From contig JBBISH010000135.1 in NCBI GenBank assembly GCA_037441385.1, positions 1-16,049 of the forward strand: a DNA stretch of 16,049 nucleotides, written 5' to 3'. Origin of the DNA: Myxococcales bacterium (lineage in GTDB: Bacteria; Myxococcota_A; UBA9042). The notes beneath the pieces were generated by a model. It did not search any database and had not been told where the DNA came from. It saw nothing but the letters and a program-made list of their open reading frames with translations. Below are positions 1 through 16,049 of the stretch, piece by piece. How positions within the stretch are numbered: the stretch's first letter is position 1; the number at the start of each line of letters is the position of its first letter. Both the position numbers and the translations under genes were made by a program.

Positions 1-696
1 GGCTACACGGGCGACGGCAAGACCTGCTCCGACTTCAACGAGTGCTTGACCAACAACGGCGGCTGCGACGCCAACGCCAACTGCACCAACTCGCCGGGAT
101 CGTTCAGCTGCGCCTGCAAGACCGGCCTCAGCGGCGACGGCAAGACTTGCACGCCCGACGGCTGCGCCGACGGCACCCGCGAAGGCTTTGTCGCCGCCTC
201 GACCTACCCCAATATCGCTGGCTGTTCGGGCGGTTGGACGGTGGCTGGCCTCTTGCCCACCACCGTGGCCAAGTGCAGCTTGGGCGGCGGCAACAGCGGC
301 AGCAACCCCAACGGCACGGGCTGCAGCGCGGCCGACTTGTGCCAGACCGGCTGGCACATTTGCGCCACCGCCCTACAGGTCAAGAATGCATCGCCCACCG
401 GCACTTGCACGGGTGTCACGGCCGCGGGGTCGGCCTCGCTGTTCTTTGCGACCTTGCAGAGCGGCCCCGGCAGCGGCACCTGTGGCACCGGCAGCAACGA
501 CCTTTTCGGCTGCGGCAATTTGGGCGCGGCCCCCGACGCCAACACCTGCGCGCCGCTCAACGCGTTCAGCAACAACGTGTGCGGTTCGCTGGGCGCGCCG
601 TGGTCGTGCCCGACCAACAACGGCGGCTTTGACGAAGCCATCAATGTGGTCAAGCCCGGTCCGCTGCTAGGCGGCGTGCTGTGCTGCCGCAACTAG
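1..696 (+). CDS. C-terminal part of a Cys-rich protein with calcium-binding EGF-like repeats and a Cys-rich C-terminal domain (5' end outside window)
   Basis: Frame open from base 1: [50 protein letters not shown] matches the Ca-EGF consensus DxNEC...CxNxxGSFxC. It continues into a Cys/Gly-rich domain ending [11 protein letters not shown] at 694-696. Confidence 0.85.
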
Positions 697-799
697 AAAC
701 CTGCACGAATTCATTCCGTTGGCTGCCACCGCGCCGGCACGCGCCCCGGCCAAGGCGAATGGGGTGGCGCTGCCGGACGGCCATCGACCAAAGGGTTTC

Positions 800-2866
800 A
801 TGAATACGTATGTGAGGATTACAGCTTCGGTTTTGGTCCTGGCGACCGCACAGGCCGGGTATGCCGACGAGGGCATGTGGACCTTTGACAATTTCCCCAA
901 AGAAGCCGTCAAGAAGGCCTATGGCTTTGAGGCGAGTCCGGCCTGGCTGGACCGGGTGCGGTTGGGCTCGGCGCGCATTGCCGGCGGCTGCTCGGCCAGC
1001 TTTGTGTCGGCCGATGGCTTGGTGATGACCAATCACCACTGCGCGCATTCGTGCATTCAGCAGCTGTCGACCAAGGACAAGGACATGGTGAAGTCGGGCT
1101 TCTACGCCGCGACCACCGCGGCCGAGGTGCGGTGCCCAGAGCTGGAGATCAATCAGCTGGCGGCCATATCCGATGTGACTGCGCAGATCAATGCGGCCAC
1201 CAAGGGTAAAGAGGGCGCGGCCTACGCCGAGGCGCAGAAAGCGGCCGTCGCACGGCTGGAAAAGGAGTGCCAGACCACCGATGCCCTGCGCTGCGATGTG
1301 GTCAGCCTGTATGGCGGCGGGCAGTACCACCTGTACCGCTACCAGCGCTTCCAAGACGTGCGCCTGGTCTTTGCGCCCGAGCTGGCGATCGCGTTCTTTG
1401 GCGGGGATCCCGACAACTTCATGTTCCCGCGCTACGACCTGGACGTTTCGTTCCTGCGGGTGTACCAGGGCGACAAGCCTGCGAAACTGGAGCACTACTT
1501 CAAATGGTCGGCGGCCGGCGCCAAAGAGGGCGAACTGACCTTTGTCTCGGGGCATCCCGGCGGAACCGACCGGCAGTTGACCGCGGCCGAGCTGGAGTAC
1601 GAGCGCGACGTGGCGCTGCCCGAGCGGCTGCTGACGCTGGCGCAGCTGCGCGGCCTGCTGACGCAGTATCAGGAACGCGGTGCGGAAGAGCGGCGGATCG
1701 CCACCCACGATTTGTTTGGCGTAGAGAACGGTTACAAGGCCTTGCGCGGTCGCTGGTCAGCGCTGCTGGACAAAGCGTTCTTTGCCAGCAAGGTGGCCGA
1801 AGACGAGGCGCTGCGGGCGCAAGTGGCCAAGGACCCGGCGCGGCAGCAAAAGTATGGCGCGGCCTGGGAGCAGATGGCCAAGGCGGTGGCCGAGCAGAAG
1901 AAGTTCAGGCTGCAGCTGCGCTACATCGCGTCGGGTGCTGGATTCTCGAGCAAGTTGTTCGCGCACGCCCGCACGTTGGTGCAGGGGACCGAAGAGCTGA
2001 CGCGACCCAATGACAAGCGCTTTGAGGAGTTTCGCGACACTGACTTGCCGCAGCTGTTGCAGCGCCTGTTCAGCAAGGCGCCCATCTACCCGGCGCTAGA
2101 GGTCGAAAAGCTGACCTTCAGCTTGACCAAGCTGCGCGAAGAACTGGGCGCGGACGATCCCTTTGTCAAGAAGGTGTTGGGGAGCGAGTCGCCGCGCGAG
2201 CTAGCCACGCGCCTGGTCCAGGGCAGCAAACTGGCCGATCCCGAGCTGCGCAAGAAGCTTTGGCAGGGCGGCAAGGCGGCGGTGGCCGCGGACCACGACC
2301 CCATGCTCGAACTGGCCCGGCTGATCGACGCGGACAGTCGCCAATGGCGCAAAAAGTGGGAGGAAGACATCGAGCCTGCGCAAAAGAAGGCGGGCGAGCT
2401 GATGGCCAAGGCGCGCTTTGAAGTGCTGGGCACCAGCCACTACCCCGACGCGACCTCGACGCTGCGCTTGTCGTATGGCTCGGTGGTGGGATACGAAGAG
2501 AATGGTAAGAAGATCAAACCCTTTACTACCTTTGCTGGCGCGTTCGAGCGCGAGACGGGCCGCGACCCCTTTGCGTTGCCCGCCACCTGGTTGAAGGCCA
2601 AGGCCAACCTGGATCTGAGCACACCGTTCAACTTCTGCACCAGCAACGACATCATCGGCGGCAACTCGGGCTCGCCGGTGATCAACAAGAATGCCGAGAT
2701 CGTGGGCCTTATCTTTGACGGCAATTTGCAGTCCTTGGGCGGCGAGTATGGCTTTGACGCCAGCGTGAACCGCGCGGTGGCCGTGCACAGCCAGGCGCTG
2801 CTGGTGGCCCTGGACAAGATCTATGGGGCGCAGCGGCTGGTCGCCGAGCTCCGACCGGTCAAGTAG
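800..2866 (+). CDS. S46 family dipeptidyl peptidase (DPP7/DPP11/DAP BII-like), secreted
   Basis: Signal peptide ending AGYA, then DEGMW; SASFVSxxGLxxTNHHC (catalytic His); DNFMFPRYDLD; DIIGGNSGSPV (catalytic Ser); GLIFDGN. ATG at 800 preferred over TTG at 719 because it puts the signal peptide at the N-terminus. Confidence 0.93.
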   Translation: MNTYVRITASVLVLATAQAGYADEGMWTFDNFPKEAVKKAYGFEASPAWLDRVRLGSARIAGGCSASFVSADGLVMTNHHCAHSCIQQLSTKDKDMVKSGFYAATTAAEVRCPELEINQLAAISDVTAQINAATKGKEGAAYAEAQKAAVARLEKECQTTDALRCDVVSLYGGGQYHLYRYQRFQDVRLVFAPELAIAFFGGDPDNFMFPRYDLDVSFLRVYQGDKPAKLEHYFKWSAAGAKEGELTFVSGHPGGTDRQLTAAELEYERDVALPERLLTLAQLRGLLTQYQERGAEERRIATHDLFGVENGYKALRGRWSALLDKAFFASKVAEDEALRAQVAKDPARQQKYGAAWEQMAKAVAEQKKFRLQLRYIASGAGFSSKLFAHARTLVQGTEELTRPNDKRFEEFRDTDLPQLLQRLFSKAPIYPALEVEKLTFSLTKLREELGADDPFVKKVLGSESPRELATRLVQGSKLADPELRKKLWQGGKAAVAADHDPMLELARLIDADSRQWRKKWEEDIEPAQKKAGELMAKARFEVLGTSHYPDATSTLRLSYGSVVGYEENGKKIKPFTTFAGAFERETGRDPFALPATWLKAKANLDLSTPFNFCTSNDIIGGNSGSPVINKNAEIVGLIFDGNLQSLGGEYGFDASVNRAVAVHSQALLVALDKIYGAQRLVAELRPVK

Positions 2867-3001
2867 GGCATTCTTCAAGCCGTGGGCCACGCTTGGGTGC
2901 GCCGCTTGCTGGGGTGGCAGACGCCGGGGTAGCATGGCCGCAGGCTGGAACCGCCATCGTGGCCGGCCCGGCGCCCTGCACTCTGACCCCGGGATAGGCC
3001 C

Positions 3002-4057
3002 ATGAAGTCCCTGCAAAGCTTGGCGAAATGGCTGACGCGGCCCCAGCGCAGGGCGGCCATGCCGTTGCTGCTCGCGACGCTGGCGTGCCAGCCGCGGCCG
3101 CCCAGCGAGCAACCCAAGCAAGAAGCTGCCGAGGCCGCCGGGCCCGCGGCCAATGCGGAACCGGCCACCGCCGCCGTGGCCCCGGCCGTTGCTGCGACCG
3201 CTGCGGGCCTGCCCCACGAACCCACGCCGATTGCCACGCCGGTCCCGCCGCCGCCCGCGCCGGTGGTGCCGCCCCCGCCTGTCAAAGCCAAGATGGTGGT
3301 GCTGGTGAGCGATACGGCCCCCGAGTCGGGCGGTCGGCAACTGCTATCGGGCTATGAACGCTTGGGCAAGTCCAAGAATCGCGAGCTCGTCGAGGTCAAC
3401 ACGGACCATAACGCGGTGGAATTCCCCAGCTCGCTCACGGCAGCCCAGATCCGCGGCGCCAAGGTGGGCAAGGGCGAAGGCGCGGGACTGGCGCGCGCGT
3501 TGCAGCTCGACTTCACCATGGTCGATCAGCACACGCCCTTTGCCGGTTGCGGCACCAAGACGGCCTGCGGTTGCGAAGACATCAAGCCCTACTCGTACAT
3601 CAGTTTGTCGCACGCGCTGCCGCCCGAGGCGCATGCCAGTGACTTCAAGTGGCTGTCGCTGTGGGCACGCAGTCAAGAGCCCTACGATCTGCACCTGATT
3701 TTGAGCTGTTTCGTGGAGCCGCGGCCGATGGACACCGTGCCGCCGAACAACGGCTACCTGGACGCCGCGCATACCCAGATGGACCCGTGCTGGCACTCGC
3801 CGCGGGTGGAGCTGCCGCTGTCGGACCCGATTGCCATCCGCGGCGACAACCAGTGGCACCGCTACCAGGTGCGCATCGCCGACCTGCCGCCCAGCGAGCC
3901 CGTGACTCTGACCGGCGGGGCGCAAATGGTCTGCACGTTGGAGAAGGTGACGCACGTGGTGTACGTGCTGAAAAAGAATCACCCGGCCCTGCCTGGCGAA
4001 TATCCCAAGGATCAAGGCTCGGTGTACTTTGACAACTTGGAAGGCCTGATCGAATAG
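3002..4057 (+). CDS. Putative lipoprotein with an Ala/Pro-rich linker and a C-terminal CBM11/CIA30-like (galactose-binding-like) domain
   Basis: Lipobox-like LLLATLAC, Pro/Ala linker, then motifs FKWLSLWARS, WHRYQVRIADL and GSVYFDNL typical of galactose-binding-like beta-sandwiches. Alternative start at 3059. Fold call is by motif resemblance only. Confidence 0.65.
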   Translation: MKSLQSLAKWLTRPQRRAAMPLLLATLACQPRPPSEQPKQEAAEAAGPAANAEPATAAVAPAVAATAAGLPHEPTPIATPVPPPPAPVVPPPPVKAKMVVLVSDTAPESGGRQLLSGYERLGKSKNRELVEVNTDHNAVEFPSSLTAAQIRGAKVGKGEGAGLARALQLDFTMVDQHTPFAGCGTKTACGCEDIKPYSYISLSHALPPEAHASDFKWLSLWARSQEPYDLHLILSCFVEPRPMDTVPPNNGYLDAAHTQMDPCWHSPRVELPLSDPIAIRGDNQWHRYQVRIADLPPSEPVTLTGGAQMVCTLEKVTHVVYVLKKNHPALPGEYPKDQGSVYFDNLEGLIE

Positions 4058-4154
4058 CGGCACCCACTGCTCGCCGTGAACGTGCATGACCCGCAGGTGA
4101 CGCGCCGCGCTCGCGACCAACCGTAGTTCCTTTGCGCCCATGCTACTTTGTGTC

Positions 4155-4210
4155 GCGTGTCATCCGCGGTTCAGTTCGCCCTGGATCGCGGGTTGCACCG
4201 CGGAGCACGC
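4155..4210 (+). promoter_or_regulatory. Long stem-loop covering the ribosome-binding site of the sensor kinase
   Basis: GCGTGT pairs with GCACGC, TCCGCGGT with ACCGCGGA, and CAGTTCGC with GCGGGTTG (with G-U pairs). GGAG at 4202-4205 lies in the 3' arm and ATG 4211 follows immediately. Confidence 0.35.
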
Positions 4211-6529
4211 ATGGCGACAGCGGAATTCGGTCCGCGCCCGTGGCAGTCCAGCCTGTACGCCCGGGCCGCGCTATTCCTGGCCTTGGGCGCTGCCAGCTTT
4301 GTCGGCGCGATCGTGGTCTTGTCCGGCGCCACCGTGGAAGAAAGCGTCGACCGCTTGCTGAGTGAGCGCTTGGAGCTGGCGCGCACGGTGGGCGCTTTTG
4401 TGGAAGCCCGGCTTTTGGGCGACCTGGACCGCCTGTGCGGGGTGGCCGCCAGTCCCACAGCATCGGCAGAAACCCTTGCAACTGCACTGGCTTCTGAGCG
4501 AGCCGCCGGTGGCTACAACTTGGGTGCCGTGGCATTGGACCCGCGCGGCGAACCCGTGGCCGAACTGCCGCCGCCTAGCGGCGTGCCGCTCCGCGATTTT
4601 CGGTTGCGCATGCTGGCGGCCAAGGCCAGTCACCAACCGCGTGGGCGGGCGGTGTCGCAGGTGCTGCTGGTCGGCGAGCCGCCGCGGCCGGCGTTGGCAG
4701 TCGTGCGCAAGCTGGATGCGCCGTCGGGTTCGGTCCATTTTGTGGCCGGCCTGCTGTCCTTGGACCGCGGCGACGTGTTGGGTCCGCTGCTGCGCGACCA
4801 TGCCAAGCCGGACACGGTCATCGATCTGGTGGATAGTCATGGAGTTGTGGCCGCCAGTACGGCGCCGGGCCGACTCGCGCTCCCCGGGGACCACGGCGAC
4901 GTGTTGGCGCGGGCCATTGCCGAGCAGCGGGGCCTGCGCGGTCGCTGCCACGGCTGCCACGGCGACCCCCGCGCTGTGACCCAGGCTCGCGTGCAAAATG
5001 TGTTGGCGTTTTCGTCGCTTCCCACGCTTGCCCTGGGCATCGCGGTGCTGCAGCCCGAGCGCGATGCTCTGGCGCCGGCGTTTGCCCTGCAGCGGCGGCT
5101 GTTGGGGCTGGGGGCGTCGTTTGTCGCTCTTTTCCTGATCTTTGCGGGTCTGTCCGTGCGAAGCGTGGTCGATCCGGTCAAGCGCCTGACCCGGGCCATG
5201 CGGCAGCTGGACAGCGACGGCAGCCAGGTCAGCCTGCCGACGCTGGGGCGCGACGAAGTGGGGGAGCTTGCGTCGACCTTGGCGCGCTGGCACACCAGGA
5301 TGCGCGAGTCCTTGCAGCGCGCCGAAGAAAGTCAAGCCGCGCTGCATGCCGAGATGGAGAGCACCCGGCAAATTCTGCAGGCACTGGAGGCGATTGCGGG
5401 GCTGTATACGGCGGGTTTGGAGCTGCCTGGCATCGTCGACCGGGCGTTGGCCAGCTTGCGCGACGTGCTGGGCTACCCCTGTGGCGGGCTGCAACTGCGG
5501 CTGGCGGCCACCACGGCGCGGGCCTTGCATGGGGTGGAACCGGAGCAGTGGGAGGAACTGGTGCAGGGGCCGCTGGCCCAATTGCCGGCCGGGCCGCCGG
5601 AGCGAGCGTCCGAGCCGCGCTTTGATTCCACGGGCACCCTGTTGGTGCTTCCCCTGGACTATCAGGTCACTACGCGGTTTGGGGTGGTTGGCCGGCACAG
5701 CGTCCCTGGCGGCGTGTCGGTCGAGTTCGCGCTGCTGGGCCGCGCGCAGGCGGCGGCCAGTCAGAACCGCTGGCTGGCCAGCTTGGTCCACCACATCGGG
5801 ATCGCGGCGACCACGCGGATCCTGCATGACCGCGAGGCGCAGCACACTCGACAGCAAGAGCGCTTGCTGCATCAGGTGTTGCGTGCCCAAGAAGACGAGC
5901 GTCGGCGCATCGCCCGCGACCTGCACGACACGGTGGCCCAGGATTTGGCGGCGCTGCGCCTGCAGCTCGAGCGCCTGACCCTGCGCGCCGACGCCGAGCC
6001 GCTGCGGCAAGCGCTGACCGGCGTGGAACAGCACACGGCCAAGGTGCTGGCGGCAGTGCGGCGCACCCTGTTCGATTTGCGGCTGACCGTGTTGGAAAAT
6101 GTGGGCTTTGTGGCCACGTTGCAGTCGATGCTGGAACGGCTGGAGCGCGATCACGGCGTGCGCGGGCTGTTGGCCGTCCACGGCGCCGAACGCGAGCCCC
6201 CCTACGAAATGGCGGTGGCACTGGTGCGCATCACCCAAGAAGCGCTGCAAAACGTAGTGTTGCATGCCAAGGCCCACTTCGTGTCGTTGACGGTGACGTT
6301 CCGGCCGACGGCGGTGGAGCTGCTGGTCGAGGACGACGGCGAAGGCTTTGATGTGTCGGCCGTGCAGCCTGCGAGCGGCCACGGGTTTGGCACGTTGGGC
6401 ATGCTGGAGCGCGCGCGCCTGGTGGGCGGCGAGCTGCAAGTCGAGTCGACGCCTGGCGAAGGGACCAGCGTCAGCGTCCGCGTCCCGCTTTGGTCTGGCG
6501 AAACCGATACGTCCAAGGAGTTGTCGTGA
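4211..6529 (+). CDS. Membrane sensor histidine kinase (TM - Cache-like periplasmic domain with CxxCH - TM - HAMP - HisKA_3 - HATPase_c)
   Basis: GGAG before ATG 4211; two hydrophobic segments; HAMP (DPVKRLTRAM...GRDEVGELA); H-box QEDERRRIARDLHDTVAQ; N-box QEALQNVVLHA; EDDGEGF, GFGTLGMLERA, GEGT. CHGCH at 4946-4960 lies between the TM segments. Confidence 0.92.
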   Translation: MATAEFGPRPWQSSLYARAALFLALGAASFVGAIVVLSGATVEESVDRLLSERLELARTVGAFVEARLLGDLDRLCGVAASPTASAETLATALASERAAGGYNLGAVALDPRGEPVAELPPPSGVPLRDFRLRMLAAKASHQPRGRAVSQVLLVGEPPRPALAVVRKLDAPSGSVHFVAGLLSLDRGDVLGPLLRDHAKPDTVIDLVDSHGVVAASTAPGRLALPGDHGDVLARAIAEQRGLRGRCHGCHGDPRAVTQARVQNVLAFSSLPTLALGIAVLQPERDALAPAFALQRRLLGLGASFVALFLIFAGLSVRSVVDPVKRLTRAMRQLDSDGSQVSLPTLGRDEVGELASTLARWHTRMRESLQRAEESQAALHAEMESTRQILQALEAIAGLYTAGLELPGIVDRALASLRDVLGYPCGGLQLRLAATTARALHGVEPEQWEELVQGPLAQLPAGPPERASEPRFDSTGTLLVLPLDYQVTTRFGVVGRHSVPGGVSVEFALLGRAQAAASQNRWLASLVHHIGIAATTRILHDREAQHTRQQERLLHQVLRAQEDERRRIARDLHDTVAQDLAALRLQLERLTLRADAEPLRQALTGVEQHTAKVLAAVRRTLFDLRLTVLENVGFVATLQSMLERLERDHGVRGLLAVHGAEREPPYEMAVALVRITQEALQNVVLHAKAHFVSLTVTFRPTAVELLVEDDGEGFDVSAVQPASGHGFGTLGMLERARLVGGELQVESTPGEGTSVSVRVPLWSGETDTSKELS

Positions 6530-6663
6530 TACGAAATCCGTCTGGATCGGCGCGAAAGACGTCGGCAATTCTTCGCAGTCCGAATCGGGGTCCGCACCCG
6601 ATTCTCGCTGGTTGCAGAGCGGGCCAAGGAAACCGCGCAGGCGTGAATCAGGTGGGGTGAACA
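6530..6663 (+). mobile_element. Double-hairpin repeat element (MITE-like), copy 1, 134 bp, flanked by TGA direct repeats
   Basis: Aligns with the reverse complement of 9561-9692 (about 99/134 identities by hand). TGA at 6527-6529 and 6664-6666. Removing the element plus one TGA restores AAGGAG-N5-GTGACTACTCGC. Confidence 0.75.
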
Positions 6664-7319
6664 TGACTACTCGCATCGTGCTGGCCGACGATCACACCGT
6701 ACTGCGCGTGGGCTTGCGCGCCTGGCTGGAAGAGCAGGGTGGGCAGTTCCAGGTGGTGGGCGAAGCGGCCGACGGCGAGCAAGCCATTGCGCTGGTGGAA
6801 CAATTGCGCCCACAGCTGCTCATCCTGGACTTGTCGATGACCGGACTAGGGGGCCTGGAGACCACCTTGGAATTGCGCCATCGCGGCAATCGGGTGCCGA
6901 TCTTGGTGCTCACGCAGTACTCGGAACCCGCTGTGTTGCGTAGGGTCTTGGAGGCGGGGGTCAACGGCTATGTGCTCAAATCGGCGCGCGGGGACGACCT
7001 GCTCTCGGCCGTGCGCGCGGTGGCGGGCGGTGGGACCTGGCTGGATCCGGCGGTGGCGGGCGCGCTGGTCAACCGGGCGCTGGGCCGCGACGAGCCGACG
7101 AGCGACGAAGAAGTGTTCGAGCACCTGACGCCCCGCGAGCGGCAAGTGCTGAAGCTGGTGGCCGAAGGGCTGTCGAACAAAGAGATCGCAGCGGCGATGG
7201 ACGTCGCGGTCAAGACGGTGATGGCCCACCGCGCCAACCTGATGGACAAGCTGAACATCCACAATCACTCCAAGTTGGTGCAACTGGCGATTCGGTTGGG
7301 GCTGGTGCAAGTCGAATAG
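6663..7319 (+). CDS. NarL/FixJ family response regulator (REC + LuxR-type HTH)
   Basis: RIVLADDH, LLILDLSM (phospho-Asp), VLT, GYVLK; HTH region LTPRERQVLKLVAEGLSNKEIAAAMDVAVKTVMAHRANLMDKL. Directly follows a HisKA_3 kinase. Confidence 0.95.
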   Translation: MTTRIVLADDHTVLRVGLRAWLEEQGGQFQVVGEAADGEQAIALVEQLRPQLLILDLSMTGLGGLETTLELRHRGNRVPILVLTQYSEPAVLRRVLEAGVNGYVLKSARGDDLLSAVRAVAGGGTWLDPAVAGALVNRALGRDEPTSDEEVFEHLTPRERQVLKLVAEGLSNKEIAAAMDVAVKTVMAHRANLMDKLNIHNHSKLVQLAIRLGLVQVE

Positions 7320-7493
7320 CGCCGTGGCGACCCGCACTGGAGGGGCACGGTCCGGCCTATGGACAAGTCCGGCGCCGCGGCCCAAATTGGCGCAAACTAG
7401 CCGCTCTAGAGACGCGACCGATTACTGTCCATTTGTTCGGTAGTTGCCCCTTCTGACCGCGTCGCTAGCCCCAAGCAGGGCGCAAGCGCGCGC

Positions 7494-7724
7494 CTACAGG
7501 CCCGACGCCTGGAGCTTGCCGGCGATGGTGCCGTTTGCGGCGAATGGCGCCACCGACTGTACGCGGATCCAGCCTTGGGCGCCCGCGCCGCCGCCCTTGC
7601 CGGCGTTGCCGCCTCCTCCTTCTTGGCCGCCAGAGGAGCCGCCGCCCAAACCGGTGGCGCCGGACCCGCCCGAGCTGAAGACCGAGCCCGCCGCGCCGCC
7701 CAGGCCGCCCTTGGCCAACAAACT
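7494..7724 (-). pseudogene. Orphan 3' fragment of a Gly-rich protein gene
   Basis: LLAKGGLGGAAGSVFSSGGSGATGLGGGSSGGQEGGGGNAGKGGGAGAQGWIRVQSVAPFAANGTIAGKLQASGL* looks coding (GGC-rich), has no RBS or credible start, and begins at the edge of the TIR element at 7726. Confidence 0.5.
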
Positions 7725-7761
7725 TCCTGCCTTACCGGATGCCGACAGCGGTCACGGTTCG

Positions 7762-7918
7762 GCCCCCTCACCCGGCCGGCGTTGCCGTCCACCCCCTCCC
7801 GCCCTGGAGACTGTTGCAAAGGTATGTTCGCAGAATTCTGACGCCAATACATTCAATCGGTTGCACGGCGAAAGCACCCGAATTCGACCCTTATGCAACA
7901 ACCTCCCTGGGGAGAGGG
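7762..7918 (+). repeat. REP-like palindromic unit A (CCCCTCACCC...CCTCCC/GGGAGAGGG type), interrupted by a MITE
   Basis: GCCCCCTCACCC at 7762. With 7807-7909 removed it reads CCCCCTCCCGCCCTGGGGAGAGGG, the hairpin of this common extragenic repeat type. Confidence 0.6.
7807..7905. mobile_element. 99 bp MITE with GAGRYTGTTGCA termini and a 4 bp CCTG target-site duplication
   Basis: Left end GAGACTGTTGCAAAGG; right end reverse complement GAGGTTGTTGCATAAGG; CCTG at 7803-7806 and 7906-7909. Interior is visibly more AT-rich than the flanks. Confidence 0.75.
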
Positions 7919-7922
7919 TTTG

Positions 7923-7938
7923 TATTGATAAATCAATA
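7923..7938. promoter_or_regulatory. AT-rich palindrome TATTGAT-AA-ATCAATA between the two REP-like units
   Basis: Perfect 7 bp arms with a 2 bp spacer; function unknown. Confidence 0.3.
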
Positions 7939-7942
7939 GTTG

Positions 7943-8053
7943 CCCATCTCCCCGCTGGCGGGAGAGGTGGGGTCCCCGCGGTGAGCGAAGCGAACGAGTG
8001 GCGCCAGCGGCGCCGGGAGAGCGGGGCGGCCGCGTCAGCGGCGGGGTGAGGGC
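7943..8053 (-). repeat. REP-like palindromic unit B, inverted relative to unit A, with an internal extra hairpin
   Basis: CCCATCTCCCCGCTGGCGGGAGAGGTGGG hairpin at 7943-7971 and GGGGTGAGGGC end at 8043-8053 mirror unit A. Interior holds a CCCCGC...GCGGGG stem containing GAGCGAAGCGA. Confidence 0.55.
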
Positions 8054-8300
8054 TCATGCGGCCAACGTCATACAAATACTGTGTATTCTTGGCACTGTCG
8101 CTAACCGGTAAGGCAGGGAAACCAGCGGCCGCGTGCGCAGGAGAACGAGTCGTGCATGGCTTGCCTCGCGCCGCAAGCATAGAGGTTCAGTGCGAAACCG
8201 CAACGGGCCGACCGAGGGTCAGACCGGAGGCCACGCGCCGTGCGTCGGAGGCACTGGGGAGGCGTGGGGTCCCATTCGCCGCTCTTGACGCCAGCCGGGC

Positions 8301-8315
8301 CGGCGCGCACCTTGC
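8301..8315 (+). promoter_or_regulatory. Possible sigma54 -24/-12 promoter upstream of the OmpA-domain gene
   Basis: CGGCGCG-CACC-TTGC has the GG-N10-GC spacing, with two mismatches to TGGCACG-N4-TTGC. Confidence 0.25.
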
Positions 8316-8360
8316 CAACTGCACGGCGGCAGGCGACCTGCACTGACCATGGGGGAAACG

Positions 8361-8873
8361 ATGCGTAAGGAGTTCTTGTTCGCGGCTCTGGCCGCCGTCT
8401 TCGGTGGCTCCATCGGTCTGGCCAACGCCGACATCGCGGTCCCCAGGCCCACTTACCAGCTGGACGGCAATCGCTTGATTCTGCCTGGTCCGATCGTGTT
8501 CAAGACCGGAACGGCCGAATTGTCAAGCGAAAGCAATACGGTGCTGCAGTAAGTCGCCAGCTACATGGCCGACAAGACCTACATCTCGCTGCTGCGCATC
8601 GAGGGGCACAGCGACAACCAAGGCGACACGCAGCTGTTGACCGAGAAGCGGGCGCTGGCCGTGGCGAAAGCCTTGGCCGGCAAGGGAGTTGCCTGTGCGC
8701 GGCTGCTCCCGGTGGGCTTTGGCTCCAGCAAGCCGGTGGCCGACAACGCGACCGCAGACGGGCGCGCGAAGAATCGGCGCATCGAGGCCGTGAACGCGCA
8801 ACTGCGCGGGCGTCCGATTGGCGGTATGCCGGTGGATGGCGGGGGCAAAGTCGCCGGCGACCCGTGCAAGTAG
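8361..8873 (+). pseudogene. Secreted OmpA C-terminal (peptidoglycan-binding) domain protein with one in-frame TAA at 8550-8552
   Basis: ORFs 8349-8552 and 8565-8873 share a frame and join into signal peptide + IVFKTGTAELSSESNTVLQ*VASYM...RIEGHSDNQG...RALAVAKAL...GFGSSKPVADNATADGRAKNRRIE. Confidence 0.85.
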
Positions 8874-8974
8874 CCGCAGTGGGTCGATTCGGCCGCGTTT
8901 GCCCCCGCACCCTGGGCCGCGCCTGGCTCGCCGATCGCTGGTCGGAGCGGGCCAAGCGGCACACAATGTAGGGA

Positions 8975-9358
8975 CTATCCCCCCGAATCTGCAGCGCTGG
9001 CGTCTTGCGCCGGGTCCACCGCATCGGCTTGCGAGACGTCGGCCGCCGGCTCCACGGCGTCGCTTGGGCTGGCATCGGCCGCCGGTTCTACCGCGTCGGC
9101 TGCAGCATCCTGGGCGGGTTGGGCGTCAGCCGTGGCACTGGCATCGGCCGGGTTCGCCACGGCGTCGCTTGCGGCCGTGTCGCTGGCCGTGGCGTCGGTA
9201 GCTGTGGCGTCGGCCGGAGCGGCGGCCGCATCCGAGGCATCGGATTTGGCATCTGCCGTGTGGTCGTCGTCATGGCGCTTGTCGGCATCGCAGGCGGCCA
9301 GCGTCGCGGTGCAAGCCACGGCCAGTGCCGTCGCCCAGAGGGTCCTATACAACTTCAT
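8975..9358 (-). CDS. Small acidic Asp/Ala-rich lipoprotein (127 aa), low complexity
   Basis: AGGAG RBS before ATG 9358; signal MKLYRTLWATALAVACTATLAAC with lipobox LAAC; remainder is DA-rich repeats. Confidence 0.8.
   Translation of the reverse strand: MKLYRTLWATALAVACTATLAACDADKRHDDDHTADAKSDASDAAAAPADATATDATASDTAASDAVANPADASATADAQPAQDAAADAVEPAADASPSDAVEPAADVSQADAVDPAQDASAADSGG
8990..9097 (-). repeat. Three imperfect 36 bp (12 aa) tandem repeats within the lipoprotein
   Basis: DAVEPAADASPS / DAVEPAADVSQA / DAVDPAQDASAA. Confidence 0.75.
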
Positions 9359-9560
9359 GGTGCTCCTACATGGGACAGCTTTGCGCTGCCCTTGGTGTTT
9401 TGGGCCCAACCGCGGGCCCTGATCCACCGTATCAACCGGCCCGCGACGCCACCAAAAGCGGGCACGGCCGGCATGACATTTGCGTCATGCTGGGTGCCGG
9501 TCCCGCAGTCTTCGTTTGGCGTGACGCAACGCAGCACACCGTCGCGGGGCACCCCACTCA

Positions 9561-9692
9561 TACGAACCCCACCTGATTCGCGCCTGTACGGTTTCTGTGA
9601 CCCGTTTGGCAACTGGCGAGAATCAGGCGGGGACCCCGGTTCAGGCCCGAAGAATTGCCCGAGCTTTCGATCCGATTCGGACGGAACCGGTA
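9561..9692 (-). mobile_element. Double-hairpin repeat element (MITE-like), copy 2, 132 bp, flanked by TGA direct repeats on the minus strand
   Basis: TCA at 9558-9560 and 9693-9695; ends TAC...GTA; shares blocks GGCAATTCTTCG, CGGGGTCC, GATTCTCGC, GAAACCG and GAATCAGGTGGGGT with copy 1. Confidence 0.75.
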
Positions 9693-9824
9693 TCAAATGC
9701 AGCCGCCGCCAGAGAGCGGATCAATTGAGACCTTCTCCGCGCGTCCGAGCCCTTGAACCCGAAGTCCGTTCAGGGCTGGAGACACTGGATGGTTGGTAGT
9801 ACAAGCCCTTTTTGGAGTTGCGCG

Positions 9825-12800
9825 CTAGGTCGAGTGGCCGTCGCCGGCCGTCAGCTGCGGCACTTGCTCGGTAGCGGCTCGCAGCAACCCCAGCGCCCCG
9901 CTGAAGTCGAATTGCTGAATCTGCTGCTCGATGCCTTGGGCTGCCGAACCCAAGGCCGCGCGAAGCAAGACGCTGTTTTCGGCAAACAAAGTGCCCGCCC
10001 AGACGTCGTCGGCGACCAAGTAGGCCTCCAGCGTCCGCACCAGGTAGCCGGCAAGCGCCCAGTCGACGGCTTGCGGCGGCGTCGCTTCGGGCTCGGCAGG
10101 GGGCAAGGCGGTCCGCAGATCGGCCGCCAGCTCGGCCAAGGCCAGGTCCACGCTTGCGAATTGCTCTTCTAGATTTGGGGGTTCCTGGTCCGCGGCGCGC
10201 AGAGCCACCTCCAATTTCGCTGCGGCCTCGCGCAACGGCAAGGCGCCGATCGTCCCGGCGATGCCCTTGAGCGTGTGGGCCGTGCGCTGGGCGTCGGCAA
10301 ACTTTCGCGACTCGACTTGCCGACGGATCCGCAGCAGGTCGTCGCTGTGATCGCTCACGAATCGGTGCAAGAGCCGTTCGTAGGCCGGCCATTGGCCTTG
10401 GACCACGTGCAGCCCGGCGTCGCAATCCAGCCCGCGGACGGCCCGCAAACCTTGGCTGTGATCGGGGTGCACTTCGGGCTGGGGCAGCGCGCAGGCAAAC
10501 GGCCCGGTCGGCGTTGCCAGTCCCCGCAATTTGCGCGTCCAGCGGCGCACGGCCGCGAACATGCGATCGGGATCGACGGGCTTACCGATGAAGTCGTTCA
10601 TGCCCGCGTCCAGACATTGGCGCCGGTCCTCTTCGAACGCGTTGGCGGTCATGGCCAGGATCGGCGTTGCGGCGTAGCCGGGCAGGGCCCGCAGCTGCCG
10701 AGTGGCCTGCAAGCCGTCGACGACCGGCATCTGCAAGTCCATCAAGACCAGGTCGTACCGAGTCATTTGCGCGAGCTCTACGGCCGCGGCGCCGTCGCTG
10801 GCCAGATCCACCTTGTGCCCTGCCGACTCCAGCAGCTCCTTGGCCACTTCTTGATTGATCTCGTCGTCTTCGGCGACCAGGATATGCAGCGGCAGCGCGG
10901 TCGCTGGGATTTGCACGCTGGGACTCTGCGCCGACGCCTGGGGGATCAGGCACTTGGCAAAGGGCACCTCGAACCAGAACGAACTGCCCTGACCGGGCGT
11001 GCTCTGCATGTCCAAGTGGCCACCCATCAACTCGACCAGGCGGCGGCTGATGGCCAAACCCAAGCCAGTCCCGCCAAAGCGCCGCGACATCGACGCGTCC
11101 GCTTGTTCGAACGGCTGAAACAGCGACGCCCGCTGTTCCGCGTCGATCCCGATGCCTGTGTCGCTTACTTCGAACCGCAGGCGCAGCATCCCGTCGGCCG
11201 TCGCCGGTAACGGCCGCACTTTCAGCGCCACCGCGCCCTGCTGGGTGAACTTGACGGCGTTACCCCCCAGATTGATAAGGATTTGCCGCAGCCGCAGCGG
11301 ATCGCCGCGCAGCATGGCCGGTACACCCTCGTCCACGGACCGGGTGACGACCAGGCCCTTTTCGTCGGCGCGGGCGCGCAGGATATCGCACACGTCGCGG
11401 ACCACGGCCGCAAGCTCAAAGTCCACCGACTCCACCGCCATGCGGCCGGCCTCGATCTTGGACAGGTCCAAGATGCTATCGATGAGCGTGAGCAAATGCC
11501 GCGCAGAAACAGCAACTTTGTCAAGTCGGGTCGACTGCTCCGGCGTGGGCTGCTGCTGCCGCATCAAGTAGGTCAGGCCCAAGATAGCGTTCATGGGCGT
11601 GCGGATTTCGTGGCTCATGTTCGCCAAGAAGGCGCTTTTGGCCCGGTTGGCGTCTTCGGCGCGGGCGCGGGCCTCGGCCAACTCGGCGGTCCGCTGTTTG
11701 ACGAGCTCTTCCAGGTGCCGGCGATAGCTGTCCAACTCTTCGCCCATGCGTTTCTTTTCGGTGATGTCGTCCTTCAAGCCCAGGTAGTGGGTCACCTTGC
11801 CGTCGGTTGTGCGAATGGGCGAGACAAATGCAAATTCTGTGTAAATCTCGCCATTTTTGCGCCGATTGATGAACTGGCCCTTCCAGGCCTCGCCGCGGCC
11901 CAGCGCGTCCCACATCGAGGTGTACGTCTCTGGCGGCGTCAGCCCGGACCGCAAGAGTGCCGGCGTGGCCCCGATCAACTCGTCGCGGCCGTAGCCCGAA
12001 ACGCGGCACGTGGCGTCGTTGACATACTCGATGCGGCAGGCCAGGTCGGTGATTAGGATGCTCTCTGGGCTTTGCTCCACGGCCAGCGAGAGCTTGCGGA
12101 TCTCGGCATCGCGCCGCAGCCGGTCGCGAATGTCGCGGATGAGGACGCTGGCCAGCCTTTTGCCGTCCATTCCCTCAAAGACCGCAGACGACACCTCGGT
12201 TGGGATGCGGTGCCCATCGGCGTGAATGAAGTCGAGTTCGCCGCGCACATGGCCGTGCTGTGCCCGTTTCTTGAGTAGAGCTACCAAGTTGGCGTCGCTG
12301 GCGTCCAAGATGCCAGCGCGGCCGACGCGCAAGATGTCCTCTTCGCTGCGTCCCAGCAGCGCGCACGCCGCCGGGTTGACCAGCAGAATCCCGCCGCTGT
12401 CCTCGACCGGCGCGTCCGGGTCGGTGATCATGATGCCGTCGATCGAACTTTCCAGCAGTTGCCGCAACAAGGCGGCGTTGCTCGCCAGCGCTTGCTCGGT
12501 GCGGCGGCGTTCGGCTTCGCGGGCAAAACCATCCAAGGCAAAGCTGATGTCGGAAGCCATATCGCAAAGCAGGACACGGACTTCCTCGCCGAGCAGGTCG
12601 GGGGAGCGCATATACAGCGTGAGCGCGCCAACGGGTTCGCCGCCCCGGCGCAAGGGCAGGGCCGCTGACGAGCTCCAGCCAAATCGCTCGCCGCGCTTTT
12701 GCCACATGGCCGTGCGCGGGTCGCGGGCAAAATCATGGCACCAATAAGGCTGGCGCTCGCGGATGGCACTTCCCGTTGGCCCTTCACTGCTGGGGTCTCC

Positions 12801-13454
12801 TGGAATTGCAGTGATGTGAATGCCTTCCAGGTAGGCTTGCCCGGCTCCAGCGGCGGCCACCGGCCGCACGCGGCCTTCTGCGTCGACCATCCCCACCCAG
12901 GCCAAGTCGATGCCCTGGACTTGGACCGCGGCTTGACAGACCGCCGCAAACAGGTCGGCCTCGCAGGTCGAGCGCACGATGGCCTCGTTGCACATACTCA
13001 GGGCCGCGTAGTACTGGCCAAGGGTGGTCAGCTTGGCCTCGGTCCGGCGTTGCTCGGTCACGTCGCGCGCGATCACCACCGCGAGTGCCGTCCCGTCTGC
13101 AGCTATGAACTCTTGCGAGTGGACCTCGGCCGGGAAGGCGGTGCCGTCGCCCCGGCGAACCATCATTTCGGACCGCGCCTGGCCGTCTTCCTGCCGCGCT
13201 TCAAGGTGAAGTCGCAATTCCGGTGCATCGGAGTCGACCAAAGCGGCCCGGCCGGCGGCGCACAACTCCGCCTCGGTCATGCGCAACAGCTTGCACGCGG
13301 CGGGGTTGGCGGCCAAGATGCGACCGTCTCGCGTCGCCAACAGCCCCGCGTCGGCGCTGTGCTCAAAGAAGGCACGGTGGAAGAACTCGGCCGCACTGGA
13401 TTCCACAGACCACTCCACGACCAGACGCTGCTGGACCGATCGGGCGGCTGTCAT
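9825..13454 (-). CDS. Cytoplasmic hybrid sensor histidine kinase (PAS-GAF-PAS-PAS-HisKA-HATPase_c-REC-HPt)
   Basis: PAS motifs (ANPAAC...RDVTE; VNPAAC...RDIRD; YVNDA...DDITE); GAF (LAWVG...SSAALPL); H-box FLANMSHEIRTPMN; QILINLGGNAVKFT; DTGIG; GGTGLGL; REC (AEDD, LMDLQMP, MTAN, KP); HPt AHTLKG. No TM segment seen. Start uncertain. Confidence 0.93.
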   Translation of the reverse strand: MTAARSVQQRLVVEWSVESSAAEFFHRAFFEHSADAGLLATRDGRILAANPAACKLLRMTEAELCAAGRAALVDSDAPELRLHLEARQEDGQARSEMMVRRGDGTAFPAEVHSQEFIAADGTALAVVIARDVTEQRRTEAKLTTLGQYYAALSMCNEAIVRSTCEADLFAAVCQAAVQVQGIDLAWVGMVDAEGRVRPVAAAGAGQAYLEGIHITAIPGDPSSEGPTGSAIRERQPYWCHDFARDPRTAMWQKRGERFGWSSSAALPLRRGGEPVGALTLYMRSPDLLGEEVRVLLCDMASDISFALDGFAREAERRRTEQALASNAALLRQLLESSIDGIMITDPDAPVEDSGGILLVNPAACALLGRSEEDILRVGRAGILDASDANLVALLKKRAQHGHVRGELDFIHADGHRIPTEVSSAVFEGMDGKRLASVLIRDIRDRLRRDAEIRKLSLAVEQSPESILITDLACRIEYVNDATCRVSGYGRDELIGATPALLRSGLTPPETYTSMWDALGRGEAWKGQFINRRKNGEIYTEFAFVSPIRTTDGKVTHYLGLKDDITEKKRMGEELDSYRRHLEELVKQRTAELAEARARAEDANRAKSAFLANMSHEIRTPMNAILGLTYLMRQQQPTPEQSTRLDKVAVSARHLLTLIDSILDLSKIEAGRMAVESVDFELAAVVRDVCDILRARADEKGLVVTRSVDEGVPAMLRGDPLRLRQILINLGGNAVKFTQQGAVALKVRPLPATADGMLRLRFEVSDTGIGIDAEQRASLFQPFEQADASMSRRFGGTGLGLAISRRLVELMGGHLDMQSTPGQGSSFWFEVPFAKCLIPQASAQSPSVQIPATALPLHILVAEDDEINQEVAKELLESAGHKVDLASDGAAAVELAQMTRYDLVLMDLQMPVVDGLQATRQLRALPGYAATPILAMTANAFEEDRRQCLDAGMNDFIGKPVDPDRMFAAVRRWTRKLRGLATPTGPFACALPQPEVHPDHSQGLRAVRGLDCDAGLHVVQGQWPAYERLLHRFVSDHSDDLLRIRRQVESRKFADAQRTAHTLKGIAGTIGALPLREAAAKLEVALRAADQEPPNLEEQFASVDLALAELAADLRTALPPAEPEATPPQAVDWALAGYLVRTLEAYLVADDVWAGTLFAENSVLLRAALGSAAQGIEQQIQQFDFSGALGLLRAATEQVPQLTAGDGHST

Positions 13455-13667
13455 GTCCGCAGTGCCGCAGCGATGAACGCATTGCGCTCGCGGACCCACA
13501 GGCTCGCTCGGCCAGGCCGCTAGGTTCTTTGACTTTGCGCCTGCGGGCGCAGTTGGTCAAGCGCTCGGCACTGGGGCGGCTTGGGCCGGCAACTGCGCTG
13601 TGTGCCTGGACTCTTGTGCTCGCGCTGGCCGCCGGCTGGGCCTCGTGGGATCCGCGCCGGCGGGCCT

Positions 13668-15455
13668 TCACTCGCGGCAGACGTCCAGCACGCCGGCCTT
13701 GCAGGCTGTGGCCAATGCTGCGGCTGCCCCGGCCGGGGCCGGCGAAGCTCGTGCCAGCCGCACGCAGCCTTCGGCATCGCCCAGGCTGCAGGCGCGGAGG
13801 TACAGTGGGCCCGAAGTCTCGCCGCTGGCTGGGTTTTCGCTGTCCTCGTCCGCCTGCTTGCCGGCCAGAACGCACGAGCGAGCATCGCCGGCCTTGCAGC
13901 CGCTCTCGCGCATACTCAAGGCGCGCTTGGGATCGTCAGGCAGTTTGCGGCCGTAGCCCTCGCACAGGTCCGCGCCCATGCGGCAGGCGGGGCCGTTGCC
14001 CTGTTTGCACGCTGCCGCCAGCAGTTGCATGGCTTTCTTGGCCGTGGCGCTGCCCTGGCCGTCTTCACTTTGGGCCAGATCAAAGCACGCCTCGGCGTCG
14101 CCGCCATCGCAGGCCTTCTTGGCGGTGGACTTTAGCTTGGCCTCGGCGTCGGCGCTCAAGGGCGGCAGGTCCACGCCGCGGTGACGGACGTCGGCCAAGG
14201 CCGCGCACGCATCGGCCCGCTGGCGATCGCAAGCACCGCTCAGGATATCGGCCGCTTGCGCATGCAGCCCCAAGTCGCGCAGATGTCGGCCCAGGCGCAG
14301 GCAGGTGGCGTCGTCACCGCCGGCACAATTGACCCGCTCGCTCCGCAGCGCCGTGCGCTCGGCCGGCGACTGGCACGCAGGCTGGCGCAACTTGTGGTCT
14401 TTCTCGGCTTTGCACACCTCGCTCAGGCGTGCCGCGACCGCGTCGTCCACGGGCAGCGACGGGGTGACGATCCAGGCCGTCGCCAAACGCGGGCACGCGC
14501 TGGCATCGGCCTTGCACTGCTGCAGCCGCTGTGTCACCGCCGCCGACTCGTCGCGCGGTCCGCCCACGCCCGCCATCAGCAGGTCGTGGTGCTGGTTACA
14601 GGCCGACGCGCGGCCCTTCTGGCAGGCCCCCGCGCAGGTGGCGCGCGCGGCCACGGCCTTGGCGTCGTCGCCGGCGACCTTCATGCGGCCCTTGTCGTCG
14701 CGCAGGCGCAGCACGCACGCCGCACAGTCGCCTGCGTCGCATGCCTCTTTCCACCACGGGTCGGGGTCGCCACCCGCGCGCTTCTGTTCGGCGGCTTCTG
14801 CAGCGCAGGCCCGCGCCACCCCTTCCTTGCACTTGGCTTTCCGCGAGCCAGCATCACTCAAGTCGCCGTACTTCTTGCGCACCCAAGCGCAAGCGGCCTG
14901 GTCGCCGTTGCCCTTGCAGGCGGCCTCCAAGGCGGCGCCGCCTTCTTCTTCGGCCGTTGGACCCAGGTCGCCGTCCAGCATCGTAGCCAGGCGCGCGCAG
15001 TCCATGCCTTGCGCGCACGCCCGCGAGGCGACCCGCACCATCTTGACCCTGAGTTGCGCGGCCTCTTGTGGCGAAGCCGCCTTGGCTTGCTCGTCCAGCA
15101 GCGCTGCAACCACCGTGCAAGCGCCCTTGTCTTTGGCTTCGCAGTGCGCTTCGTAGTCGGCGGCATGGGCGCGCAGGTCGCGGCCAAAATGGGGCTGGGC
15201 CAGGAACTGCAGCACCGCGCCGCAGGCGCCAGCCCGGCCCGCCAAGCACGCGGCCTCGGCGGTGCACGCCAGCTGCACGGGATCGCCTTGGGGCGAGTGC
15301 TTCAAGGCGTCGAAGCACAGCGCGGCGTCATTTTGGCAAGCCGGCAAGCGATCCGCCGGGGTGCAGGGCGGCGCGGCCAAGGCCGTGGAAACCAACGCTA
15401 GGGTCGTCGTCGCGGCTGCGACGATGCCAGCCAGGTGAGCTCGCATGGGCAACAT
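13668..15455 (-). CDS. Secreted Cys-rich Sel1-like (Hcp-like) repeat protein
   Basis: GGAGG RBS before ATG 15455; signal peptide ending ALA; many AC-x-x-G-x-x-x-AC units (ACDGGDAEAC, ACKQGNGPAC, GCKAGDARSC, ACSLGDAEGC). Confidence 0.82.
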   Translation of the reverse strand: MLPMRAHLAGIVAAATTTLALVSTALAAPPCTPADRLPACQNDAALCFDALKHSPQGDPVQLACTAEAACLAGRAGACGAVLQFLAQPHFGRDLRAHAADYEAHCEAKDKGACTVVAALLDEQAKAASPQEAAQLRVKMVRVASRACAQGMDCARLATMLDGDLGPTAEEEGGAALEAACKGNGDQAACAWVRKKYGDLSDAGSRKAKCKEGVARACAAEAAEQKRAGGDPDPWWKEACDAGDCAACVLRLRDDKGRMKVAGDDAKAVAARATCAGACQKGRASACNQHHDLLMAGVGGPRDESAAVTQRLQQCKADASACPRLATAWIVTPSLPVDDAVAARLSEVCKAEKDHKLRQPACQSPAERTALRSERVNCAGGDDATCLRLGRHLRDLGLHAQAADILSGACDRQRADACAALADVRHRGVDLPPLSADAEAKLKSTAKKACDGGDAEACFDLAQSEDGQGSATAKKAMQLLAAACKQGNGPACRMGADLCEGYGRKLPDDPKRALSMRESGCKAGDARSCVLAGKQADEDSENPASGETSGPLYLRACSLGDAEGCVRLARASPAPAGAAAALATACKAGVLDVCRE

Positions 15456-15497
15456 GGGTCCTCCAACCGGCGCAGCCGCGCCGCACCAAAAATGCGT

Positions 15498-15542
15498 CGG
15501 CCCCCCGGGACCCTGCACAGGGCAGGGCGCCCCGGGAGGCCG
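15498..15542 (-). terminator. GC-rich stem-loop downstream of the OmpA gene (possible terminator or mRNA stabiliser)
   Basis: Minus strand CGGCCTCCCGGG-GC-GCCCTGC-loop-GCAGGGT-CCCGGGGGGCCG, followed a few bases later by TTTTT. Confidence 0.4.
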
Positions 15543-15557
15543 CGCAATTCGCTCTCG

Positions 15558-16049
15558 CTACTTAGGATCCTGCTGCAGGATCTTGAACTCGACGCGACGG
15601 TTCTTGGCCGCATCTTCCGGCGTCACTTCCGGCGTGATCAGGGGCTTGGTCATGCCCCACGCCTTGGTGGTCAGCCGCTTCTTGTCGATGCCGGCCTTGA
15701 TGAGGAACTTCATCACGGCCGTGACGCGACCTTGCGACAGCTTCATGTTCGGACCGGGCTTGCCGTGCAGGTCGGTGTGGCCCTCGACGCTGACCAGCTT
15801 GATGCGCGGGTATTCCTTCAGCACCTTGGCCACTTCGGTGAGCAGCGGGAAGCTGTCTTTCACGATGACCGACTTGTTGAACACGAAGTTCACCTGCTGC
15901 AGGATCACCAGCGCGTCATCCGTGACCTGCACCGCGCTATCCGGGCAGCCGTCCTCGTCTTGGTACGAGTTGACGGTCTCGGGCTCGGTCGGGCACTTGT
16001 CCACGCCCTTGCACTTGGCCTTGTACTTGTCTTGCAGGCCTTCGGCGGC
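15558..16049 (-). CDS. C-terminal part of an OmpA family protein with thrombospondin type 3-like repeat(s) (5' end outside window)
   Basis: Frame open to the window edge; DKCPTEPETVNSYQDEDGCPD followed by VNFVFNKSVI...VEGHTD...NMKLSQGR...WGMTKP...KNRRVEF. Confidence 0.9.
   Translation of the reverse strand, partial: AAEGLQDKYKAKCKGVDKCPTEPETVNSYQDEDGCPDSAVQVTDDALVILQQVNFVFNKSVIVKDSFPLLTEVAKVLKEYPRIKLVSVEGHTDLHGKPGPNMKLSQGRVTAVMKFLIKAGIDKKRLTTKAWGMTKPLITPEVTPEDAAKNRRVEFKILQQDPK

Follow-up and report, generated by a model that had tools for sequence, protein, structure and literature searches.

Hairpin-rich repeats beside two histidine kinase genes of a Myxococcales bacterium belong to a family of small, TNA-duplicating mobile elements

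The window analysed here, a stretch of 16,049 nucleotides from the draft genome of a Myxococcales bacterium (contig JBBISH010000135.1), contains two similar segments of just over 130 nucleotides, each of which can be drawn as two hairpins and each of which lies downstream of a histidine kinase gene. This arrangement raises the question of whether the segments are a structured RNA retained beside signalling genes or copies of a mobile DNA element. The first-pass annotation, made from the letters alone, combined the two answers by describing a MITE-like element at TGA triplets whose RNA structure is being conserved. The mobile part of that description is borne out by hundreds of copies, a target duplication and empty sites in relatives, and each segment is one copy of a short, gene-less mobile repeat present hundreds of times in the genome. 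Very probably, the family consists of non-autonomous transposable elements (MITEs) with a main form of 132 nt that duplicate TNA targets and depend for movement on a DDE transposase supplied in trans, most likely of the IS5 kind. The hairpins would then be a feature of the DNA, with no RNA structure under selection, and the right end would have an effect on gene starts.

Copy 1 occupies positions 6530..6663 of the plus strand (134 nt) and copy 2 positions 9561..9692 of the minus strand (132 nt), as first annotated, and a global alignment finds 101 identical positions over these lengths, or about 75% identity where about 74% had been estimated. Copy 1 is old and diverged, has a decayed right tip and scores 94.4 bits (E 1.9e-18) with covariance model R1. 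Copy 2 scores 157.2 bits with the same model and has 93% identity to the family consensus. The 8/10 match noted between the ends of the two copies is correct, as are the TGA brackets, which lie at 6527..6529 (left) and 6664..6666 (right) for copy 1 and, on the minus strand, at 9695-9693 (left, 9693..9695) and 9560-9558 (right, 9558..9560) for copy 2. The left TGA of copy 1 doubles as the stop codon of a histidine kinase gene on the plus strand (4148..6529; HAMP, HisKA_3, HATPase_c). Its right TGA joins the element's last base, A 6663, to form the ATG (6663-6665) of a NarL/LuxR-type response-regulator gene on the same strand (6663..7319; Response_reg, GerE), and a Shine-Dalgarno-like AGGTG in the right end (6650..6654, plus strand) stands 8 nt ahead of this ATG. 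For copy 2, the left TGA is the stop codon of no called gene, and the ATG at the right junction (about 9562-9560, the element's last A being 9561) opens a short frame only. A hybrid histidine kinase gene on the minus strand (9825..13499; GAF, PAS, HisKA, HATPase_c, REC, Hpt) terminates some 130 nt upstream of copy 2.

Both copies belong to a large family. An nhmmer search of the 6.6-Mb draft genome (G000) at E<=1e-3, a check that had been proposed at the outset, returns 435 matches, of which 234 are full length at 132 nt; with copy 1, the best genomic copy is matched at E 1e-30, a similarity well past chance. The matches together make up 0.74% of the genome, so that a family accounting for about 0.7% of a genome is now documented. 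The element has a 132-nt consensus with no coding capacity, ends in TAC...GTA and contains two internal hairpins, and a second form of about 66 nt has a single hairpin. Pairing between the termini is weak and partly subterminal, extending beyond TAC...GTA to about 9 of 14 bases in one subfamily when judged by eye. Among 36 other genomes of the family-level group, the element is abundant only in G007, a relative whose assembly is 81% complete, and one relic copy is present in a third genome. A search of a plasmid collection gave no match to the element, and in a pattern scan of a contig collection all of the matches listed came from one relative, which is uninformative on wider spread. Within the part of the literature covered by our search, neither this family nor any TNA-duplicating bacterial MITE is described. 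The family is a lineage-restricted addition to an ordinary kind of element.

The flanks of the full copies identify the mode of insertion. Of 228 full copies with flanks, TNA stands at each end in 122, and the middle base is the same on both sides in 110 of these 122, compared with 33% expected by chance. The identical pairs comprise TCA (49), TGA (39), TAA (12) and TTA (10), and a wider target consensus, S-TNA-S, is weak. The flanks are therefore a true 3-bp target duplication; the initial proposal of a duplication at TGA was right about the duplication and too narrow about the target, which is TNA in general, TGA accounting for only 39 of the 110 identical pairs. The search for empty sites in related genomes, likewise suggested at the outset, yields two loci at which G000 has the element and relatives have an empty site. 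The site of copy 1 is empty in G007, G005, G009 and G001, and the junctions read base by base in G007 and G005 contain a single TGA. In G007 the flanks match on both sides and the GTGA stop/start overlap is kept, and the response-regulator orthologues start at the same codon, which is GTG in G007 and ATG in G005. The second locus (G000 C30:33892-34022) is empty in G005, again with a single TGA. For copy 2, no clean empty site was found at the orthologous gene in G007, because a different, oppositely oriented and decayed copy lies downstream of that gene, and for a copy on G000 C194 the orthologue was not found.

Matches deep within genes are rare: only 10 of the 435 are located over 200 nt into a called ORF, though called ORFs make up 76% of the genome. 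Copies persist almost solely in intergenic DNA, and they do so in both orientations, with 59 versus 51 between co-directional genes and 24 versus 24 at stop codons. Genes were called with a crude GC3-based caller, and these context counts are therefore approximate. As had been pointed out, each window copy is indeed found downstream of a histidine kinase gene whose orientation it shares; since either orientation is equally frequent, this sense placement is a coincidence.

The tempting alternative is an RNA, such as a leader, an sRNA or an mRNA-stabilising module, in which selection maintains both hairpins. The fold of copy 2 agrees with it, being far below shuffled sequences in energy (-62.3 kcal/mol, z -3.8), but the fold of copy 1, with a predicted left hairpin at 6542..6589 and a predicted long right hairpin at 6592..6657 (both plus strand), is no better than that of shuffles (-46.2 kcal/mol, z 0.03, 90 of 200 shuffles equal or better). 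The right hairpin is an inverted repeat that is near-invariant across the family. One G-C/A-U exchange in its inner stem does distinguish the window copies and had been taken as a compensatory change; the exchange exists, yet a doubly changed standard pair occurs at that position in only 3 of 228 full copies. RNAalifold applied to 228 hmmalign rows gave a near-empty structure, for which reason the minimum free energy structures of the consensus and of copy 2 were used instead. In a 44-row alignment, covariation scores 0.071 versus 0.061 in shuffles and is reached by 0 of 500 shuffles, a result that related rows can produce without any structure, and the paired cells amount to 84.8% versus 83.9% in shuffles. 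Departures from pairing in the stems are equally often G-U (376) and A-C (434), so that neither strand is favoured, and double changes are found in only 52 cells. When the consensus sequences of G000 and G007 are compared, 33 of 43 pairs are unchanged, 9 are broken, 1 is kept through a single change and 0 are compensated. Neither copy matches an Rfam family at E<=1, in line with the initial failure to assign one, and the sole match in the whole window at this threshold is a chance hit to mir-2060 outside both copies. With the equal departures, the lack of compensated pairs and of covariation, the unbiased orientation relative to genes and the empty orthologous sites, a conserved structured RNA beside signalling genes is largely refuted and must be regarded as highly improbable.

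A different kind of mobility would be that of REP/REPIN- or PATE-like repeats mobilised by an IS200/IS605/RAYT-type Y1 (HUH) transposase. Such repeats rely on subterminal hairpins instead of terminal inverted repeats. The element resembles these in being a hairpin-rich short extragenic repeat with hairpins close to both ends and weak terminal inverted repeats, and the genome encodes Y1_Tnp proteins (6 matches). Y1 transposition, however, is not known to duplicate its target, and it inserts next to a single, fixed short sequence, whereas the TNA here has a variable middle base that is nevertheless copied on both sides (110/122), and empty sites contain a single TNA. In an unsystematic look, no Y1 gene was noticed adjoining the copies. 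We consider this origin scarcely credible.

For the MITE reading, a staggered 3-bp cut is the signature of a DDE transposase that works in trans. The closest bacterial type for such a cut is the IS5 family, with its IS1031 and IS427 groups; we infer an enzyme of this kind. The hairpins, as part of the DNA element, are probably either recognised by the transposase or inherited by the element. A transposase-encoding element with the same ends, which had been proposed as a check, was not found in the draft genome by termini and Pfam profile searches, although repeats are poorly assembled in it and this is weak evidence of absence. The search for the termini pattern, near transposase genes and genome-wide, returned noise only. 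Among the profiles, PF01609 has 2 matches in this genome with no MITE-like ends nearby, PF13359 (DDE_Tnp_4) and PF13340 have no match, and PF13586 identified no element linked to the MITE; across the 37 genomes of the family-level group, PF13586 matches in 4, G007 not among them.

One resident element could nonetheless supply the enzyme. It is an IS427-group IS (IS5 family) with TNA at its termini and a 13-nt terminal repeat, GAGGGTGTGTACA, and relatives of its transposase carry PF13340, PF01609 and PF13586. TNA flanks 16 of 16 IS termini, and 6 of these lie directly against the duplicated TNA on the left of a MITE copy, at six different loci; with about 300 such sites among 128,930 TNA sites in the genome, the probability of this adjacency by chance is negligible. 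The tight association with one end of a repeat is a lead on target choice by such elements. As the donor of the transposase, the IS is nevertheless unlikely. It is the sole IS seen with TNA flanks, and its terminal repeat (GAGGG...) is unlike the MITE ends (TAC...), a comparison that covers termini only because the IS interior is unassembled. Its exact 13-mer is also absent from all 10 of the other genomes in the genus, MITE-rich G007 (81% complete) included.

Comparison with known systems places the family among prokaryotic MITEs such as Correia/NEMIS, ERIC/IRU, RUP and Nezha, with which it shares small size, lack of coding capacity, many dispersed intergenic copies, target-site duplication, hairpins in the interior and insertions that vary among close relatives. 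It differs from them in having no demonstrated sequence relation to any of them, in a duplication of 3 bp (TNA) and in a GC-rich host genome. The target duplication of Correia and ERIC is TA, and the likeness to ERIC/IRU is one of size and TA-containing ends. In the available portion of a review of MITEs (PMC10969869), TNA-duplicating bacterial MITEs are not mentioned. With the IS1031 and IS427 groups and the MITEs derived from them, the family shares a short TNA-type duplication, and an IS427-group IS with TNA flanks is present in the same genome, but the ends of the MITE do not match those of this resident IS and a cognate IS was not found in the draft genome. Entries in Table 2 of PMC3281130 list IS427-group elements of 832-865 bp with inverted repeats of 13-21 bp and direct repeats of 2 bp, in one case 4 bp, and not 3. 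The family also shares a 3-bp TNA-type duplication with PIF/Harbinger elements, but those are eukaryotic and PF13359 is without a match in this genome. PIF/Harbinger transposons are the eukaryotic relatives of IS5 and have a TNA/TWA duplication.

The position of copy 1 within a pair of histidine kinase and response-regulator genes points to a further property of the family, newly recognised here: an AGGTG and an ATG start supplied by the element at gene junctions. The right end carries AGGTG eight bases upstream of its terminal A, so that a junction with a TGA duplication has the sequence AGGTG-N8-ATG. By this route, an element can occupy a stop/start overlap (NTGA) or a start codon and leave the downstream gene undestroyed, as copy 1 has done. 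It offers a testable example of a mobile repeat that lands on a start codon and spares the gene through its own ribosome-binding site and start. Translation would then use the element-borne AGGTG and ATG. Somewhat more speculatively, the right end may serve as a portable translation-initiation cassette, with the family colonising NTGA overlaps and start codons, where it would take the place of native ribosome-binding sites and uncouple translation within operons (for example, of a kinase-regulator pair), and with the left end acting as a landing pad for the IS427-group IS. AGGTG-bearing right ends are enriched at gene starts genome-wide: 14 of 38 ends with the motif are at gene starts versus 3 of 32 without it (Fisher p 0.011), a contrast that age differences between subfamilies may confound. 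Of 68 TGA junctions at right ends, 16 have a junction ATG that starts a high-GC3 ORF of 80 codons or more, where the background rate is about 6% (binomial p 4.7e-6), and the split between the two ends is 17 right versus 6 left.

The first-pass annotation had placed two copies of a double-hairpin element in the window, at 6530-6663 on the plus strand (copy 1) and 9561-9692 on the minus strand (copy 2), and these coordinates and strands are confirmed, as is the TGA on both sides of each copy in its own orientation. Aligned globally, the 134-nt and 132-nt copies agree at 101 positions (~75% identity). By Pfam, copy 1 sits at the junction of a histidine kinase gene (4148-6529; HAMP, HisKA_3 and HATPase_c) and a regulator gene (6663-7319; Response_reg and GerE), and copy 2 lies beside a hybrid kinase gene on the minus strand (9825-13499; GAF, PAS, HisKA, HATPase_c, REC and Hpt). 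Within 7400-9500 a GC3-based caller finds little coding signal, and no Pfam match was returned for the ORFs at 7444-8046 (+), 7409-7852 (-), 8503-9075 (-) and 8978-9427 (-).

[quoted passage not shown] The source genome, G000, is a 6.63-Mb draft of 221 contigs with 66.9% G+C, of which the window is contig C135. An initial search listed 44 matches out of 275 candidates, blastn found 374 loci, and nhmmer, searching with a 212-copy profile, gave 435 matches at E<=1e-3, which jointly make up 0.74% of the genome and include 234 that are full length on the 132-nt model. Full copies have a median identity of 91% to the family consensus; copy 2 stands at 93%, and copy 1 is among the old, diverged members. 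Of 40 relatives searched with BLAST, only G007, a genome of the same genus, contains the family; a covariance model run on the family-level group of 36 genomes matches two, G007 (at least 91 copies) and G001, another genome of the genus (one decayed copy, 50.5 bits). A pattern scan of wider genome contigs returned at least 12 matches, those listed all being in one 'Deltaproteobacteria bacterium' relative. A plasmid collection yielded no family match and a literature search no description of the family.

Insertion at TGA, as originally proposed, holds in part. In the 228 full copies that have flanking sequence, the triplet next to either end is T-N-A in most cases, and identical flank pairs comprise TCA (49), TGA (39), TAA (12) and TTA (10). 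The TGA flanks are thus real, and since all four triplets are duplicated the target is TNA rather than TGA as such. TNA occurs on at least one side of 201 of the 228 copies and on both sides of 122, with an equal middle base in 110 of those 122 versus 33% expected by chance. TSA predominates among the duplicated triplets, the host genome being GC-rich, and a wider target consensus, S-TNA-S, is weak.

Empty sites in related genomes are present at two loci. The kinase-regulator junction was located in four congeneric genomes, and the element is absent from all four. The stop codon of the kinase gene overlaps the start codon of the regulator gene as GTGA in G007, whose flanks match on both sides, and as ATGA in G005; in G000, TGA, the element and a second TGA stand between those same two flanks. 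At the second locus (C30:33892-34022) the element is present in G000, and G005 is empty with a single TGA. Copy 2 is without a clean empty counterpart in G007 because a different, decayed copy lies there, 3' of the hybrid kinase orthologue in the opposite orientation (C506:405-520). Its position differs from that of copy 2, and it entered this intergenic region independently. No orthologue was found for an empty-site comparison at a locus on G000 contig C194.

Two subfamilies are distinguished near the right tip (AGGTGGGG versus AGACGGGG). In addition, 61 nhmmer matches cover only the left 45-69 positions, and many of these finish with a normal right tip followed by TNA, giving a one-hairpin form of ~66 nt that joins the left module to the right tip between TNA flanks (for example C14:56525-56586 and C183:4228-4288). 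The right module alone accounts for ~10 matches. Given these left-only and right-only forms, the 132-nt form may be a fusion or insertion derivative. In several copies the left hairpin region is split, at points that vary slightly, by a different repeat of ~260-290 nt (C64:7459-7721, C50:28414-28701, and from C64:33755 and C68:11703 onward), which looks like a second mobile family nested in the MITE. Other copies stand back to back with one common TNA, or a full copy stands beside a partial one (C141:3274-3506, C72:14822-14993, C1:71479-71650 and C22:28701-28930), which suggests that a TNA next to or within a resident copy serves again as a target.

The earlier reading of the element as a conserved RNA structure is not supported. 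The fold of copy 2 has two long hairpins and is far more stable than its shuffled controls (-62.3 kcal/mol, z -3.8), and that of copy 1 does not exceed its shuffles (z 0.03; 90 of 200 equal or better). Neither window copy matches an Rfam family at E<=1. The consensus fold has 43 pairs, and in 228 full copies the deviations from Watson-Crick consensus pairs at them number 376 G-U, 434 A-C and 716 other, with 52 doubly changed cells; since G-U and A-C are equal, there is no strand preference. Comparison of the G000 consensus with that of G007 shows identity at 115 of 132 positions (87%), and of the 43 pairs 33 are unchanged, nine are broken, one is kept through a single change and none is compensated. 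The left hairpin is not preserved in this comparison; the long right stem alone is, owing to its invariant sequence. When 44 rows from the two species are aligned, paired cells make up 84.8% versus 83.9% in shuffles, an excess that kinship among rows alone can produce without structure, and 15 of 1630 cells are changed on both sides. Over the whole set, copies show no preferred orientation relative to genes. With gene context taken from the crude GC3-based caller (3685 ORFs, 76% of the genome), copies between co-directional genes are 59 sense versus 51 antisense, and the duplicated triplet is the adjoining gene's stop codon in 48 of 307 elements, 24 per orientation. The absence of an Rfam match, of compensated pairs between the two species' consensus sequences, of a G-U excess and of an orientation bias argues against conserved RNA structure. 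Convergent gene pairs hold 62 copies and divergent pairs 32, and only 10 of the 435 matches lie deep inside a called ORF.

A DDE transposase is the likely mover, given a 3-bp duplication whose middle base is free. The duplication speaks against IS200/IS605-type PATEs as the nearest relatives. In ISfinder, the bacterial elements with targets of this kind belong to the IS5 family, groups IS1031 and IS427. In Table 2 of a Paracoccus survey (PMC3281130), the IS427-group entries measure 832-865 bp and have 2-bp repeats. A search of the draft for a transposase-encoding element sharing the MITE's TAC...GTA ends found none. An IS427-group IS is resident in G000, its interior unassembled; four weak PF13586 matches lie at contig ends, and relatives of its 57-residue C-terminus bear PF13340, PF01609 and PF13586. 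Its terminal repeat is perfect over 13 nt, and its 16 termini at contig ends (for example C156:1-190, C174:1-190, C28:57140-57329 and C146:14000-14125) all have TNA beside them. Six of the 16, at six different loci, adjoin the duplicated TNA of a MITE left end, and none adjoins a right end. With ~300 left ends among 128,930 TNA sites chance is excluded, so the link between the IS and the left end is real and worth following. The IS could be the mobiliser of the MITE through a shared enzyme, as the adjacency and the common TNA flank would allow; however, its ends are unlike those of the MITE, and its 13-mer is absent from all 10 congeneric genomes examined, MITE-rich G007 among them. Alternatively, the MITE left end could be a preferred landing site for the resident IS.

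A second point worth following is a start site carried by the element. The right end reads AGGTG followed by 8 nt with a final A, so that with a duplicated TGA the junction becomes AGGTG-N8-ATG-A. At copy 1 this ATG (6663-6665) is the regulator start codon; orthologues share the start codon position and the initial residues, and an AAGGAG site of their own falls within the present left flank of the element. By the same crude gene calls, the junction ATG is the exact start of a high-GC3 ORF of 80 codons or more at 16 of 68 right-end TGA junctions in G000, compared with 8 of 79 left ends (Fisher p 0.04) and ~6% for other frames and triplets (binomial p 4.7e-6). Such an ORF follows 14 of 38 right ends with AGGTG retained versus 3 of 32 without it (p 0.011), a contrast possibly confounded by subfamily age. 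We read the enrichment as a survival filter, under which start-codon insertions would survive if the element supplies a replacement ribosome-binding site and ATG. In the 307-element set there are 23 junction starts (17 right and six left), and five elements, copy 1 included, occupy NTGA operon junctions. At the C30 locus the native ATG is still present beside the junction ATG.

Follow-up and report, generated by a model that had tools for sequence, protein, structure and literature searches.

Mycobacterial interspersed repetitive units (MIRUs) trace back to the two-component operon senX3-regX3, where they were originally described (PMC12548453, PMC3184786, PMC4213456). They are short, mobile-looking intergenic repeats that lie within operons, are oriented with translation and carry a small ORF linking the flanking genes, and their type case is a kinase-regulator junction. 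The element described here has these same properties and lies between the stop codon of a kinase gene and the start codon of a regulator gene, on the same strand and in the same operon. It differs in having a host of an unrelated lineage, in occurring singly at the junction where MIRUs form tandem arrays, and in its size (132-134 nt, against a MIRU unit of 40-100 bp). MIRUs have also been reviewed as having tetranucleotide direct repeats, whereas the element has a 3-bp TNA duplication, and the MIRU ORF overlaps the next start codon at -4, whereas the ORF through the element starts in the GTGA overlap of the kinase and stops at +2, ahead of the ATG. The arrangement may be regarded as a functional analogue of MIRUs and not as a member of that family, being likened to them by arrangement and not by sequence. 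Much of what is proposed below for a kinase-regulator junction is already known for mycobacterial repeats.

Bacterial MITEs, among them Nezha and Correia-type elements, offer a second comparison. As described in PMC3184786, these are small, transposase-free and dispersed, and combine terminal inverted repeats, a target duplication, the potential for long stem-loops and empty as well as filled sites. The element shares these features, except that its terminal inverted repeats are only putative, matching weakly at 11-14 of 22 positions, and that no autonomous partner is known. The same review describes Rickettsia palindromic elements and others fused into protein genes (PMC3184786); the present family is likewise found in frame within proteins, but its copy at the junction lies between genes and exceeds the family unit by 2 nt. 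The element, the right end of which supplies GGTGGGG and the A of an ATG start codon, was also compared with the upstream repeats Neisseria REP2 and those of Borrelia. REP2 has a promoter, whereas nothing promoter-like was found at 6300-6900 of the sequence analysed here, and neither target duplication nor mobility is described for REP2, whereas a duplication is seen for the element. No description of the element was found in the available portions of the literature on MITEs with translational coupling or stop codons, or on MITEs in myxobacteria.

The window, which is the whole 16,049-nt stretch of DNA analysed, contains the following features of the junction together with a second copy of the element.

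4148-6529, + strand: histidine kinase gene, 793 aa, with HAMP, HisKA_3 and HATPase_c domains and stop codon TGA 6527-6529 (ORF list, Pfam)
6515-6520, + strand: AAGGAG, ancestral Shine-Dalgarno motif of the regulator, now serving the pass-through ORF (identical motif and distance in L001)
6526-6529, + strand: GTGA, in which the ancestral GTG start of the regulator shares bases with the kinase stop TGA (13/15 flank identity with L001)
6526-6660, + strand: pass-through ORF, 44 sense codons and TGA, with no coding signature (sequence, codon-position GC, shuffles)
6530-6663, + strand: element copy 1, 134 nt, TACGAA...GTGAACA, missing from the orthologous site (sequence, L001)
6592-6657, + strand: right-hand hairpin of the element, the 3' arm of which carries GGTGGGG (-31.3 kcal/mol, z -2.05)
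6651-6660, + strand: Shine-Dalgarno-like GGTGGGGTGA from the right end of the element, a few bases 5' of the ATG (sequence, duplex energy)
6663-7319, + strand: response regulator gene, 218 aa, with a receiver domain and GerE/LuxR HTH, intact (Pfam)
6664-6666, + strand: right TGA copy of the target duplication, the TG of which completes the new ATG 6663-6665 (sequence, L001)
9558-9695, - strand: element copy 2, the 132 nt of which occupy 9561-9692 between TGA 9693-9695 and TGA 9558-9560 (repeat search, alignment)

The kinase gene ends with AAGGAG (6515-6520), TTGTC (6521-6525) and GTGA (6526-6529), in agreement with the sequence-only reading of this DNA, which had proposed that an element was inserted into the stop/start overlap with duplication of TGA and that orthologous junctions should show an empty overlap. 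In the closest orthologous locus (L001), the regulator of which is identical to that of the window at 206 of 218 residues, the junction reads AAGGAGTTCACGTGACGACTCGC, a plain GTGA overlap with a single TGA and no element, and in the next relative (L002) it is an ATGA overlap. Ungapped identity between the window and L001 was 13/15 for the left flank and 35/37 for the right flank; MAFFT had placed the L001 junction on the right end of the element, and these ungapped counts indicated that the left flank is its true homologue. Because the site is empty in L001, insertion into the GTGA overlap is, on this comparison, real and far beyond chance. The left copy of the duplicated TGA (6527-6529) is the kinase stop. 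Excision of 6530-6666 gives GTG ACT ACT CGC ATC, and the regulator ATG at 6663 consists of the terminal A of the element and the duplicated TG, both as had been claimed. The spacing from kinase stop to regulator start was -4 before the insertion and is now +133 nt. Among 79 related loci, the regulator lay at most 600 nt from the kinase in 68; by crude start calls, 52 of these 68 overlapped, 16 of them at -4, and the called gap exceeded 50 nt in only five, for which the calls are doubtful.

The regulator is, by the measures available, still needed, with an intact gene and a dN/dS of 0.040 against L001. Since this figure covers all of the divergence that separates the window from L001 (dS 0.86), it is compatible with an insertion that is recent and mildly harmful. 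Another gene in the window has an in-frame stop.

Copy 2 is intergenic and follows a hybrid kinase gene; its right end reads GGGGTTCGTA and is followed by TGA. The two copies match at 105 of 138 aligned bases (33 positions differ), with two one-base gaps, and these indels shift them into different frames. Five further copies, on other contigs, were visible as peptides in public proteins (P0001, P0005, P0009, P0010 and P0011), and for these the target duplications, ends and lengths were back-inferred from amino acids, only two copies being known as DNA. The GTGAACA right end was confined to copy 1 (one of seven copies), while the other six read V-R, of the TTCGT type; it is an unusual variant, in line with the sequence-only reading. 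Including the duplication, the usual unit is 135 nt (45 codons) in five of the six copies with length information, and copy 1 is the only one of these six that is 2 nt longer, which takes GTG 6526 out of the reading frame of the regulator. Several frames are open in the 135-nt family unit. P0010, a CheA-like kinase, carries it in frame within the ATP-binding domain, with 55 residues where E. coli CheA has seven, and in P0009 and P0005 it lengthens the C-terminus.

A TGA duplication was found on both sides of copies 1 and 2 and likewise, at the amino-acid level, in P0010. The junction codon is Ile in P0001, P0009 and P0011, implying T[T/C/A]A there, so the flank varies, as a duplication would. 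In this G+C-rich DNA, TNA is nearly always TGA or TCA. The TNA duplication is reminiscent of some IS5-family and Harbinger-type transposases, to which it may point. The putative terminal inverted repeats were weak and imperfect, with 11/22 matches within copy 2 (chance ~0.013), 9/22 within copy 1 and 14/22 between the left end of copy 1 and the right end of copy 2 (chance ~0.0002), where random 22-mers average 5.8. The element also has two internal hairpins. One observation is left unexplained by a simple boundary model, namely that P0010 and copy 2 share the residues L-H to the left of the supposed target duplication.

Searches for relatives of the element gave largely negative results. No transposase domain was found by Pfam in the large ORFs of the window, the repeat search of the window found no tandem copies (the junction holds a single unit), and blastn against a plasmid collection gave no match. 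A two-copy nhmmer profile detected no further copies in the 79 loci (1.18 Mb), the two copies of the window and a weak self-palindrome match being all that scored, and a protein-level search found no short proteins of 22-84 aa bearing the element peptide. Rfam gave no matches over the whole window at the gathering score and none within 6480-6700 at E values as high as 1, and a known structured regulatory RNA (riboswitch or leader) was set aside on this basis. An IS200/IS605-derived or REP-type repeat was ruled out by the duplicated TGA at copy 1 and by the varying right-junction residue (Met vs Ile), and IS3-type TG...CA ends that include the TGA were dropped on the grounds that the right end reads TGA and not TCA. 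From its sequence, the element resembles a MITE, that is, a non-autonomous mobile repeat of 132-134 nt that duplicates a 3-bp TNA target and has putative, imperfect inverted repeats at its ends. The divergence of copy 1 (33/138 positions) and its weaker structure suggest that this insertion may be old rather than recent.

From GTG 6526, 44 sense codons run to TGA 6658-6660, which ends 2 nt before ATG 6663; both points, and the encoded peptide, were confirmed as previously written. This open frame is unremarkable and no more than chance would give: when the interior of the element was dinucleotide-shuffled 20,000 times, the GTG frame stayed open in 53.7 % of cases, either as far as the ATGA or up to a point no more than 12 nt from the ATG. 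Codon-position GC was 0.64/0.64/0.55, against approximately 0.72/0.45/0.83 in real genes (0.75/0.49/0.82 in the kinase gene), and this flat profile, together with the frame-breaking indels between copies, ruled out a real small protein. The stop had been attributed solely to the GGGGTGAACA end of copy 1. This holds for TGA 6658 and fails for a stop near the ATG in general, since TGA 6664-6666 shares the frame of the pass-through ORF, which reads TGA ACA TGA with the second stop two codons on. The usual, copy-2-type right end would put the stop at TGA 6664-6666, giving ATGA with a -4 overlap, so that a stop adjoining the ATG does not depend on the GTGAACA variant.

It had also been proposed that the hairpin hides the ribosome-binding site; the computed energies do not support strong hiding. 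Opening the region from -20 to +15 costs 13.0 kcal/mol here, compared with 11.1-11.5 kcal/mol in ancestral-type junctions and 23.8 kcal/mol in copy 2, the hairpin of which is stronger (-37.6 kcal/mol, z -6.1). GGTGGGG occupies the equivalent place in both DNA copies, ahead of the A and the TG that follows it. Pairing of GGGGUGA with a generic anti-Shine-Dalgarno tail, which may differ from that of the host, was calculated at -12.3 kcal/mol, compared with -8.1 for the copy-2-type end and -8.7 for the original AAGGAG context. A scan of 6300-6900 for terminators and sigma-70-like promoters found none of either.

Taken together, we consider it probable, though well short of certain, that a MITE-like element was inserted, that the junction was repaired by the geometry of the insertion itself, and that the regulator is now translated by relay through the pass-through ORF. 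The left TGA preserves the kinase stop, the ancestral Shine-Dalgarno motif and GTG are still in place, and the terminal A of the element and the duplicated TGA form ATGA, so that the regulator regains a start codon, ATG replacing GTG, with its protein unchanged. For translation, GTG 6526 would continue to be used as a start, as it was by the regulator gene in its uninterrupted state; ribosomes would pass through 44 codons of element sequence that encodes no protein of its own, melting the hairpin en route, terminate at TGA 6658, 2 nt ahead of ATG 6663, and re-initiate there. The GGGGUGA of the right end would aid re-initiation and probably also recruit ribosomes directly. PMC12548453 reports that coupling is most efficient at stop-start spacings between -4 and +3 nt and becomes slight once they exceed 30-40 nt; the relay spacing of +2 lies within the efficient range and the kinase stop, at 133 nt, lies outside it. 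With the ancestral start signals preserved and a stop only 2 nt short of the ATG, relay coupling through the pass-through ORF is plausible as a mechanism. Such coupling may nevertheless add little, since the site opens at only about 2 kcal/mol above the ancestral type and pairs better with the generic anti-Shine-Dalgarno, so that direct initiation may suffice. Such a relay would be a passive by-product of the insertion, of G+C-rich sequence and of the length of copy 1, and can be explained without invoking an evolved device.

The last point leads to an alternative that we judge unlikely but deserving of serious weight, in which the pass-through ORF is irrelevant and the regulator is translated by independent initiation at ATG 6663 through the Shine-Dalgarno-like motif of the element, or from a new transcript starting inside the element. 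The calculated pairing, which exceeds that of the AAGGAG context, the near-ancestral opening cost and the equal placing of GGTGGGG in both DNA copies all favour initiation at the ATG, although the anti-Shine-Dalgarno used was not taken from the source organism. For a new transcript, the promoter activity of the MIRU-bearing senX3-regX3 intergenic region of mycobacteria, described in PMC4213456, provides a precedent, against which stands the negative scan, limited to promoters of the sigma-70 type. With the ancestral start signals intact, however, ribosomes can hardly fail to translate 6526-6660, and one that terminates 2 nt from an ATG normally couples (PMC12548453).

It is also conceivable, though rather improbable, that the family as a whole is built to be 'translation-transparent', tolerated in reading frames and NTGA overlaps in convergence with MIRUs, and that copy 1 was compensated after its insertion. 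This reading draws on a unit of 45 codons that is largely stop-free, targets TNA and ends in a Shine-Dalgarno-like run and an A. Under it, the element would sit in frames (as in the CheA-like P0010) or in NTGA overlaps with survival of the downstream gene; the two extra bases of copy 1 would have made a separate relay ORF out of a would-be 45-residue N-terminal extension of the regulator, and the rewritten right end would have made Shine-Dalgarno pairing stronger by some 4 kcal/mol and the hairpin looser.

The sequence-only reading went further and regarded the insertion as domesticated, with the GTGAACA end evolved as the stop of the ORF, ribosomes on the ORF opening a hairpin that hides the Shine-Dalgarno motif, and the device setting the kinase:regulator ratio. 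The uniqueness of that end, the 2-nt excess that takes GTG 6526 out of the regulator frame and the position of the Shine-Dalgarno-like run in the 3' arm of the hairpin are in line with this. Against it, the second in-frame TGA makes the variant needless, an equivalent frame arises in over half of the shuffles, the hairpin of copy 1 is weaker than that of copy 2, the ribosome-binding site differs little in accessibility from its ancestral counterpart, and there is no second insertion-bearing lineage in which conservation could show. Domestication to tune the kinase:regulator ratio has no support and is improbable; the arrangement is what chance and insertion geometry give. Least probable of all is a simply damaging, recent insertion that uncoupled the regulator, lowered its synthesis and was neither purged nor compensated, for although the kinase stop now lies past the coupling range reported in PMC12548453, long called gaps are rare among related loci (if doubtfully called) and the in-frame stop elsewhere in the window indicates a genome or assembly that is not lesion-free, both genes are intact, the copies differ to an extent that suggests age rather than recency, and the start codon, Shine-Dalgarno-like motif and adjoining upstream stop are all there.

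The locus provides a natural before/after pair, in which the overlap is empty in L001 and filled by a mobile element in the window. The NTGA overlap is the commonest prokaryotic gene junction, and the element landed in one; the sequence illustrates how such an insertion can be survived, the duplication retaining the stop and the last base of the element restoring the start. The locus is a ready test case for relay coupling via a non-coding ORF. Should the family turn out to favour such junctions and in-frame sites, or to be preferentially kept there, the strategy of MIRUs would be a recurrent solution and not a mycobacterial oddity.

A copy of a mobile repeat, hereafter the element, lies between a histidine kinase gene and the response regulator gene that follows it, and a second copy lies further downstream:

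4148-6529 (+), histidine kinase, 793 aa, with HAMP, HisKA_3 and HATPase_c domains
6515-6529 (+), kinase 3' end by sequence reading: AAGGAG (6515-6520), TTGTC, GTGA (6526-6529)
6526 to 6658-6660 (+), pass-through ORF through element copy 1, GTG to TGA, 44 sense codons
6663-7319 (+), NarL/LuxR-type response regulator, 218 aa, downstream of the kinase
9558-9695 (-), element copy 2, by repeat search and pairwise alignment

The coordinates and pass-through peptide of the sequence-only reading were all correct when the sequence was read again; AC separates TGA 6658-6660 from the regulator ATG at 6663.

Relatives of the kinase were found by one genome scan and 79 loci were fetched. The closest, L001, on a 4.3-kb contig labelled as a deltaproteobacterial MAG, matches the window at 84 % of nucleotides across the kinase end and regulator, with 206 of 218 regulator residues identical. 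Its junction, AAGGAGTTCACGTGACGACTCGCATCGTG, has the same Shine-Dalgarno (SD) sequence, five-base spacer and GTGA overlap, and its regulator starts GTG ACG ACT CGC ATC; the empty overlap proposed for orthologous junctions was thus present. Ungapped identity to the window was 13/15 in the left flank (last 15 bases up to TGA) and 35/37 in the right flank (from the second TGA onward). This match around a single GTGA indicates that the window has 137 extra bases, consisting of the 134-nt element and a second TGA. In L002, the next relative (kinase 42 % identical, regulator 71 %), the two genes share an ATGA overlap. In a crude survey of the 79 loci, 68 had a regulator no more than 600 nt from the kinase, with -8 overlaps in 23, -4 overlaps in 16, other overlaps in 13, gaps of 1-23 nt in 11 and called gaps above 50 nt in five, of which at least one (L013) seems to stem from a wrongly called start at a GTGA. 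The 133-nt spacer of the window is therefore exceptional for this gene pair. The regulator is intact and under purifying selection relative to L001 (dN/dS 0.040, dS 0.86). The insertion into an NTGA overlap is real and neatly documented.

The kinase C-terminal tail is variable: compared with L001 (500-604), that of the window (6480-6529) lacks about 20 residues; only the last codons, which double as the regulator SD (K-E-L/F-S/T), are kept. Similarity to L001 ends past the regulator, and the following 1 kb or so (7320-8350) has several overlapping ORFs, and none of its phases shows a clear coding signature.

The retained stop, rebuilt start and GGTGGGG at the right end follow directly from the geometry of insertion. 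The left TGA still ends the kinase, and insertion has left the ancestral SD and GTG as they were. The terminal A of the element and the duplicated TGA form ATGA, as they do in copy 2; this gives the regulator a start codon again, with GTG to ATG the only change to its protein. GGTGGGG is located a few bases 5' of the terminal A in both DNA copies.

The two copies match at 105 of 138 aligned bases over their full length, with two one-base gaps. These put the left halves in different frames, leaving no conserved peptide that spans the element. No further copy was detected by a two-copy profile search of the window and the 79 loci, nor any match in Rfam or a plasmid collection. Further copies were sought as peptides in public protein sets. 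P0001 and P0005 were found with the regulator-frame translation of both copies (alignment A3), P0009 and P0010 with the four-row alignment A4, and P0011 with the reverse-frame alignment A5, while short proteins gave no match. The element forms an N-terminal stretch in P0001, and C-terminal extensions in P0009 (DSBA-like) and P0005 (Ser/Thr kinase), and lies in the unmatched C-terminal part of P0011 (DUF2330 protein, domain 32-266). In the CheA-like P0010 it interrupts the ATP-binding domain in frame (residues about 409-463), with 55 residues at a site that has seven in E. coli CheA (6s1k), and the Pfam HATPase_c match is stretched across residues 346-530. Each half of the element can fold, the right hairpin being weaker in copy 1 (-31.3 kcal/mol, z -2.05) than in copy 2 (-37.6 kcal/mol, z -6.1). 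The terminal inverted repeats are imperfect (11/22 within copy 2; 14/22 between the copy 1 left end and copy 2 right end, against an average of 5.8 for random 22-mers). The element may be called MITE-like, without a known autonomous partner. The family is apparently undescribed, with no description found in a literature search spanning a limited set of papers.

TGA flanks the P0010 element on both sides, as back-read from amino acids, and likewise flanks the two DNA copies. Where other copies have Met at the junction, an Ile codon stands in P0001, P0009 and P0011, so their right flank would be T(T/C/A)A; their left junction, also judged from amino acids, is compatible with TNA. The triplet next to the element thus differs among copies, like a target duplication, and fits a 3-bp TNA. 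Such duplications are linked to some IS5-family or Harbinger-type transposases. Within the window TGA (146) and TCA (150) greatly outnumber TTA (15) and TAA (12), so that most insertions of a TNA-seeking element would fall on TGA or its complement, and affinity for stop codons is unneeded. Copy 2 (9696-9702, -) and P0010 share the residues L-H-L directly left of the supposed TGA duplication, which are absent from copy 1, P0001, P0009 and P0011; these could be a longer left end of one subfamily, a carried-along flank or chance.

The ATG formed at the copy 2 right junction opens a 68-codon ORF (9355-9561, -) of weak coding signature (GC 0.65/0.59/0.71), whose TGA overlaps, as ATGA, the start (ATG 9358) of a downstream lipoprotein gene with its own AGGAG, possibly by chance. 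This predicted lipoprotein (8975-9358, -) has a signal peptide ending LAAC, no Pfam family, and an Asp/Ala-rich body from 36-nt tandem-like repeats at 8997-9175. An OmpA-family gene (8349-8873, +) is broken by a TAA in frame (8550-8552), with frame and coding signature continuing on both sides; the TAA is a nonsense mutation or else a sequence error. The window also contains an EGF-domain protein fragment (1-696, +) and an S46 dipeptidyl-peptidase (719-2866, +).

Codon-position GC ruled out the pass-through ORF as a gene (0.64/0.64/0.55; regulator, 0.72/0.39/0.84; kinase, 0.75/0.49/0.82). The open 44-codon frame is statistically unremarkable; in 53.7 % of 20,000 dinucleotide shuffles the GTG frame ran without a stop to ATGA or to a point no more than 12 nt from the ATG. 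The right end V-N (GTG AAC) occurs in copy 1 alone, and V-R (GTT CGT, TTCGT type) in six of seven copies, so GTGAACA is not a common variant. The stop had been thought to depend on it, which is wrong in effect because the frame ends TGA ACA TGA, with a second in-frame TGA. With the usual right end, the ORF would end at the duplicated TGA in a 4-nt overlap with the ATG, the arrangement of mycobacterial interspersed repetitive units (MIRUs). The unit including one duplication is 135 nt (45 codons) in five of six copies with length information, and 137 nt in copy 1. A copy of the usual length would place GTG 6526 in the regulator frame and extend the regulator N-terminus by 45 residues; the separate ORF at copy 1 results from the two extra bases. 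Copy 2 shows such an in-frame extension (TTG 9696 in frame with ATG 9561). Pairing to a generic anti-SD tail, which may differ from that of the host, was -12.3 kcal/mol for the copy 1 end, -8.1 for a copy-2-type end and -8.7 for the original AAGGAG context. The opening cost from -20 to +15 around ATG 6663 was 13.0 kcal/mol (ancestral-type sites, 11.1-11.5; copy 2, 23.8). Seen in a single lineage, the differences of copy 1 are as compatible with decay of an old copy as with post-insertion compensation, and there is no sign that selection produced the arrangement as a device, as the suggestion of domestication had it.

Because the pre-insertion initiation signals all persist at 6515-6529, ribosomes would be expected to keep starting at GTG 6526. 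They may then unwind the element hairpin and terminate 2 nt before ATG 6663. Coupling is reported to work best at spacings of -4 to +3 nt and to be slight past 30-40 nt (2025 review, PMC12548453, section 6). Given this range, direct coupling from the kinase stop, 133 nt away, should be lost, and coupling via the pass-through ORF should work. Alternatively, the regulator could be expressed from a new transcript starting within the element, an explanation kept alive by the promoter activity of the MIRU-bearing senX3-regX3 spacer (PMC4213456), but a promoter scan of 6300-6900 detected no sigma-70-like site. From its layout, the relay through the pass-through ORF is plausible, and the SD-like run at the right end may contribute direct initiation.

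MIRUs are described as apparently mobile, inserting at start codons, with an internal ORF coupled to the gene at -4 nt spacing, in an account that credits work on a mycobacterial two-component operon by Supply and colleagues (1997) (PMC12548453, section 11). They have been termed MITE-like, with ORF ends overlapping adjacent genes (Delihas 2011, PMC3184786, section 9); the same paper describes other repeats fused in frame into genes or supplying a ribosome-binding site and ATG. The window element differs in its host, which is from another lineage, in being a single unit rather than a tandem array, and in its size and duplication. In its arrangement it would nevertheless work like a MIRU, of which it may be taken as an analogue.
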